The position numbers and the translations under genes are program-made. The notes under the pieces were generated by a model, which was given only the letters and a program-made list of their open reading frames with translations, did not search any database and was not told the DNA's origin. DNA of 64,000 bases from a virus (lineage: Duplodnaviria > Heunggongvirae > Uroviricota > Caudoviricetes), in the IMG/VR virus record IMGVR_UViG_3300037400_006466, positions 108,098 through 172,097 of that record; one strand, written 5' to 3'. Below, in pieces: positions 1-64,000 of the stretch. Position 1 is the first letter of the stretch. Each line of letters opens with the position of its first letter.

Positions 1-2
1 TA

Positions 3-1778
3 GACAGACTAAAGTCTTTCTTTGATGACGGAGATTCTCAGGAGAACGGAGAGAATCCATCTCAGAAGAAGACCACAGGAGAAGGGGGAAGTATACCAAA
101 GAAGCCTAAGCCTGATGATTTCAACAGGATGATAGGAAATCTTGGTCTTACTGTTCCCACAGGATTTGTTTTGCTCCATAATGATCTCCTGGATATAACT
201 GATATCCTCAATAAGAAAGGGTCATCTGGAGGTGGTGGCGGTGGGGCTGTCAGTACAGCATCCAATGTAATTACAGCAATTTCCACAACAGCCTCCGCAG
301 TTACTGATATAATCAGCGCCATCAAGTCTCCCGCAGGATTAGGGGATATTCTTGATAATGAAGAGATAAATGACCTTCTTGCCCATGACCCTGATGTTTA
401 TACAATAAGACTGGCAGGAACTAAGGGGTATCTCAAGGCCTATTATCAGGATATGATAAATACCCTGGGATTTGAATGGGATATGTCCACTGGTGAACTT
501 ACTGAAAGCACAGGTAAGGGAAGTGGAGTTCATGACTTCGCCAGTGGTTTGGCCTCATTTGCAGGTTCCTTGGTTCAGAGTGTAGGCTCTGCAATCATGA
601 ATCTCATGGAGGAGAGTAAGCTCAACTCCATACCTGAAATACTTCAGATACGTAAGGAAGGTTATGTTGCATATCTTAAGGCATATTACTCCAGTATGCT
701 TACTGAATTCAATCTCACTTATGATTGGGATTCCCATACAGCTGTAGAGAAGCAGACAGGTTGGAGTCTTTTCGGTCAGATAGGAAGAGGTCTTGGAGAT
801 TTCTACGGTGGAATAGTAGGTGGTACTGCCAGCGCTATTGGAAATGCCATAAATAACGGAGTTCTGGATACTGACCCAGAGGTCCATGCCATACGTAAAG
901 AGGGATATATAGCTTATCTGAAGGCATATTACTCCAATATGCTCACAGAGTTCAACCTGACCTATAACTGGGACACCCATCAGTCAGTCTCCAAAGAAAG
1001 CAATTGGAGTCTCTTCGGTAAGATAGGAAAAGGAATAGGAGATCTTTTCGGAGGTATAGTAGGCGGAACAGCCAATGCCCTTGGAACAGCGATTAATAAC
1101 GCAGTATTGGATACTGACCCAGATGTCCATGATCTCAGAAAAGAGGGGTATATGGCTTATCTCAAGGGATACTGGATATCTACTCTGGAGACTCTGGGGT
1201 TCTCACTTCAGGAAGACGGAACTCTGGTATCTTTGGTCGATGGAAGGGAACAGAGGAAGGGCCTTTTCCAGAATGTCAAGGAGCTGTTCACAGGAGATGC
1301 CACCACACAGATAAACAATAAGATAAAGAGTTCCCTTATCAATAATCTTGATACTATATTCAAGGATATGACCGTACAGACTTCATGGGAGTTTGTAGGT
1401 AAATACATGGGAGGATTCCTGTCTTCCTATTTTGAAGGCCTCCAAGATGATATTGAGAGCAATGCCAGTTCTTGGGATATGGATAAGAGCACCAAGAAAG
1501 CTTTCGGAAAAGCCATATTGGGGGCAATCTCTGATAATTTCAATGCTGATAGTCTGAAAACCTCAGTTGAGGTTAATTCCATAGATTATACTTCAACTCT
1601 AAAGGATATAAAGATGACTCTCAATTCAGTCAAAAGCTTCATGACAGACATATACAATAGTATAGGGTCTGATATACAGACTGATATAAAGACTATAGCT
1701 GACAATTCGGGTAAAGTTCCTCCTGTGGAAAGTGTGAGTGGCACGAACTTCGATTATGCAGGTGCTGAGCCTAGGTGA
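3..1778 (+). CDS. C-terminal part of a tape-measure-like tail protein (5' end outside window)
   Basis: Frame is open from position 3 (DRLKSFFDD...) into the 129..1778 ORF. Gly/Ala-rich helical 81-aa repeats; lies directly upstream of baseplate hub/spike genes. Confidence 0.55.
   Translation, partial: DRLKSFFDDGDSQENGENPSQKKTTGEGGSIPKKPKPDDFNRMIGNLGLTVPTGFVLLHNDLLDITDILNKKGSSGGGGGGAVSTASNVITAISTTASAVTDIISAIKSPAGLGDILDNEEINDLLAHDPDVYTIRLAGTKGYLKAYYQDMINTLGFEWDMSTGELTESTGKGSGVHDFASGLASFAGSLVQSVGSAIMNLMEESKLNSIPEILQIRKEGYVAYLKAYYSSMLTEFNLTYDWDSHTAVEKQTGWSLFGQIGRGLGDFYGGIVGGTASAIGNAINNGVLDTDPEVHAIRKEGYIAYLKAYYSNMLTEFNLTYNWDTHQSVSKESNWSLFGKIGKGIGDLFGGIVGGTANALGTAINNAVLDTDPDVHDLRKEGYMAYLKGYWISTLETLGFSLQEDGTLVSLVDGREQRKGLFQNVKELFTGDATTQINNKIKSSLINNLDTIFKDMTVQTSWEFVGKYMGGFLSSYFEGLQDDIESNASSWDMDKSTKKAFGKAILGAISDNFNADSLKTSVEVNSIDYTSTLKDIKMTLNSVKSFMTDIYNSIGSDIQTDIKTIADNSGKVPPVESVSGTNFDYAGAEPR
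380..1200 (+). repeat. About 3 copies of a 243-bp (81-aa) coding repeat
   Basis: GGATACTGACCCAGA at 866 and 1109 (243 bp apart); the motif D(P)xVxxIRKEGYxAYLKAYY recurs four times. Confidence 0.85.
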
Positions 1779-1788
1779 GGTGTGAGAT

Positions 1789-2886
1789 ATGAGCAATGAT
1801 TTCGGTTTTCCAGAGATAAACACCAACAGAACCATAACAATGGTTACCTCAGGAGACGATAGAAGGGACTGGAGAGGAAGTCTGTCAAGATTGCTGGGAA
1901 TACAATCCAACAGGAAGTTCGGGAATCCTGGAGCCTCCATATTCGATAACAGTGAGACTTGGGATGTAGATGACAGGGTTCATCTTCTCATAACTGAGAA
2001 CAAAGGACTCAAGTCAGAAAGCTCTCCTGATAAGCCTTTGAAAAGCCTAGCCAACATAGACAGTGGCAAGGGAATGATAGGAAAGATAGGAAAGATAGCC
2101 ATAGGAGCTATTTCCGCTCTTTCCGCTTTCGGAGATACAGAATCTGATACAACTTCAGGTTCATTCTACCCTTGGATATCCAATATCAGCGCATGGAGCG
2201 GTGGGCAATCCATAAAATTGAATCTTAAGTTTGAGTTCTCTATGGGGCAATATGGATTATGGAATGCCAAGGAGGAAGTTGTCAAGCCTATATTGAATCT
2301 TCTGGCTCCTACACTCCCCCAGTATCTAGATCCCGCCATGATATACGGGTCATATCCCAATTCATGGGGTCTGCTTGCAGGATTCATCAAAGGAGTCAGA
2401 GAAGAGTTCTCAAAATCCAAGTCATCCAGTTCTGTGACTACAGCTGATACAACCAAGAGCGCAGGGAAGAATCCCCCACAGAATTATGTGGATGCATATG
2501 AAGGGATGGAGGATATGGACAATACCTCAACATCCCAAGGGGAGTCCTCTGGATTCAGCCTTCAAAGCATGGCAAAATATCTTGAGGAGTTGGCCCTTAA
2601 GGAGTATAAGGAATATACTTACGATATAACTTTCGGAAATATGTTCACATATTATAAGATGCTTCCGATTTCTGGAGCTGCTGAACTATCCAATGAAGTG
2701 GACCAGTATGGATTTCCTATATCTGGAAATGTCAACCTGACCTATGAGGGACTCATGCCTGTATCTCTCTCAACATATACATCTGAGGAACTTGCAGTTC
2801 AATTCGGTCAAGGAGGAAAATACCCTACAAGAAGTGGATTTTTGGGAACGAATTTCAACGGAAGTCAGAACGGGTATAATACCTGA
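1789..2886 (+). CDS. Putative baseplate/tail-tube initiator-like structural protein (365 aa)
   Basis: Position between tape-measure-like and hub genes; GAGGTG SD; no diagnostic motif recognised. Confidence 0.4.
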   Translation: MSNDFGFPEINTNRTITMVTSGDDRRDWRGSLSRLLGIQSNRKFGNPGASIFDNSETWDVDDRVHLLITENKGLKSESSPDKPLKSLANIDSGKGMIGKIGKIAIGAISALSAFGDTESDTTSGSFYPWISNISAWSGGQSIKLNLKFEFSMGQYGLWNAKEEVVKPILNLLAPTLPQYLDPAMIYGSYPNSWGLLAGFIKGVREEFSKSKSSSSVTTADTTKSAGKNPPQNYVDAYEGMEDMDNTSTSQGESSGFSLQSMAKYLEELALKEYKEYTYDITFGNMFTYYKMLPISGAAELSNEVDQYGFPISGNVNLTYEGLMPVSLSTYTSEELAVQFGQGGKYPTRSGFLGTNFNGSQNGYNT

Positions 2887-2905
2887 GGTATAAGGAGTTA
2901 AGGAT

Positions 2906-3226
2906 ATGCAAAGCAGATATGACTTTATGGTTGAGAGTTCAGTGAGGGATGAGGTATCAGGAAGTCTTTATCCTGATCCTCTGTCATTGAATTATCAGAA
3001 TCTGGTGGCTCCTGCCAAGCTTCATGTGGAATCCCATCTTTCAGATGAGGATATTATGTTCCTGTGGGAAAGAGCCTCAAGATATTATGGAACACCTGAA
3101 TGGGATGATATTGTCCTTATGGTGAACAATATTCCTCATATAAATCTTTTGAGGAACGGTGATAGCCTTATATTCCCGTCAGAGGCAGATATAAAGACCG
3201 CTTTCAGCAAGGAGTCATCAGTATGA
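2906..3226 (+). CDS. Small baseplate protein, gp53/LysM/tail-X-like (106 aa)
   Basis: ASRYYGTPEWDDIVLMVNNI...LRNGDSLIFP matches the 'YYG...W..I...N.I......G..L.IP' pattern; canonical position before the hub gene. Confidence 0.6.
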   Translation: MQSRYDFMVESSVRDEVSGSLYPDPLSLNYQNLVAPAKLHVESHLSDEDIMFLWERASRYYGTPEWDDIVLMVNNIPHINLLRNGDSLIFPSEADIKTAFSKESSV

Positions 3227-4347
3227 AAGTAAGGATAGAGTTTGAGGATTCCAGGATAGGGGTTCTCTCTTATAATAATCTCTCCAGCATGACTTTCATA
3301 TGCAGTATATTCAAGGTGTTTTCCATGGCTCATCTTGTTGTCTCTGACTTCGCCAAGGCTTCATTCAACATGATAAAGAGCGGTATGCCTGTCAACATAG
3401 TCTTTGTGGATGATAACGGAAAGGAATATATCAACAGAATGAGGGTGCTTTCTTTCTCAAAGGCTCCTGATTCAAGAGCCAGCTTCAGAGACCCTGTTGA
3501 TATGACCCTCATATCATCCATGTATTTTGATACATCATCAGGAACCTTTGTTCATGAAGGAAGCATAGGAACCATATTTGATAATATAATGTCAAGGTTC
3601 TTCAAAGGGTCTGTGGAATCATATAAGGGAACAGTCACCAATGATTTACCTGCAAGAAGATATCAGACATCAGAAAGAACCCTTGATTTCATGAAAAGGA
3701 TACTCAAATACGGTATGAAGGATGATTTCCCGGTATATCTGTTCCATGATGACAGAGGTGTTCTCAGATTGAGGGGTATCAAGGAGATGTCCATGGAATC
3801 CCCTAAGTTCACTGCAGTTCCCCATATGGGAGCCATGCCTCCTGAGACCAAATCATCCAGTGTCACTGAGCCTACTGTGACTATGTGGGATTTTGTGTCG
3901 CAGTTTGACGGAAGAACCGCCTGCTCTGAAATTGAGACCAAGCTTACCTCAGCCAATTTCAGATTCCAGAAGATGGTGCAGTCAAAATACAATTTCAAGA
4001 GTGTGGAAAATACCACCAACCAGGTCCAAAGCAAGGTGCCCAAGAAAACAAGATTCATGGGGTGGAATCTCACTCCTACGGATGCATCTGCCATAGCAGC
4101 CAAGGAATCCTTTGAGGATACCTGCAAGACCTGCTCTCTCAAGGCACTTTTCAAGGGACTGGATGTTGAGAATCTTAATCTTGGGGATACAGTGAACGTC
4201 AAGCTTCCCTATGACAAGTCATCAAGGAACTCGTTGGGTCAGGCCTCGAATCTCAGTGAGGGAAGATACCTTATAACTGACTTGGAGTTCACTCTTAATG
4301 AAAGTGTTGTACAGACAATGGCCACAATGATACAGGTGGCCTGCTAA
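3223..4347 (+). CDS. Putative baseplate hub protein (T4 gp27 / P2 gpD-like, 374 aa)
   Basis: Size, position before the spike gene, 'RRYQTSERTLDFMKRI...YLFHDDRGVLRL' segment and C-terminal 'LNLGDTVNV...GRYLITDLEF' typical of hubs. Confidence 0.55.
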   Translation: MKVRIEFEDSRIGVLSYNNLSSMTFICSIFKVFSMAHLVVSDFAKASFNMIKSGMPVNIVFVDDNGKEYINRMRVLSFSKAPDSRASFRDPVDMTLISSMYFDTSSGTFVHEGSIGTIFDNIMSRFFKGSVESYKGTVTNDLPARRYQTSERTLDFMKRILKYGMKDDFPVYLFHDDRGVLRLRGIKEMSMESPKFTAVPHMGAMPPETKSSSVTEPTVTMWDFVSQFDGRTACSEIETKLTSANFRFQKMVQSKYNFKSVENTTNQVQSKVPKKTRFMGWNLTPTDASAIAAKESFEDTCKTCSLKALFKGLDVENLNLGDTVNVKLPYDKSSRNSLGQASNLSEGRYLITDLEFTLNESVVQTMATMIQVAC

Positions 4348-4371
4348 TTTTTTCACGCAAAATCAGTTAAG

Positions 4372-4379
4372 ACTAATTT
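4372..4379 (+). promoter_or_regulatory. Putative late promoter ACTAATTT, 4 nt before the spike ATG (leaderless)
   Basis: GACTAATTTTTCTATG; same spacing at 16336 and 32760. Confidence 0.6.
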
Positions 4380-4383
4380 TTCT

Positions 4384-5040
4384 ATGGGCTACGGTTTCTA
4401 TTTAGGTCAAGTTGTATCAGTATCCTCTGATAAGGATAACAGATTGGGAGTAAGGGTTCTTCCTCAGATGGAGGGTATTCCTGATTCCAAATGCCCTGCT
4501 TGGCCTTCCTTTTTCAGGGATGAGTTATATACAGGTCATAGGGGTGATTTCGTTTGGGTCATCTGTGATGACGAGTTCTCTTTGGGGTATGTGTTCGGAT
4601 TGGCCAATTATAATACATACTCTGATGTAGGTGAGTTTGAGAAGAGCTTTGATGGCATCAATCTGTCAATTCCCTCTGATTTGAGAAAGAAGATGTCTGA
4701 GTCCATGATATCCATAGAGGGAGTGACTCTCAGTCTGGATAATGTCAAGGTGACCTACTGGGATGACAATTGCATCCATTACATAGAGAGGTCCACCGGT
4801 GGACAGATAATAGCCTATAAATCAGGAAGCCTTTATGTGTTCAGACAGGATGAATGTATAATAAAGATAGGAAAGTCTATACTTAGACTGGATGCCAACA
4901 GCCTTTCAGGGGTGTCTAAGACCATAAATATGCAAGGAGATTACATAGGTCTTGGAAACAGTGAGAGCTTGGGTCATGTTCTTGTGACCAATGGCTCCAG
5001 CTCATTGGGAGCTTATCCTTCCAAGACGGTGCATGCTTAA
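4384..5040 (+). CDS. Baseplate central spike (gp5/gpV-like, N-terminal OB fold, 218 aa)
   Basis: FYLGQVVSVSSDKDNRLGVRVLP...WP..., GDFVWV, followed by beta-repeat-like C-terminus. Confidence 0.65.
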   Translation: MGYGFYLGQVVSVSSDKDNRLGVRVLPQMEGIPDSKCPAWPSFFRDELYTGHRGDFVWVICDDEFSLGYVFGLANYNTYSDVGEFEKSFDGINLSIPSDLRKKMSESMISIEGVTLSLDNVKVTYWDDNCIHYIERSTGGQIIAYKSGSLYVFRQDECIIKIGKSILRLDANSLSGVSKTINMQGDYIGLGNSESLGHVLVTNGSSSLGAYPSKTVHA

Positions 5041-5052
5041 AGGGGATGTCAT

Positions 5053-6330
5053 ATGGATGAATTAGGAAACAGGTCTTTACCTGAAGCTTATGAAGCCAAC
5101 ATATCATATGTTCAGTCTCAAGTTGAGACCCTTGGAAAGGATACCATGGAGGGTCTGGGAAAGCTGAGATCAAATGCATCCCAGTTTGTGAATGACCTTT
5201 CAGATGTGGTGATAGGTGAGGACCTCGCCAATATAACCTCCACAGCAGGTGATGTGGCTGCAAGATACCTTGAGAGCAAGATACAGTCACTCAAGGAAGC
5301 TCTGATAACAACCACTCCTGTTGAGGTGAGGGCACTTATCAAAGAGGTATCTCCATATGTTCAGTCCCCTGCTGAAGCGGGAAATGCCCTCAAGAGCAAA
5401 TTGACTGATATGGTCAGTCAGCTGGGTCCTGGAGGATCTTTCTGGAAGAATCTGGGAGAGGATTTCCTCAGCTTTGCTTCAGGTGATGCCGCAGTTCAGA
5501 GCACTCTGGCCAATCTCAATTCAGTCAAGCTGTTCGCTGACGGATTGAATCTGGTGTCTGATGCAATAGATACCGCCAAAAAGATATTCAATACAGTTGA
5601 ACCTTACATACCTCTGGTTGAGGTAGTGGCTGACCTTTTCTCAGCAGGAAGAACACAGAATGCCGCAGACGGACAGAAGGCGGGCATGGAGATTGTTGAG
5701 AATGCAGAGACTGTTGCACAGAAGCTCACCACTTTATATCTGGGATCATTCAGAAGATACATCTATTCTCTCAAGATTCCTATTCCCAATCTTCTTTTAG
5801 GTGCAATAAATACCTTGAGCGTAAGGGATGCCATAACCAAGGACTGGTCAAACGGATGGTTGGGAGCTGTCTTTGATGAGGATTTCTATGACCAGACAGT
5901 CTATTCCTATACGTGGGAGACCTCATGGAACAAGACCATAAGAGATACTCTGGGTTCAATGGAGAATGCCCTAAATAACTGGGAGAACCTCAATTTCACT
6001 GATTTCAACGGTAATCCCATAACAAGAGGTGAGTTCATGAAGTCCAAGTTCATGACAACCTTCACACAGAACTTCATGAGACAGGCGGTTGCAACTGCCC
6101 GTAAAGAAGCACGGATAAGGGCATATGGGGCGTCTGATTGGGTCAACAACTACTCTGATGATTCAAAGTACTCAGGGGATAGAGGCATAGGAGACGGGTC
6201 AAAAGAGAAAATGAATCTGCTGTCCTTCCAACAGTCCCTGTCAGCATCCAATGCATTCGGATTATCACCTTTTAATACAACAAGTTCAATAAGGTCATTA
6301 TCTGGCCAGATATTGGAGAGATACATATAA
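5053..6330 (+). CDS. Hypothetical virion protein (425 aa)
   Basis: Long ORF in the structural operon, stop overlaps next start; no family recognised. Confidence 0.6.
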   Translation: MDELGNRSLPEAYEANISYVQSQVETLGKDTMEGLGKLRSNASQFVNDLSDVVIGEDLANITSTAGDVAARYLESKIQSLKEALITTTPVEVRALIKEVSPYVQSPAEAGNALKSKLTDMVSQLGPGGSFWKNLGEDFLSFASGDAAVQSTLANLNSVKLFADGLNLVSDAIDTAKKIFNTVEPYIPLVEVVADLFSAGRTQNAADGQKAGMEIVENAETVAQKLTTLYLGSFRRYIYSLKIPIPNLLLGAINTLSVRDAITKDWSNGWLGAVFDEDFYDQTVYSYTWETSWNKTIRDTLGSMENALNNWENLNFTDFNGNPITRGEFMKSKFMTTFTQNFMRQAVATARKEARIRAYGASDWVNNYSDDSKYSGDRGIGDGSKEKMNLLSFQQSLSASNAFGLSPFNTTSSIRSLSGQILERYI

Positions 6331-9300
6331 TGCCAGCAAACATAAATGATTATTCAGAACAGGCCATACATACCTCAATAGTGGATTATCTCAAAGAGGA
6401 TGGAGCCATTTGCAGCTCATCATCCAAGATGTATGATATCAATGAGACAAACGCGGGAGGTAATGGGGCCCGTCTGGCTTTCAAGAATATAAATGACAGG
6501 ATAATAAGATATCATAGCATACTGGAGTTCCTTGAGGGTGAGAAAAGGGCTAATATTTATGAGTCCATTCCTGTGATTGATTTCGTCCATAAGGAGAATA
6601 CAGGATTCCTTGAGAGCTATTATTCTGATGAGAGCGGCCTCTACACCAAGATAATATCTGATATTCCTATGGATGCCAAGAAATCTGATTTGGACCTTAT
6701 TAAGGAAAATGACCCTTATACAGTAAACAGAGCTCTTATGGGTCTAACCATGTCTGAGCATTTTTATGGAACTTCCGGAAAGGAGATGTCTGACTATAAT
6801 CTTCAAGTCGCATATCCTGACCTCAATGACCATGGATATATCTATAAAGGTGTAAGGTCATACAAGGATCCCCCTTCATCCAAGGAATCAGGAGGATACA
6901 GCGGAAGCATATCATCCACATATTATACCTCCATAAACATATGGAAGATAACAGACAATACTGTCATCAATTTCAGAGATGCCTCATCTGCTGGAGAAAT
7001 ACCCTCAGGGTCAGTCAATGTAGACAACGATAGAAATGTAAGACTCAAGGGCAATGACTATTATTATGTCTATAACAATAATGACGATATTATAGTTCTC
7101 AATGCAAGTGAATCCATAAGACCCAATTACTTCAAGGATTCCAATGGAGCCAATAAGAATTCTTATGAGTTTGAAAACACTGATGGAATAAGAGTTGTCA
7201 GCCATGAGAAGGTAGACGGTGCATATTGTCAGATAAACATACAGAGAGATGACCTTCTGGTTCTGATTCCTACATCACAGTATTCTCTGGACAGCAATAA
7301 GTTCGTTCTATGCAAACGGGTGAAGATAGACCATAATTTTGAATGGAGATACTTTGTACTGTTTTTCTCTGATGCCATGGGAATTCCTGATGCTTTCCAT
7401 TGTAAGGAGGTGTTCTATAATGATAGGATACCTTTCGATTCTTTGGGAATAACACAGAAAAGCGAGCAGGATACTTTCATAAGGATAATAGGCAATTTCA
7501 TCCATTTTGAGGAGGAATACTATTCAGATGCATCAGGTCTCCTGAACGGATACTTCTGTGAACCTCAGGAGATTGAGAAAACAATCCAGGGGCGTAAGGT
7601 CACCAAATGGAGATATACAAGGCCTCTGGGTTCATTGGAGAATGACTCATCCATAGGAAGGCTTTATAACGGAGGTAATTTCCTTTCCAAGAACACCATA
7701 AAAGGAGAACCTCTTGCGCTTACCCCTCATGATAAGATATGGGTGGATGGAGCAGGAACTGAAGCGAATACCAAGGGTAAGGCATCCTTGTTTTACAGGA
7801 ATCTTCTTAATGGTAACTCCTATCTTACAGCATTCCAGTCAGACCCTTCATCATATTATTATGATTTTAATAACTGGAACAACAGCAACATATCTCCGTT
7901 GGCACTGACCAATGTGGTCACAATGACCAACATATCCAATAGGGATTCCAGGTATCTCAAATATAGAGATAAGTTTGACAATTGTGATTCTCTGGCTGAC
8001 ATAAAGAGATATATAGAGATGTATTCCACATCCATCAGGGTATCTGGTAGTGACAAGATATTGGAGCTTAATGAATCAGAGAGGGGTGTATCCTACTATA
8101 ACACCACCACACAGAAGACTTTCTGGAGCTGGCTTGTAGGAGACAAGAAAGTAGGAAGCGGCGGAGAGAATAACAAGGTGGAGGAGCACTTTGACCTTCT
8201 TTTCCATGTGAATTACAATTATGAAAAGAAGAAAGAGAGATTGAGGATAAAGGATATCTTCACACTTTCACCTTACGAGATATTCCTTTCTGCCAGCGGT
8301 GCTTCTGTGACCCCCACTTATACCAGAATAGTGGATTTCGAGGGATCAGGAATCCCCATAAGTTCCCTTATGAGTATGGGAGCAGAATACTACAAGAGAT
8401 TCATAAATACAGATTTAACGGGTGTCTATGGTATATATGAGGAGAAGTGGCCAGCAGCTCCCATACTGGTATATCCAGAGAAAGAGGATGCCTATCCTTT
8501 TGCCATGATTCTTCTGTCAAGACAGGATCTTAATCTCAGAAAGAAAGATGTAATCAGCTTATGGAACAACAGTGCCAAGAAGTATCTAATGCTGGAAGTG
8601 TCATCCATGGATACCATACTTCCTTCAGAGGTCAATAAGGCCCATTACATGGGAAGGGAGTCTGATTCAGGCGGCCATCTGGATAAGACCGTGAACTGGA
8701 CGTTCTCAAAGACAAGGAACTTCGATGTGGAAGTCACCTATTATGATGATGACGAGGATGAGTATGATGAGGATGATGACAGAGGAAGCAGAAGACGTCG
8801 CCATAAGACCACTGGAATAGAGTCCCGTCCTTATATAGGGTTGGACAGAAGCCATGACTGCTATATCTACTATCTCACTCCCAAGGAGCTGTCCTTGGAT
8901 GCTCTTGAGGGGAAGTTCTATGATACCCATGATAATGTCATAAACATAAGGGATAAGTTCGGTATAGAATATATGGTCCCCACTGTGAACAGCTCTGATT
9001 ATTTCCATTGTGATATGGATTTCAGAGGGATTGATGACATAGTCAGATATACCCTTACCGTGAACTCAGGGGACAGCCTCAATACTCTCAGGAACTCATC
9101 CATAATCAGAGGATTGCCTAATCTTGCTGACAGCGGAGGAAGATTCAGTATAAACACCTTGAAGAACCAGCTCAGCAGACTCCCTTGGGGAAGCTCTTTG
9201 AGAGGATTCTATTCAGAGTTCATAGATTCCTTTGATGATAAGTATCATAGAGAAAGATATGAAAGGGTGTTCAAGAACCTATATAGAAGCATACTGGGGA

Positions 9301-12300
9301 GTCTTGAGATATCAGAGAGAACTTCTGACGAGAACGGAAGACCTGTTCCTGAGAACATAATATATCTGAGGGATGTCAAAGGATTGGTGTCCAATCTCAA
9401 TAACATAATCCCTATACTCAAGGATACTCTCAGTTCTGGTTTAAGTATAACAGATGCTGATGGAAGTCAAGTTATTCTCACAAAGAACGATGTGAAGTCC
9501 CTTGAAGATAGATCCACCAAATGCTCTCCCTATACAAGATGGATATACAATATCTCCAACAGCTATAACAAGAGCAGAAGCGCTGAAAGCATCCCATGGA
9601 AGTTTACAGAGGTTCAAGGATACGATGATGTTCCTTCGCAGCATCTCCCATATTATGAGAAGGTGGGAGAGGATTCATATCGCCTTGTAGATCCTCAGCC
9701 TGAGGCAGGTGACCCCATGGGCACCTACTATGTGAGGTCTTTGGATAAGACCCTACAGGCTTTGGTCAATGATGGTCAGAACAGTGTTCTGAAGGTGAGT
9801 CTGAATGAGAGCTCTTCAACCAACAGATGGTACTCGTTCTCTGAGATAATAAGCATAATGGACAGATATGAGTCTGACGGAGATGATGGGCTCAACCTGA
9901 GCTGTGCTGAGAGCATAGACGGGATATTCGGAAATGGAACATATCCTTTCATAAGGGTGTCAAATGAAGCCCTTGATATTCCTTTGGCCAATATGGATTC
10001 ATTCCTTGATTCATATGCATCCAAGTTGAACGGAATCATAGAGGATGTCTTGTCCAAATATGTGTATATCTATAAGAAAGACGGAACAGACCTCTATGTG
10101 AATACTCTCAAGGATGAGTATAAGAAATACTTCACATCCAGTTCAGTTGAGAATGCAGTCAGTCAATCAGGAAATGTGGACATAGATAAGCTTTCCATAA
10201 GATTCGGAACAAGAAGCAATCCCAACACCAATATTCTTCCTATATATTCCAGATTGGCTAGCCTTTTGAACAGTCCCAACGGGATAAGTAATTTTATAAG
10301 TACTGGCTCAGGATTCTCCAGCATCGTAACCCAGGCAGCCTTGGCACTCAGTATAAGGAATATGGATGGTGAAGCTCTGAGAGACAAGTTCGGATTGTAT
10401 GACGGAGAGTCTGGATCAGTGACACAGGGAACCAGGGAGGCCCTCTTGAAGCAGATAAGGAATCTGATAATAGAGGACCTTAATAAGGTGCTTCAGGTCA
10501 CAAAGGACTCAATCTCCCTCAGTGGAGGAGTGTTCAACTCATCTGTATCCTCTTCTATATCCAATCTCTTCAAGAAGTTGTTTAAAGGACTCAATATCTT
10601 CAAGTCAGTGAACGAATATGTGGATATTGATGATTTCAAGAAAGAATATGTGGATACTGATAACGGAAGAAAGTTCAAGGTGTCTTTTGATTTCCCTGAG
10701 GTAAGGTACGACGGAGAGTTGGTTCCAGGTGACCAAGGGTCAGTGCTGTTCAAGACTGATTACAAGTATACCAAGCAGGACATAGCCAAAAACACCTTCA
10801 GGATTCTTGCCAAATACATAAGATACTCTCTCAGCGGTGTAAGTGCAAGGGACAGCAACAGCAGTAATACCATATATGAGGTCCAGGGTGTGAAGAACGT
10901 CATGGGGGAATCCCCTGACCTTCATCCTGAGGGTCTCTATGGAATGAGATATCAGATACTCAACGGAAGAATGAACAGAATAAACGGTCCCCTTTATATG
11001 GCTGCGCAGAGACTCATAGATGGAGGATTCTTCTCAGACTGTAAGAGGATATCTGACCAGACCATAGACAGCTATGCCATGTTCGCCAATGTTCTTCCTG
11101 TGGCCAATATGGATGCAATGACTTATATCCCTACACAGAAGGCCTCTTTGACCACTGTGGATATGAAGGGAAAGTTCTATTCTGACAAAGAGATGGAAAG
11201 TCTGAGGAATGCCATTAACTCCCAATGCGTCCTTACCTGCACCAAGTGCGCGGTCAAGGAATCATGTCCTTTCTATGACCAGAATGAGGTCATAAAGATG
11301 GCCTGCACACCTATGGAGACCATAGATATTTATCTGAAGGATAATGAGCTTGAGTTGATTGATGAGGATTCAATAGAGGTGGTGGAACTCCCTGTAGGGG
11401 GAAGATTTGATGTCAATGACCTCAAGCTCACCCATATGGAGTATTCTGAGATATTGGCCAAGAAAACGGATGAGATGACACAAAGATATGACACCCTCAA
11501 CCTCAGTGACCTCAATAATGAGCTGATAAGGGCTACTGGTCTGAGTTACAGTGATTATGTGGCGGATGACATGAGATGGCTTCTTGGTGGAAGATACGGA
11601 ACTGTGGAGTATAACGGAGCATTGAGGGACCTCATAGGTGATAACTTCGTTGATATGAAGGATAAGATATCTCCTTACAAATATTGTTATGATGCCTTGT
11701 TCATGAAGATAAAGGGGATAGACAACACAGGAAAGCCTATGAGTCAGAAAGTCCCTTACATGACTGAGGACTCATACATAGGATACAGACTTTCAGCCAA
11801 TTCCTATCCTGTCACATATGAGGTGGGCCCTGTCAATCAGAAGAAGAGATATAAGGTCAAGGTAAGGCTCAAGATGCCCGCATATGTGAAGATGCTTCAT
11901 GATGCAGGTGAGAATGATGATGTTTACCTTGTCTCCGATGATGTCAAGGACCCGAACGGAAAGGCCATAGACCCTGTTATCTATCTGGGTAAGGCAAGGA
12001 ACATACAGTATGCCTTTGATATCATAGAGGATGACCCAGGAACAGAGAACTCTGAGAGAGAGGGTCTTGACCTTGATGATACCAATATCTATGCATCTGA
12101 TGTCGCCCAATGGTGCATCAATTATATGAAAGGTCATTGCACTGATGACCCTGTGGGAAAGACAGATGTGTTCTCCAATAGAGACCAATATTGGATGAAC
12201 AAGGTCTACAAGAGATTGAACATAGACGGTAAGGAAGTGTGGAAGGAGTATCCTGGAAGACCCAGACAAGCCACAGGATTCCAGGAGATTCTCATAGATC

Positions 12301-12557
12301 CTGAGGATTTTGATGACGTCATGGCTATCTCAGGTCATCCTATGATAAACACCTATTATGATTTCATCAGAAAGGTGTCCATAAGGATATACGACCCGAG
12401 CATAGAGAATGAGGATGACAGATGGCTAATCCCTTGGGTCAATCCCAGCATTCTTCCCGCTGACAAGAAGAGCAGTCTTGATGACCTTAAGGAGGCTCAG
12501 AGAGCCACCTTACCTCTGATGAAAACGAACCTCAGATTGGTTGTAGTCAAGGCCTGA
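6330..12557 (+). CDS. Very large orphan protein, probably virion-associated (2075 aa)
   Basis: Uninterrupted ORF ending the structural operon; acidic tract DDDEDEYDEDDD and one Cys cluster. Confidence 0.7.
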   Translation: MPANINDYSEQAIHTSIVDYLKEDGAICSSSSKMYDINETNAGGNGARLAFKNINDRIIRYHSILEFLEGEKRANIYESIPVIDFVHKENTGFLESYYSDESGLYTKIISDIPMDAKKSDLDLIKENDPYTVNRALMGLTMSEHFYGTSGKEMSDYNLQVAYPDLNDHGYIYKGVRSYKDPPSSKESGGYSGSISSTYYTSINIWKITDNTVINFRDASSAGEIPSGSVNVDNDRNVRLKGNDYYYVYNNNDDIIVLNASESIRPNYFKDSNGANKNSYEFENTDGIRVVSHEKVDGAYCQINIQRDDLLVLIPTSQYSLDSNKFVLCKRVKIDHNFEWRYFVLFFSDAMGIPDAFHCKEVFYNDRIPFDSLGITQKSEQDTFIRIIGNFIHFEEEYYSDASGLLNGYFCEPQEIEKTIQGRKVTKWRYTRPLGSLENDSSIGRLYNGGNFLSKNTIKGEPLALTPHDKIWVDGAGTEANTKGKASLFYRNLLNGNSYLTAFQSDPSSYYYDFNNWNNSNISPLALTNVVTMTNISNRDSRYLKYRDKFDNCDSLADIKRYIEMYSTSIRVSGSDKILELNESERGVSYYNTTTQKTFWSWLVGDKKVGSGGENNKVEEHFDLLFHVNYNYEKKKERLRIKDIFTLSPYEIFLSASGASVTPTYTRIVDFEGSGIPISSLMSMGAEYYKRFINTDLTGVYGIYEEKWPAAPILVYPEKEDAYPFAMILLSRQDLNLRKKDVISLWNNSAKKYLMLEVSSMDTILPSEVNKAHYMGRESDSGGHLDKTVNWTFSKTRNFDVEVTYYDDDEDEYDEDDDRGSRRRRHKTTGIESRPYIGLDRSHDCYIYYLTPKELSLDALEGKFYDTHDNVINIRDKFGIEYMVPTVNSSDYFHCDMDFRGIDDIVRYTLTVNSGDSLNTLRNSSIIRGLPNLADSGGRFSINTLKNQLSRLPWGSSLRGFYSEFIDSFDDKYHRERYERVFKNLYRSILGSLEISERTSDENGRPVPENIIYLRDVKGLVSNLNNIIPILKDTLSSGLSITDADGSQVILTKNDVKSLEDRSTKCSPYTRWIYNISNSYNKSRSAESIPWKFTEVQGYDDVPSQHLPYYEKVGEDSYRLVDPQPEAGDPMGTYYVRSLDKTLQALVNDGQNSVLKVSLNESSSTNRWYSFSEIISIMDRYESDGDDGLNLSCAESIDGIFGNGTYPFIRVSNEALDIPLANMDSFLDSYASKLNGIIEDVLSKYVYIYKKDGTDLYVNTLKDEYKKYFTSSSVENAVSQSGNVDIDKLSIRFGTRSNPNTNILPIYSRLASLLNSPNGISNFISTGSGFSSIVTQAALALSIRNMDGEALRDKFGLYDGESGSVTQGTREALLKQIRNLIIEDLNKVLQVTKDSISLSGGVFNSSVSSSISNLFKKLFKGLNIFKSVNEYVDIDDFKKEYVDTDNGRKFKVSFDFPEVRYDGELVPGDQGSVLFKTDYKYTKQDIAKNTFRILAKYIRYSLSGVSARDSNSSNTIYEVQGVKNVMGESPDLHPEGLYGMRYQILNGRMNRINGPLYMAAQRLIDGGFFSDCKRISDQTIDSYAMFANVLPVANMDAMTYIPTQKASLTTVDMKGKFYSDKEMESLRNAINSQCVLTCTKCAVKESCPFYDQNEVIKMACTPMETIDIYLKDNELELIDEDSIEVVELPVGGRFDVNDLKLTHMEYSEILAKKTDEMTQRYDTLNLSDLNNELIRATGLSYSDYVADDMRWLLGGRYGTVEYNGALRDLIGDNFVDMKDKISPYKYCYDALFMKIKGIDNTGKPMSQKVPYMTEDSYIGYRLSANSYPVTYEVGPVNQKKRYKVKVRLKMPAYVKMLHDAGENDDVYLVSDDVKDPNGKAIDPVIYLGKARNIQYAFDIIEDDPGTENSEREGLDLDDTNIYASDVAQWCINYMKGHCTDDPVGKTDVFSNRDQYWMNKVYKRLNIDGKEVWKEYPGRPRQATGFQEILIDPEDFDDVMAISGHPMINTYYDFIRKVSIRIYDPSIENEDDRWLIPWVNPSILPADKKSSLDDLKEAQRATLPLMKTNLRLVVVKA

Positions 12558-12565
12558 TAAAAAAT

Positions 12566-12587
12566 AACCCTCCTTTAAAGGAGGGTT
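12566..12587. terminator. Bidirectional intrinsic terminator between convergent genes
   Basis: AACCCTCCT-TTAA-AGGAGGGTT with A-tract left and T-rich tract right. Confidence 0.8.
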
Positions 12588-12610
12588 TGTTTTTCTCTGA
12601 ATATAGGTTT

Positions 12611-14887
12611 TCAGAGGGTTACAGAGTTCAATCCGCTCTTTCCGTTCATCCCCAGTTTAGCTGACATATCACCTATGCCTGTCAGCATCTGACCGAATTT
12701 GTTGAGGCCTGTTCCGAAGGAATCTTTGGAGTTTCCTTTCTTGATGATTATGGTGAACCATGATTTAAAGCTATACACTCCGTTATTCTCTCCGGTTGCC
12801 TCGAACCCTGTTCTGCTCTCTTGTCCAGGAGCATATGAGAAGGAAGTGATTTGTTTTGAATTGCCTGTGAAAGTTCCTTCATCTTTCGTCTTGTTTGAAA
12901 GAGATGTGATTCCGTTCCCTGCCTTGTTCAATGCATCAATTATGCTTTTCTCAGAGAGAGTCAGTATATTTGTGACTGTTTCCTCTATTTTGGAGTCATC
13001 ATCCTTGTTTTCCTCAGGTTCCTCAGTGGTATTCTGATCATCTTCATTCTTATTCTCTGATACTTCAGAGCTCTCAGAGCTCTCTGTATCAGAACCCTCA
13101 ACATCAGTATTATCTGATTTCTCTTCTGTGATATCATCTGATTCCTTGAATCTTATTGTCTCAAGGGCTTCATTGAGGATTTTGTCCAATTCCTTTTCAG
13201 TGGATTCTGTGAGTTCATTACTTCTGATGTTGAACTCTCCCATTACGTAGACCTCACAGTCTCCAGAGGTTTCTTTTTTAGGAACAGCTGTCCCTTTCTC
13301 TTCTTTCTCCTCTTTTTTAGGATTATCAGATGCTTCATGTATCTTGGATTCATTGAGGTATGTTCCCTCAAGGACTTTTCCTAATTTAAGTTCTGTGAAT
13401 TCGCATTTGTAGTTTCCCAGAGACTTGCTTACGCTTTCTGACAGAGACTTCTTAAGATTGGATAACTTGGAGTTTATAGGTCCTGCAAGAGCATTTAGAT
13501 CTGTCATTGTGACTGAATGACCTATTTCCCTTCCTTCAGGTCCATTATTTCCTTGAACTTCAGATGCCTGGTTCTCTGAGCTCTGACCATTTTCACCGTT
13601 TCCGTTATTTCCGGCACCTCCGTTGTTTATGAACACATTGACACTGTTGCCCTCCTGACCTTTGGTTGCAACATCATTATTGACACCCATGTCATCAAGA
13701 AGAATAGGATTGTTCTTGTCATCCATCAACCATACAAGACCGTCTTTTCCGAGCATGACCTTTGTGATGGTGGGATTTCCTTTAGACTGAAGATACTTCT
13801 GTATTTCAGGGGTAAGGAACACGTTTAGATTGGTCTGACCACCAGCACCAATGGAGCTGATTTCTGCTTCCTTTGACTCTATGATCCTTGAGAGGAAACC
13901 AGGGATGTTGAGCTCCTTAGGAATGGAGAATTTTTCAGTCACTGTAATAAGGCTTATCTTATCTCCGTTCAATCCCACATAGTTGATACCGTTAGGAGAG
14001 TCATCAATCTGCTTCTGAATATCAGGGGAATCTATGACAGCTTTGAGTCTGTAATTCAGTTGTGTGTTTGTGTTGAGTACTTCAGCTGCGGCATCAGGGA
14101 TTTCCTCTTGTTCTACAATATCATCTGGATTTAAAATGGATTTATTTCCATTATTTACAAGTGTAGGTTCTGTTTTCTGCCATTGCCCATTATTATATTT
14201 ATAAAGGGAATACCATTGAGAATTCTTTTTATTTATTTGCTGTGCTTCAGATGGTTTAAAGTCCTGACTATCTGCCAATATCCTGGCACCTGCATCATCA
14301 TTTAAATAATAGTAACCATCTTTTTCTTTATTACAGAGATTTTTCCATGTTCCATCCTCCCAAGAGTTAGAGGGAACACTATTCAAGGCACTGATACCCT
14401 TTTCTGAGGATTCCTCTGAATTATTAACTACTTCGTATTCTGTTTGATAAGCGTCATTTACTGCAGGAACTCCTGATTGTTCTTTTGCTGCAAGGGAAGT
14501 ACCGTTTGAGAGTGTCAGACTTTTTTCTTCTGCTGGAGCTGGTTCAGGTGTAGTTGGAGAGGTTTGTCCCAATACATTATTCATAAAGGATGATGTTGCA
14601 TTTTCATCCTTTTCAGGAATATGTTGTTGTCCTTTATTGGTATTATATTTTTGAGCTATAATGTAGCCTCTATCATCCTTTTTTAAAGGTCTGCTTTCAT
14701 TGGTATTATTGTCTTTAAATACTACTTGACCATTTTTTCCTATATAATCAAATTTACAGTTAAAGTTATTCTCTAATTTATCTATTAAATCTTTATTAAT
14801 TTCAGAGTTTTCAGTTGCATTATATAGAACGTCCTTAGCCTCAAGAAGTCTTTCTATCTCTTCATAAATCCTATCAAGTTCATTCAT
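12611..14887 (-). CDS. Acidic low-complexity protein, probable head/internal protein (758 aa)
   Basis: Late motif upstream (14911-14918), AAGGA SD, many (I/L)-x-E sites (LLEA, LSES, LNES, LTES, LNEA). Confidence 0.55.
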   Translation of the reverse strand: MNELDRIYEEIERLLEAKDVLYNATENSEINKDLIDKLENNFNCKFDYIGKNGQVVFKDNNTNESRPLKKDDRGYIIAQKYNTNKGQQHIPEKDENATSSFMNNVLGQTSPTTPEPAPAEEKSLTLSNGTSLAAKEQSGVPAVNDAYQTEYEVVNNSEESSEKGISALNSVPSNSWEDGTWKNLCNKEKDGYYYLNDDAGARILADSQDFKPSEAQQINKKNSQWYSLYKYNNGQWQKTEPTLVNNGNKSILNPDDIVEQEEIPDAAAEVLNTNTQLNYRLKAVIDSPDIQKQIDDSPNGINYVGLNGDKISLITVTEKFSIPKELNIPGFLSRIIESKEAEISSIGAGGQTNLNVFLTPEIQKYLQSKGNPTITKVMLGKDGLVWLMDDKNNPILLDDMGVNNDVATKGQEGNSVNVFINNGGAGNNGNGENGQSSENQASEVQGNNGPEGREIGHSVTMTDLNALAGPINSKLSNLKKSLSESVSKSLGNYKCEFTELKLGKVLEGTYLNESKIHEASDNPKKEEKEEKGTAVPKKETSGDCEVYVMGEFNIRSNELTESTEKELDKILNEALETIRFKESDDITEEKSDNTDVEGSDTESSESSEVSENKNEDDQNTTEEPEENKDDDSKIEETVTNILTLSEKSIIDALNKAGNGITSLSNKTKDEGTFTGNSKQITSFSYAPGQESRTGFEATGENNGVYSFKSWFTIIIKKGNSKDSFGTGLNKFGQMLTGIGDMSAKLGMNGKSGLNSVTL

Positions 14888-14910
14888 GGCTTAAATATTC
14901 CTTATACCTG

Positions 14911-14918
14911 AAATTAGT
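14911..14918 (-). promoter_or_regulatory. Putative late promoter ACTAATTT
   Basis: aaattagt on + strand, just downstream of a terminator and upstream of the 758-aa gene. Confidence 0.6.
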
Positions 14919-14928
14919 TAAAAAATAA

Positions 14929-14948
14929 GAGGTCTGTCACCAGACCTC
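14929..14948 (-). terminator. Intrinsic terminator
   Basis: GAGGTCTG-TCAC-CAGACCTC hairpin with A-tract on the + strand left side. Confidence 0.75.
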
Positions 14949-14969
14949 TCATTCAAGGCATTAAGCCCC

Positions 14970-15326
14970 TCATTCCTCTTTGAGGTATGAGTTGTCAGAG
15001 TTCACAAGGTCAAGATATAAGGTCTTGCCCTTATACTTGAACATGATGTATCCCTCTGTATAGTCCATGTCCTCGATATCCTCCAGCCCCACGAGCTGGT
15101 CAGGGAATGCCTTTGTTCCCAGCTCATAGATATAGAGCTTGTACTTGGATGCCCCCACATAGTAGGAGTGCTTTCCTGCCAGAAGGGTCATGTTGGTATG
15201 CTCAATCTCAGAGGGTCTCCCCTGGACCTGATAAGGGATATCCTCTCCACCCCAGTACTGGGCGGTGAAATATCCCACCATCTTGTTTATCTCTCTATAC
15301 TTAGCACCCATGTCCATAGGAATCAC
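14970..15326 (-). CDS. Hypothetical protein (118 aa)
   Basis: ORF coupled to the upstream gene by a 4-nt overlap. Confidence 0.6.
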   Translation of the reverse strand: MIPMDMGAKYREINKMVGYFTAQYWGGEDIPYQVQGRPSEIEHTNMTLLAGKHSYYVGASKYKLYIYELGTKAFPDQLVGLEDIEDMDYTEGYIMFKYKGKTLYLDLVNSDNSYLKEE

Positions 15327-15646
15327 CCCTTGATGCTGTAAGAGGAGAAGATGTCAGAGACCTGATGCTTGCGGAAGAACTTGCAGTGTCTGAACCAGTA
15401 TTCCATTCTTCCGAGGAGATACCTGCACTTCTCTTCATCTTTCATGTCTGCCTGGAACTGTGCATCATTCCACTGGAAAAGGATTCTGTTCTTCTTTGCC
15501 TTTCCGTCATATACCACTGTGGGGGTATAGGGCTTTGACGAGAACTTTCCAGTGAACTTCTTCACCTCTTCATTTAGGGTCATGAGGTAATCTTCCTCTC
15601 TGGGTGTGGGAAGGGTAATGACCATTTCTGTCTCAAATCTGACCAT
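15323..15646 (-). CDS. Hypothetical protein (107 aa)
   Basis: ORF with AGAGGA SD. Confidence 0.6.
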   Translation of the reverse strand: MVRFETEMVITLPTPREEDYLMTLNEEVKKFTGKFSSKPYTPTVVYDGKAKKNRILFQWNDAQFQADMKDEEKCRYLLGRMEYWFRHCKFFRKHQVSDIFSSYSIKG

Positions 15647-15731
15647 ATGTGGTCCTCTTTATGATGATGTCCCGAAGATAGGGGCTCAGGCCTCATGGCT
15701 CTTCGGTGACATATATAATATAATATCCTTT

Positions 15732-16274
15732 TTATGCAATTCTGTTGAGAACATCAGAATCCACATAAGAGGTCTGTCTCTCACCGCTCTTCTTGATAAG
15801 GACAACCTTTGTTTTAGGGGGATAAGTCTTTGAGTACTCCTCTGGAAGATTGATGAAAGTCTTCCTGTCAAAGTTCTTGACAATCTCTCTGTAGTGCTTA
15901 TCTGAATCGTGAGTAAGATACCAACTCATTTCCTCATTGATTCTGTACTTTCTTCCACAATCAATAAGGCACTTGCTCTGTCTGAGGGCTGAAATGGCAA
16001 GAGCGATTCCCTTATTGAGATAGGACTCACTTCCCTTTCCATCCTTATAATTGTATCTGGCCTCCTGAAGAGCCTTTGAGGAAGTAGTGAGGTGACCATA
16101 CTTTACCAGTTCCTTAATTTCCTTTGAAGAAAGACAGACTTCTCCGTTTGTCTTGAACTGCTTGACAAGTTCCTCAGCTACAGGACCTACAAAGGGCTTC
16201 TTATTGAAGTACTCCTGAACCTCTGTAATCCTTACTACTGAGTTCTTTTCCTTTGAAATCTTTGCTACCTTCAT
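15732..16274 (-). CDS. Hypothetical early protein (180 aa)
   Basis: AAGGAGA SD; sigma70-like promoter upstream. Confidence 0.65.
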   Translation of the reverse strand: MKVAKISKEKNSVVRITEVQEYFNKKPFVGPVAEELVKQFKTNGEVCLSSKEIKELVKYGHLTTSSKALQEARYNYKDGKGSESYLNKGIALAISALRQSKCLIDCGRKYRINEEMSWYLTHDSDKHYREIVKNFDRKTFINLPEEYSKTYPPKTKVVLIKKSGERQTSYVDSDVLNRIA

Positions 16275-16298
16275 ATTCTCTTGTCTCCTTACATTCTC

Positions 16299-16327
16299 AT
16301 AATACTATATTTCATTTTAATTGTCAA
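16299..16327 (-). promoter_or_regulatory. Sigma70-like early promoter
   Basis: CTA-TTGACA-17nt-TATTAT followed by ATGTAAGGAGA leader. Confidence 0.7.
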
Positions 16328-16347
16328 TAGCCTTGACTAATTTTTTC

Positions 16348-16698
16348 ATGGAAAATAATGAAGAAAAGAAAGAAGAAAAGACTTTTCTAGAGAAATTGAA
16401 GGACTTCTTTGTAGGGGTGTGGAACGTCATCAAGAAGCTTTTCATCCCTGTAGTGGCTCTCATTACCCTTATCTCTGTGTCCAAAAGGCAGGATGCCAAG
16501 AAGGAGATTAAAGAGGACAAGAAGGAGATAAAGGAAGAGAAGAAGGAGATAGAGAAGGAATCCAAGGAAGTCGAGAAGAAGGAAGAGGAACTGGAGAAGA
16601 AAGAGGAAGCTATTAAAGAGGAGATAGAGAAAGATAAATCCTCACAGGAACAGAAAAAAGAGGAATTGGCTGACTTTCTTCCAGGATTGAAAAGGTAA
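16348..16698 (+). CDS. Inner-membrane-anchored coiled-coil protein, i-spanin-like (116 aa; start reassigned to ATG 16348)
   Basis: Single hydrophobic segment LFIPVVALITLISVS then a K/E-rich coiled coil; ACTAATTT 4 nt upstream. Confidence 0.5.
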   Translation: MENNEEKKEEKTFLEKLKDFFVGVWNVIKKLFIPVVALITLISVSKRQDAKKEIKEDKKEIKEEKKEIEKESKEVEKKEEELEKKEEAIKEEIEKDKSSQEQKKEELADFLPGLKR

Positions 16699-16702
16699 AT
16701 AT

Positions 16703-17191
16703 ATGTTAAGGAAAATGATTGCAATGACCCTCCTGTTGTGTCTGGTGGGGTGTCTGTGGGCTGCCACAACTTTTGACATAGATACAAAATATGGAAAGGA
16801 GCAGGTTGTGATTCCAGACGGATACACAGCTGAGGAAGTCCTGCTCATAGTTGCCAAGAACTATTATGAGTTGAATCATGAGCATGAGGAACTGCTGATT
16901 AAGGCAGAAGAACTCAACAATTCATTGGCTGAATATGTGGAGTTGAACAAGTCATTGAGGGAGAAGTATGATGCCCTCATACTTGACTATGATGCTCTTG
17001 TCAAGAAAGTGGAGAGTTACGGCAAATGGTCCAACTTCAAGGGATTCGTGAGCGGCTCCGTGACCTACAACTTCAAGGACACCTATGGATTCGGAATATC
17101 AGCAGGTATGTTCCTGTTCAACAAGACCCTACTGACCGTAGGGGTCAATTTCCCGTTCAGCATCGGAGTAGGTGTGGGATTTGTAATCTAA
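16703..17191 (+). CDS. Exported coiled-coil protein with C-terminal amphipathic beta strands, possible spanin partner (162 aa)
   Basis: Signal peptide MLRKMIAMTLLLCLVGCLWA (contains an LVGC lipobox-like motif), heptad region, C-terminal alternating hydrophobic strands ending GVGFVI. Confidence 0.45.
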   Translation: MLRKMIAMTLLLCLVGCLWAATTFDIDTKYGKEQVVIPDGYTAEEVLLIVAKNYYELNHEHEELLIKAEELNNSLAEYVELNKSLREKYDALILDYDALVKKVESYGKWSNFKGFVSGSVTYNFKDTYGFGISAGMFLFNKTLLTVGVNFPFSIGVGVGFVI

Positions 17192-17198
17192 CTAATTA
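17191..17198 (+). promoter_or_regulatory. Putative late promoter ACTAATTA
   Basis: Intergenic, upstream of the AAGGA SD of the tagged-gene cluster. Confidence 0.6.
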
Positions 17199-17218
17199 AA
17201 AGATAAGGAATAATGATT

Positions 17219-17809
17219 ATGAAAGCTTGGAAAGACAATAATATGTTGCTTAGAGAAGGTGGAGTCAGTAAAAAGATATCCTCTAAAGTTGATAGATTAT
17301 TCGGGTATTTGAATAAGCATTCCCAGAAATGGCCTGAGATATATGAATATTATTATGATGGATTGGAGAATGGTCTCAGTGATAAGTGGAGAGATACATT
17401 AGATTGGATAGATGAACCGTCAGAGGGTCTTAAAGTTGCTCTTTCAAGAAGATTGAAATATAATGGCCAATTTATTCCTATGTCATATATTGCCATTCCT
17501 AAAATAGATTTATATCTTCCGAATAACAGTAAGGATTACTATGGGAACGGTAAGTTGAATAAGCTTTCCCAGGAAGTCATAAACAAATTCATTTCAAAGG
17601 TAGAAGAAGATTCCGACAGATTCATATTCTTGGATAATGCTGAGACTGAAGGTGTTATTGAGTTCTGTTTGGAAAGTGAAGATTTTCTTGATAAGACTCT
17701 TGAATGGTTTGATAAGTATTATTCAGAGTTTGAAGATCTTTGGAAAAGATTCCTTGGATATAAGAGATTGGATAAGAATGCCATAATGGAAGATGCCTTA
17801 CTGTATTGA
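17219..17809 (+). CDS. Hypothetical protein with N-terminal MKAWKDNNMLLRE tag (196 aa)
   Basis: Tag shared with the next two genes; SD spacing favours ATG 17219 over 17213. Confidence 0.65.
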   Translation: MKAWKDNNMLLREGGVSKKISSKVDRLFGYLNKHSQKWPEIYEYYYDGLENGLSDKWRDTLDWIDEPSEGLKVALSRRLKYNGQFIPMSYIAIPKIDLYLPNNSKDYYGNGKLNKLSQEVINKFISKVEEDSDRFIFLDNAETEGVIEFCLESEDFLDKTLEWFDKYYSEFEDLWKRFLGYKRLDKNAIMEDALLY

Positions 17810-17819
17810 GGATAAAAAG

Positions 17820-18044
17820 ATGAAGAAAGCCTGGAAAGACGATAATATGTTGCTTAGGGAAGGAAAGACAAGCGGCAACACCCATTATAAGTTCATCAAG
17901 GACGGAAAGACCTATTATGCCATGGGTGACAATCTCATAGATGCATGCAACTCAATAGAGATATCAGAGGGCATAAGTCTTGAAGGTGCTTCCTATGAGG
18001 AAATATATAAGCTCAGAACAGTAAGAAAAGGAGTGGTCAGATAA
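17820..18044 (+). CDS. Hypothetical protein with N-terminal MKKAWKDDNMLLRE tag (74 aa)
   Basis: Start reassigned to ATG 17820 (GAGGA SD); tag conserved at DNA level. Confidence 0.7.
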   Translation: MKKAWKDDNMLLREGKTSGNTHYKFIKDGKTYYAMGDNLIDACNSIEISEGISLEGASYEEIYKLRTVRKGVVR

Positions 18045-18045
18045 A

Positions 18046-18375
18046 ATGAAGAAAGCCTGGAAAGACAACAACATGATACTCAGAGAGAACTATGGCGAGG
18101 ATTACTCCGATATCCCAGAGGTCAAAGGTATAGACTATAAGGAACCTCCAAGATATAATATGATGCCTGGAATCAGGAGCATCAGAGGATTCGTCTCAGC
18201 CCTCGAAAAGACAGGATATGACAGGTTCAAGATAAGGGCAAGCAGATGTCCTGTATCATTGGGTGACCTCAAGGACTCATGGATGGACTTGGGAAGATAC
18301 GGATGGTCATACAGCAGAACATGGGACAGCTCAATGTCAGGATTCAATGAAGTCTATATATTCTCTAAGAGATGA
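18046..18375 (+). CDS. Hypothetical protein with N-terminal MKKAWKDNNMILRE tag (109 aa)
   Basis: Third tagged gene, 1 nt after the previous stop. Confidence 0.7.
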   Translation: MKKAWKDNNMILRENYGEDYSDIPEVKGIDYKEPPRYNMMPGIRSIRGFVSALEKTGYDRFKIRASRCPVSLGDLKDSWMDLGRYGWSYSRTWDSSMSGFNEVYIFSKR

Positions 18376-18379
18376 AAAT

Positions 18380-18405
18380 AAAAGACCACTTTTCAGTGGT
18401 CTTTT
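18380..18405. terminator. Bidirectional intrinsic terminator
   Basis: AAAAGACCACT-TTTC-AGTGGTCTTTT between convergent genes. Confidence 0.85.
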
Positions 18406-18423
18406 TTCTTTAAGGAATCAGGA

Positions 18424-18726
18424 TTATTCTTCGTCCTCTTCATCTTCATCATCTTCTTCTTCATCCTCATCATCTTCATTACCAGCAAGATATTGGGAAT
18501 CAAAGTCATTCATTCTGCAGATATAGGCAAGAATATCACCCAAGTCATATGTTCCCATGGCTCTGACGATGCTCTCAAGGAGCTCCTCAGCACCGAAGGC
18601 TTCCTTCATTTCCTCATAGAGGTCCCAGATATTGTCATAAGGGACTTCCCAACCGTAATCTTCCTGGAATCTTCTGCCTGATTCATTCAGCTTATTATTG
18701 CTTTTCCATGTACTCTTATTCTTCAT
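18424..18726 (-). CDS. Acidic protein with divergent tag MKNKSTWKSNNKLNE (100 aa)
   Basis: Start reassigned to ATG 18726 (GAGGAGG SD); poly-D/E C-terminus. Confidence 0.7.
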   Translation of the reverse strand: MKNKSTWKSNNKLNESGRRFQEDYGWEVPYDNIWDLYEEMKEAFGAEELLESIVRAMGTYDLGDILAYICRMNDFDSQYLAGNEDDEDEEEDDEDEEDEE

Positions 18727-19204
18727 CTTCTTCCTCCTCATCAGAACCGAGTTCTCGTTCAATGATGTCATAGACTTCATCATAGTGAGTGTCTATTTTT
18801 CCGTTCCAATCATCATCAATCTCCCCGTCACGGAGGGCCTGTAAACATACCTCAACAACATCTTCGGGAATCTCGTCTCCATACTTGTCACAGAGGGCAC
18901 CATAGACAACGATATCAGGAATGTGATCTTCCATATCTCTTTCAATCATTACATATTCAGCCATCTGTCCGGCCTTGTAGAGGTCGCTTCCACAACCTTC
19001 CCAACCGAACTCAGCGATTGTATCATTGACTTCATCAACATGCTCACTGATGAATTTGATTATATCATTGTAATAAATGGAAGTGCATCCGTCAGCAATC
19101 TCGCTGATAGTATCACAAAGATAATTGCTACCATTGTAGCCGTTATCAATTTCAGTACCATAGTCACCAAGGTCAAGCTTATCTGCCAATTCGTTTTTTG
19201 TCAT
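18716..19204 (-). CDS. ocr: Ocr-like (T7 gp0.3-like) DNA-mimic anti-restriction protein (162 aa)
   Basis: DTISEIADGCTSIYYNDI aligns by eye with Ocr DAIHMAADNAVPHYYADI, and DLYKAGQMAEYVMIERD with DVIRILQARIYEQLTID; about 48/162 residues D/E; acidic tail. Start reassigned to ATG 19204 (GGAG SD). Confidence 0.7.
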   Translation of the reverse strand: MTKNELADKLDLGDYGTEIDNGYNGSNYLCDTISEIADGCTSIYYNDIIKFISEHVDEVNDTIAEFGWEGCGSDLYKAGQMAEYVMIERDMEDHIPDIVVYGALCDKYGDEIPEDVVEVCLQALRDGEIDDDWNGKIDTHYDEVYDIIERELGSDEEEEDEE

Positions 19205-19240
19205 ATATTTTACTCCAAAAATTAATTTCAAGTTGTATCT

Positions 19241-19248
19241 TAATTAGT
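19241..19248 (-). promoter_or_regulatory. Putative late promoter ACTAATTA
   Basis: Directly after the sbcC stop, upstream of the Ocr-like gene. Confidence 0.55.
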
Positions 19249-21282
19249 TCAACCCTCTTCCATTACTGATCCCTGCATGACTCTGTAGGTTATGAGACTT
19301 TCATTCTTGCTCTTGACCACCTCATGCGCCTCAGGTCTGTGGGATATGAAGAATATCTGAGGGAAGCAATCCAGCTCTGCTATGAAGTTGTAGATTATTT
19401 CAGAGTTCTCAGGGGAACATGATGCATCAATCTCATCAAGGAACACACTTGATACACCGCTGAACTTGGCGAGTGCAAGGAAGTATGCCAGTGTGAGGAT
19501 GGTTCCTTGAGCACCAGATGCCATGCTGACTGGCAACCATTCCTCTGTGCTGTCAGAGCTGCTCTCAGCAGTATAGACGAAATTGACTCCGCTTCTCTCA
19601 GGCTGGAGGGATACACGGCAATAGGGGAACACCTTCTGGACAATCTCATTGATGAAGTCCTCTATCCTCTCACAGCATTTTATGACTATGAAGGTAGGGA
19701 ACTCATTGGAGAAGATGTTGAGCTCCTGCTTGGTCTTGTTCATGCTCATGATGATGCCGTTGTTCTTCTCCATGAGTTTTCTGACCTGCTCATCCCTTTC
19801 TTCCATGGCTTCAGCTGTCTTTCTGTTGGCCAATGCCCTCTCTATGTTCCTGGCGCTCCTCTCTCTGTTCTCCTTGATTTGGGTCTGTATCTGACTCTTT
19901 TCATCATTGAGGGCTTTCCGTTTCTCAACCAGCCTCACGGCCTCCTCAAGTTCCTTTCTCTTTTCCTGAAGAATATCCATCTTGGACTCAAGTTCCTTGA
20001 GAGTGGTTTCCCTTTCCTCTATGAGCTTCAGTGTGGTGTCTATCTTCTCCCTGTATACTGATTCAGAGCTTATCAGATTCCCCAGTTCGGTGAGCTTCCT
20101 CTCATTGAAATTGAGTTCCTCCTTGAGTTTCTTTCCCTTGGAATCTCTGCTGTCAAATCCAAGTTCAGTCAGTTCCTTGCTCTTATTCTTTTCCTCAATT
20201 TCAATCCTGGATATGGATTCCTCAAGTGACCTTACATAGGATTCCTCAATAGGCTGACCGCATGAGTGGCACACTCCAGTCTTGCTGACATCATAGTGCT
20301 CTCTCATTTCCTTGAGCCTGAATTTTATGAGATTCAGATCACCTGTAAGTTTGAGGTACGATTCCTTGTCCTTCTGATACTGGATGTCATGGGCCTCTAT
20401 TTCCCTGTTTATCCTTGATATCTCGGAGTTTATGAGGTTGCTGTCCATGCTCCCTATCTTGGCTATGATATCCTTGAGTTGGGTGTTCATCTTGTCCAAT
20501 GATGCCTTGTCATTGGCCATATTTAACTTGAGGGTATTGAGGGTTCTCTGCAATGAGGTGATGTCGGATTCGCATTTGGATATCTCATCCTCATTGGCGA
20601 TTCCCATCTTGTTCAAGGTCTCATCAATCTCCTTGACCCTGTTCTCCATCTCGATTATCCCTTCCTCTGGGACTCCTCTCAATGCAGGAAGCATTTCGAA
20701 AGACTTCTTGTTCAACTCATCTATACGGGTGTCATACTCTATGGTGAGTCTTTGCTCATTGTCCTTCTGTGTGTTGAGCTTCTCTATGATATCCGGGAAC
20801 TGGGTGTCGAACATCTTCTTGAGCATATTCGCACGCTCCTTGGGCCTGCATTTTATGAGGTCATTGGAGCCCTGATACATGAACATGAGAGCATCAGTCT
20901 CTGTGATGTTGTGGGTCTCAAGGAACTGGTTGTATTCGCTGTTATAGTATGTCTTCCCGTCATAGACCACTGCCCTGCTTACAGGGGATGTCTTGTGGGA
21001 GCCTAAAGTTCCGCTGTATATCTCCACATCATAGACTATGGGTTTCCCCTTGAAATAGGCATCAAGGTGAATCACAGCCTTCTCCGTTCCTATCTTGACG
21101 TAATCCTTGTAGCTTTCTCCCTTCCTGTAGTTGAAAAGGGTGAAAGCCATTGAGGTGACTATGGCTGACTTTCCCTCACCGTTGTTGCCTGTGATTGCAG
21201 ACATCTGGACGTCGTTGAAGTCCATATCAACTGATGTCAGGGACATGAAGTTTTCCAAATGAAGTTTCTTGAAAATAAACAT
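19249..21282 (-). CDS. sbcC: SbcC/Rad50/gp46-like SMC ATPase (677 aa)
   Basis: Walker A GNNGEGKS, coiled coil with CHSC zinc hook, signature ASGAQ, Walker B VFLDEID, H-loop ISH. Confidence 0.9.
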   Translation of the reverse strand: MFIFKKLHLENFMSLTSVDMDFNDVQMSAITGNNGEGKSAIVTSMAFTLFNYRKGESYKDYVKIGTEKAVIHLDAYFKGKPIVYDVEIYSGTLGSHKTSPVSRAVVYDGKTYYNSEYNQFLETHNITETDALMFMYQGSNDLIKCRPKERANMLKKMFDTQFPDIIEKLNTQKDNEQRLTIEYDTRIDELNKKSFEMLPALRGVPEEGIIEMENRVKEIDETLNKMGIANEDEISKCESDITSLQRTLNTLKLNMANDKASLDKMNTQLKDIIAKIGSMDSNLINSEISRINREIEAHDIQYQKDKESYLKLTGDLNLIKFRLKEMREHYDVSKTGVCHSCGQPIEESYVRSLEESISRIEIEEKNKSKELTELGFDSRDSKGKKLKEELNFNERKLTELGNLISSESVYREKIDTTLKLIEERETTLKELESKMDILQEKRKELEEAVRLVEKRKALNDEKSQIQTQIKENRERSARNIERALANRKTAEAMEERDEQVRKLMEKNNGIIMSMNKTKQELNIFSNEFPTFIVIKCCERIEDFINEIVQKVFPYCRVSLQPERSGVNFVYTAESSSDSTEEWLPVSMASGAQGTILTLAYFLALAKFSGVSSVFLDEIDASCSPENSEIIYNFIAELDCFPQIFFISHRPEAHEVVKSKNESLITYRVMQGSVMEEG

Positions 21283-21301
21283 ATATACCTAATATAAAGA
21301 A

Positions 21302-21883
21302 TCAACCCTTGAATCCGGGGAAGTATTTGGATGTGTATACGTCATTCAGCCTGATGGTGGCCTCTATGTCAGCCATGGCATCATGGGCATCCGAGTAGTC
21401 CTCATTGAAAAGGGTCTTGTAGACGGTGACCAATTTGAAATTGGGCATATACTGCCTTACGTTGTTTATGGCGAACACAGGCCCCAGAATCCTCATCACA
21501 TCCCAATCAGGAGTGAATATCTTGTAGGTGAAGTTGTATCTTCCATTGTATTCGAACCACTTCATGACCATCTGCAAGTCGAACTCCGAGTTGTATCCGC
21601 AGAAATAAGCCTTGTCATCTATCCCCAACTTGTATCTGTCCATCATATCACAGAACTCCTTGAAGGCAATCTCCTGGTCAGGGAAAGTCTCAGCCTCTGC
21701 CTGTGTGATTCCATGGGCTCTTGTGGCTCCTGCATCCACTTTGTTCTTCCTGTAAGGCCTTATCTTCCAGTTGTGCCTTTCAGTCTCCTCACCGTTAACT
21801 CTCACTATGCAGGCAAGCTGGATTATTGAATCATTGTAGATATCCAGTCCTGTGGTCTCTGTATCAATCCATAACTGAATCAT
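21302..21883 (-). CDS. DEDDh 3'-5' exonuclease (DnaQ/epsilon-like, 193 aa)
   Basis: IDTETTGLD, IIQLA, HGIT, YNSEFD, HDAMADIEAT; start reassigned to ATG 21883. Confidence 0.9.
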   Translation of the reverse strand: MIQLWIDTETTGLDIYNDSIIQLACIVRVNGEETERHNWKIRPYRKNKVDAGATRAHGITQAEAETFPDQEIAFKEFCDMMDRYKLGIDDKAYFCGYNSEFDLQMVMKWFEYNGRYNFTYKIFTPDWDVMRILGPVFAINNVRQYMPNFKLVTVYKTLFNEDYSDAHDAMADIEATIRLNDVYTSKYFPGFKG

Positions 21884-22140
21884 AGCCAACTCTCCTTCTC
21901 CATGAGGACTATGGGGAATCTGTCTCCCTTGATGCATAAGGTGTTGAAGTCAAGGAACTCCATAGCCTCCGTATCCGTCATTCCGTCCCTTTCCATAAGG
22001 CACTTAATCATCTTGCTGTAAGAGTAGATTGCTCTGTCGTCATTGGAGACTCCCAGAAATGCATCAGGGTAATCATCATACACTATGGTGTCTTCAAGAC
22101 CCATATCCATAAGGTAATCCTTGACATCATCAACGCTCAT
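21880..22140 (-). CDS. Conserved phage hypothetical protein (86 aa)
   Basis: DAFLGV...YSYSKMIKCLMERDGMTDTEAMEFLDFN pattern common in phages; ATGA overlaps. Confidence 0.65.
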   Translation of the reverse strand: MSVDDVKDYLMDMGLEDTIVYDDYPDAFLGVSNDDRAIYSYSKMIKCLMERDGMTDTEAMEFLDFNTLCIKGDRFPIVLMEKESWL

Positions 22141-22700
22141 GTCCATTCCTCCGGTATCTTTTTATCTGTGTCCCAATTGATTCTGGGGTATTGCAGTCTT
22201 ACTATCTTCAAGGTGTCGGCTTCTCCTGCCCATGGATTCTTAATGGAATCTGGAATCCATGGTTCTTGCCATCCCTCAGTCCATCCTTTGTCCCACTGGT
22301 TGAAGTCGTGGGATTCCCAGTAATCAGTTCCCCCTATGAAATGAATCCTGTAGGTATCTCCATGCCTCTGTATCTTCCACCCTATGGACTCCAACAGAGG
22401 GCTGAGACTCTCAGGTTTCAGCCTGTCCATTGCCCTTGTGTTCAGCACTTTCTCTATGCAATCCACATCAAAGTTGGTGAGGTTCTTGACTGGAATGACC
22501 TGCCAAGGGGACTCCTTTGACTTCTCTCTGGATAAGGGTTTCTCTGTCTTGGAATCCACAAGAACATGGTTCTTGGAGTCCCATTCAAAGTCCATTATCC
22601 TGAGCACTGACATGGCGTCCCTCACAGCACCTTCATCGTTGGAGTATATGCTGTAGAACACTCTTGAGAGAATATTTTTGGCAGATTCAGGTAACTTCAT
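22137..22700 (-). CDS. Hypothetical protein (187 aa)
   Basis: ORF with SD and an upstream promoter. Confidence 0.65.
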   Translation of the reverse strand: MKLPESAKNILSRVFYSIYSNDEGAVRDAMSVLRIMDFEWDSKNHVLVDSKTEKPLSREKSKESPWQVIPVKNLTNFDVDCIEKVLNTRAMDRLKPESLSPLLESIGWKIQRHGDTYRIHFIGGTDYWESHDFNQWDKGWTEGWQEPWIPDSIKNPWAGEADTLKIVRLQYPRINWDTDKKIPEEWT

Positions 22701-22722
22701 CCTATATATCCTTATCCATATA

Positions 22723-22758
22723 TAATATAAAATAAAAGGGGGCTTATGTCAAGCCCTC
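22723..22758 (-). promoter_or_regulatory. Terminator hairpin overlapping a TTGACA-17-TATATT promoter
   Basis: GGGGCTT-ATGTC-AAGCCC hairpin; on the - strand TTGACA lies in the hairpin and TATATT follows 17 nt later. Confidence 0.55.
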
Positions 22759-22762
22759 CTGC

Positions 22763-22954
22763 TCATTTCTGTTGGGATTCCATCCATTTTATGATGGTAT
22801 TCACTGTATCAAGGGTTCCTGTGGAGTGGTATTCCAATCCCTCATATCTGCTTTTTACGTTTTCCAAGTCAGTCTTAAGCCCCACAAGTCTTGAATAGAG
22901 GTTCTCTATGAACTTGCAGGGGTCAGGTATCCTTTGAGGGTCAAGTCCTGTCAT
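22763..22954 (-). CDS. Hypothetical protein (63 aa)
   Basis: ATGA-coupled ORF. Confidence 0.55.
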   Translation of the reverse strand: MTGLDPQRIPDPCKFIENLYSRLVGLKTDLENVKSRYEGLEYHSTGTLDTVNTIIKWMESQQK

Positions 22955-23868
22955 AGTGTCTCCTCATTTCTGTTGAGGAAGGGCACTTTTCCGCAGTCAT
23001 ACTCTTCTACATAGTATCTCTTATGATTGGGACAATCAGGATTGGAGCACATATAGTATCCGTCAGAATAGATTATCTTATCATCATCTGATTCAATGTT
23101 ATGATACTTCTTGACTTCATCCCAATTCCTGATTATCTCATTGTTCTCTTTCTGTCTGAAAGACCTGTATTCAACTGGACTTCCGCAGTCCTTGCAGGTT
23201 CCCTCAATGAGAGGCTCCTTTACTACAACCTTGGCATCATCATCGTCATAGATTTCATCATAGATGCTATCTCTGAATTCCCTATGGAGTCCGAACCACT
23301 TACCATAAAGGACATCCAATGACTCCTTGTATTCAGGGAAGTCTTGTCCGCCATTATCGTTTCCACCCTGGACATAGGCATGGGAGTTGAAGAGGTAATT
23401 CTCCATGTTCTCTACACTCTTGAATATATCATGGACGGGAGGCACACCATAGCACTCCTCAGCTTCATACCACAGGGATTGATGGTCAATCTCAGCCCAA
23501 CTTACCCCACTATCATACATAACTGCATTATAGTCCCAATTTATATAAATATCTGTATCTTTGCCCTTTACTTCCTTGATTCTCTTCTTAATGGCTTTCT
23601 CAATTATCTGCCTGTTCTCATAGCTCTTTGATGAGTGGAACGCCTGGATTACTGCATAGTTAATCTTGGACACAACATCATACCATCTTTCAGTTTCCCA
23701 ACCGAAGCTATATGTTCCGTCCTTTATGGGAAGAGTAATCTCATATGCCTTATCACCGCAATCCTCTAGATAGGCATCGAGGTCCCATCTGTCAGCATTA
23801 CCTTTCTTGACATTGATTATGAATGAGCTTGAGCTTGAATTGCTCACGAATCCTTTTCTTATCTTCAT
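22951..23868 (-). CDS. MKIRxGFVSNSSSSSF-family protein 1 (305 aa), C-terminal CxxC...CxxxxC
   Basis: N-terminal tag; core FGWE...IDHQS...YVQGGNDN shared with 62621..63265. Confidence 0.7.
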   Translation of the reverse strand: MKIRKGFVSNSSSSSFIINVKKGNADRWDLDAYLEDCGDKAYEITLPIKDGTYSFGWETERWYDVVSKINYAVIQAFHSSKSYENRQIIEKAIKKRIKEVKGKDTDIYINWDYNAVMYDSGVSWAEIDHQSLWYEAEECYGVPPVHDIFKSVENMENYLFNSHAYVQGGNDNGGQDFPEYKESLDVLYGKWFGLHREFRDSIYDEIYDDDDAKVVVKEPLIEGTCKDCGSPVEYRSFRQKENNEIIRNWDEVKKYHNIESDDDKIIYSDGYYMCSNPDCPNHKRYYVEEYDCGKVPFLNRNEETL

Positions 23869-24155
23869 TTCTTATCTCCGAATTCAGCCTCATGGAAGGC
23901 ACATCCATCATCACAGCCGTTGAGACAAGGCGGCTGGACACCCTTGTTATCCATATATTTCACAAGGTCGACCACAAGGGTCTGAATCCTTGGGTCAAAG
24001 TCCTTTTTGTTGATGAACTTCATGAACTTGACCACATTCGCGTCCTTGAAATCAGAGGGGTCAGTTTCCTTGAGGGATTCCCAAAGATTGCTGATGTTCT
24101 CATCAGTGTAATGCCCCTCAGATTCAATCCTTGAGATAGCTTCATCTAAACTCAT
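23865..24155 (-). CDS. Hypothetical protein (96 aa)
   Basis: ORF with SD, coupled to the next gene. Confidence 0.6.
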   Translation of the reverse strand: MSLDEAISRIESEGHYTDENISNLWESLKETDPSDFKDANVVKFMKFINKKDFDPRIQTLVVDLVKYMDNKGVQPPCLNGCDDGCAFHEAEFGDKK

Positions 24156-24200
24156 ATATTTCCTACCTTAATTTTATATAGACTTTATATAGACTTTATA

Positions 24201-25034
24201 TCAGACCAATTCAATTTTGCCATTGAACTTGTTTAAATTCCCATCTACCTGATTATATTCCATGGTATCAAGGTTGAGGATGGTGAGCTTACCTTCCACC
24301 TTATGTATCTCTTTTCTTACGAAGGCTCCGGTATCAAGGGCAATCATCTGTAAATACGGGTCATAAAGGGGGCCTTCTGTGAGGGGTGTATGTCCGATAA
24401 TGAAGACTTTCTTTCCAAGTCCCCAACTATCCTTATTGTCCTCAGTCATAAGGGAAGTTCCCCTTCCTGAGAAAACAGAGGAATAAGCGATTATATCTCT
24501 GTCCCAGAACCAAGAGTCATAATCCTTCTCACAGAGATTCTTTTCCATAGTCTCTGCAAGGGTGAGGGTGGTCTGGTCAATGTTTCCTCCAAGAACTGGC
24601 TTCAATGAAGGAGTATGGACAATGGTGTATTTATCCAGCTCTATCTTATAGGGAAGTTTCCCTATCCAGTCGAAGATTCTCTTGCCTTCATCATCATCAA
24701 GAGAATAAAGTTCATCTTCAGTAGTCCTACCACCATTCCATATCCAGCACTCTTCAGCATCTCTGAGCATATAAGGACTTTTTCTTTCATTGTAAGTGAC
24801 GGGTTCATGAAGATACTGCCAAATCCATATATCATGATTACCGAATACAGACTTGAAGCTGTCCCCCAAGGACATGAGATATCTGAGGACTTCCAGATTC
24901 TGATTGCCTCTGTCGCAGAAGTCTCCTAATCCATAGAGTATATCGCCCTCAGCAGGATTGAATCCTACATCATCAAGGAGGGCCTTGAGCATATCATACT
25001 GTCCGTGGATATCTCCGATTATAAACCTTTTCAT
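24201..25034 (-). CDS. Calcineurin-like metallophosphoesterase (PPP/ApaH-like, 277 aa)
   Basis: GDIHG, GDFCDRG, GNHD, WNGG, GHTP, LDTGA motifs. Confidence 0.9.
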   Translation of the reverse strand: MKRFIIGDIHGQYDMLKALLDDVGFNPAEGDILYGLGDFCDRGNQNLEVLRYLMSLGDSFKSVFGNHDIWIWQYLHEPVTYNERKSPYMLRDAEECWIWNGGRTTEDELYSLDDDEGKRIFDWIGKLPYKIELDKYTIVHTPSLKPVLGGNIDQTTLTLAETMEKNLCEKDYDSWFWDRDIIAYSSVFSGRGTSLMTEDNKDSWGLGKKVFIIGHTPLTEGPLYDPYLQMIALDTGAFVRKEIHKVEGKLTILNLDTMEYNQVDGNLNKFNGKIELV

Positions 25035-25218
25035 TTTTCACTCTATGTAAATCACATCCTCATATTTACAATTCGGGTTAGCAGGATCTCCCATTGGATG
25101 GTCAGGACAGAATCTCCAGTAACCTTTTATTATCTCATAAGAACAGTCTATTATCTTCAGATCCTGATATTCCTTAGGTATCAGTGCCAATACTCTTGCC
25201 AATTCTCTTACCGTCATA

Positions 25219-25464
25219 TCAGTCCTCTAGATTGATATCTGGGATTCTGTCAAGTGTGTCAATGAAGTGCTCAACCATACCCATACTTCCCTCAATTCCA
25301 TCATGCAGTCCATCAAGGTATCCGTCATGCCTTCCTTCCTCATAGGTTGTCCTAGGCTCTTCAAGAAAGTCAGGAATGGGTTTGATTGTATTTGCGATTA
25401 CCCTGCCATGTGCCAATGCACTTTCAAGGGCTTCAAGTAGGGCTTCAGCTTCTTTTCTTTTCAT
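25219..25464 (-). CDS. Hypothetical protein (81 aa)
   Basis: Start reassigned to ATG 25464 (AGGAGA SD, CTTTATATTA motif upstream). Confidence 0.6.
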   Translation of the reverse strand: MKRKEAEALLEALESALAHGRVIANTIKPIPDFLEEPRTTYEEGRHDGYLDGLHDGIEGSMGMVEHFIDTLDRIPDINLED

Positions 25465-25631
25465 GTATAATTCTCCTATACATATAATATAAAGAAAAAT
25501 CACTTTGTTTTTCATGGGGACTCTAATTTACTATTTATATATTCATTCAAAATACGTTCATCAGGGCACATAATCTTACCTCTACATAAGATAAATAAAT
25601 TATGTTATGAAATCATTACAAAAATGAAACA

Positions 25632-27053
25632 TCAAAGTTCTGGATAAGGAACATGATTACTCAGCAGACTCTTGACAACTCCTCTAACCCTGTCTATTAC
25701 ATCCTTTGGAATTGAATACTTGGTCTTACTTACCTTGGAGTCTATAATAAGGCTTTTAAGAACCTCGGAAATACACAGACCAATCTGAGCCATGTCATTC
25801 TCCTTCATTCCAAGAGTAGTGAGAGCAGGAGTTCCCAGTCTCAATCCACTTGTGTACCAAGGACCATTCTTGTCATTGGGAATAGTATTCCTATTACAAG
25901 TAATTCCACAATCTCTGAGGGCTTGTTCTGCTTGTCTGCCCGTAAGTCCAAGAGGAGTCAAATCCACAAGAACCATATGATTATCTGTTCCATCGGTCAG
26001 AATCTTGATTCCATTGTCTTTAAGGGATTCAGCAAGAGCTTGTGAATTGGAGACAATCTGATGAGCATAAGACTCAAATTCCGGGGACAGAGCTTCCTTG
26101 AAACAGATGGCCTTGGCAGCAATCATATTCTGTAAAGGACCACCCATCACCAGAGGACAACCCTTATTGACGGAATCCTTGAGCCACTCCTTACAGAGAA
26201 TCAGACCACCTCTTGGACCCCTCAAAGTCTTATGAGTAGTAGAAGTCACAATGTCAGCCCACTTAACAGGGTCATAGTCACCCTCAAAGACATGACCTGC
26301 TACAAGACCTGCAAAGTGAGCCATATCCACCATAAGAACAGCTCCACACTTGTCAGCAATCTCTCTGAATCTTCGGAAATTGATTTTCCTCGGATAAGCT
26401 GAATAACCTGCCAGAAGAATCAAGGGCTTGACCTCTATGGCTTGCTTCTCGATAGCATCATAATCAAGGAGTCCGTTGTCATCTACCTTGTAATAATAAC
26501 AATCAAAAATCTGTGAGGATATATTCTGTCTGTATCCGTGGGTAAGATGACTTCCAGAATAATAATCCATAGAAAGAAGTCTCTTATTATGACAATTTTT
26601 TCTGAGATAATCCCATGTAACTCCAGTCAAATCACTATAGGACTTGGGAACATCTACATTGATTCCCCTATCCTTATCTGACTGGAAATCCATCTTTACA
26701 CCCTCAAATCCAGGAGTAAGGACACAAGCATCAAGGACTGCCCAATAGGCAATAAGATTAGCATCTGAACCACTATGGGGCTGAACATTAGCATAATCAG
26801 CACCGAAAAGCTCACAAGCCAAATCTTGAGCAAGTTTCTCTACCTTATCCACATTATCACAACCACTATAATATCTGTGGTAAGGATATCCCTCGGAATA
26901 CTTATCAGTAAAAATAGAAGACATGGCTTCTCTTACTGCAGGACTACAATAATTCTCTGAAGCAATCATTTTAAGATTACTTCTTTGGTCTTCCAGCTCC
27001 TTATCCATAGATTCCACAATCTCTGGAAGAACCTTCTTTATATACTCATTCAT
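25632..27053 (-). CDS. glyA: Serine hydroxymethyltransferase (473 aa)
   Basis: IASENY, KYSEGYP..RYYSGC, NVQPHSG, SHLTHG, DMAHFAGLVA, TTHKTLRGPRGG (PLP lysine), GTDNH, SGLRLGTP. Confidence 0.97.
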   Translation of the reverse strand: MNEYIKKVLPEIVESMDKELEDQRSNLKMIASENYCSPAVREAMSSIFTDKYSEGYPYHRYYSGCDNVDKVEKLAQDLACELFGADYANVQPHSGSDANLIAYWAVLDACVLTPGFEGVKMDFQSDKDRGINVDVPKSYSDLTGVTWDYLRKNCHNKRLLSMDYYSGSHLTHGYRQNISSQIFDCYYYKVDDNGLLDYDAIEKQAIEVKPLILLAGYSAYPRKINFRRFREIADKCGAVLMVDMAHFAGLVAGHVFEGDYDPVKWADIVTSTTHKTLRGPRGGLILCKEWLKDSVNKGCPLVMGGPLQNMIAAKAICFKEALSPEFESYAHQIVSNSQALAESLKDNGIKILTDGTDNHMVLVDLTPLGLTGRQAEQALRDCGITCNRNTIPNDKNGPWYTSGLRLGTPALTTLGMKENDMAQIGLCISEVLKSLIIDSKVSKTKYSIPKDVIDRVRGVVKSLLSNHVPYPEL

Positions 27054-27238
27054 TTATTTTCCTCACTTATTTCATGAATTATCTGACCATCTTCATTGAC
27101 TTTCCAGAATTCCTCACCATCATGCCATTTCATATTATGGAAATCAGCTATGGCTTCTGACAGAGGATTTACCTCATCTTCATGTTTCTTAGATTCAGAC
27201 CATTCTGACTTAACAACTTTTCCTTCTATGTCTTTCAT
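27050..27238 (-). CDS. Hypothetical protein (62 aa)
   Basis: ATGA-coupled to glyA. Confidence 0.55.
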   Translation of the reverse strand: MKDIEGKVVKSEWSESKKHEDEVNPLSEAIADFHNMKWHDGEEFWKVNEDGQIIHEISEENK

Positions 27239-27240
27239 TA

Positions 27241-27396
27241 TTAATCCTCAGAAGATATGAGAACTTCCCTAAAGGTGCCATCAGGCTCAATATCAACTGA
27301 ATCTGTGGCACCATGAACAGAATCATCTGGTACAACTATCACATAATCCTCAATGCCTCTTCTCTTTGCCCATTCATAAAGTTCTTTGATTGTCAT
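27241..27396 (-). CDS. Small hypothetical protein (51 aa, not in ORF track)
   Basis: MTIKELYEWAKRRGIEDY...; N-terminus paralogous to 58539..58793 (TIQELYDWAKSKGLEN). Confidence 0.65.
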   Translation of the reverse strand: MTIKELYEWAKRRGIEDYVIVVPDDSVHGATDSVDIEPDGTFREVLISSED

Positions 27397-27412
27397 CACT
27401 TCTTATCTCCTT

Positions 27413-27829
27413 TTAGAAAATGATACCTGCAGGTTCTGTTTTAGAATAACTCTTCAATATTTCCAAGGCCCGTCTGACAGCTTCATTACGGTCATGACCA
27501 AAAACATAGAGCTGAGAGGGCTTTCCTTCAGAGTCAATAAGATAATTTGGATAAAGAGTATCACCGAATCTTACTTCCTTAGCTGTTCCGCCTGAAAACT
27601 CCTTATAGCCATCCGAGACAGTCTGGAACTTAACCTCATAGGACTTGTAAGTATTGTCTCTGAGGAAGAACAGGTCATTGAATTCCTCAACATAAATTTC
27701 ATCTTCCTTATACCCTGAATCCACCAGACGGCTGATTATATTGGCGATTGACTTCTTACTTGAAGTAACGCCAAGGATATGATAGTCAGAATAACTTCCA
27801 GTTGTAATTGCATAAATCTTTTTACTCAT
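27413..27829 (-). CDS. Phage hypothetical protein (138 aa)
   Basis: IYAITTGSYSDYHILGV N-terminus, a recurrent phage motif. Confidence 0.6.
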   Translation of the reverse strand: MSKKIYAITTGSYSDYHILGVTSSKKSIANIISRLVDSGYKEDEIYVEEFNDLFFLRDNTYKSYEVKFQTVSDGYKEFSGGTAKEVRFGDTLYPNYLIDSEGKPSQLYVFGHDRNEAVRRALEILKSYSKTEPAGIIF

Positions 27830-27845
27830 TTATTTTCTTTCTCCC

Positions 27846-28709
27846 TTAAAAGATAATACTTGCTGGGTCATCCCATCTTGTATATAGATGGCAGTCAGGT
27901 CTCAGAATCAGATATCTGATTTCATCAGTATTCTTTTTGGCCATACAGTCACTGTCTGCAACAGTTCCAACCCCCTCAAGTGAGTACTTTGTCATTCCAT
28001 AGGGAAGTGTCTCCAGAGGAGTACCGTTCATTCTGATGTACTGGAAGTAATCATCATCCTTATATACATTACAGTGATTAATAATCCATTTGTCCTGTTC
28101 ACAGTCCTTTCCAGACTTGTACAGTTTCCTGAGAGTTACCTGGTCTGCGTCATAGACCTGTTTACACACTCTTAGAATTCCTGCAGTGTCCAAAAAGTGA
28201 TAGAAAGAATCATTCAGATTCAGAGACAGTCTTAACAGGCATCCTGCTTCCTTGATATTCCTACAGAGCTCAACCAGCTTTATCTGATTAAGTGAGTCCT
28301 TATTTCCAATAATTCTATTGTTCTCTTCATCATCAAAGCTTGATACTGAAATGGAGAAGGTATTGATTCCAAGCTGTGCAAGACTGAGGATATCTTCTTT
28401 TTCAAGTCCTCTACCAGTTGTCTGAATTTCAATATTGTTGAAAAGATTTTCAGGAAGAAGATTATTGAAGAACCTCTTAAGGAAAGGCAGATTCTGTTGT
28501 GGTTCACACTCACCTGTCAACATCAGAGTTGTGCATCCTAAATCTCGTGCATATCTTAATGCTTTCACATACTTGCCATGAAAGGTAAAGAACTCCTCTG
28601 ATATCCTGTCAGGATATGTTATGTCCTCATGTGTCCTTGACACACAGAACTTACAATTGTTGATGCATTTCTTTCCAGGAACAACTACACTTAAACTCTG
28701 AATTGCCAT
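27846..28709 (-). CDS. Radical SAM enzyme 1 (287 aa)
   Basis: CINNCKFC (CX3CX2C), LTGECEP, IQTTG; start reassigned to ATG 28709. Confidence 0.9.
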   Translation of the reverse strand: MAIQSLSVVVPGKKCINNCKFCVSRTHEDITYPDRISEEFFTFHGKYVKALRYARDLGCTTLMLTGECEPQQNLPFLKRFFNNLLPENLFNNIEIQTTGRGLEKEDILSLAQLGINTFSISVSSFDDEENNRIIGNKDSLNQIKLVELCRNIKEAGCLLRLSLNLNDSFYHFLDTAGILRVCKQVYDADQVTLRKLYKSGKDCEQDKWIINHCNVYKDDDYFQYIRMNGTPLETLPYGMTKYSLEGVGTVADSDCMAKKNTDEIRYLILRPDCHLYTRWDDPASIIF

Positions 28710-28731
28710 ATTCCTCTCTCCTTTCAATTAA

Positions 28732-28760
28732 ATAATAACATAAACCGTTATTATTGTCAA
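28732..28760 (-). promoter_or_regulatory. Sigma70-like early promoter
   Basis: CTA-TTGACA-17nt-TATTAT with TG extension. Confidence 0.7.
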
Positions 28761-28767
28761 TAGGCAA

Positions 28768-30003
28768 TCACTCAGTTGCCTTATAATTCCAAATAGGCTT
28801 GATTATATCCACAACATCTGCTGTTTCCTTAATCCACGGAAGTACGGACTCTATTGACTTGTATGCCATAGGTGACTCATCAAGAGTATCCTCTGATACA
28901 CATGAAGTATAGATTCCATCCATTGACTTCTTGAAATCGTCCAAAGATATGGTCTCCTTGGCCGCATTTCTCGACATAAGCCTTCCAGCTCCATGAGGTC
29001 CCGAGAAATTGTAATCCTTGTTTCCCTTACCTTCTGCAAGAATAGACCCGTCTCTCATGTTTATGGGAATCAGAACTGTCTTACCGAAAGAACAGTCAAT
29101 AGAACCCTTTCTCAGAATCTTCTGTTCAAAGTCTATGTAGTTGTGTATAGTCTCACATTTGTACAGATTGAACCAGTCCAGATTGAAGTACTTGACAATC
29201 CTCTCACAGATTGTCTTTCTGTTGAGAGAGGCATACCACTGACAGATTCTCATGTCATAAAGATAATCCTCAAGGTGCTGACCCTCAAGCCATGCGAGGT
29301 CTTTCGGTACTTTCTCCGTATTCTCCTTATACCTCTTCTGGAGCTCCTTGAGAGCGTTCTGAATCTCTGACTTTCTTCCCTCAGCCTTATAGGTCTCAAT
29401 GAGATTTGCCTTCTCTATGAAATATGTGTCAAGTCCTCTGTTGCAGATTCCATCAGCCAAATCCTGGTAGTAATCAGCGACCTGCTTACCCATGTTTCTT
29501 GAGCCAGTATGGACAACAAAATAGATTCTACCGTCAGAACCTTCATCAAGTTCCATGAAGTGATTTCCACCACCAAGAGTACCTATGGCTCTTTCAAATC
29601 TTCCTGCATCCTTCATTTCTCTGTAACATTTGAGATTGAGTATTTCCGGAAAATGCACCTGACGGGCTTCGTAGACCTCTTTACCAACAGGTATGTGAGT
29701 GGATATGAACTTGTCAAAATCATCGAAGTCTATATCTTCTTTTCTGATTCCTTTCAGTTCAATCAGTAACATTCCACAACCGATATCTACCCCAACAAGA
29801 TTAGGACAGACTCTTCCGTTGTTGATTGTCATTGTAGTTCCAATCACGCAACCAGCGCCTGCATGACAGTCCGGCATGATTCTGATTGTCTCACCCTCTA
29901 CAAAAGGCTGATTCACAATTGTCTGAACCTGGTCGCGGGTTGCATCGTCAATCTCTGACTGATATATAATAGCTGAATTGTACTGTCCTTTAATCTCTAT
30001 CAT
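28768..30003 (-). CDS. rtcB: RtcB RNA ligase (411 aa)
   Basis: IMPDCHAG, GVDIGCG, GTLGGGNHF, HTGSR, HNY, RKG, HGAGR, DESPMAYK. Confidence 0.95.
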   Translation of the reverse strand: MIEIKGQYNSAIIYQSEIDDATRDQVQTIVNQPFVEGETIRIMPDCHAGAGCVIGTTMTINNGRVCPNLVGVDIGCGMLLIELKGIRKEDIDFDDFDKFISTHIPVGKEVYEARQVHFPEILNLKCYREMKDAGRFERAIGTLGGGNHFMELDEGSDGRIYFVVHTGSRNMGKQVADYYQDLADGICNRGLDTYFIEKANLIETYKAEGRKSEIQNALKELQKRYKENTEKVPKDLAWLEGQHLEDYLYDMRICQWYASLNRKTICERIVKYFNLDWFNLYKCETIHNYIDFEQKILRKGSIDCSFGKTVLIPINMRDGSILAEGKGNKDYNFSGPHGAGRLMSRNAAKETISLDDFKKSMDGIYTSCVSEDTLDESPMAYKSIESVLPWIKETADVVDIIKPIWNYKATE

Positions 30004-30320
30004 TTTTCTTCAAACCTCTTGATATTGGCCCAAATTACTTCATCATCCATCCATTTTGGATTCACATCATTGAACCATCCGTAATTTGACCTCTTGTCAA
30101 TCCAAGACATCGTTCCGACATAGTTCATGTCCTTATCAAAGACAATGGAGCTCTCCACGATGTCATAACCATACTTGAAATCAAATGACATGACAAATCC
30201 AGGACCGAAGTAATGTCCATCTGTGAAAACATCAATATTCTCACAGGATTCAACCTCTGGATACAGATTTACTGTATCAAATATATGTTTCAGAATATCA
30301 ATTGTTGTCTTCTTCATCAT
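30000..30320 (-). CDS. Hypothetical protein (106 aa)
   Basis: ATGA-coupled on both sides. Confidence 0.55.
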   Translation of the reverse strand: MMKKTTIDILKHIFDTVNLYPEVESCENIDVFTDGHYFGPGFVMSFDFKYGYDIVESSIVFDKDMNYVGTMSWIDKRSNYGWFNDVNPKWMDDEVIWANIKRFEEK

Positions 30321-30427
30321 TTTAAATCCACTCCATCCATTTCCACACAATTACCTATCTTCCTATCCATGACAAGAGTACTGCAGGTGTGTTTGTGTGT
30401 CATAGGTTCTTTTCTCCTTACATCATT

Positions 30428-30457
30428 ATTATACCACAGAACCCAGGATTATGTCAA
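30428..30457 (-). promoter_or_regulatory. Sigma70-like early promoter
   Basis: TTGACA-18nt-TATAAT (TGn extension) then GATGTAAGGAGA. Confidence 0.7.
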
Positions 30458-30474
30458 TGCCTATAAAAAAATAA

Positions 30475-30645
30475 TCAGACAAGATGTCTGACTATTTCAA
30501 TTCTCCATATTATGGGCGGAACTATTATCATAAGCATTGATATGGTGAAAAGTATCCCATACAGCTTGGTGTCCTCTTTGAGGAACACCAGGACAATTAT
30601 GGCCAATAGCGCCCCTGTAACAGATATGATGTCATATACACTCAT
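30475..30645 (-). CDS. Small two-TM membrane protein (56 aa, not in ORF track)
   Basis: MSVYDIISVTGALLAIIVLVFLKEDTKLYGILFTISMLMIIVPPIIW...; GAGGAG SD. Confidence 0.6.
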   Translation of the reverse strand: MSVYDIISVTGALLAIIVLVFLKEDTKLYGILFTISMLMIIVPPIIWRIEIVRHLV

Positions 30646-30648
30646 GGC

Positions 30649-30945
30649 TCACTCCTCAGGGATATCAGCATACTCCATTCCCTTGGTTATCTCACTCTTC
30701 TGTCTGTCAATTGCAAGAGTATCATGAAGATTGGTCCTGTACCAGTCAAGGATGCTGTTCCTCATTTCCTTGGAGAAGTGCTCAGTATCCCTTGATATGT
30801 TGAGTATCTTCCTTATGTAGATGTTGTCCATCATCTGAGGGGAGTTCTCTATCTCCTCCCTTCTTTCATAGAGGGCATCTATGTCCTTGATTGTCTCAAG
30901 GAGCTCAAGTGCCTGCTTAAGGTCTTTTTTCTGCTTATTTATCAT
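30649..30945 (-). CDS. Hypothetical protein (98 aa)
   Basis: ATGA-coupled ORF. Confidence 0.6.
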   Translation of the reverse strand: MINKQKKDLKQALELLETIKDIDALYERREEIENSPQMMDNIYIRKILNISRDTEHFSKEMRNSILDWYRTNLHDTLAIDRQKSEITKGMEYADIPEE

Positions 30946-31415
30946 CTGGACTTCCTCTTATACTGGCTCATGCTTCCCCAAAGGTACCCGTATACTCCGT
31001 CATTGACTTTGGTGACTTTGTAGTCACTTGAGAGTCCTTCATTCTTCCAATCATCACTTACCTCAGCCTCCACAACCCTGTAGGTGTTCTTGACCACGTT
31101 GTGTGTCTCCCTGTACTGAGCGTTAATCTCAGGAGAGAACGGGACTTTGCCTATTCTGTTCTTGAGTTCCTTGATGGCCTCATCATCCTTCTGGCTGAGG
31201 AAGCTCTTAACTTTACCGCAGAAAGTATAATAGTTGTTGCTGCTGAAGACCATATTCCATGTATCTGTGACGTCCTCAATCCTTTTCCTGATGTCACTTA
31301 CCATTTTGTCCTTGCTTTCAATCTCAGATACTTCAACTGTATTCAGAAGTGAGTTCAGAAGGTCGAGGTTCTCTTCCTTGGTGTAGTGTCTCTCAAGTGC
31401 CCAAATCTTCTTCAT
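30942..31415 (-). CDS. Hypothetical early protein (157 aa)
   Basis: Downstream of TTGACA-17-TACACT promoter (about 31439-31467) and GATGTAAGGAGA leader. Confidence 0.65.
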   Translation of the reverse strand: MKKIWALERHYTKEENLDLLNSLLNTVEVSEIESKDKMVSDIRKRIEDVTDTWNMVFSSNNYYTFCGKVKSFLSQKDDEAIKELKNRIGKVPFSPEINAQYRETHNVVKNTYRVVEAEVSDDWKNEGLSSDYKVTKVNDGVYGYLWGSMSQYKRKSR

Positions 31416-31483
31416 GTCTGTAATCTCCTTACATCATCAGTGTATCATATAGGGGGGAATATGTCAATAGGGAAAATCTGAAA

Positions 31484-31813
31484 TCAATTGATTAAAGTAT
31501 CACCTTGTTTGTATTTGTCTTTGGAATCATATGATACCTTGACGTTGTTGTAGGTCTCCTTGAGCTTCTTGAACTCCTTGATGATATCTGTGGTGCTTGA
31601 ATGCTCAGGGGTTCCGTTGAGGTCGGCCTCTATGTATCCCCTGTAATGGGTGAGAGGGGTGATGTCCATATAGAGGTCATCGAATCTGGGATCCTCAAGA
31701 AGCAGGTTGTACTGCTTGAAGATGTCATACTGCATTTGTCTGTATTTGTCATAGAGCCTTATAAGTTCATCCAGGTTGTTTCCTGTGATATCTGTCTTTT
31801 TCTTGATATTCAT
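31484..31813 (-). CDS. Hypothetical protein (109 aa)
   Basis: AAGGAGA SD; CTTTATATTA motif upstream. Confidence 0.6.
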   Translation of the reverse strand: MNIKKKTDITGNNLDELIRLYDKYRQMQYDIFKQYNLLLEDPRFDDLYMDITPLTHYRGYIEADLNGTPEHSSTTDIIKEFKKLKETYNNVKVSYDSKDKYKQGDTLIN

Positions 31814-31883
31814 TTGATGTAAATCTCCTTATGTATTTAATATAAAGAGGATATCAGTAATCTCAGGGATTTCAGCAATAAAA

Positions 31884-32693
31884 TCAATCTATAGGTGTGA
31901 AGGAATCCTTCAGATTATATTTATTTCCTTTCATCATTTCTTTGGCGCAATCCTCACAATAAGGACTTACCCATCCTTTTGAGATATACTTGGCGGGTTC
32001 TCCGCAATTTATACAAGTGTGTATGGATAACTCAGTATATTTGTCTATAATCTCAGGGACTTTGCATGCGTCTGTAATTTCATAAAGGGCATAGTGATGT
32101 ACTGCATCCTTATTGTACTTATCCAGCTCCTCTTGGGTCATGTCCACGTTATTGTCAAATGGGTTTATGTAATGGTCAGACCATAGTGACCTAAGCACAT
32201 ATTTGTTTGGGTCCCAGTTTCTTTTAAGAACATCAAAACCATGAATCTCGAACTCCTTGGCAGGTTCATCAGACAGCTTGTATGGTGTTCCATTATCATA
32301 CCATCTGAGACTTCCGTATTTCTCCTTTATCTGAGATATCTCATATTTGTCCTGATACTCAAATCTCCTGAGTTCATGGTCTATCTCCTCACACATCTGG
32401 TCACCGAAGGCAAGTCTCCATCCTTCTGGCATATCATCCAGAACGGTGTATTCATAATTATATTCAGGGTGTAATTTCGGGTCACCAGGCCAGAACCCCT
32501 CTTCCCCATCATGTCCTGCACATACAGATATTTTCTTACCTGACCAGTTATTGCGGGGTTCAAGCCAAGGATACTTTCTGATGAGCTCCTTGTTGAAGTT
32601 TCTCATGGCTTCAAGGTCTTTTTCCCAGCCCTCATATTGATGGTCTTTTTCAGGACACTTATGATATATCTCAATGTACTCTTTTGTGGTCAT
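31884..32693 (-). CDS. Conserved phage hypothetical protein with C-terminal CxxC...CxxC (269 aa)
   Basis: QIKEKYGSLRWY and CINCGEP...GWVSPYCEDC; start reassigned to ATG 32693, 5 nt after CTTTATATTA. Confidence 0.7.
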   Translation of the reverse strand: MTTKEYIEIYHKCPEKDHQYEGWEKDLEAMRNFNKELIRKYPWLEPRNNWSGKKISVCAGHDGEEGFWPGDPKLHPEYNYEYTVLDDMPEGWRLAFGDQMCEEIDHELRRFEYQDKYEISQIKEKYGSLRWYDNGTPYKLSDEPAKEFEIHGFDVLKRNWDPNKYVLRSLWSDHYINPFDNNVDMTQEELDKYNKDAVHHYALYEITDACKVPEIIDKYTELSIHTCINCGEPAKYISKGWVSPYCEDCAKEMMKGNKYNLKDSFTPID

Positions 32694-32771
32694 ACATATA
32701 ATATAAAGAGGAAATGACTTAATGGTCATTGAATATTGTAACCCCCCACTAATTTTATAACTAATTATTAT

Positions 32772-33701
32772 ATGAGTAATGAGCCTAAGTATTGTATATA
32801 CAGAATCATAAATAACATAAACGGAAAGACCTATATAGGTCAGCATACCTATTATGGCAATAATCCCATTCTTACAAGAAAGAATGAAAAATATACTGGA
32901 AGTGGAAAGACTCTTATGGAAGCTTATGCTAAATATGGCATAGACAATTTTTCTTATGAGATTATAAAAGAAGGAATAGAGGATAAAACGGAAATAGACT
33001 CTCTGGAAAAATATTATATACAAGAGGAAAGGAAAAACAAAGGATATAAAAACGTATATAACATATCAGACGGAGGAACTGGGGGAGTTGTATGGAAAGG
33101 AGAAAGTCCTACTTGTGGAAAAAGAATGTTTAATAATGGAAGTATCCAATTATATGCAGATGAGTGCCCTGAGGGATTCAAGGAAGGAGCCCTTACTAAA
33201 ATAAGCGAGGAGCAAAGAAAATCCCTCTCTATATCTCATATGGGATCTAATAATCCTATGTATGGTAAGAAGTGGTATCATACTCTTGACGGAGAAGAAA
33301 GATTATTAAATATAGAAGAAGCTCAATCTGATGAAAAATGGATACCCGGGAGAATTAAAGGAATAAAAAGAAATTATGTATTTACAGAAGAAGAAAGAAG
33401 AAGAAGGTCTGAAAGAATGAAAGGCCATAAAGTTTCTGATGAGGTTAAAAGAAAAATATCTGATACCGTTAGAAGTACTTGCAATTCTGAAGAATGGAAA
33501 AAGGAGCATTCTTTAAGAACAAAAGAGGGGATGAAGAAAGTTGAATCTATGTCTTCTGTAAGAGACAGATATAAGGAAGTAAAAGAATTAGGCCTGCTTC
33601 CTTTACTTGGAGTATACCAGGACCACTGGAACAATTTTAGAAAATATGAAAGTATCTATGGTAAGGTAGATATAAATAAATTAAAAAAGGACTCTTTATA
33701 G
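32772..33701 (+). CDS. Free-standing GIY-YIG (Seg-like) homing endonuclease with NUMOD-like C-terminal segments (309 aa)
   Basis: YCIYRIINNINGKTYIGQH...YTGSG; KGHKVSDEVKRKIS; AT-rich, opposite strand to neighbours; ACTAATTW at 32748 and 32760. Confidence 0.85.
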   Translation: MSNEPKYCIYRIINNINGKTYIGQHTYYGNNPILTRKNEKYTGSGKTLMEAYAKYGIDNFSYEIIKEGIEDKTEIDSLEKYYIQEERKNKGYKNVYNISDGGTGGVVWKGESPTCGKRMFNNGSIQLYADECPEGFKEGALTKISEEQRKSLSISHMGSNNPMYGKKWYHTLDGEERLLNIEEAQSDEKWIPGRIKGIKRNYVFTEEERRRRSERMKGHKVSDEVKRKISDTVRSTCNSEEWKKEHSLRTKEGMKKVESMSSVRDRYKEVKELGLLPLLGVYQDHWNNFRKYESIYGKVDINKLKKDSL

Positions 33702-33707
33702 AGTCCT
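33688..33707. terminator. Bidirectional terminator containing the endonuclease stop codon
   Basis: AGGACTCT-TTAT-AGAGTCCT flanked by A- and T-tracts. Confidence 0.75.
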
Positions 33708-33712
33708 CTTTT

Positions 33713-35257
33713 TTATCTGACCAACTTAGTGATTTTAGTGCGGACGTGGAGCCTCATAATATTCCACCCGCCAGCGAAGAATGAAGTGACTCTCCACTTG
33801 CCTCCATCCTGTCCGACAACAGTTCCGTTCAGATGTCCAGTGTTCTGTGCTGACCAGTAAAAGACACCGTCTTTGACAGGACCGGACTTCTCACAGACCG
33901 CGGTCACAAAGGACTTCTTGACTTCAGCTGCCTGTTCCTTGAACATCTTCCTTATCTTGGCCTCGCCTAATTTGGAGATTGAGAGGAACTCACCCGCTGC
34001 CTCCTTGGTGCTCTGTAAGTTTGTCTTTTCATAACTGAGTTCAGTGTATTCATCAATGTTCTCATATCCGTTCCTTATGTACCACCATGATACTCCTTTC
34101 TCTCCAGTATGCTCAGAGACCCACTTGTCTGCAATCTCCTTAATCTGCTCATCAAGATCCTTGATTCTCTTGACTGCATTATCATATCTGGTCTGATTCA
34201 TCTTGATGTTGGCAGGATTCAGATAGTAGGCGACAACCTCCTCCACCCAGTTATCAAGGAAAGCATTGAGAGAGGGTTTTCCCTCATCATTCAGTATGGC
34301 ATCTATTGACTTCTCCCAGATGTCATAAGTGTTCTCCTTCTCCATTGTGATGGTCTTGACAACTTTCTCTCTGGATGTCTCTGCTTTGTACAGGGCATTC
34401 TTGCAATCCCAATAGGTGTAGGAGCCACCATAGGCCATTCTGGCCGCACAGACCTTATTGTCGAATTGTCTGACAGAAGAATACTTTTCGGTGTAATCCT
34501 TATAAATTCCATCAGCCTCTGTGAAGTCAAGGTGCTTTGTGTTACCAGAGACATAAGAGAACCATGCATTGTCAATGGCAGTGAAAAGCTTGTTGAAGTA
34601 CTCTCTTATCTCAGGATACTTCTCTTCATTTCTCTTGACCTCATAAGAGATTCTGATTCTGTCAGTAAGGAAGGCTGATATGGCCATCTGTTCTCCTCTG
34701 CCACTTGGCTTGTAGTCCTGCATCCTCTTGGGGTCATAGGAGTCAAATCTCTCATAGCTGACTTTCTCAATCTTGGGCTTCTTGGCCTCTTCCTCAGCGC
34801 TTTTCTTTCCTGAGAGGTCTGAAGCGGAGAATCCGTTCTTTGTGAGGTTCTTGACCACCTTGTTGAAAATGCCATTGACTGTATCAGGTCTTCCGTCAAA
34901 GTAGCTTCCATGCTTGTTGCGGTCATTCATGAAGGTGTTGAACATATCAATTGTCTTTGAACTTGTGGAAGGGGCTGTGAACTCCCATTTTCCGTTCTTG
35001 ACGAAGTTTCTCAGAGCTGACTTGAATGCTCCCACCACAGACTCATAATATCCCACAACCTTGTCATTGACCTCAGGCTGATACTTTGTATATTCCTCAT
35101 TGTTGAGTTTTCTGTTCAGACTGTCAAGGGTATAACTCATCTTGGAAACGGCGTCCTCATAATTGGACTTGGCGGTCTTGGAATATCTTCCACAATCCTT
35201 AGGTGTCAGAATCTCATCAAATTCAGCCTTGAGGTTTCTTTTCTCTGTATCAGCCAT
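33713..35257 (-). CDS. Hypothetical early protein (514 aa) with C-terminal 'AGG(W/Y)NI..LH.R' phage domain
   Basis: HLNGTVVG...FAGGWNIMRLHVRT; TTGACA-17-TATCAT promoter upstream (about 35279-35307). Confidence 0.65.
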   Translation of the reverse strand: MADTEKRNLKAEFDEILTPKDCGRYSKTAKSNYEDAVSKMSYTLDSLNRKLNNEEYTKYQPEVNDKVVGYYESVVGAFKSALRNFVKNGKWEFTAPSTSSKTIDMFNTFMNDRNKHGSYFDGRPDTVNGIFNKVVKNLTKNGFSASDLSGKKSAEEEAKKPKIEKVSYERFDSYDPKRMQDYKPSGRGEQMAISAFLTDRIRISYEVKRNEEKYPEIREYFNKLFTAIDNAWFSYVSGNTKHLDFTEADGIYKDYTEKYSSVRQFDNKVCAARMAYGGSYTYWDCKNALYKAETSREKVVKTITMEKENTYDIWEKSIDAILNDEGKPSLNAFLDNWVEEVVAYYLNPANIKMNQTRYDNAVKRIKDLDEQIKEIADKWVSEHTGEKGVSWWYIRNGYENIDEYTELSYEKTNLQSTKEAAGEFLSISKLGEAKIRKMFKEQAAEVKKSFVTAVCEKSGPVKDGVFYWSAQNTGHLNGTVVGQDGGKWRVTSFFAGGWNIMRLHVRTKITKLVR

Positions 35258-35323
35258 TTATAGCCTCCATCTATGATTATGATAACACAAATGATTATTT
35301 ATGTCAATATTATCCTATAAAAA

Positions 35324-35346
35324 AGGAAGTGAGAACATCACTTCCT
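35324..35346 (-). terminator. Hairpin AGGAAGTGA-GAACA-TCACTTCCT
   Basis: 9-bp stem with A-tract on + strand left side. Confidence 0.65.
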
Positions 35347-35560
35347 TCTCCTTTAGTTAGTTTCAAATCCTATCTTGACAATGTTCCAGCTGAAACAAAG
35401 TCCTCAATGAAATCAGTTCTTTTTGGACTTTCATCCATCGTAGTATTCTATGCTGTGGTAATGACGCCATTATTTTGTATTTTTTCCATTGATGTTCAAT
35501 GTTCTTATGTACTCATTTTTACTCATAGTATGATTATAATCATTTTGAATGGAAATTGAC

Positions 35561-35593
35561 AAAAAAAAAGCCCTCTTATGAATAGAGGGCTTT
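35561..35593 (-). terminator. Intrinsic terminator ending the receptor-binding locus
   Basis: AAAGCCCTCT-TATGAAT-AGAGGGCTTT with A-tract. Confidence 0.8.
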
Positions 35594-35628
35594 GCCATAT
35601 GTGGGTGTTCCGTTAGACACTGTGACTG

Positions 35629-35823
35629 TCATTCAGTTGCCTCCTCTGGCTCTTCAATAGGCTCGTCCGTCTCCGTGTAGCTGTACTTGAGAGGCTGCAC
35701 GTCGATGGCCTCGGAATACTTGGCGCCTGTCTGGTCCTGTACGATGTAGTTCCCCTTGTCCGAATAGGTCCTCAGAAGGATGACCCCATCCGGTCTGGTC
35801 TTGAAATACTCTGTCTCTATCAT
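35629..35823 (-). CDS. Small tail-fibre-associated protein (64 aa; start reassigned to ATG 35823)
   Basis: [22 protein letters not shown]...GAKYSEAID...YTET; ATGA overlap with the LRR gene. Confidence 0.6.
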
Positions 35824-37310
35824 GCTGTGGCCTCCTCCATTATCGATGCGAATGTTCTCCAGTTGGTTGCAGCCTGATATGCGGTGAGAGTTCCTGCTGG
35901 GACGATGATCTTCTGCTGATAGCTTGTGCTGAATGCATTGGCGCTTGAGAGCGTAGGAGGTGTTGTAGGCTCCAATATGACGGTGTAGAGGGCGTAACAG
36001 TTCTGGAATGCACTGTTCCCTATGCTCGTGACACTGCTCGGGATCGTGATGCTCTGGAGGGCGCAACAGCCACTGAACGCACTGCCTCCTATGCTCGTCA
36101 CACTGCTCGGGATCGTGATGCTCTGGAGGGCGTAACAGTTATAGAATGTACTGCCTCCTATGCTCGTCACACCGTCTGGGATCGTGATGCTCTGGAGGGC
36201 GTAACAGCTATAGAATGCACTGCCGTCGATGCTCGTGACACTGCTCGGGATCGTGATGCTCTGGAGGGCGGAACAGTCACTGAATGCACTGCCTCCTATG
36301 CTCGTCACACCGCTCGGGATCATGATGCTCTGGAGGGCGGAACAGTTCTGGAACATAGTGCCTCCTATGCTCGTCACACCGCTCGGGATCGTGATGCTCT
36401 GGAGGGCGGAACAGTTCTGGAACGCACTGCCTCCTATGCTCGTCACACCGTCTGGGATCATGATGCTCTGAAGGGCGGAACAGTTCAGGAATGCACTGCT
36501 CCCGATGCTCGTCACACCATCTGGGATCATGATGCTCTGAAGGTTGTAACAGCTACTGAACGCATTGGTCCCGATGCTCGTCACACTATCTGGAATAGTG
36601 ATGCTCTGGAGGGCGTAACAGTTCTGGAATGCACTGCTCCCTATGCTCGTAACAGTATTTGGATAGTATACACCCTGTACCTTCGTAATATATTTTCTAA
36701 AGGAAGTGGAGCTCTTTCCAAAACCGATGTATGCACTTGTTGAATCTATCACACAATGGAACAGCCCAGCACTTGTATAGACATGGTAGACATCACCAGC
36801 CGAGAAACTCTCTGTGGCGGAGCCATCACCCCAATCCACAGTACCGCTTGCCTGTGCGTTAAACCACACACCGTTGCCGTCCTTGTCTGTCGTGATATTG
36901 AAGAACGCGTGTGTCTTGCCGTCAGTTGTGTGGTAGTTCGCTCCGACGTTTATGATCCCGTCTGGGTAGTCAGTGTGGTGACTTTGAATCTGTGCAAGAG
37001 TCCAGTTCCAGCCGTCGAATGTCAGAGGAACCTCGTCTGTGCTGTGGTCAGGAGCATCTGGCAATGAGGCTAGTCCTGCAATCTCGCTTGCGGCAAACGA
37101 GGCGACAAGGGTCCCCTCGTAGTCGTAGAAGTTCAGGAGCTTCTCGGTCACCGCACCACCACTACCTCCACCTGAAGGAATGCTGTCCACCAAGGCTGGA
37201 TATGCATCCAGCTTGGCATCCGATGCCACGGTCACGCCCTTAGCTTCAATTGAAGTTTTCAAATCAGCTTTCGCTGTCTGTAATCTCGTGATTTCTGTTG
37301 CTATAGACAT
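35820..37310 (-). CDS. BspA/TpLRR-type leucine-rich-repeat receptor-binding protein (496 aa)
   Basis: [15 protein letters not shown]-terminus; NFYDYEGT and FDGWN segment; ten 23-aa ITIPxxVTSIGxxAFxxCxxL repeats; TTPPTL cap. Confidence 0.8.
35980..36665 (-). repeat. About 10 tandem 69-bp coding repeats (LRR units)
   Basis: GATGCTCTG at 36048, 36117 and onward to 36600 with exact 69-bp period. Confidence 0.95.
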
Positions 37311-37321
37311 AAACTATCTCC

Positions 37322-39463
37322 TTATATGGAAGCCAAGAGAGTCTCAATGCTACCGATTTGAGTGTCAACGTAGTTGTATACTTGATCCCCAGTGGTAAAT
37401 CCAGCTTCATTAGGTGCTATATCAGTTGCTGTAGGAATAAACTTTTTATCAATTTGGTGCACTAATCCTGCTGAACCTGATTCTATACATTTAATGTCAT
37501 AATCCCTAACTGAAGAGTCAAAGAATAACTTAGTGTATACGTAAGTTACCTTATCAGTCCCTGAACTTTTTTCAGTTCTTATTTGAGTTTCTTCAACTAT
37601 CACAAATGGAGCACCAGGGTTAGATACTTCATAATCAGTGACATCAATATAAGGTTTCACCCTGGCATGCTCAGGCATATATGTAGTAAGATAGTAATTT
37701 TTAGCTAAATTCAAGTTACCAGCATACTTTAATTTTGCCTTGAAATCATAGTCGCTATCTGAATAATACGTCTCAAACTCACCTTCTTTTATACTAGAAG
37801 TATAAGTTGTTCCATTTATCATGAAGGTAATCTCAGATTCACTGGTATCCAGCAATCTATTTTCAGGCAATAATTCATCTATGTGACCAAAACTATCACC
37901 ATACATAGATATCAACTTAAAATAATTAACTGGAGCTGATATAGGAAGTTTATACTCATCGGGATTAGATACATCTGGACTTTTTAGTGAGAATGAATAT
38001 GAATTGTCAGTTAGACATGTAACTTCAAATTCAGTTAGATCGTAATCGTATGTGTATAGAGTTGCCGTTAAGTTAAGGTCGGCTTGGTCATAAATTGAAT
38101 GAGTAATTAGTAAGAATGGTAATCCAGTAGTATCTGGAATTAAACTATAAGTTAAGTTACCTAGCTTATCTATGCTCATACCACCACTACTCTCATGAAC
38201 GGCTGTTATGTTTTCATATAAATTGCCATTATATCTAACGTTGTATACGTAATCTGCACGTAGAGGTTTACCTATATAATTATCTAAACTAATATCTATT
38301 TTATTTTTGTAACCTCTCTGAGCTGGATCAAGATTTTGAAGAGGTTTATCTCCTCCAGTTACTAAATTGAAGGTATACGGATTGGTATCAACCTCTGTTT
38401 GGTTAGAATATGTAGTGACTGTACCTAGATCATAGTTATTAAGTACAACTAGATAGTCACCTGCATCTCTGGTAGCTAAAATTAGGAATCCAGGTCCAAT
38501 GGCTATAGCAAAATCATATTCTGTATCTCTTTCAGGTACCAGTTCAGTCATTTCACCTGGAAGACCTTCAGATGCCAGTATTCCCTTGATAAGAGCTCCA
38601 TTACCTAAATATGTCAATGGAAGTGTTTGTGCAAGGTCAGGTACGTCCCAACATTCTAAATTATAAACAGTCCCATTGATAGATACCGGATATGCATTAC
38701 CTACTACCAGCTCATCACCGCCATACTGAGGTGGGTCATTCACGTCACTAACAGCAAAAGCATTTCTCACTACCCCTGTATTCTTGATGACCAATGTATG
38801 CTGACCTGCAGTTTTAGTCAGAAGCCAGGTACCATTAGAAGTCCAGACTATAATGAAAGGCAATGAATTGTCATATGCCACGTCACCAGAATGATCTGAC
38901 CATAATAAGTCTAGATTACCACAGCAGAATACCAATTCATCTGTTGTAATAGAGTCAAGTGTGCAAGTCACAGAATCAAAACATGCATTATGGTACAAAG
39001 TACCATCTAACGTTATATCGTAATAATGGCTAGAAGGTAAAAATTCAGCCCATCTATCGTAAAGGTCAACAATGCCGTCATTACCTCTGAAATCACCTAC
39101 AATGTGACCATCAAATTCAGGGAGAGTGACCTTAGTGGAATAAAGCTCAATTGGAGTTGGACTCTCCTCCCAATGAGTTCTATTCTTCACATAGGACTTG
39201 GCTTCGGCATCATTCTCATTCCAATCAGCTTGGACTTGAGATCCACCGCTACCGCCAGCTGGAACTGCCCATGTTCCGTCTTCCCTAAGGTACTTTGTAG
39301 AACCTGCAGTTGCACCTGGATCGGGAACAAGACCCTTACTATGGTCATTTCCAGAAGCTCCAAAGACAGAATCATCTGCCTTTGCTCCAACAGCACTACC
39401 TATATAATCTTTGATTTTTTGGTCATAAAGTGAAAGACCTTGAATGTCTAAAAACTTCTTCAT
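37322..39463 (-). CDS. Tail fibre / receptor-binding stalk protein (713 aa)
   Basis: MKKFLDIQGLSLYDQKIK head, YLREDGTW, QADWNENDAEAKSYVKNRTH, C-terminal GDQVYNY...IGSIETLLASI; ACTAATTA upstream at 39492-39499. Confidence 0.65.
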   Translation of the reverse strand: MKKFLDIQGLSLYDQKIKDYIGSAVGAKADDSVFGASGNDHSKGLVPDPGATAGSTKYLREDGTWAVPAGGSGGSQVQADWNENDAEAKSYVKNRTHWEESPTPIELYSTKVTLPEFDGHIVGDFRGNDGIVDLYDRWAEFLPSSHYYDITLDGTLYHNACFDSVTCTLDSITTDELVFCCGNLDLLWSDHSGDVAYDNSLPFIIVWTSNGTWLLTKTAGQHTLVIKNTGVVRNAFAVSDVNDPPQYGGDELVVGNAYPVSINGTVYNLECWDVPDLAQTLPLTYLGNGALIKGILASEGLPGEMTELVPERDTEYDFAIAIGPGFLILATRDAGDYLVVLNNYDLGTVTTYSNQTEVDTNPYTFNLVTGGDKPLQNLDPAQRGYKNKIDISLDNYIGKPLRADYVYNVRYNGNLYENITAVHESSGGMSIDKLGNLTYSLIPDTTGLPFLLITHSIYDQADLNLTATLYTYDYDLTEFEVTCLTDNSYSFSLKSPDVSNPDEYKLPISAPVNYFKLISMYGDSFGHIDELLPENRLLDTSESEITFMINGTTYTSSIKEGEFETYYSDSDYDFKAKLKYAGNLNLAKNYYLTTYMPEHARVKPYIDVTDYEVSNPGAPFVIVEETQIRTEKSSGTDKVTYVYTKLFFDSSVRDYDIKCIESGSAGLVHQIDKKFIPTATDIAPNEAGFTTGDQVYNYVDTQIGSIETLLASI

Positions 39464-39561
39464 TACATTATTCTCTATAAAGTATGATATTTAATTAGTT
39501 CTGATTACAATAAAAGTAAAGCCTTCCATAAAGAAGGCCTATATCTATAATTCATAATAAT

Positions 39562-40134
39562 TTATGATTGGCTGACCCAAACAGGTGCAGAGGGAGATTC
39601 CAGATTAGTGACATCTATCAGATATGTTCTGATTTCAGCTTTCCATTCATTGTCTTTTTGTACAATCAGATAACAGTCATATGGAGCTGTGAAAATGTGG
39701 TCTGGTGTCTCATTTGTTTTCCAGGTAGCGCCAGCAGAAGGGTTGTCACTTTTGACAATGAGCTTTCCAGAAATGTTTGAACTTACTGAAGTTGGGTCAG
39801 TGGTACAGTACATAGCTCTGAATCTTTTTCCAGGAATACAGATATAACACATATACTTGTGATTGGCAGTCAGAGTATATATGTCATTCATTGCACCAGC
39901 TGGAGCCTGATAGGTCCATGTTACATCTGCATTGAATGTGGAAGTTGAAGCGTTTATGTATCCGTATTGATAACTTGAAACATAAGGTCTGACCAAAGTA
40001 GGCATACCGGTAATGATAGATGGCAGGTCTTCAGTCTTTACATTCTCAGGTAGTACATTTCCATATGTTGTCAGAAGGTCCTCAAACTCTTCTTTAGCTG
40101 TTTGTAATCTTTGTAGCTCTGATGTTATAGACAT
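39562..40134 (-). CDS. Tail-fibre tip-like protein with MSITSELQRLQTAK N-terminus (190 aa)
   Basis: N-terminus shared with the two LRR proteins; beta-rich body similar to the middle of 40143..41585. Confidence 0.55.
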   Translation of the reverse strand: MSITSELQRLQTAKEEFEDLLTTYGNVLPENVKTEDLPSIITGMPTLVRPYVSSYQYGYINASTSTFNADVTWTYQAPAGAMNDIYTLTANHKYMCYICIPGKRFRAMYCTTDPTSVSSNISGKLIVKSDNPSAGATWKTNETPDHIFTAPYDCYLIVQKDNEWKAEIRTYLIDVTNLESPSAPVWVSQS

Positions 40135-40142
40135 TTATTTCC

Positions 40143-41585
40143 TCAATTACTTTGACTCTCTACAAGTCTGCTTGAATAGTCACTCCATTGCGCCTGATAA
40201 GTACTGAGAGTTCCTGCGGGTACAATTATAGGACAGTCATTTGTATTTTCAAATGAAGTTGAATCTACCTGTGGGGGTGTTGTACACTCTACTGTTATGG
40301 ATTGAAGTGAAGAACATCCATAAAATGCCTCAGCCCCAAGTGTTGTTACACTTGATGGTATTGTAATATCAGTCAACCCAGTACAGTTTTTAAAGGCTTT
40401 CTGTCCTATGGTAGTGACTGTATTAGACATTGGTACTGTTGTAAGACCAGTACATCCCTCAAAAGAACTGATACCTATTGTAACCAAATTGCTGAAAGGA
40501 GTAAAGCTGATAATGTTTCTACAGTTATAGAAAGCACCATTGGTAACTGTTGTCAATGTAGATGGTAAAGATACCACGTGAAGTCTGACGCATCCATAGA
40601 AAGTAGCATCCAGAGTGGTTACCTGACTTCTGATTGTGGCAGTGGTTAAACTTGTACATCCAGAAAACAATCCAACACCAAGTGACAAAACTGTATTCGG
40701 TATAGTTGACTCTCTCAGAGCTGTATTATTCTGAACAACTGTGTTTCCTATACTTGTTACTGTGCTTGGGGGATTAAAGTAAATGAGACTTGTTCCTTTC
40801 AGAGCGCTGTCTCCCATGAGAGTTATAGTGGATGGCAAGTCAAGTGTTGCAAGCTCAGAACATCCTTCAAAACAGCTGTCTCCAAGTCCAGTCACTGTCT
40901 GTCCATCTACAGTTTCTGGAACTCCTTTTCTTCCACTTATTGTGGTCTTATCAGCTGTTGTCTTGAGAGTTACAATTCCATTTGATATGTCAAACAGGTC
41001 TTCTGACATGGTATAGTCAAAAGACTCCTCAACTGTCAGAGGGGTATCTATGTCAAAAACATATGACTTTATGTTAAGATTGTAGTCATTATCTTTCTGT
41101 ATTAAAAGCCAGCCGTCAACAGTAGACTTGAAGAAAGGGGTTTTTGCATTGTTATAGTCTGGATTTGTATAGTTACCCATTACTGGATATATTCTGCTTG
41201 GAGCATCTGATATGCTTATCTTTTGAGCCAGAGAAGTTCCCGAGGTCTTAAGTCTTATGTCCTCACTTACAGTGCATACTCTGAATCTAGCTCCTATAGT
41301 TCCTCCAAGCATTACAAAGTAGCTGTGTCCTTTCTCCACTTTGTAGATGTCTATGGGATTTTTTGCTTTTCCTTCATTGTCCTCATAGACCCATCCAGTA
41401 GAACCTACATATCCATAATTATAATTGACGGTTTCCGGAACCATAAAGAAAGGAACATCTTCCAGTTCTTGTGGATATGTGGAAAACAGTTCTGTAGAGT
41501 CAACGGACTTTCCATGATAGTTAATGGCCACCACAAAGTTGTCTTTTACAGTTTGCAATCTCTCTTTTTCAGAAGCAATGGACAT
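40143..41585 (-). CDS. Second BspA-type LRR receptor-binding protein (480 aa)
   Basis: MSIASEKERLQTVK N-terminus; degenerate LRR units ([33 protein letters not shown]); TTPP cap. Confidence 0.75.
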   Translation of the reverse strand: MSIASEKERLQTVKDNFVVAINYHGKSVDSTELFSTYPQELEDVPFFMVPETVNYNYGYVGSTGWVYEDNEGKAKNPIDIYKVEKGHSYFVMLGGTIGARFRVCTVSEDIRLKTSGTSLAQKISISDAPSRIYPVMGNYTNPDYNNAKTPFFKSTVDGWLLIQKDNDYNLNIKSYVFDIDTPLTVEESFDYTMSEDLFDISNGIVTLKTTADKTTISGRKGVPETVDGQTVTGLGDSCFEGCSELATLDLPSTITLMGDSALKGTSLIYFNPPSTVTSIGNTVVQNNTALRESTIPNTVLSLGVGLFSGCTSLTTATIRSQVTTLDATFYGCVRLHVVSLPSTLTTVTNGAFYNCRNIISFTPFSNLVTIGISSFEGCTGLTTVPMSNTVTTIGQKAFKNCTGLTDITIPSSVTTLGAEAFYGCSSLQSITVECTTPPQVDSTSFENTNDCPIIVPAGTLSTYQAQWSDYSSRLVESQSN

Positions 41586-41598
41586 CAGTATCTCCTAA

Positions 41599-44574
41599 TC
41601 AGTAATTTGAAAGGAAAGTCTCAAGGTCTCCTAAGACATCATAGACCATGTCACCAGTGACATAACCTGTATCCCCAGAAGCTATGGCTTGAGCAGGTAC
41701 TGGAATGTCAGAAGTCTCCGCATACCCGGACAAATCTATCTTAGCAACCTTATTGGCATCGACAACTGTTGCATAAGTTGAACCATTTGTAGAGGTCTGA
41801 ACATCTGTAACTGGAACTGTAATATCTACATTCTTATTGGTTATTGTCTGAGAAGCTCCGTTGACAGAAATGGATTCTATGAGATTAGTATCTCCCTTAT
41901 TAGCCTGAACATAGTCATACACCTGGTCACCAGTGGCATACCCGGTATCACTGTCAGCAATAGCAGAAGCTACAGTAGGAACTGTAATATTCACACCTTT
42001 ATTCGTGATTGTCTGTGCTGAACCATTCACTGAGATGGACTCAATCACATTGGCATCACCTTTGTTTGCCTGAACATAATCATATACCTGGTCACCAGTT
42101 GCATAGCCAGTGGCATTGTCTGCAATGTCAACAGCCTGAGTTGGAATTGTAATGTTTACATTCTTGTTTGTGATTGTCTGAGCTGTACCATTCACAGAAA
42201 TGGACTCAATGACATTTGCATCACCCCATTCAGACTTATGAGCCTCAATGTAGTCATAGACCTGACCACCGGTTGTATAGCCAGTATCACTTGAAGTGAT
42301 TGACGTAGCTGTAGGTATGAACTTAGAGTCAAGCTGGTGAACTGTTTCTGAAACTGTGTTATCAGTTATCTTGATGTTATGAGCTACTCCAGCTCCATCA
42401 GGTATCATTATGTATATGGTTAAAGGACTTCCAGGTTCGGTTGCTCCTGCTGAAGCTGGCGTTGTTTCATACAATATTGTGAAATCACAGTTGGATGGAT
42501 ACGTGTTACCTGTGAAGGTAATTGAGCTGAAGTAAGAGAATGTGGGGTTGAGTCCTAACACATAGTATTCGCTTGTTAGATCTCCACCTTTACCGACAGT
42601 CAGCCCAGAATATAAGGTTCCATCTATTTCAACAGCATAAGTCTTGGTTGGGTCGTCAATGTATCCTTGAGCTATATATGCAAAATCTGTATAATCAACA
42701 GAGTGACCACCATAGCTTGCACCTGAAGCATAGAATGAGCCATTGTTGCTTTGCCACGCTTCATCACTTCTGATGTCTGTGTCAGAATCCCAATCTACAT
42801 TGCTGTCATCTATGACCGAATAATGCGTCCTGTTCTTGACATAAGAAGGGGACTTTGAGTTATTCTCACTCCAATCACTTACAGCTTCATCTGGAAGATA
42901 AATGGCATCCATTTTATGTATGATGGCTTCAGTTGTCTTTACAGAGAAGGTATGGTCTGCTACATCATTTATGAGATAGAAATTGACATCATATCCATTA
43001 TTCCAGTTTTTAAGACCAGCTTCATAAGCTTCAGGATTAGGACACTTCCTTTCAATTTTCATGAAGAATGGGAAACTACTCTGTTTGGATGCTGCTTCTG
43101 CATCTTCAGGGACAACAGCATCCCCTGCATAAGTAGGAAGACAACCTACACCATAGAACTTGGATGTACCTGATTCTTCTATTAAATAAGGCTTACCAGT
43201 ATATGGAGTTCCATCATATGTGATTTTATACTCAAGAGTTTCCAAATTATGTTCAAGGAATATCCAAGCACAATCTTTAGATGTTGATGATGAACGGGTC
43301 TTATAAAGAGGGTAACTATTTATGGTACCTTCAACTGTATCTACATTGTCTTCCCAATAGAAGAAATCATCAGTAAAAAATTTATTTAATGTCCAATCTG
43401 TGAGATTTGGGTTATTCTCATCAGAGAATTTAATAGAGAATGAACAGAAGTCCCTTGAAGTTTTCTTTATTCCAAGAGGAGTATTCTCCAATTCATCATA
43501 GGTTGGATTAGCAGGTAAATAAATAGGATTTAATTTCTTTGAAGTTGAAACAAATGAGATCTCTACAGTATGCTCACTATCATTAGGAATAGCAATATTT
43601 GGAAATCCAAAATGACTATAATTTTCACCCTCTATATTATAGAGGTCAAGAACAATTCCAAATGGATAATCTCCATATCCTGATGCTTCATATTCAGTGA
43701 AAAAATCAGGATTAGTTACCACCTCAGGAGGAGGTAGTTCTGCACTATAACCAAATACAAGATAATTATTAAAATGATCACCATCTTCAACAGATTGCAC
43801 CCATATAGGTTTACCTCTATATGTGGTTTCATCATATACAACAACCAATTCCTTATTTTTAAGTTCATCAAGACTATAATCTACTGGTGAGGCTGGGAGG
43901 AAACTTGCAAAATTGAAACCATTGTCTGGTGTAACTTCCCCAGGAAATTCATCTTCACCATCAAAAATATAATTAACAAGATTACCTTTAGCATCTACAG
44001 TAATAGTAAGGTAGTGTTCCTTACTAGAACTACCTACTGTAGCATCCTTCAAATCTTCCAAAGAAAGAGAAATATACTCCTTATCCAAATAAATCTTTTT
44101 CTTAATATCTCTCTCAATTTCTTCTGTAATGATTTCAAAACTGATGGGATTACCACCTGGGAAATAAGGGAAAACTAACCTTGCATACTTTGTTTTCTCA
44201 CCTTCTTCCTCACCATCTGCTTCACCCCAATATAAAAGGAAATGAGCATCATTCTCAGGAGTAGGTGGGTCTTTAAATTCCTCAGCTCCATATGAATATG
44301 CCCTATAACAACCAGGGTTAACCTTTTCTACTGTTATATAGGTATGATCCCATGTTCCAATCATTCTGTCAAAAGAACAATCAGTTATCTTTACAGTAAA
44401 AAGAGTATTCTCATCAAAATCTTTGAATCCTAGTGCATCATAGTCTAACTCTACAGTAGCATTTTTATAATAGGTATGACCATCATACACTTCTGTATAA
44501 TGGAAATCTTTTATCCCATTAAAAGAAGATGTCTCATTATAAGTACCTGTTTTATCTTCATAACTTACTGCCAT
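41599..44574 (-). CDS. Large modular tail fibre protein (991 aa)
   Basis: DWSENNSKSPSYVKNRTH and VHQLDSKFIPTAT motifs shared with the 713-aa protein; three 55-aa repeats; C-terminal LGDLETFLSNY; AAAGGAG SD. Confidence 0.65.
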   Translation of the reverse strand: MAVSYEDKTGTYNETSSFNGIKDFHYTEVYDGHTYYKNATVELDYDALGFKDFDENTLFTVKITDCSFDRMIGTWDHTYITVEKVNPGCYRAYSYGAEEFKDPPTPENDAHFLLYWGEADGEEEGEKTKYARLVFPYFPGGNPISFEIITEEIERDIKKKIYLDKEYISLSLEDLKDATVGSSSKEHYLTITVDAKGNLVNYIFDGEDEFPGEVTPDNGFNFASFLPASPVDYSLDELKNKELVVVYDETTYRGKPIWVQSVEDGDHFNNYLVFGYSAELPPPEVVTNPDFFTEYEASGYGDYPFGIVLDLYNIEGENYSHFGFPNIAIPNDSEHTVEISFVSTSKKLNPIYLPANPTYDELENTPLGIKKTSRDFCSFSIKFSDENNPNLTDWTLNKFFTDDFFYWEDNVDTVEGTINSYPLYKTRSSSTSKDCAWIFLEHNLETLEYKITYDGTPYTGKPYLIEESGTSKFYGVGCLPTYAGDAVVPEDAEAASKQSSFPFFMKIERKCPNPEAYEAGLKNWNNGYDVNFYLINDVADHTFSVKTTEAIIHKMDAIYLPDEAVSDWSENNSKSPSYVKNRTHYSVIDDSNVDWDSDTDIRSDEAWQSNNGSFYASGASYGGHSVDYTDFAYIAQGYIDDPTKTYAVEIDGTLYSGLTVGKGGDLTSEYYVLGLNPTFSYFSSITFTGNTYPSNCDFTILYETTPASAGATEPGSPLTIYIMIPDGAGVAHNIKITDNTVSETVHQLDSKFIPTATSITSSDTGYTTGGQVYDYIEAHKSEWGDANVIESISVNGTAQTITNKNVNITIPTQAVDIADNATGYATGDQVYDYVQANKGDANVIESISVNGSAQTITNKGVNITVPTVASAIADSDTGYATGDQVYDYVQANKGDTNLIESISVNGASQTITNKNVDITVPVTDVQTSTNGSTYATVVDANKVAKIDLSGYAETSDIPVPAQAIASGDTGYVTGDMVYDVLGDLETFLSNY
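41800..42300 (-). repeat. Three 165-bp (55-aa) coding repeats
   Basis: CTGAACATA at 41905 and 42070; GD(A/T)N(V/L)IESISVNG..QTITNK x3. Confidence 0.85.
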
Positions 44575-44579
44575 TTAAT

Positions 44580-44753
44580 TTACTCCTTTCTAGATACTGT
44601 AGCCTTTACCAAAGTATTTGTCTTTGTGACTTCTGTACCAAATGGCTTGTTCTTAAGATTATCCCAATTTATCTTTTTATCTACTAGCTCCTGGGATTTC
44701 TGGTGGTAAAAACTTAAGCCTTCAAAATCCAGATATTTCTTTTTATCTGCCAT
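44580..44753 (-). CDS. Orphan tail-fibre N-terminal peptide (57 aa, not in ORF track)
   Basis: MADKKKYLDFEGLSFYHQKSQELVDKKINWDNLKNKPFG...; TAGGAGA SD; homologous to the 713-aa protein's head. Confidence 0.65.
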   Translation of the reverse strand: MADKKKYLDFEGLSFYHQKSQELVDKKINWDNLKNKPFGTEVTKTNTLVKATVSRKE

Positions 44754-44811
44754 ATAAATTTCTCCTATACTTGAATGATGGTGTATTCAAATATCTTGTC
44801 AATATACAAAA

Positions 44812-44840
44812 TAAGGGAAGTGAGGATCTCACTTCCCTTA
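44812..44840 (-). terminator. 13-bp-stem terminator adjacent to a late motif (44842-44849)
   Basis: TAAGGGAAGTGAG-GAT-CTCACTTCCCTTA. Confidence 0.8.
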
Positions 44841-44863
44841 ATAATTAGTTTTATTGACAAATG

Positions 44864-45325
44864 CTAGATGGTATGAGTACCTTCACTTGTATCTCTGATA
44901 GGACCGGTTGTTGTGAACTTCTCCTTGAACAGATGAGTAGGCTCAGAATCATCCACATGGCCACTTGCTGAGGTCACTACAACATCTGCATCCTGTGGCT
45001 TTGAACCTGTGGAATTAGAATCACAGGTAAAATCGCCCATTGGATTCTTGTACCATACCCACCAAGGCACTTTCTCAAATCCAGGGCCTGGACTCTCAGG
45101 TTCCCCAGTACTATCTTTGTACCATACCTGTGGCCATGTAGGTGGCCAGACAGGAGTTGTTATTGGCTCAATCCCGGGCTGAAAACCTGATGGAACAGAC
45201 TCAACCATATCAAGAATACTCAACACATATTCCTTATTCACATAAATCTTTGCATCATCACCATCACCTTTCTTGACGGCATCAGCACACATTTCAATAA
45301 TCTTTTTAGCTTCTGTAATAGTCAT
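44864..45325 (-). CDS. Hypothetical protein, Pro/Trp-rich (153 aa)
   Basis: ATGA-coupled ORF; PVWPPTWPQVWYK. Confidence 0.6.
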   Translation of the reverse strand: MTITEAKKIIEMCADAVKKGDGDDAKIYVNKEYVLSILDMVESVPSGFQPGIEPITTPVWPPTWPQVWYKDSTGEPESPGPGFEKVPWWVWYKNPMGDFTCDSNSTGSKPQDADVVVTSASGHVDDSEPTHLFKEKFTTTGPIRDTSEGTHTI

Positions 45326-46014
45326 TTATTATCCTCATCAAGGAAGTCCATCTTTCTGACATCCCTATCGTATGTGGTATCCTGCAGTCCGAAGTACCTT
45401 GGAGCGAACTCTGACTCACTCCAGTTATCAGGGTCACATGAGTTGTTATCCACCAATACTGTCTCAATTTTAAGGTGTTCAGCATCTGCACCCTTACTGA
45501 TGAGGTCTTTTCTTACCTTATTGATACATTCCTCTTTCTTCTTGTCCCAAAGGTCATGTTCCCTATCTGCCTGAATTTTAAAATAGGAATCCCAGCTTTC
45601 TCCGTCCTTGGGTTCAGGAACATCTGACATATCTGGTGATTCCATATTATAGTCAAGTCCTGACTCATAGAAAGCATAGGGATGAGGAATGGCCTTCACA
45701 TAGGGCTTCTCAACAGCCTCCCAATGATACCCCTTCTCTGAATCATCTTTAACGTAGTCATCATCCTTGAATGTACCTTTGCAGAACTGGATGAATCTTT
45801 TTGTCCTTTTAAGAAGGAAGTTCTTCTGATTCATTCCAAGCTCAAAGATATCGTCACCTTCTCCACCGGGACCCCAGAAAAGAATATTATCTCTGATATT
45901 ATTGCTGATATAATCCGCAATATCCTTTGGGTCAGTCATGACATTCCTATCATCATAGGCAAGAATATAACTTGAGGAACTTGAATTACTTACAAATCCG
46001 TTTCTGAACTTCAT
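45322..46014 (-). CDS. MKFRNGFVSNSSSSSY-family protein 2 (230 aa)
   Basis: Start reassigned to ATG 46014 (AAGGGA SD); N-terminal tag. Confidence 0.7.
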   Translation of the reverse strand: MKFRNGFVSNSSSSSYILAYDDRNVMTDPKDIADYISNNIRDNILFWGPGGEGDDIFELGMNQKNFLLKRTKRFIQFCKGTFKDDDYVKDDSEKGYHWEAVEKPYVKAIPHPYAFYESGLDYNMESPDMSDVPEPKDGESWDSYFKIQADREHDLWDKKKEECINKVRKDLISKGADAEHLKIETVLVDNNSCDPDNWSESEFAPRYFGLQDTTYDRDVRKMDFLDEDNK

Positions 46015-46018
46015 ATTT

Positions 46019-46447
46019 TTATCCCTTAATACCCTGTCTGTCATAGAAACCAAAGTTGCACTGAATCTCAACCCACTGGTATCTCTCATCACGGGGGCCC
46101 ACAGAAACAAGATTCCCCTGTAATGTCATAAGGTCTTTCTCTGTGAAATTATGTTCCTTCATCCACTTCATGAATTCCTCATGCTTGCTGATAAGATTAT
46201 CCCAAAGGTATCTGTAATCCTCATCCTTGAAGATGCTTCCGTTACTTCCACCCATATAGCATAAGGGTTTACCTATATGATACATACCCGAATCCTCGTT
46301 CCATAGGGTAAATACACCATCAGCATAGTCTATAATGAACTTATCACATTTCTTGATAATTTCCTTTTCTCTATCATCCTTACCGAACTTCTCGGCAAAA
46401 TCAATAAGGAACTTATCCACATTAATCATCTTATTTTTATCAATCAA
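46019..46447 (-). CDS. Hypothetical protein (142 aa)
   Basis: ORF in co-directional run. Confidence 0.6.
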   Translation of the reverse strand: MIDKNKMINVDKFLIDFAEKFGKDDREKEIIKKCDKFIIDYADGVFTLWNEDSGMYHIGKPLCYMGGSNGSIFKDEDYRYLWDNLISKHEEFMKWMKEHNFTEKDLMTLQGNLVSVGPRDERYQWVEIQCNFGFYDRQGIKG

Positions 46448-46484
46448 TAGATATCCCCTTTACGGCATTTTATCTCTTTATTAT

Positions 46485-46694
46485 TCAAAGAGATGCTGTC
46501 CATCCGCTTACAGTCTGTCTTACCCACTCTCCCCATTTAGGAAGGAGCTCTGTGAGCTTGGGAATGATTCCACTTGTCCATTTGAATACCCAGTCAAGCC
46601 CCATGTCAATATATGTTCCTATAGGGATACCTGTCCAATGAACAACGAAAGCCAATAGAATGACAATAAGAATGGTAAAAATTATTTTCTTCAT
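46485..46694 (-). CDS. Small membrane/secreted protein (69 aa)
   Basis: MKKIIFTILIVILLAFVVHW hydrophobic N-terminus; AAGGA SD. Confidence 0.6.
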   Translation of the reverse strand: MKKIIFTILIVILLAFVVHWTGIPIGTYIDMGLDWVFKWTSGIIPKLTELLPKWGEWVRQTVSGWTASL

Positions 46695-46729
46695 TTGATT
46701 ACATTTTTCCTTATATACTTAATATAAGC

Positions 46730-47005
46730 TTATTCATCTTCATTTTTATGGTTAATCAGATTTTTAAGTTCAAGTCTTACAAGACAAGCCATACATATGA
46801 GTATGGCAATTATTATGGGAACTGATAACCATAAAGTAACGCCAGTCGCCAAAAGGTCAATGACGATAAGAGTTACACCACTTCCGAAAAATCCCAAGAG
46901 AACAATAGATATTATGGGAGGGAATTCCATATCAAAAAGAATTTCGATAAGATACTGAATGAGCTTAATCATTATAAGAATGATTCCGACATTATAAGCC
47001 TGCAT
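46730..47005 (-). CDS. Two-TM membrane protein (about 91 aa)
   Basis: Two long hydrophobic segments; AAGGAGA SD. Confidence 0.55.
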   Translation of the reverse strand: MQAYNVGIILIMIKLIQYLIEILFDMEFPPIISIVLLGFFGSGVTLIVIDLLATGVTLWLSVPIIIAILICMACLVRLELKNLINHKNEDE

Positions 47006-47035
47006 AAGAAATCTCCTTATATAAATAAGTTAAGG

Positions 47036-47911
47036 TCAGGAGAGCATCCTGACCTTAAACCCACCTTGGATAGTTCCAGGAATAGGGACCATCTTGTTCT
47101 GGTTAATTACGATTTCCTTTGACTTCTCATTCTTCAGGAGTTCCCTAATCTCATTGAGAACTCTTTCTGGAGTAAGGATATAATTCTTCACATCCTCACG
47201 GAAATGGGTCTGACTCACCTCTTTGTTGTAAGCACTGATAGCACTCTTTCTCATAAGGAAATGAATTCCACCATGAGTGAGAATAGCAACACTGGAGAAA
47301 ACATTGCCAAGAAATTCAGCATAGAATTTATTATGGAAATGACTAAGTAGCATCTTGGCCAAATCTTCCCTATGGGATTCATCACCCTCGATATCACAAT
47401 CAATATCAATCCACTCATCCCTTCCGTTCTTGGGATTCTGGAAAGCCTTAAGAACACCTTCTGTACATGACTTGTACTGCCTGAGGAGATTAGCCCTCTT
47501 TTCAGTATTTCCAAATTCAAGAAGGGTCATGGTATCAGCATCCCATCCGGCCATAGTTTCCTTGAATTCCTTGATGGCTTTGACTACACTTGTGTGATTC
47601 ACATTCATGTACATGACAAAACACTTCTTGGGAATGTAGTTGTCATTGGAATCAAGGACGAATTCAGCCATGGCATCAGCCTGCCTGATTTTGCTGAGGA
47701 ACTTCGGCCAGTTGTAATCCTTGAGAACTGTCTTACAGAGCATGACGGTATCACCCATCTTTATCCTATACTTCTCTTCTGCATTAAGATATTTCCTTCT
47801 TGAAGCAAGACAGAAGAAATCAACATCGGATAAGTCTCTTTCAGTATTTACTATGTCATAGAACTTTTTGAGTTCTTCTTCTGACCAAATAAGACTCTCA
47901 GCCATAATCAT
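47036..47911 (-). CDS. Putative archaeo-eukaryotic primase (AEP) superfamily protein (291 aa)
   Basis: WIDIDCD (hhDhD), THGGIH (motif II-like), MVPIPGT (motif III-like). Confidence 0.45.
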   Translation of the reverse strand: MIMAESLIWSEEELKKFYDIVNTERDLSDVDFFCLASRRKYLNAEEKYRIKMGDTVMLCKTVLKDYNWPKFLSKIRQADAMAEFVLDSNDNYIPKKCFVMYMNVNHTSVVKAIKEFKETMAGWDADTMTLLEFGNTEKRANLLRQYKSCTEGVLKAFQNPKNGRDEWIDIDCDIEGDESHREDLAKMLLSHFHNKFYAEFLGNVFSSVAILTHGGIHFLMRKSAISAYNKEVSQTHFREDVKNYILTPERVLNEIRELLKNEKSKEIVINQNKMVPIPGTIQGGFKVRMLS

Positions 47912-48978
47912 ACCTCATAGAACGGACAGGTTCTGCAGTGACATTCATTCTTGTCACACGATTTGAGCAGGAGTTCCTGAGTGAGAAGGGTCTTGGGATT
48001 TCTCCAAATCTTCTCAAGGAACTCCTCAGTGGAATTACATTCAAGGACATTCAGTCCTGTAGTCCAGTCAACTGGGGTATCACATCCCTCAGCGAATGAA
48101 CATGGGAAATACTCTCCCTTGACATTGATATATGAGCTCTGTAATCCAGCGGCCTCACAATCAAGGACATTGCCTTGAATATACTGACCGAATGACCTCA
48201 GTGCCTTCAAGGAGTTACATGAATCAAATCCGATTCCGATATTGTGCTCCTTGGCGAAATTACAGAGAACATCAAATCTGTCCTGTGGAAGGACATGGAA
48301 TCCCACACCCCTACCCTTTGTCTTGAGTCCGAGAAGGACGATGGCATTGAGCTTGGAGAGTCTTGGGTCAGTTACAATGTCATTGAGGGTCTCAAGACAT
48401 CTGTCATATGTCTCCATGGAAATCATGTAGTGCATATTGACCTGCTCCATACCTCTGTCTGTCAGTCTCTTGACTGTATCATAACAGGCATCCTTGTCCT
48501 CATATCTTGATACGGCAACTGCACCACAATACTTGGCGAGCTTATCAGCGGTATCATCATCACAATATCCGAGAGTGATATTGGGAATCACAAGATTCTC
48601 CCTTGCATATTCCATCATTTTCCAAAGGTCAGGATTGGCTGTGAGGTCATAGTCTGCTCCGAAAGCCACCTGTGTGAGTCCCTTACTCTGAACATCAAGA
48701 ATCCTCTTGAAGGTCTCAAAGGACATATTCACACCATTCCTTGTGTTGGACTTATAACAGAAAGGACACCCATGCTTACAGATGGTGGTGATTTCAAGGT
48801 CAAGAATATTGTTTATCGGACTGATAACAGGATCATCCTCAAGGGTTCTTCCCCACGATACCATACATCCGTCTTTCATGTTGAAGATATAGTTATAGTC
48901 CTTGCTCTTGAAGAGCTTGTTGTTTCCGTCTATGGCCACCTCGTAGCCGAATCTGTCAGATTTCTCAATCAACCGCAT
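47908..48978 (-). CDS. Radical SAM enzyme 2 with SPASM/twitch-like C-terminus (356 aa)
   Basis: CKHGCPFC; C-terminal CEAAG...YINVKGEYFPCSF...C...CHCRTCPFY. Confidence 0.9.
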   Translation of the reverse strand: MRLIEKSDRFGYEVAIDGNNKLFKSKDYNYIFNMKDGCMVSWGRTLEDDPVISPINNILDLEITTICKHGCPFCYKSNTRNGVNMSFETFKRILDVQSKGLTQVAFGADYDLTANPDLWKMMEYARENLVIPNITLGYCDDDTADKLAKYCGAVAVSRYEDKDACYDTVKRLTDRGMEQVNMHYMISMETYDRCLETLNDIVTDPRLSKLNAIVLLGLKTKGRGVGFHVLPQDRFDVLCNFAKEHNIGIGFDSCNSLKALRSFGQYIQGNVLDCEAAGLQSSYINVKGEYFPCSFAEGCDTPVDWTTGLNVLECNSTEEFLEKIWRNPKTLLTQELLLKSCDKNECHCRTCPFYEV

Positions 48979-49022
48979 ATGTGCATTACCTCTTGTATCT
49001 AATATAATGCCTGATTTCAGGA

Positions 49023-49373
49023 TTAAAGGAGCTCGTCTCCCATTGCCTTATCCTGTCCATAAGCATCATTCATCAGCTTATACTGCCAATCCTCATAGTC
49101 AGTCTCCTCCTGGAGAAGGACATCAAGGATTTCAGAGACCCATTCCTCAATGGTCATGTCCTTGAAGGAATTCACAAGAATGTGATTGTAATAGAGGGAT
49201 GAGATTCTGTCTCCCCATACATCACCTTCCTCATTGTCACTGGAAAGATAGAAGTATCCGTTATCTGAATCCTTCATGAGCATCAGGTGCTCAAGGGTAG
49301 GGTCAATTCTCATAAGCTCATTTTTAAGTGCCTTGTTCTTGATTTCTCTGACCATAATCTGACTCCTTCTCAA
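49023..49373 (-). CDS. Hypothetical protein (116 aa)
   Basis: ATGA-coupled ORF. Confidence 0.55.
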   Translation of the reverse strand: MRRSQIMVREIKNKALKNELMRIDPTLEHLMLMKDSDNGYFYLSSDNEEGDVWGDRISSLYYNHILVNSFKDMTIEEWVSEILDVLLQEETDYEDWQYKLMNDAYGQDKAMGDELL

Positions 49374-49552
49374 TAGACCATTGTGGCCTTTTTGGTCTTT
49401 CTGTTCAGAACCTCATGGGAGTATCCCTGAGGTCCATATACCGCCTGGAGCTTCTGTGCATACTCCATAGCATCTCTCTTGGTTGCCCAAGTGGTGAAAA
49501 AGCTAACTCTCTGTCCTTTGGGGTCTGTAACTCTGATTGTCCAATCTCTCAT
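49370..49552 (-). CDS. Hypothetical early protein (60 aa)
   Basis: TTGACA-17-TACATT promoter (about 49575-49603) and ATGTAAGGAGA leader. Confidence 0.6.
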   Translation of the reverse strand: MRDWTIRVTDPKGQRVSFFTTWATKRDAMEYAQKLQAVYGPQGYSHEVLNRKTKKATMVY

Positions 49553-49599
49553 ATCTCTTTCTCCTTACATATATAATGTAACATATTTCAGGAATTTTG

Positions 49600-49884
49600 T
49601 CAATAGGGAATATCATAGGAATTGTATCTTCCTCTGAACTCATCAATCAGGTATATATCCTTCTCTCTGTCAAGAATAACATACTCAGCATCATAGAAAT
49701 CATACTTTCTGCAATCTGAGGAATCATAGACAGACCTTGCTCCGTTGGTGTAATCAACAATAGCAACCTCATCACCTGTAATTACCTTAATGGTAACTCT
49801 TTTGATATTGGGGTCATGGAGATTGACACCAGTATGTGTCACATGATTATCATAATCAACCAAATTAAGCATTATCTTCTTCAT
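49600..49884 (-). CDS. Hypothetical protein (94 aa)
   Basis: ORF; its TGA stop overlaps the next promoter's TTGACA. Confidence 0.6.
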   Translation of the reverse strand: MKKIMLNLVDYDNHVTHTGVNLHDPNIKRVTIKVITGDEVAIVDYTNGARSVYDSSDCRKYDFYDAEYVILDREKDIYLIDEFRGRYNSYDIPY

Positions 49885-49889
49885 AGTTA

Positions 49890-50243
49890 TTAAGCCCTCT
49901 CTCTATAAACTTCCTCTAATTTGACATCCTCATACTTAAGACCATTCTCCTTACAGTACCGATACTGGGCACTCCATGCATCACTTTCATTCATGTAGCT
50001 ACCCACTTTGTACTTTGAGTAGAAAGGAATCTCAAACTCCTCTCTGGTCTTGACATTGTAGAAGATACCGACATATCTTTTCTCAGCTTTTTTCTCTGAA
50101 TCCTCGATTGCGATGGCCAGAGACTTCAAGGCATTTCTGATTTCCTTACCATTTGTATCCCACTCTCCGAACTTCTCGCCTTTAGCGAACTCCAGAAGTG
50201 ATGCCCTAATGTTCTTCAGTTCCTGAATCTTCTCTTCTCTCAT
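49890..50243 (-). CDS. Hypothetical early protein (117 aa)
   Basis: Start reassigned to ATG 50243; TTGACA-17-TATCAT promoter (about 50268-50296). Confidence 0.6.
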   Translation of the reverse strand: MREEKIQELKNIRASLLEFAKGEKFGEWDTNGKEIRNALKSLAIAIEDSEKKAEKRYVGIFYNVKTREEFEIPFYSKYKVGSYMNESDAWSAQYRYCKENGLKYEDVKLEEVYRERA

Positions 50244-50310
50244 GTTCTTTTCCTCTCTTACAATATTATGATATAATATATTGGAGCATTTGTCAATAGG
50301 GCAAAAAAAA

Positions 50311-50345
50311 ATCTTCGCAATCATTGCGAAGATCATTGCGAAGAT
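50311..50345 (-). terminator. Terminator with a 12-bp duplicated arm
   Basis: ATCTTCGCAAT + CATTGCGAAGAT x2, preceded by an A-tract on the + strand. Confidence 0.7.
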
Positions 50346-50366
50346 GATTTCTAAGATGAATTGTAA

Positions 50367-50681
50367 TTATAGTTGGTGCTTGCCGTTAGGTGAGAACAGA
50401 CACCCATATCCGCCTGATTTGTCAATCACCTTTCCGCACCAAACACAATGGAGCTTTCCGTCCTTTGAAGACTTTCCATGACCGTGCTTATGGAGTTTCT
50501 TGGGGTTGTCCTTGGGATTGGCAAAAAGACATCCATATCCGTAGTTTGTGCTTCCACAATAGATGCAGTGGTCTGCATCCCCTACTTCCTCATGCATACC
50601 TGTGGGAGAGTACAGACATCCATATCCGTGGACACCTGTCTTTCCACAGTATCTGCAATCATCAAGTCTCTCACTCATCAA
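50367..50681 (-). CDS. Triple CCCH-type metal-binding repeat protein (104 aa)
   Basis: Three CxxCG...GYGCL...H units. Confidence 0.7.
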   Translation of the reverse strand: MMSERLDDCRYCGKTGVHGYGCLYSPTGMHEEVGDADHCIYCGSTNYGYGCLFANPKDNPKKLHKHGHGKSSKDGKLHCVWCGKVIDKSGGYGCLFSPNGKHQL

Positions 50682-51432
50682 GCATCTCCAAGGCCATCCT
50701 GGATTCCTCCAGTGTCATGCCTGTTCCTTTGGATATGGCCTCTACTATCACTGACTCCTCTTTCTCCTTGAGGATGTCCCTTATCAGTGTGACCTTCTCT
50801 GTGATACCCAGCTTTCCTGCCAACTTTCCCATTATGGAGTCAAGGCCTTCGCTGTCCTCATCAGATATGTCTATATCTGAATCTCCCAGGAGTTTCTTTA
50901 TTATTCCGGCTTTCTTGGCCTTCGCCTTCTCCTCAGGGTCATCAGAATCTGATGCCTCAGATTCCACATCAGCATCCTTCAGCTCTACATTTCCCATTAT
51001 GGTGTCAAGGGCATCATCATTGACATCATCAAGACTTCCTTCATCAGCGTTTATGGAATCCTCAACGGCTCTTGCCTTGAGTTTCCTTGCATTCTCCTGA
51101 TTCTCGGACTCATTGTCCTCTGTATCAAAGATTCCGCCTTCGGTGAGCCTTGACCTCAGCAGAGACTCCACATATCTCATGAAAGTGGTGCCCTCTGACC
51201 TCAGTGACTCCTGGAGCATAGGGTATGTGATACCGAACTTGGGCTTGAGGACTTCCTCAACGAAATCATTCATATAGGAGGGTGTGTTGTAAAGAGCTGA
51301 ATATCTGTCAGCCCAAACATCAAGGGACTCCCTGAGAGTTGACCCAGGGTTCCTCCTGTGGAACTCCTCAAGCTTCTCTTTGAAATGGTCTGATATTTCC
51401 TTTTCCAAAGTCTCTATATATTCCATCTTCAT
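50671..51432 (-). CDS. Acidic protein, probable head/internal protein (253 aa)
   Basis: ACTAATTA upstream (51456-51463); LRES, LQES, LTEG, ITEK, LEES sites. Confidence 0.5.
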   Translation of the reverse strand: MKMEYIETLEKEISDHFKEKLEEFHRRNPGSTLRESLDVWADRYSALYNTPSYMNDFVEEVLKPKFGITYPMLQESLRSEGTTFMRYVESLLRSRLTEGGIFDTEDNESENQENARKLKARAVEDSINADEGSLDDVNDDALDTIMGNVELKDADVESEASDSDDPEEKAKAKKAGIIKKLLGDSDIDISDEDSEGLDSIMGKLAGKLGITEKVTLIRDILKEKEESVIVEAISKGTGMTLEESRMALEMLDE

Positions 51433-51454
51433 TAGCCTATTTCAGTTAGGATAA

Positions 51455-52105
51455 TTAATTAGTGGAAGATGTCCATTCACTGTCACAGATGGGGTTTTTG
51501 TCAGCATCATAGAGCTTCACTTTGACAGTTTCCACACCCTCGATTGAGAAAGGCGCCTTGTATATCTTGGATGACGCATTGACTTCCCTTCCGTTTGTGG
51601 TGTACTTCAGAGTCCCTTCTGCATCAGCGGTGATTGTCATTGTGCCATCTTCAACCTGGAATGAAATATGAGGTTCCTGGGAGCTTTCGGTTTCAATGGG
51701 TTCATTTACCTTATCATCTGCAAAGTTGTCCTGTGACTCATGGTTGACTTCTGTAGGGGTCTCAGTGACTTCCTCTGCGGCAGCTTCCTCTGCGGCAGGA
51801 GTCTCCTCCAGAGTCTTGGCAAGGTTCTCCACATAGGTGCTTTCCGCCACATTGGTCTGAGGGGTCTTGTCCTCAGGCTTTCTGTTGAGCTTCTCCACAA
51901 GTTCCTCTATGTAATCCATGGCCTCATCTGCGGTATGGCATTTTCCTGATACATAGAGCTCAGGTCTGGACGTCCTTTCCCTTGGGTCATAGTTGCTGAT
52001 ATATCCTACGTATCTTCCGTCTCTTGTGACCTGGAAATTGATTGGCTTTCCCTTGGCGTGGGCATAAGCGGTATATTCATTGTTAGAGTTCTGTCTCCAG
52101 TCCAT
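51455..52105 (-). CDS. Protein with C-terminal FN3-associated/CHB_HEX_C-like Ig domain (216 aa)
   Basis: TITADAEGTLKYTTNG...SKIYKAPFSI...VKVKLY. Confidence 0.55.
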   Translation of the reverse strand: MDWRQNSNNEYTAYAHAKGKPINFQVTRDGRYVGYISNYDPRERTSRPELYVSGKCHTADEAMDYIEELVEKLNRKPEDKTPQTNVAESTYVENLAKTLEETPAAEEAAAEEVTETPTEVNHESQDNFADDKVNEPIETESSQEPHISFQVEDGTMTITADAEGTLKYTTNGREVNASSKIYKAPFSIEGVETVKVKLYDADKNPICDSEWTSSTN

Positions 52106-52164
52106 GGCTGTCTCTCCTATATGTATATAATATAAAGTTAAAGTTTAGTGATATACAAAAAAAA

Positions 52165-52183
52165 TCCCCTCATAAAGAGGGGA
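52165..52183 (-). terminator. Intrinsic terminator
   Basis: TCCCCTC-ATAAA-GAGGGGA with A-tract. Confidence 0.75.
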
Positions 52184-52211
52184 CTTCTTTCTTAAAGTGA
52201 GAATCCTTTAA

Positions 52212-53345
52212 TTACTCCCAAGGATTCTCATTAAATGAAACTACTGGGACAATAACTTCAGGATGCTCGCTCCATGTCATCGGAGGCATTTCGGGAGCTG
52301 AGGTGACCACAACTCCTTGGTAACTTCCTGCAACAGCAGGGAGAGCAATTATTCCGCTCATCTTCTGACCAGCTGTCGGGGAACTTGTATTGCTGTCGTA
52401 AACTCCGGTTCTACTCCCATAATTGTATGCAATAGCATAGTGATATTGATGGAGTTCCTGAGTTCCATAATCTATAAAGGATATATATATATCAACAGCT
52501 CCTCCGTCTCCACCAGAGCTTCCATCACAACCTGCAAGCACGAGAACATCACCTTCTCCAGGTTGCTGTGTAATGTCGCTCATAGTCGAGAAAAGAATAT
52601 ACATATTCTTTGATGAAGAGCCCCAAGTTTCAAGCCCCTTTCTTACAACCTCAGCCAATTCCTCATCAGAAGCATCAGCATTGATGAAAAGTTGTGTTAA
52701 GACTCCTGTTTGATTTATTACCTTAGCGCCAGGTTCAGGTTCTGGTTCGGGCTCAACAAAGAGTGCATTGATATCCTCTGCGGTCATAGAGTCCACTTCC
52801 TTGACGAAATTGAGGTCTGTCTCGCTTTTGGTATAATATCCCTGCTGAAGCTCAGCTTTTGTGACATATGAGCTGAGGTCTATTGTCGCACCAAGCTGTT
52901 CCCAATGGGCATCTACTGCGGGCTTGTAACCTTCCTGTCCTTCCTCACCTTCAGCGGGAATTGCAGGAACCCATACGTACTCTGAGTTGTCTGATTCTAT
53001 GATCCATACATCACCGTCTTCAGCGGCAAGATTGTCAAGAGCAGCTCTTGTAGGCTTTACACCCTTGAACTTCAGGACTGTCACTCCAGCTGGAAGTGAA
53101 CCTCCTCCTGTGACTGTGAGGACTATCTCACTGTCACCTGCTCCCCATGTTCCTATGACATTGTTGCTTCCATCCTTGAAGACTATGCTATGGTCAAGCT
53201 GACCTGCTGTCTCAGCATAGTGGACGGGGAACTTCTCATTGGCGTTGCTTGTGTTGGTCTTATATGCAGTCTTTATCTTCTCAAGGAAGATTGACAGACT
53301 CTCAAGACTTACATACTGTTTAGGGGTTGTTCCATTATTAGGCAT
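52212..53345 (-). CDS. Fibre/decoration-like virion protein (377 aa)
   Basis: KQYVSLESLSIFLEKIK head; FKGV...GDVWII...EYVW...WEQLG..IDLSSYVTK; MTAEDINALF. Confidence 0.55.
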   Translation of the reverse strand: MPNNGTTPKQYVSLESLSIFLEKIKTAYKTNTSNANEKFPVHYAETAGQLDHSIVFKDGSNNVIGTWGAGDSEIVLTVTGGGSLPAGVTVLKFKGVKPTRAALDNLAAEDGDVWIIESDNSEYVWVPAIPAEGEEGQEGYKPAVDAHWEQLGATIDLSSYVTKAELQQGYYTKSETDLNFVKEVDSMTAEDINALFVEPEPEPEPGAKVINQTGVLTQLFINADASDEELAEVVRKGLETWGSSSKNMYILFSTMSDITQQPGEGDVLVLAGCDGSSGGDGGAVDIYISFIDYGTQELHQYHYAIAYNYGSRTGVYDSNTSSPTAGQKMSGIIALPAVAGSYQGVVVTSAPEMPPMTWSEHPEVIVPVVSFNENPWE

Positions 53346-53367
53346 ATCTGTTTCCTCCTTATGTCAA

Positions 53368-53709
53368 TTACCAGTCAAGGCTGTCGATGTCACTCTCTGT
53401 GAGAGCAGAGTGCTCATTGATGATGACATACTTTGTTCCATCCCAGAAGTAATCATATCCTGTATCTTCAGCAATATACCCCACACCTTTGATTCCAGTT
53501 GCAGGGAAGGATTCTCTGGTTGAGAATGACCTTATGTCATTGGATTCACCTTTGGATACAGCATCTTCTATTTTTGTATCTATCTTGTCATCGACAACTG
53601 TTCCTACCTGTTCCTCTATAATTGCAGGAGCTATCTCCTGAACTGCTTGTTTGACTTCAGATGCCGAGGCACTTGGAATCATTCCATAACCCATTGTAAA
53701 ATATGACAT
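53368..53709 (-). CDS. Small fibre-associated virion protein (113 aa)
   Basis: FPATGIKGVGYIAEDTGYDYFWDGTKYVII; ACTAATTA upstream (53742-53749). Confidence 0.55.
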   Translation of the reverse strand: MSYFTMGYGMIPSASASEVKQAVQEIAPAIIEEQVGTVVDDKIDTKIEDAVSKGESNDIRSFSTRESFPATGIKGVGYIAEDTGYDYFWDGTKYVIINEHSALTESDIDSLDW

Positions 53710-53740
53710 AAATTATAACTCCTATATTTATTTTCTATCG

Positions 53741-54232
53741 TTAATTAGTAGTTTCAGCTTCCACTACTACAGGTTCAGATTGATTGCCTTGGCTTATTCT
53801 GGCCATCACTGAGCTCAGGTAGCTTACTGCCTGCAACATATCCTTGTCAGCTGTCTGATACAGATTCTTGGCTGCGTTGTCAATAGGTGCTTCTCTCAGA
53901 TGCTCAAAGGTGGTCTTGCCACCTGCATCTCCCACCATGAGAGGAATGAGGGTCTCCACACCCTTGTTGTTGCTCTTTGTGACCTGCTCATTGAGTTGCA
54001 GAAGCTGGTCTATGGTGAACTCAGAGAATCTTCCCCTTATCTGCATCTTGACCAAATCAGCGAACTGGGAATCCCTTTCAATCCTCTCAATACGGGATGT
54101 TATGAAAGATGTAAGGGCACCCTCCACCTCTTTGGCAGGGTCTGTAATCTGTGAATTCTGTACGGTAAGACTGGACTCCTTGCTGTCCAGTCTGTCCTTT
54201 ATCTGCATCAGTTCATTTAATCCGTCATTCAT
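53741..54232 (-). CDS. Hypothetical helical protein (163 aa)
   Basis: Overlaps the upstream gene by 8 nt. Confidence 0.6.
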   Translation of the reverse strand: MNDGLNELMQIKDRLDSKESSLTVQNSQITDPAKEVEGALTSFITSRIERIERDSQFADLVKMQIRGRFSEFTIDQLLQLNEQVTKSNNKGVETLIPLMVGDAGGKTTFEHLREAPIDNAAKNLYQTADKDMLQAVSYLSSVMARISQGNQSEPVVVEAETTN

Positions 54233-54641
54233 TTTTTATTCTCTTGTTTATGAGCTCTTTGAGAAAAGCTTCATATTGACTGGACCTTATGCCTTGGCGA
54301 ATGGTATTTATGTCAGGCAGACCCAGTTTCTCCTTTATCTCAGACCACTCCAGATTGAGCACGTTCCTGTAATAGTAACATAGGACAGTCAGTACTGAAT
54401 CCTTGAACTCCTCTTTTGTGGGGAACTTGACTGTCTTTCCGTCAAGGAGGGATATGAGGTCAGTGAACTTCTCAAGACCCAATAGATTATATATCTCCGT
54501 GTAGACCAGAAAATCCTGGTTCTTGGAGGCGGGCTTCATGAGGGAAAGTTTTATGAGGTCTGATATCATTTTCTCCTCATCAGTCCCCAGAGCCTCGTTT
54601 ATTTTCATCTGTAATACGTTCTTAGGTGTGGAATACATCAT
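54225..54641 (-). CDS. Putative Mor/C-family transcription regulator (138 aa)
   Basis: LLGLEKFTDLISLLDGKTVKFPT resembles Mor 'IG.E....L...FGG..IYIP'; followed by an HTH-like segment (WSEIKEKLG). Confidence 0.5.
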   Translation of the reverse strand: MMYSTPKNVLQMKINEALGTDEEKMISDLIKLSLMKPASKNQDFLVYTEIYNLLGLEKFTDLISLLDGKTVKFPTKEEFKDSVLTVLCYYYRNVLNLEWSEIKEKLGLPDINTIRQGIRSSQYEAFLKELINKRIKNE

Positions 54642-54743
54642 AATTCAAATTAACCATTTAATTTAGTGTTTTTGATGAAAATCCAAAAAAAGAAGCCCCC
54701 TATCAATGATGATAAGGGGCTGATGTAAGGAGGAAAGTATGTT

Positions 54744-55223
54744 TTACTCTTTGTCCTTGTTTGTGGTCGGGGCAGAATCAGGGACAACGGGAGAGTTCAG
54801 GTCTTCTTCCCTGTCAGGGTCATCCACAAGGTTGGCTATGAACAGGTCCATCTCATAGGCCTGGACATTGACATCCTTGATTGTGGAGACCTCCTCAGGG
54901 GTGAATTTCAGGAACTTGTGCTCTACTTCCAAGGCCATTATCTTAAGGACTTCCTCCTGGAACTCCTGGACATTCTCAGGCTTCACTGAGATTCTTGTAG
55001 GGTCGTCCTCTTTGGCCTCTCCGTAGACTTTGACAAGTCTCTGTCTTTCAACTTCAAAATATGCCTTGTCCTTGCTGAGAAGGTCAAGGTTTCTCTGTAT
55101 CTTATATCTCACATTGAACGGAATCTCATTTTCCTTGGCTGAACCGTCTTCCGTGATGAACAGCATTTTCTCCAATATCTTGGCCAGAGCCACACTGCAG
55201 GCTATGTTTATCTTATCAGACAT
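54744..55223 (-). CDS. DUF1617-like phage protein, paralog A (159 aa)
   Basis: IPFNVRYKIQRNLDLL...ERQRLVKVYGE. Confidence 0.45.
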   Translation of the reverse strand: MSDKINIACSVALAKILEKMLFITEDGSAKENEIPFNVRYKIQRNLDLLSKDKAYFEVERQRLVKVYGEAKEDDPTRISVKPENVQEFQEEVLKIMALEVEHKFLKFTPEEVSTIKDVNVQAYEMDLFIANLVDDPDREEDLNSPVVPDSAPTTNKDKE

Positions 55224-55226
55224 CTG

Positions 55227-55889
55227 TCACTCCTCTACCTTCTTGGTTCTGGGCTTTCTTGTTTTCTTGGGAGTTTCACCCTCTGTCTGCCCTTCTTTCT
55301 TGACAGTGGTTTTCCTGGTCTTTTTGGGGGCAGGTGTCTCCGCAGACTCTTCTTTCTTCACCTCTGCCTCCTGCTGAGGTTCTGTCTTTTTCTCTGCAGG
55401 TGGTGTGACGATATTAAGGTTTATCTGTGTGGAAAGGTCTTTCTGAAGCTCTGGGTCATTGGTCATATACCCGATGAACAATGCCATCGCATCAGGTGAT
55501 ATCTCAATATCAGTATCCTTAACAAGGTCAAGGTCCTCAGGCTCAATTTCCACAATATTATGGGATACAGGGATGTCAAGCATCTTTGTTATCTCCTGCC
55601 TGAATAGCTCCTGTTTCTGGGGGTCATTGATTGTGACATTATCTCCTTCAGGTGTGGCCTCACCGTATTTGGCAAGGGCAAACAGCCTCTGTTTCTGGAA
55701 CTCCCTTGAATCCTTCTCAAAGAGAAGTCTGTTCTTGTTCAGTCTGTATCTGAGTCTGAAAGGAAGCTCTCTGTCGGCATAGTATTCTTTTCCGTCAGGT
55801 CCTTTCTTCTTTGTGTAAAGCAATAGGTTGGTCACATCCCCCAGAATAAGGGATACACCTAAAGTGATGTTTATCTGCTCTGTGTTCAT
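55227..55889 (-). CDS. DUF1617-like phage protein, paralog B with Lys-rich tail (220 aa)
   Basis: LPFRLRYRLNKNRLLF...QRLFALAKYGE; KKTRK repeats at the C-terminus. Confidence 0.45.
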   Translation of the reverse strand: MNTEQINITLGVSLILGDVTNLLLYTKKKGPDGKEYYADRELPFRLRYRLNKNRLLFEKDSREFQKQRLFALAKYGEATPEGDNVTINDPQKQELFRQEITKMLDIPVSHNIVEIEPEDLDLVKDTDIEISPDAMALFIGYMTNDPELQKDLSTQINLNIVTPPAEKKTEPQQEAEVKKEESAETPAPKKTRKTTVKKEGQTEGETPKKTRKPRTKKVEE

Positions 55890-55953
55890 TTTGTGCAGTT
55901 TCTCCTATTCAATTATATTATAAATCATTTATGTCAGTTTAAGCAGAAATCAT

Positions 55954-56610
55954 TCATTCACTTCTGCTTATTTTGATTATCTGATGTGTGTATTCATCAA
56001 GGTCATGATATTTCCCTGACTTGAACCATCCCATGATGGAAGGTCTGTCACCTATATGTGTCCTTTTGACCACATGATGGAAGAACATACCTAAAGGAGG
56101 AACACAGGTGACGAAATCAGCTCCACATCTGAACTGTCTTGCATTGTCCCATCTTTCCTTTATCTTCTTCCAGTTTTTCCATCCTATTACTCTGGGAGCA
56201 CCGAAAGTGACCATCTGTATCTTTACATCTGGGAAGCAGTATCCCATATCTTCTGCACATAGGACAGCTATGGCGCCACCATAGGAGTGTCCTGTCACTG
56301 TGATTGACACAGGATTAAGGGCTTTCACCTGCTCCTCCACTTCATGTCTTATCAGTTTCCAGCATTTTAAAAATCCCGAATGGGCATTGAAAGGTATCTC
56401 AGCATCCTTATAGGCCTTTTTCCAGAAATGGAAATTGTTCTTCCAGTCGACTTTTGAGTTGGAGCCACAGAAAGCTATAACAACTTCTCCGTTTTCTCTC
56501 TTATGTATAAGGGTGTCAGTATCTTCTCCCAGAATCCTATAACTGAGCTCTTGGGCTTCCCCTCTCAGACAGATATAGTCAATGCACTGAAGTGGTGTAA
56601 TCATATTCAT
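55954..56610 (-). CDS. Class 3 lipase (alpha/beta hydrolase, 218 aa)
   Basis: IAFCGS..VDW, AHSGF, VTGHSYGGAIA nucleophile elbow, TFGAPRVI, DFVTCVPP, C-terminal His; ACTAATTA upstream (56640-56647). Confidence 0.9.
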   Translation of the reverse strand: MNMITPLQCIDYICLRGEAQELSYRILGEDTDTLIHKRENGEVVIAFCGSNSKVDWKNNFHFWKKAYKDAEIPFNAHSGFLKCWKLIRHEVEEQVKALNPVSITVTGHSYGGAIAVLCAEDMGYCFPDVKIQMVTFGAPRVIGWKNWKKIKERWDNARQFRCGADFVTCVPPLGMFFHHVVKRTHIGDRPSIMGWFKSGKYHDLDEYTHQIIKISRSE

Positions 56611-56670
56611 GATACCTTCTTGAAAAATAAATCTATGCTTAATTAGTAATTATTCACTATATTCCAGCAA

Positions 56671-58473
56671 TTACAGCTCTGTGTTCTCACTGAAGTTGAA
56701 TATCTTTATCCATTCTTCCTGTGTGAGGAAGTCCTTGCTGTTCAGTCCTTTGACCAGAACGCCCTTGTTCTTGAGGTTCTTGTCTATGAGACAGTCAAGT
56801 GACTTGTCATACATGAGCATATATCTTGTGACTGCCTTATCTTGCCCCAATCTGTAGTTTCTGTTAAGGCTCTGGTCGAAATCAGTGAAGTTGAACCCTC
56901 TCTCAAAGTAAACGGAGACTTTGGCCTCAAGTATTGTGACTGATGTTGATAGGGTCTGTATGACGGCTACAAGCATCCTTGACTCACCTTTCTTGAAATC
57001 CTCCACCATCCTGAATCTGTCATCCTGAGGGGTATCACCGATGATACATATCGGTTTGTACTTGCTGAATCTCTCACATATCCTTTTGGCGGTGGAGGGA
57101 TGGATGACCCATACAATCACTTTGTCATCCTTTTCCAGATCCCCCATTATGTCTTCAAGGGCGTTGTATTTCTCCAAGTCCTTATCTGGATTGAATTTCT
57201 CCAAATCCAGGTTAAGGGAGTAATCGAACTTATCCTCATGTTTTCTCAGCAGTGTGGGGTCATCCACTGCCAGCATCATATAGGGGAATCTGTTTATGAT
57301 ATCCCTCACAGTGCTCTTATCCTTGAGGTCCTGGACTATGAACGATTCATATATTCTTCTATGGGCAGGACTCATAGGTATGTATATCTTCTTCTCATCA
57401 AAGTCAGGAAGGTCAACAAGGTCATTTGTGCTGTAATATTCCCCATAGGACTGGAGGAATCTCTGATTCTGTCTCTCCACCTCATCCTTCTTCCATTCCC
57501 TTACCGCATACATGCTGAATCTGTCTCCAAGGAAAGCCAGCTTCTCTTTCCATTGTGTGAAAGGGAGATTATAGACAAGCCAGGGGTCAAGAATCTTATA
57601 CTGGTTGTATATCTTCTCTATGTTGTCAGCAGGGGTTCCTGAAAAGAGATATCTGTAAGTGAAGCATGGGGCATGAAGAGCCACGAGGGCACCTTGCTGA
57701 CTCTTGGGATTGGCCACACAATGGGATTCATCAAGAATCAGCATACCTTTTCCCTTGAACCACTTCTCCAAAGGAAGGAACGCCTTCTTGGGTATCTTGC
57801 TTGTTATCTTATGCTTCTTCTTGTAATAGTCACATATGAGTCTGAATGAGTTGTAGCTTGTGATGACAATATCTGTGTTGGGGTCATCAAAGGGATTGCG
57901 GTAGTTCTTGTCTGCAATCTTCACCTTGTTCTCATCAAGACCCTTTATGAACTTGAATAGCTCATGATAAAGGTTCCTGACACCTATGTTGGTGGTTATG
58001 AAGAGCACCTTGTTGCAGTCATGGTACTTGTAGACCCTATGGGCTATGAGGGTTGCTGCTATGTAGGACTTTCCTGTTCCCTGTCCGTAGAAGTAGGCAT
58101 ATGAGGAAAGGTTGATTCCCTTGCTTATGGCAAGTCTCTGGAAATCCTCATGAGGTGATTTGCCTGTTATGGGCTCATAGTTCATCAGCGAATAATCGGG
58201 TATCCGTCTTGTAGGCTCCCTGAACTGTTTGGGAGTTCCGCAAGTCAGCTCCTCTATGTCATTCTCTGAGATGCTGTCCTCTATGGTGTCATAGTTCTCC
58301 AGGGCCTCCTTTATCTCGTCCCTCTTGTACCAAGGCCCAGACCATTTCTTTGTGTCAGGGTTGAATCTGAACTTGGCATCCTTGAGAACCTGCATAGAGT
58401 TGTTGAATACGGTATATCCCTGGGAATCCAATCTCACTTCAAGATTGGCCCCATTGAGGGTAAAGTATATCAT
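56671..58473 (-). CDS. SNF2-family (SF2) helicase/ATPase (600 aa)
   Basis: GQGTGKS, LILDESH, SGTP, QSLNRNYRLGQ. Confidence 0.85.
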   Translation of the reverse strand: MIYFTLNGANLEVRLDSQGYTVFNNSMQVLKDAKFRFNPDTKKWSGPWYKRDEIKEALENYDTIEDSISENDIEELTCGTPKQFREPTRRIPDYSLMNYEPITGKSPHEDFQRLAISKGINLSSYAYFYGQGTGKSYIAATLIAHRVYKYHDCNKVLFITTNIGVRNLYHELFKFIKGLDENKVKIADKNYRNPFDDPNTDIVITSYNSFRLICDYYKKKHKITSKIPKKAFLPLEKWFKGKGMLILDESHCVANPKSQQGALVALHAPCFTYRYLFSGTPADNIEKIYNQYKILDPWLVYNLPFTQWKEKLAFLGDRFSMYAVREWKKDEVERQNQRFLQSYGEYYSTNDLVDLPDFDEKKIYIPMSPAHRRIYESFIVQDLKDKSTVRDIINRFPYMMLAVDDPTLLRKHEDKFDYSLNLDLEKFNPDKDLEKYNALEDIMGDLEKDDKVIVWVIHPSTAKRICERFSKYKPICIIGDTPQDDRFRMVEDFKKGESRMLVAVIQTLSTSVTILEAKVSVYFERGFNFTDFDQSLNRNYRLGQDKAVTRYMLMYDKSLDCLIDKNLKNKGVLVKGLNSKDFLTQEEWIKIFNFSENTEL

Positions 58474-58538
58474 GTATATAATATAAAAGAAGGACGCCTT
58501 ATTCGGCGCCCGTAAAGAGAAAAAACAAGATTATGGGT

Positions 58539-58793
58539 TTATCTCAGGCAGACATACTCAATGGTCTTTTTTGACTTATCATGGAGTCTGTCAAAGTAAT
58601 CCCTTTGCCTGACCTCCACCTCAGCAGAATAATTGAGACACCACCTCTCATTGGCGAAGGTATCCTCATCATCCCAATTCTCCTCATTCTGATAAATCAG
58701 ACCGAAAGGGGCATTCTCCAGTCCCTTGGATTTGGCCCAATCATACAGCTCCTGAATGGTCTTCACTTCTTTCTCACTATTGAATCTGGACAT
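58539..58793 (-). CDS. Hypothetical protein (84 aa)
   Basis: TIQELYDWAK motif shared with 27241..27396. Confidence 0.6.
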   Translation of the reverse strand: MSRFNSEKEVKTIQELYDWAKSKGLENAPFGLIYQNEENWDDEDTFANERWCLNYSAEVEVRQRDYFDRLHDKSKKTIEYVCLR

Positions 58794-58797
58794 ATAA

Positions 58798-59403
58798 TCA
58801 ATCTCCTATAACGTCAATCTGACAACTTCTCATGACTGCAAGTGCCGCATCATGGGCTTCCTTACTTGTTCCACCACAACAACTTGCATCACAGACAATC
58901 CTGATATTAGGGAAGGCTGCCCTGAGAAGAAGCGCATTGGATACAACACAGATGTCTGTACAGAGACCTACAATCTCAATCTCAGCATCCTCAATGTTGT
59001 CATAGACTGCCTTCTCACCCCTATTGGAATGAACCTCAAGATATCTCTTGACAATCTTGGGGAGCTCATCGAAGCTTCCGAAGGTGTACTTATGGACAAT
59101 ACTCTTATGCTTCCAACCCACAGAGGCATACCAGTTCTTGAGGGACTGAGCAATCTCATATCCCTCTGTTCCGACAACACAATGCTTGACAGGAAGCTTA
59201 TGTCCTTCCAGTGATTCATTATAAGACGGGATATAAGCATTGGGCTTATCAAAGTGGGTGTCCATGGTGAAGATAACATAATCACCATGCTGAATGAGCT
59301 TCTTCTCCACATTGGGAAGAACCACATCCTTTGCATACTCTGAACCGAGACTTCCGTCAATGAAGTCATTCTGCATATCAACTACAACAAGAATCTTTCT
59401 CAT
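58798..59403 (-). CDS. pncA: Nicotinamidase/isochorismatase-family cysteine hydrolase (201 aa)
   Basis: VVVDMQNDF, TMDTH, HCVVGTEG, K(YTFG), GLCTDICV; start reassigned to ATG 59403; TTGACA-18-TATATT promoter upstream. Confidence 0.85.
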   Translation of the reverse strand: MRKILVVVDMQNDFIDGSLGSEYAKDVVLPNVEKKLIQHGDYVIFTMDTHFDKPNAYIPSYNESLEGHKLPVKHCVVGTEGYEIAQSLKNWYASVGWKHKSIVHKYTFGSFDELPKIVKRYLEVHSNRGEKAVYDNIEDAEIEIVGLCTDICVVSNALLLRAAFPNIRIVCDASCCGGTSKEAHDAALAVMRSCQIDVIGD

Positions 59404-59474
59404 AAGGCTCTTTCTCCTACATAATAAATATAACATACGGGAAAGGTGATTGTCAATAGTAGATGAAAAAAAAA

Positions 59475-59494
59475 CAGCACCCTTAAAGGTGCTG
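59475..59494 (-). terminator. Intrinsic terminator
   Basis: CAGCACC-CTTAAA-GGTGCTG with A-tract. Confidence 0.7.
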
Positions 59495-60019
59495 TCAGTT
59501 GGATTCGATAGCCATTCTCACATGGGAGACATAATCTCCCTGTGGGAGATTTTCGTTTCCCTTATACTTGATGCTGACTTCAGCGACAACTGAATCCTCA
59601 ATTGCCTTACCGTTGTAATCAAGGTGGATAACAAGGTCATTTGACCTGTTCTCCGTGTATCCGTATCTTCCGTATACCTGATTGACAAGGCCTGAAATTT
59701 CAAGTCCTTCTGTGCGATAACCCTTAAATGATAACTCACTTGCGGATACGGTTATCTTTACCTCTCCCTTGTATCTTGAAAGACTCTGACAGATGAACAG
59801 GTCTGCCTTAACATCCTTCCCGACATTGTGGGAGCCCACCAGAACTTCATTGCCGGAAATCCTCTCGGCATATCCGTTCTCAACATACGCGATTCCCAGT
59901 GAATACTCTGGTGAAACCTCTTCGACAACAGACACGAGAACAATTGTCTGTTTCCAAGTCCCTGCAAACAGGACTGCCATGCCCAACAACATAAGGAACA
60001 CGACCATAGCCTTTTTCAT
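59495..60019 (-). CDS. Secreted beta-rich protein (174 aa)
   Basis: Signal peptide MKKAMVVFLMLLGMAVLFA; C-terminal GDYVSHVRMAIES. Confidence 0.65.
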   Translation of the reverse strand: MKKAMVVFLMLLGMAVLFAGTWKQTIVLVSVVEEVSPEYSLGIAYVENGYAERISGNEVLVGSHNVGKDVKADLFICQSLSRYKGEVKITVSASELSFKGYRTEGLEISGLVNQVYGRYGYTENRSNDLVIHLDYNGKAIEDSVVAEVSIKYKGNENLPQGDYVSHVRMAIESN

Positions 60020-60137
60020 TTAATTTTCCTTTAAAGGAAAGATACAATTGGTACAAAGGTTACAATTTTCCTCTTATGCAGTTTACTTTCCATATCAGAC
60101 CTCTTACGATTCTGGGGCTGGTACAATACAATATTAA

Positions 60138-60494
60138 TTAGTCATTTTCCAGGTGACCCTGATAAGCCTTGGAGTTCAGTAAGGAGTTGAGCACATCCAT
60201 GAACAGAATCTGGAAATTGTAGGCATATATCTCGCTGTCCAGCACATCAAAGGAATACTCATTCTTGTCGGCATATCCCAGAATGGTCATGAACAGATGC
60301 CAGCACTCATGGGATATTGTGCTCAATCCTGGAACACCTCTTTCCACAGAGAACCATACGAGGAATTCACCTTTGTCATCAGGCTCAGTGTAACATCCTG
60401 CGTCAGCTATGGATGGCCACCCCTCAGGTGAATCGTCTCTTATCTCCACAAGGACTCTCCTTGTGAGGAAGCTGAATCTCTTTCTCTCAATCAT
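60138..60494 (-). CDS. Hypothetical protein with HEXXH-like HECWH motif (118 aa)
   Basis: TISHECWH; start reassigned to ATG 60494. Confidence 0.55.
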   Translation of the reverse strand: MIERKRFSFLTRRVLVEIRDDSPEGWPSIADAGCYTEPDDKGEFLVWFSVERGVPGLSTISHECWHLFMTILGYADKNEYSFDVLDSEIYAYNFQILFMDVLNSLLNSKAYQGHLEND

Positions 60495-60684
60495 TTTCAG
60501 TCCCCACTGAGGTTGTGGATTCCATTTCAACGATTATAGGCTCAAAGTCAGGGCAGTTCTTGCAATCACATTTGGAATGAACCTCATTGGGATACCTATG
60601 TTGTAGCTCACACCACCAAGTATATGAGAAATTGACTTCGTGACCTTGGTGCCTGCAGGTGTCATATACCTTTCTGGACTTCAT
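60487..60684 (-). CDS. Small Cys-rich protein (65 aa)
   Basis: C..WC...CDCKNCPDF. Confidence 0.55.
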   Translation of the reverse strand: MKSRKVYDTCRHQGHEVNFSYTWWCELQHRYPNEVHSKCDCKNCPDFEPIIVEMESTTSVGTEND

Positions 60685-61145
60685 CAGGGATTCTCCTTAA
60701 TATCATAATTATCTCTTACATAATCAGTTGCTTCCTTGAAGGTATCACAGGTTCTGACTCTCCTTATGGCACCAGGCTCATTCTCACCCCTTATGACATA
60801 TATGACATATCCTCCGTCACCTTCATAATATATGCTGATGCTCTTGGGGACTCCATCATCCCCGGACTTTTCACTGACCCATTTGATGTCCTTGAGGAGC
60901 TTCTCACCTGAAGCGCTTTTGGCCTTCTTCTCATTCTTCTCCAAAATGGACTTTATCTCGACTATCCTGTTGTAATCTTCCTCATACATAGTCCATTCAT
61001 CTGAGCACCATTCAGGGTCATCCTTATCTCCATGAAAGACCTTGGACTTCTTTCCCTTACCCTCTGACTGACAGAATGTCTCCCAATAGTAGAGTCCAGC
61101 CAGTCCGCAGAGTCTGTAAATCAGGTCCTTTGTGTTCTCATTCAT
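60684..61145 (-). CDS. Hypothetical protein, N-terminal domain paralogous to 61292..61990 (153 aa)
   Basis: IYRLCGLA...DDPEWCSDEWTM; start reassigned to ATG 61145. Confidence 0.65.
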   Translation of the reverse strand: MNENTKDLIYRLCGLAGLYYWETFCQSEGKGKKSKVFHGDKDDPEWCSDEWTMYEEDYNRIVEIKSILEKNEKKAKSASGEKLLKDIKWVSEKSGDDGVPKSISIYYEGDGGYVIYVIRGENEPGAIRRVRTCDTFKEATDYVRDNYDIKENP

Positions 61146-61291
61146 CTCATCATCCTCAATCAACTAGTCTCTGTCAAAACTGTCCATAATAAAATTCCTA
61201 TAAAAAATATAAAATCAGAAATCCTGTTTTTATATGCCAGTTTTTTCCAAAAAACTTCTTAAAACCACATATAAAAACAGAAAATCAGGTT

Positions 61292-61990
61292 TTAATCTAA
61301 ACTGCAGGTCTGTGGTTCTGCTGACCAGAAATCATCATCAACATGGACATATACTGCATGGTATGGGTCTGTAAATAAGATGTCCCTTCTATCTATACAG
61401 ACATCTTCATAATCTTTAATTTTCTCAAAGCCTGTCCAATCAAACTGACCTTTATACATTTTGGGTTCTTTATCACTTACCCTCACAACAGCATAGTTAT
61501 CTATGTCATTGACCCAGGAAAGCCAATTACCGGAGTAAGTACAATTATCCCATAGTTCATAATGTCTCTTATGTATGAAATCCTCAAATGACATATAGTT
61601 ATGATACTGAGCCTTGGCTGCTTCCCTTAGCATATAATCTGTCATACTGAACTTGGACTCATCTGTATTGTCAGGACCCGGCCATTCAAGTGTCAAGGTA
61701 TCTCCACCATTCTCCCTCAATCTCTGTAAGGCTTCCTCATTCTTGCCTTCAAGGGGCAATACAAAAGTAGCTGTATCCTTGTAGTATTCTTCAAGGGCTA
61801 CCTTGACATCCTGTATCATATTGTAATCTGACCTCAGCATAGTCCATTCATCACAGCACCACTCAGGGTCATCCTGCTCTCCTTGAGCTACAACTTCTTC
61901 TCTGTCTTTGAACTCCTTGTAGTGTGTCCAATAACAGCTCTCAGCCAATCCATAAAGTCTGTAGATTATTTTCTTTACTCTATCTTCCAT
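61292..61990 (-). CDS. Hypothetical protein (232 aa)
   Basis: IYRLYGLA...DDPEWCCDEWTM. Confidence 0.65.
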   Translation of the reverse strand: MEDRVKKIIYRLYGLAESCYWTHYKEFKDREEVVAQGEQDDPEWCCDEWTMLRSDYNMIQDVKVALEEYYKDTATFVLPLEGKNEEALQRLRENGGDTLTLEWPGPDNTDESKFSMTDYMLREAAKAQYHNYMSFEDFIHKRHYELWDNCTYSGNWLSWVNDIDNYAVVRVSDKEPKMYKGQFDWTGFEKIKDYEDVCIDRRDILFTDPYHAVYVHVDDDFWSAEPQTCSLD

Positions 61991-62146
61991 CTAGTTTTCC
62001 TCTATCTGTTCAATGGAATTGAATTCCACCTGCACAAGTCCTGCTTCAACATCATCTATATAACAACCTGAATCATCCATATACAGAGGTCCATAGACCC
62101 AATAACCTGTTATAATATCTTTTCTCTTATAGTATGGTACTGACAT
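61991..62146 (-). CDS. Small YopX-N-terminus-like protein (51 aa, not in ORF track)
   Basis: MSVPYYKRKDIITGYWVYGPLY...; AAGGA SD. Confidence 0.5.
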   Translation of the reverse strand: MSVPYYKRKDIITGYWVYGPLYMDDSGCYIDDVEAGLVQVEFNSIEQIEEN

Positions 62147-62450
62147 TATCTATATCCTTACTTTTTGACAGGAACTTCTCAGGGTCCTTGATATAGTCAT
62201 CATAGGACAGAGTAATACTGAGGTCGGAGTTCCCGCTATATGCCTTAGGAGGGTCTTGGAAGCAATCTTTCCAGTAATTGTTATAATCTCTAGGAGGTCT
62301 GTAAACAAGGTCATGCATTACAGTACCATCTTCATAGACAATCTCGCCTGTCACTCTGTTCCAGATATGATTTCCTTCATCAACCCAACTTGTAAACCAG
62401 TCTGGATGCTCTTTGACAACCTTGAAAAAAGTCTTTTCGTCAATCCACAT
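62127..62450 (-). CDS. Hypothetical protein (107 aa)
   Basis: ORF in co-directional run. Confidence 0.55.
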   Translation of the reverse strand: MWIDEKTFFKVVKEHPDWFTSWVDEGNHIWNRVTGEIVYEDGTVMHDLVYRPPRDYNNYWKDCFQDPPKAYSGNSDLSITLSYDDYIKDPEKFLSKSKDIDNVSTIL

Positions 62451-62649
62451 TACCTTTGTCTCCTATTTTGGTCTTAACCCAATCCTCACACTTTCTATCC
62501 ATGAGGTCACATTCTTTCTCATATTCACTCTGTGCAAGGTCAAGAAGTGTATCTCCGAAACTTCCGTCATTTCCTCTCACAAGACACCATCCATATTCCT
62601 TGTTCAGGTCTTCCTGAAGATTATGCTTCCTCTGTATCTGTGTCATCAT
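62440..62649 (-). CDS. Hypothetical protein (about 69 aa)
   Basis: GGAGGA SD before ATG 62649; overlaps neighbours. Confidence 0.45.
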   Translation of the reverse strand: MMTQIQRKHNLQEDLNKEYGWCLVRGNDGSFGDTLLDLAQSEYEKECDLMDRKCEDWVKTKIGDKGNVD

Positions 62650-63265
62650 CCTCCTCCAAACTGTTGCTCTCACCAAAACATCCTTTTGTACAATCCTCAG
62701 ATATCTTATAAGATTCTATCCATTCAGGTGTTGGGTCCTCATTGTCATTTCCACACTGTACATAAGAACCATCGTTGAACAGGAAGTTCTCCAAGTTCTC
62801 TTCTGACAGGAACAGATAGTGATATTTTGGTTTGTACTCATGATAAGAGGACTGATGGTCAACATAACATCTGTCCTCAGATATACTGTCAAAGAAGAAG
62901 TAATTGTAGTCATATTTGACAGACAGGAACTTATCGTCCTTCATATGCTTTCTGAGAACATTCCTCAACATATCCTTATAGTCATACTTCAGTTTTGGAC
63001 TAAAATCAAGACTCATCATCTGTGCGACAACAAAGTTAAGTCTGTCCTCAAATGTCTCATATCTCTCAAACTCCCAACCAAATTCCATCTGTCCATGTTT
63101 GATTGGGAGTACAATCTCATATTCTTCATGATTTGGAAACCATTCACGTACTTTTGTTGTAATCAGATTGGAGGGAATTAAATCTATCTTCTGAGACTCA
63201 TCCTTTCCAATCACCACAAAAGAGGAACTTGAACTGTTGCTTACAAATCCTTTTCTAATCTTCAT
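62621..63265 (-). CDS. MKIRxGFVSNSSSSSF-family protein 3 (214 aa)
   Basis: Tag; FGWE...VDHQSS...FNDGSYVQCGNDN core shared with 22951..23868; start reassigned to ATG 63265. Confidence 0.7.
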   Translation of the reverse strand: MKIRKGFVSNSSSSSFVVIGKDESQKIDLIPSNLITTKVREWFPNHEEYEIVLPIKHGQMEFGWEFERYETFEDRLNFVVAQMMSLDFSPKLKYDYKDMLRNVLRKHMKDDKFLSVKYDYNYFFFDSISEDRCYVDHQSSYHEYKPKYHYLFLSEENLENFLFNDGSYVQCGNDNEDPTPEWIESYKISEDCTKGCFGESNSLEEDDDTDTEEA

Positions 63266-63276
63266 TTCCACATTCC

Positions 63277-63738
63277 TCAATGGCAGTTAATCTCAATGCC
63301 GTTCTTTGTGATATATGAACCCATATAGGCACAACCAGGCCCACCCAAATAGGTATCATCCACACTTGTCTCCCAGTAATTCTCAGGATGAGCAATCACC
63401 TTGTCAAGTTCATCCCTATAATACCCATCCTTAAAGCAGAAATCATAGAAGTCAAGGAACTTCTCGATGTCTTCTGGAGTTCTCAGGTACTCATTTATGA
63501 AACCATCATATGTATCATAATAGGGGCTGTAATCTTCATCATTATGGCGTTTCCAATCTTTCAGAATCATCTTACAGAACTCAATGGTCTCCTCGTCCTG
63601 TTTGTTCCTACCATATCTACCATTATCCATACCATAGAAATCATAGACATCTTCCCATGTCTTTACGGACTCTGGCAGGTTTCTCAGAATGAATGAGCTT
63701 GAACTTGAATTAGACACAAATCCATTACGTATCTTCAT
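63277..63738 (-). CDS. MKIRxGFVSNSSSSSF-family protein 4 (153 aa)
   Basis: MKIRNGFVSNSSSSSFIL N-terminus. Confidence 0.7.
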   Translation of the reverse strand: MKIRNGFVSNSSSSSFILRNLPESVKTWEDVYDFYGMDNGRYGRNKQDEETIEFCKMILKDWKRHNDEDYSPYYDTYDGFINEYLRTPEDIEKFLDFYDFCFKDGYYRDELDKVIAHPENYWETSVDDTYLGGPGCAYMGSYITKNGIEINCH

Positions 63739-63942
63739 TTATCTGTTCTCCTCTATCTCTCTGACAAGACTCTGATAGTCTTCTGTATAAGGATACTTCT
63801 CACCTTCTATGACCCATACCTTCTGATAGACAGGTCTGTTTCTTCTGATTTCACAGAACTCCCAAATGATTCCAGCATTGTCAACAAAGACATCATTGGG
63901 TCCGTTCTCGATAATCTGATTAAATACTTTCTCAGTTATCAT
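63739..63942 (-). CDS. Hypothetical protein (67 aa)
   Basis: AAGGA SD; stop abuts the next start. Confidence 0.55.
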   Translation of the reverse strand: MITEKVFNQIIENGPNDVFVDNAGIIWEFCEIRRNRPVYQKVWVIEGEKYPYTEDYQSLVREIEENR

Positions 63943-64000
63943 CGTTTTTCTTTTCCTTAGCCAGCTTTATGAGTTCATCGTAGATAGATAATCTGATTCT

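Follow-up and report, generated by a model that had tools for sequence, protein, structure and literature searches.

Nine small proteins encoded by an uncultured rumen virus, whose genome of 284,702 bp (~285 kb) is known from metagenomes alone, start with a common peptide of about 14 residues, and the best reading of this tag is that it is a T4-like capsid-targeting and cleavage propeptide. Judged from sequence, that reading stands at about an even balance. Capsid targeting had been proposed in a sequence-only reading of the DNA, and the evidence for it is indirect: the census of the tag and its L/I-x-E ends, the T4-type head genes of the phage, a promoter motif in common with portal and protease, and the exchange of payloads behind the tag. 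Four of the tagged genes are at 17191-19248 in the window, i.e., the whole stretch of DNA analysed (64,000 nucleotides), and five are elsewhere, so that the set is spread across 120 kb of the genome. The earlier count of four was correct for the locus, and the genome-wide motif search gives nine. Coordinates at the locus and those of the radical-SAM genes are window positions; 53202 and 65871-67874 are genome positions.

The arrangement of the locus, three tandem plus-strand ORFs and one convergent minus-strand ORF with a common N-terminal start, is as first described. A promoter-like ACTAATTA motif (ACTAATT; 17191..17197, + strand) is 22 nt 5′ of the ATG of the first tagged gene, which encodes 196 aa (17219..17809, +), starting with MKAWKDNNMLLRE. 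Gene 2 (17820..18044, +; 74 aa, starting MKKAWKDDNMLLRE) has a GAGGA Shine-Dalgarno sequence 8 nt 5′ of its ATG, and gene 3 (18046..18375, +; 109 aa, starting MKKAWKDNNMILRE) follows; in all three the tag, recognized by its profile, precedes a body without a known family. Gene 4 (18424..18726, −; 100 aa) combines MKNKSTWKSNNKLNE with a helical hairpin and a poly-Asp/Glu tail, and was likewise identified as an ORF matching the tag profile. It overlaps by 11 nt the first gene of the minus arm (18716..19204, −), which encodes an untagged protein and whose ATG at 19204 has its own ACTAATTA motif (ACTAATT; 19242..19248, −) 37 nt 5′. Both arms do lie behind this motif (17191 on the plus and 19248 on the minus strand) and do meet at one bidirectional intrinsic terminator, with an 11-bp stem and T runs on both strands (18380..18405). 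Homologues of gene 1, with 77–92% identity, come from rumen metagenome assemblies only. The locus had no DNA match in the GenBank phage collection, a related-locus search of IMG/VR with gene 1, an SbcC-like neighbour and the SbcC-like alignment as queries gave no relatives, and an Atlas feature search with tagged genes 1 and 4 gave no usable lead.

How distinct is the tag? Its consensus is M-(K/N/R)-K-x-W-K-(D/N/S/E)-(N/D/E)-N-x-(L/I)-x-E, and in a six-frame search of the whole genome the nine ORF starts scored 18–34 bits and everything else at most 6.4 bits, with a profile that was derived from the nine scored tags themselves and is not independent of them. An independent strict-pattern search gave four matches, each no more than 16 residues from where an ORF starts, where a rough estimate from composition leads to an expectation of ~0.2 by chance. 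All nine proteins are of 74–196 aa with the tag always N-terminal and internal copies absent. The tag ends in L/I-x-E in seven of them, and in F-N-E and M-N-E in the other two. A DNA-pattern scan of IMG/VR for K-x-W-K-D-(N/D)-N-M yielded ten matches, all of them internal chance occurrences. Pfam and PHROG searches of the tagged bodies matched no family. The bodies had been called unrelated, which is borne out by BLASTP, but one module is common to two of the nine: the tagged gene at genome 53202 has at its C-terminus the helical hairpin of the gene starting at 18726 (hhalign E 5.6e-7). Nor does the tag appear to be part of a folded domain, a point on which the original interpretation holds, as in the only confident AlphaFold2 model, that of gene 4, residues 1–20 are detached with pLDDT of about 50 and helices 30–72 have pLDDT of about 90. 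The model of gene 1 is too poor for structure search or for a judgement on its tag (tag pLDDT about 41), and with the gene 4 model Foldseek gave nothing below E 5 among viral structures.

ACTAATT is the most enriched 7-mer upstream of genes (25-fold), and of its 66 copies in the genome 52 are within intergenic DNA, which makes up 8.7% of the total, and face the downstream gene. Some genes have it 12 nt 5′ of the ATG and might be leaderless. It precedes all nine tagged transcription units and also the portal, protease, sheath-like, baseplate and tail-fibre-like genes. Early genes have host-type sigma-70 promoters distinct from it, and none of these is upstream of a tagged gene; early-only transcription, which had been named as evidence that would count against capsid targeting, is accordingly not what the promoters indicate. 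Since a crude operon walk also places the non-structural genes RtcB, helicase and NrdD in ACTAATT units, these may be ‘not early’ as a class without being strictly late.

The head module is outside the window and comprises a gp20-like portal, a gp21-like protease-scaffold and a gp23-like capsid protein, identified by gene order, PHROG 207, Portal_T4 and Atlas. The portal matches Portal_T4 (PF07230) with 29 bits for a cut-off of 22.9. The gene directly after it (genome 65871-67874) encodes a 667-aa protein in which a gp21-like protease domain, at residues ~44–207, is fused to a coiled-coil scaffold, and all 21 of its 21 homologues match phrog_207, ‘head maturation protease’, with a best E of 1.8e-13 and an E of 4.8e-6 for the phage's own protein. 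One homologue is annotated by its source as ‘Prohead core protein serine protease’. Across the wider clade, protease homologues number 255, with many on contigs longer than 150 kb. The hhalign alignment with T4 gp21 is weak (114 columns, P 0.008, probability 4.9%); in it the DHP/NHP and GTSSSGFG/GVSSRGLG motifs, with the His and Ser, are in register. As PF03420 does not match the protease, its membership of the gp21 family is probable, not firm. For the gp23-like capsid protein an Atlas feature search gave 0.96, with 219 features in common with Gp23 clusters, a result of lead grade. Pfam models for T4 gp21 (PF03420), gp23 (PF07068), HK97 protease, ClpP, HK97 capsid, sheath, terminase 6C and Baseplate_J had zero matches in the whole genome, six structural candidates and the protease profile, when searched against PDB sequences, returned nothing useful, and tblastn with the protease had no match in the GenBank phage collection. 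Is the putative cleavage motif also present in the likely cleaving enzyme? In the protease-scaffold family L/I-x-E is 2.35-fold over expectation, above every control motif, with the reversed motif 1.6-fold enriched, and the excess would partly be expected from Glu/Leu-rich coiled coils; L-x-E-S sites are conserved and flank the protease domain on both sides. Complex prediction with the tag alignment and the full protease-scaffold alignment, run without controls, had a score of 0.00, which counts neither for nor against.

From all this we infer docking, cleavage, packaging and injection, in that order. The nine small fast-evolving proteins would be expressed from the phage's ACTAATT-type promoters alongside portal and protease-scaffold, and their first ~12 residues, with the W-K-D-N-N core, would dock them onto the assembling prohead core. 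The gp21-like protease would then cut off the tag after its terminal hydrophobic-x-Glu, and the mature bodies would remain in the head until they enter the host along with the DNA. A role of the payloads in counter-defence or in taking over the host is a guess drawn from the example of T4 IPI.

Might the tag instead be read by something other than the head? It could be a short docking peptide for another common partner that binds the W-K-D-N-N core, such as a target in the host, a chaperone of the phage, an enzyme that modifies the proteins or a protease that sets the time of their turnover, and a peptide that is selected as such, is N-terminal and is detached from the body suits any linear-motif function. 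Moreover, the same genome has a second and unrelated N-terminal tag, MKIRKGFVSNSSSSSF, on at least nine unrelated proteins, which is without the hydrophobic-x-E ending and at least one member of which has an early sigma-70-type promoter. However, the nine loci are not linked to any candidate partner gene. As to a radical-SAM maturase that would read the tag, the window has two radical-SAM genes (27846-28709, which has an early-type promoter, and 47908-48978), but they adjoin none of the nine loci, the nearest WKDNN-tagged gene being ~9 kb off. Such a partner also leaves unexplained both the hydrophobic-x-E ending and the promoter motif in common with portal and protease, and on balance we consider this alternative rather unlikely, though worth keeping in view.

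The capsid-targeting reading proposes that bodies are freely exchanged because loading needs the tag alone, and exchange is what the relatives display. In close relatives from rumen metagenomes the tag is kept, and at this locus the body is replaced or the number of genes altered. Relatives are present in ENA ERZ28653761, ERZ28654105, ERZ27318042 and ERZ27298210 and in Logan SRR094926 and SRR094437. Two of them (L027 and L028) have a 175-aa body behind the same tag in place of genes 2 and 3, and in a third, of 286,877 bp (L029), the orthologue of gene 3 (MKTWKDNNMLLRE...) is the sole tagged gene of the plus arm. Gene 4 presents the reverse, as in its 11 orthologues the body is conserved and the tag drifts (WKSNNKLNE, WKDNNKLVE, WNKNNSLSRIKE, WKELQKLNE, WKETHKLKE), with retention of the W and of a hydrophobic-x-E that invariably precedes the body; the conserved Glu there may belong to the body, in an EDYGW motif, and not be a cleavage site. 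In two more distant relatives, with proteases 57–64% identical, the flanks of the head module have neither WKDNN nor an obvious substitute tag within 10 kb. As the tag was found in close relatives only, the comparative support is narrow.

The swapping of bodies behind a constant start in close relatives can also be put down to a portable ‘gene start’ of promoter, ribosome site and first codons, spread by recombination that captures ORFs and with no role in sorting, or to descent of all nine from a single small gene, the bodies having since diverged beyond recognition. ACTAATT is within about 45 nt upstream of five of the nine genes, and the module common to two bodies has a place in either version. 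Yet the sequence 5′ of the tagged genes and its spacing vary between copies and conservation starts at the ATG. The tag had been thought to be conserved at the DNA level, and this does not hold: the peptide is kept and synonymous codon differences are frequent (GAC/GAT, AAT/AAC, TTG/CTT/CTC/TTA, AGA/AGG, GAA/GAG), while all 14 of the aligned tags have the same W, K and N. Constant residues with synonymous variation show, as judged from these alignments, purifying selection on the tag peptide and not recent copying, and a sorting-free origin is on that account distinctly improbable. The same variation places the selection on the peptide rather than on DNA or RNA, so that a conserved element acting as RNA, i.e., a translation-initiation or regulatory site over the first codons, is scarcely credible, for although the likeness of the three tandem copies in DNA was noted at first reading, and genes that are translated well commonly have Lys-rich, A-rich codons right behind the start, third codon positions differ freely among the nine copies and the relatives with amino acids retained, and the distance from ATG to Trp varies from 3 to 6 codons.

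The product of 18716-19204, the tag-free neighbour of gene 4, had been called Ocr-like and seen as fitting a counter-defence role. It has 162 aa, is very acidic with a Glu/Asp tail, and is missing in relative L027. Its PHROG match is to phrog_3460, of unknown function (E 6e-5), with phrog_2568, ‘ocr-like’, a weak match at E 0.034 only, and Ocr was not matched in a PDB sequence search; the ‘Ocr-like’ label is a weak one, and no result supports a counter-defence role. Kinship between this protein and gene 4 was considered and rejected (hhalign E 0.05).

Why does this matter? Of all phage proteins the injected ones face host defences first, and in metagenomic phages they are otherwise invisible. 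Should capsid targeting be correct, a shared N-terminal peptide that ends in a head-protease motif, on genes with the same class of promoter as the head genes, would be a signature of injected proteins that is discernible from the genome only, and the nine family-less bodies would be the first place to look for new functions in host takeover or counter-defence in rumen phage–host systems. Foreign proteins could also be loaded into such capsids by means of the tag, as with the T4 and P1 signals. A bolder version, which we hold tentatively and would not bet on, is that the tag is a lineage-specific loading device unrelated in sequence to that of T4, by which a jumbo rumen phage with a distantly T4-like head carries at least nine exchangeable injected effectors, and that the stretch of DNA encoding it, which may act as a recombination joint, doubles as the site of payload swapping. 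Capsid-targeting tags would then be general, re-invented, predictable with gp21-type proteases and readable from genomes. Even if capsid targeting proves not to be its role, the tag is a linear motif kept by selection.

Among known systems, phiKZ, 201phi2-1 and SPN3US resemble this phage in being large and having a gp21-like protease, and their gp21-related proteases (phiKZ gp175) cut many head proteins after Glu in a very short motif (PMC9026906). The propeptides of their head and inner-body proteins are not described there as one common sequence tag, unlike here. They carry virion RNA polymerases, whereas the phage here has host-type sigma-70 early promoters. In P1 the first 30 residues of DarB are enough for a protein to enter the capsid and be delivered along with the DNA (PMC9024508), so an N-terminal packaging signal is there in DarB and a candidate one here. 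However, the P1 signal is described for one 250-kDa protein, with stepwise loading and with no Glu-specific cleavage motif described, and the Dar proteins are not homologous to those here, where many small proteins bear one tag. Within the genome itself the MKIRKGFVSNSSSSSF tag is the counterpart in being N-terminal on unrelated proteins, but with another sequence and another kind of ending. The closest comparison is with T4, where the capsid-targeting sequence of IPI, IPII, IPIII and Alt is, as here, a short peptide at the N-terminus of small proteins that evolve fast and are otherwise unrelated. The size range of IPI–III is about that of the tagged proteins (74–196 aa), and the likeness of the two peptides seems limited to the M-K at the start, an aromatic residue at position 4–5 and the x-E end. 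The tag here has ~14 residues and is apparently unrelated in sequence, is on nine genes over 120 kb rather than on three or four, and accompanies a protease fused to its scaffold in one 667-aa protein, in a very distant phage known from its genes alone and on which the Pfam gp21 and gp23 models are silent. Nevertheless, both phages have head genes of gp20, gp21 and gp23 type (here -like, by sequence), and both peptides terminate in hydrophobic-x-Glu, the motif of gp21, which cleaves after L/I-x-E and in T4 removes a 10-residue N-terminal propeptide (PMC9026906). Rao and Black, with reference to Repoila et al. 1994, describe great diversity among the T-even internal proteins, all behind a capsid-targeting sequence that is conserved (PMC3012670), and the tagged bodies of this rumen phage are likewise polymorphic behind a conserved tag.

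The genome, a single IMG/VR virus sequence of 284,702 bp (about 96% complete, 40% G+C) of which the window covers bases 108098-172097, contains everything that the sequence-only reading had described at its proposed cargo locus: three tandem tagged ORFs at window 17219, 17820 and 18046 (+; genes 1 to 3), a convergent one at window 18726-18424 (-; gene 4), ACTAATTA motifs at window 17191 (+) and 19248 (-), and a shared bidirectional terminator at window 18380-18405. A strict pattern search of the whole genome in six frames recovered a fifth copy of the tag, and looser patterns together with a profile brought the total to nine genes, starting at genome positions 125316+, 125917+, 126143+, 126823-, 49947+, 53202-, 61360-, 7192- and 98999+. 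All nine copies are at ORF starts and score 18-34 bits with the tag profile, the runner-up six-frame match reaching 6.4 bits, and their products are without exception small (74-196 aa). Directly upstream of the array are two genes of spanin-like appearance. The product of window 16321-16698 (+) has one membrane helix, a charged coiled coil and Rz-like PHROG matches (E 7e-4), and that of 16703-17191 (+) carries a signal peptide and, in it, a lipobox-like LVGC site; in sequence the pair resembles spanins and, if they are such, the host would possess an outer membrane.

What lies behind the tag is diverse. Pfam and PHROG searches with the tagged bodies gave no family match for any of them, and by BLASTP they have no mutual similarity with one exception, the 18726 and 53202 genes, where the helical hairpin of the former is found again at the C-terminus of the latter (hhalign 92%, E 5.6e-7). 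Their charge spans -27 to +5, and so there is no common composition. In an AlphaFold2 model of gene 4 made with its orthologues, residues 30-72 form a confident helical hairpin, the first 20 residues are of low confidence and the acidic tail is disordered; the gene 1 model is poor, with the tag a low-confidence helix. By the one confident model, the tag is outside any shared folded domain.

Close relatives come from rumen metagenome assemblies only, and the tag locus is present on four short contigs and one of 286,877 bp (L029), with protein identity of 74-92%. Contigs L027 and L028 have, behind an unchanged tag on the second gene, another body, of 175 aa, in place of window genes 2 and 3; L026 has only genes 1 and 2, the tag of the latter minus one Leu and with L-R-E retained, and in L029 the orthologue of gene 3 stands alone. 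The neighbouring ‘Ocr-like’ gene (window 18716-19204, -), present in L028 and L029 and missing from L027, had been taken to fit a counter-defence role; its Ocr label is weak, and it is untagged. The 179-aa tagged protein of the 53202 gene (L014:7663-8202, -, in a stretch outside the window) and its 224-aa homologue P0019 have the first ~122 residues in common and different C-terminal modules, and therefore payloads are not only exchanged as units but also reshuffled within. Among 11 gene 4 orthologues the body is kept and the tags vary (WKSNNKLNE, WKDNNKLVE, WNKNNSLSRIKE, WKELQKLNE, WKETHKLKE, WKTNNSLGKLTKLNE), with hydrophobic-x-E always immediately before the body; in the shortest forms its Glu coincides with one that is conserved in the body itself. 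A search of 1.84 billion representative proteins with the tag profile gave only six matches at E <= 0.001, none of them from outside this lineage, and an IMG/VR pattern scan yielded chance internal matches only; by both searches the tag is lineage-specific.

When are these genes expressed? Upstream regions genome-wide have two prominent motif classes. Host-type TTGACA-N17-TAtaaT, its -10 often preceded by TG, is upstream of 22 genes, on the minus strand only (e.g., window 16299-16327), which include small genes, a radical-SAM gene, a MoxR module and one member of a second tag family. Strong Shine-Dalgarno sites (AAGGAGA) are also present, and both features are more in keeping with a host that uses sigma-70/sigma-A-type promoters than with one of the Bacteroidota. 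The other motif, ACTAATT, is strongly phage promoter-like and has no -35 partner; 52 of its 66 copies fall in intergenic DNA, which makes up 8.7% of the genome, and face the next gene (e.g., window 4372-4378 and 16336-16342, +; 14912-14918 and 39493-39499, -). In nine genes it starts exactly 12 nt before the ATG (e.g., window 4384 and 16348), a spacing that suggests leaderless mRNAs, and relatives with a protease of only 57-64% identity still have it ahead of their portal genes. Directly behind it are the portal, protease-scaffold, sheath-like (phrog_34521, E 3e-5), tail-fibre-like and one baseplate-block genes, and also five tagged genes; the remaining four are further downstream in ACTAATT-led units. 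By a crude operon walk such units hold 9/9 tagged genes versus 178/360 genes overall (P ~0.002), and because the walk also assigns some non-structural genes to them, ‘not early’ is a safer label than ‘late’.

The second tag, MKIR(K/N)GFVSNSSSSSF, is at the N-terminus of nine or more proteins of the genome (window 23868, 46014, 63265 and 63738, all -; at least six more at genome 185-201 kb). It is unrelated to the WKDNN tag: the sequence and the promoter class are both different, and its member at genome 196053-196955 has a sigma-70-type early promoter, unlike any WKDNN-tagged gene. Two further shared N-termini, MKKFLDIQGL.../MEKFLDKNGL... and MSI(A/T)(T/S)E..RL(Q/K)(T/N)AK..., are found on large proteins, some of them BspA-type leucine-rich-repeat proteins (window 37322-39463, 35820-37310 and 39562-40134, all -; genome 238926-240464, 252872-254491 and 260025-260327), and look like common tail-fibre attachment modules.

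Generic Pfam models for head proteases and capsid proteins found no match in the genome, and the head genes were located by gene order near a terminase-like gene. The portal (genome 63643-65775) matches Portal_T4 (PF07230) above cut-off, and the next gene (genome 65871-67874; L015:5871-7874, +, likewise outside the window) encodes 667 aa. Its N-terminal domain matches phrog_207, ‘head maturation protease’, as do those of all 21 homologues examined (E 4.8e-6 for the protein itself, 1.8e-13 at best). Its hhalign alignment with T4 gp21 (114 columns, P 0.008) has NGNGRIY/NRNKRLY, DHP/NHP and GTSSSGFGKL/GVSSRGLGSL in register, the last two containing the gp21 catalytic His and Ser. In nr, one homologue goes by the name ‘Prohead core protein serine protease’; more than 250 are in metagenomes, many on 150-280 kb contigs. 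Since the remainder is a long coiled coil, the protein is by its sequence a head maturation protease-scaffold fusion. Across the 21 homologues L/I-x-E occurs 26.5 times versus 11.3 expected (ratio 2.35), with control ratios of 0.99 for L/I-x-K, 0.72 for L/I-x-Q, 0.71 for V/A-x-E and 1.61 for the reversed motif. L-x-E-S is conserved at residues 32, 43, 207 and 624 and L-A-E-A at 609, the sites flanking the protease domain on both sides. A putative gp23-like capsid protein (genome 74537-75901) scored 0.96 to Gp23 capsid clusters in an Atlas feature search.

At what level is the tag maintained? When 17 tags (nine from this genome and eight from relatives) are compared codon by codon, the residues stay constant, with W, K and one N invariant, and synonymous sites vary freely; the copies have dissimilar upstream regions, conservation beginning at the ATG. 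The tag is therefore a signal in the peptide and neither an element of the DNA or RNA nor a recent copy. Such a peptide could be for docking to another partner, a lesser though appreciable possibility. That it is a shared ‘start module’ without function is improbable, given the synonymous-site pattern, and the same pattern makes an RNA-level element very improbable indeed.

A T4-like capsid-targeting and cleavage tag fits the data better than these alternatives and has about even odds of being the right reading; an anti-defence role of the tagged proteins is a suggestion by analogy only. T-even internal proteins likewise have a conserved tag and diverse bodies, the first ten residues of IPIII are enough for capsid targeting, and T4 gp21 cleaves after L/I-x-E (PMC9026906, PMC3012670).
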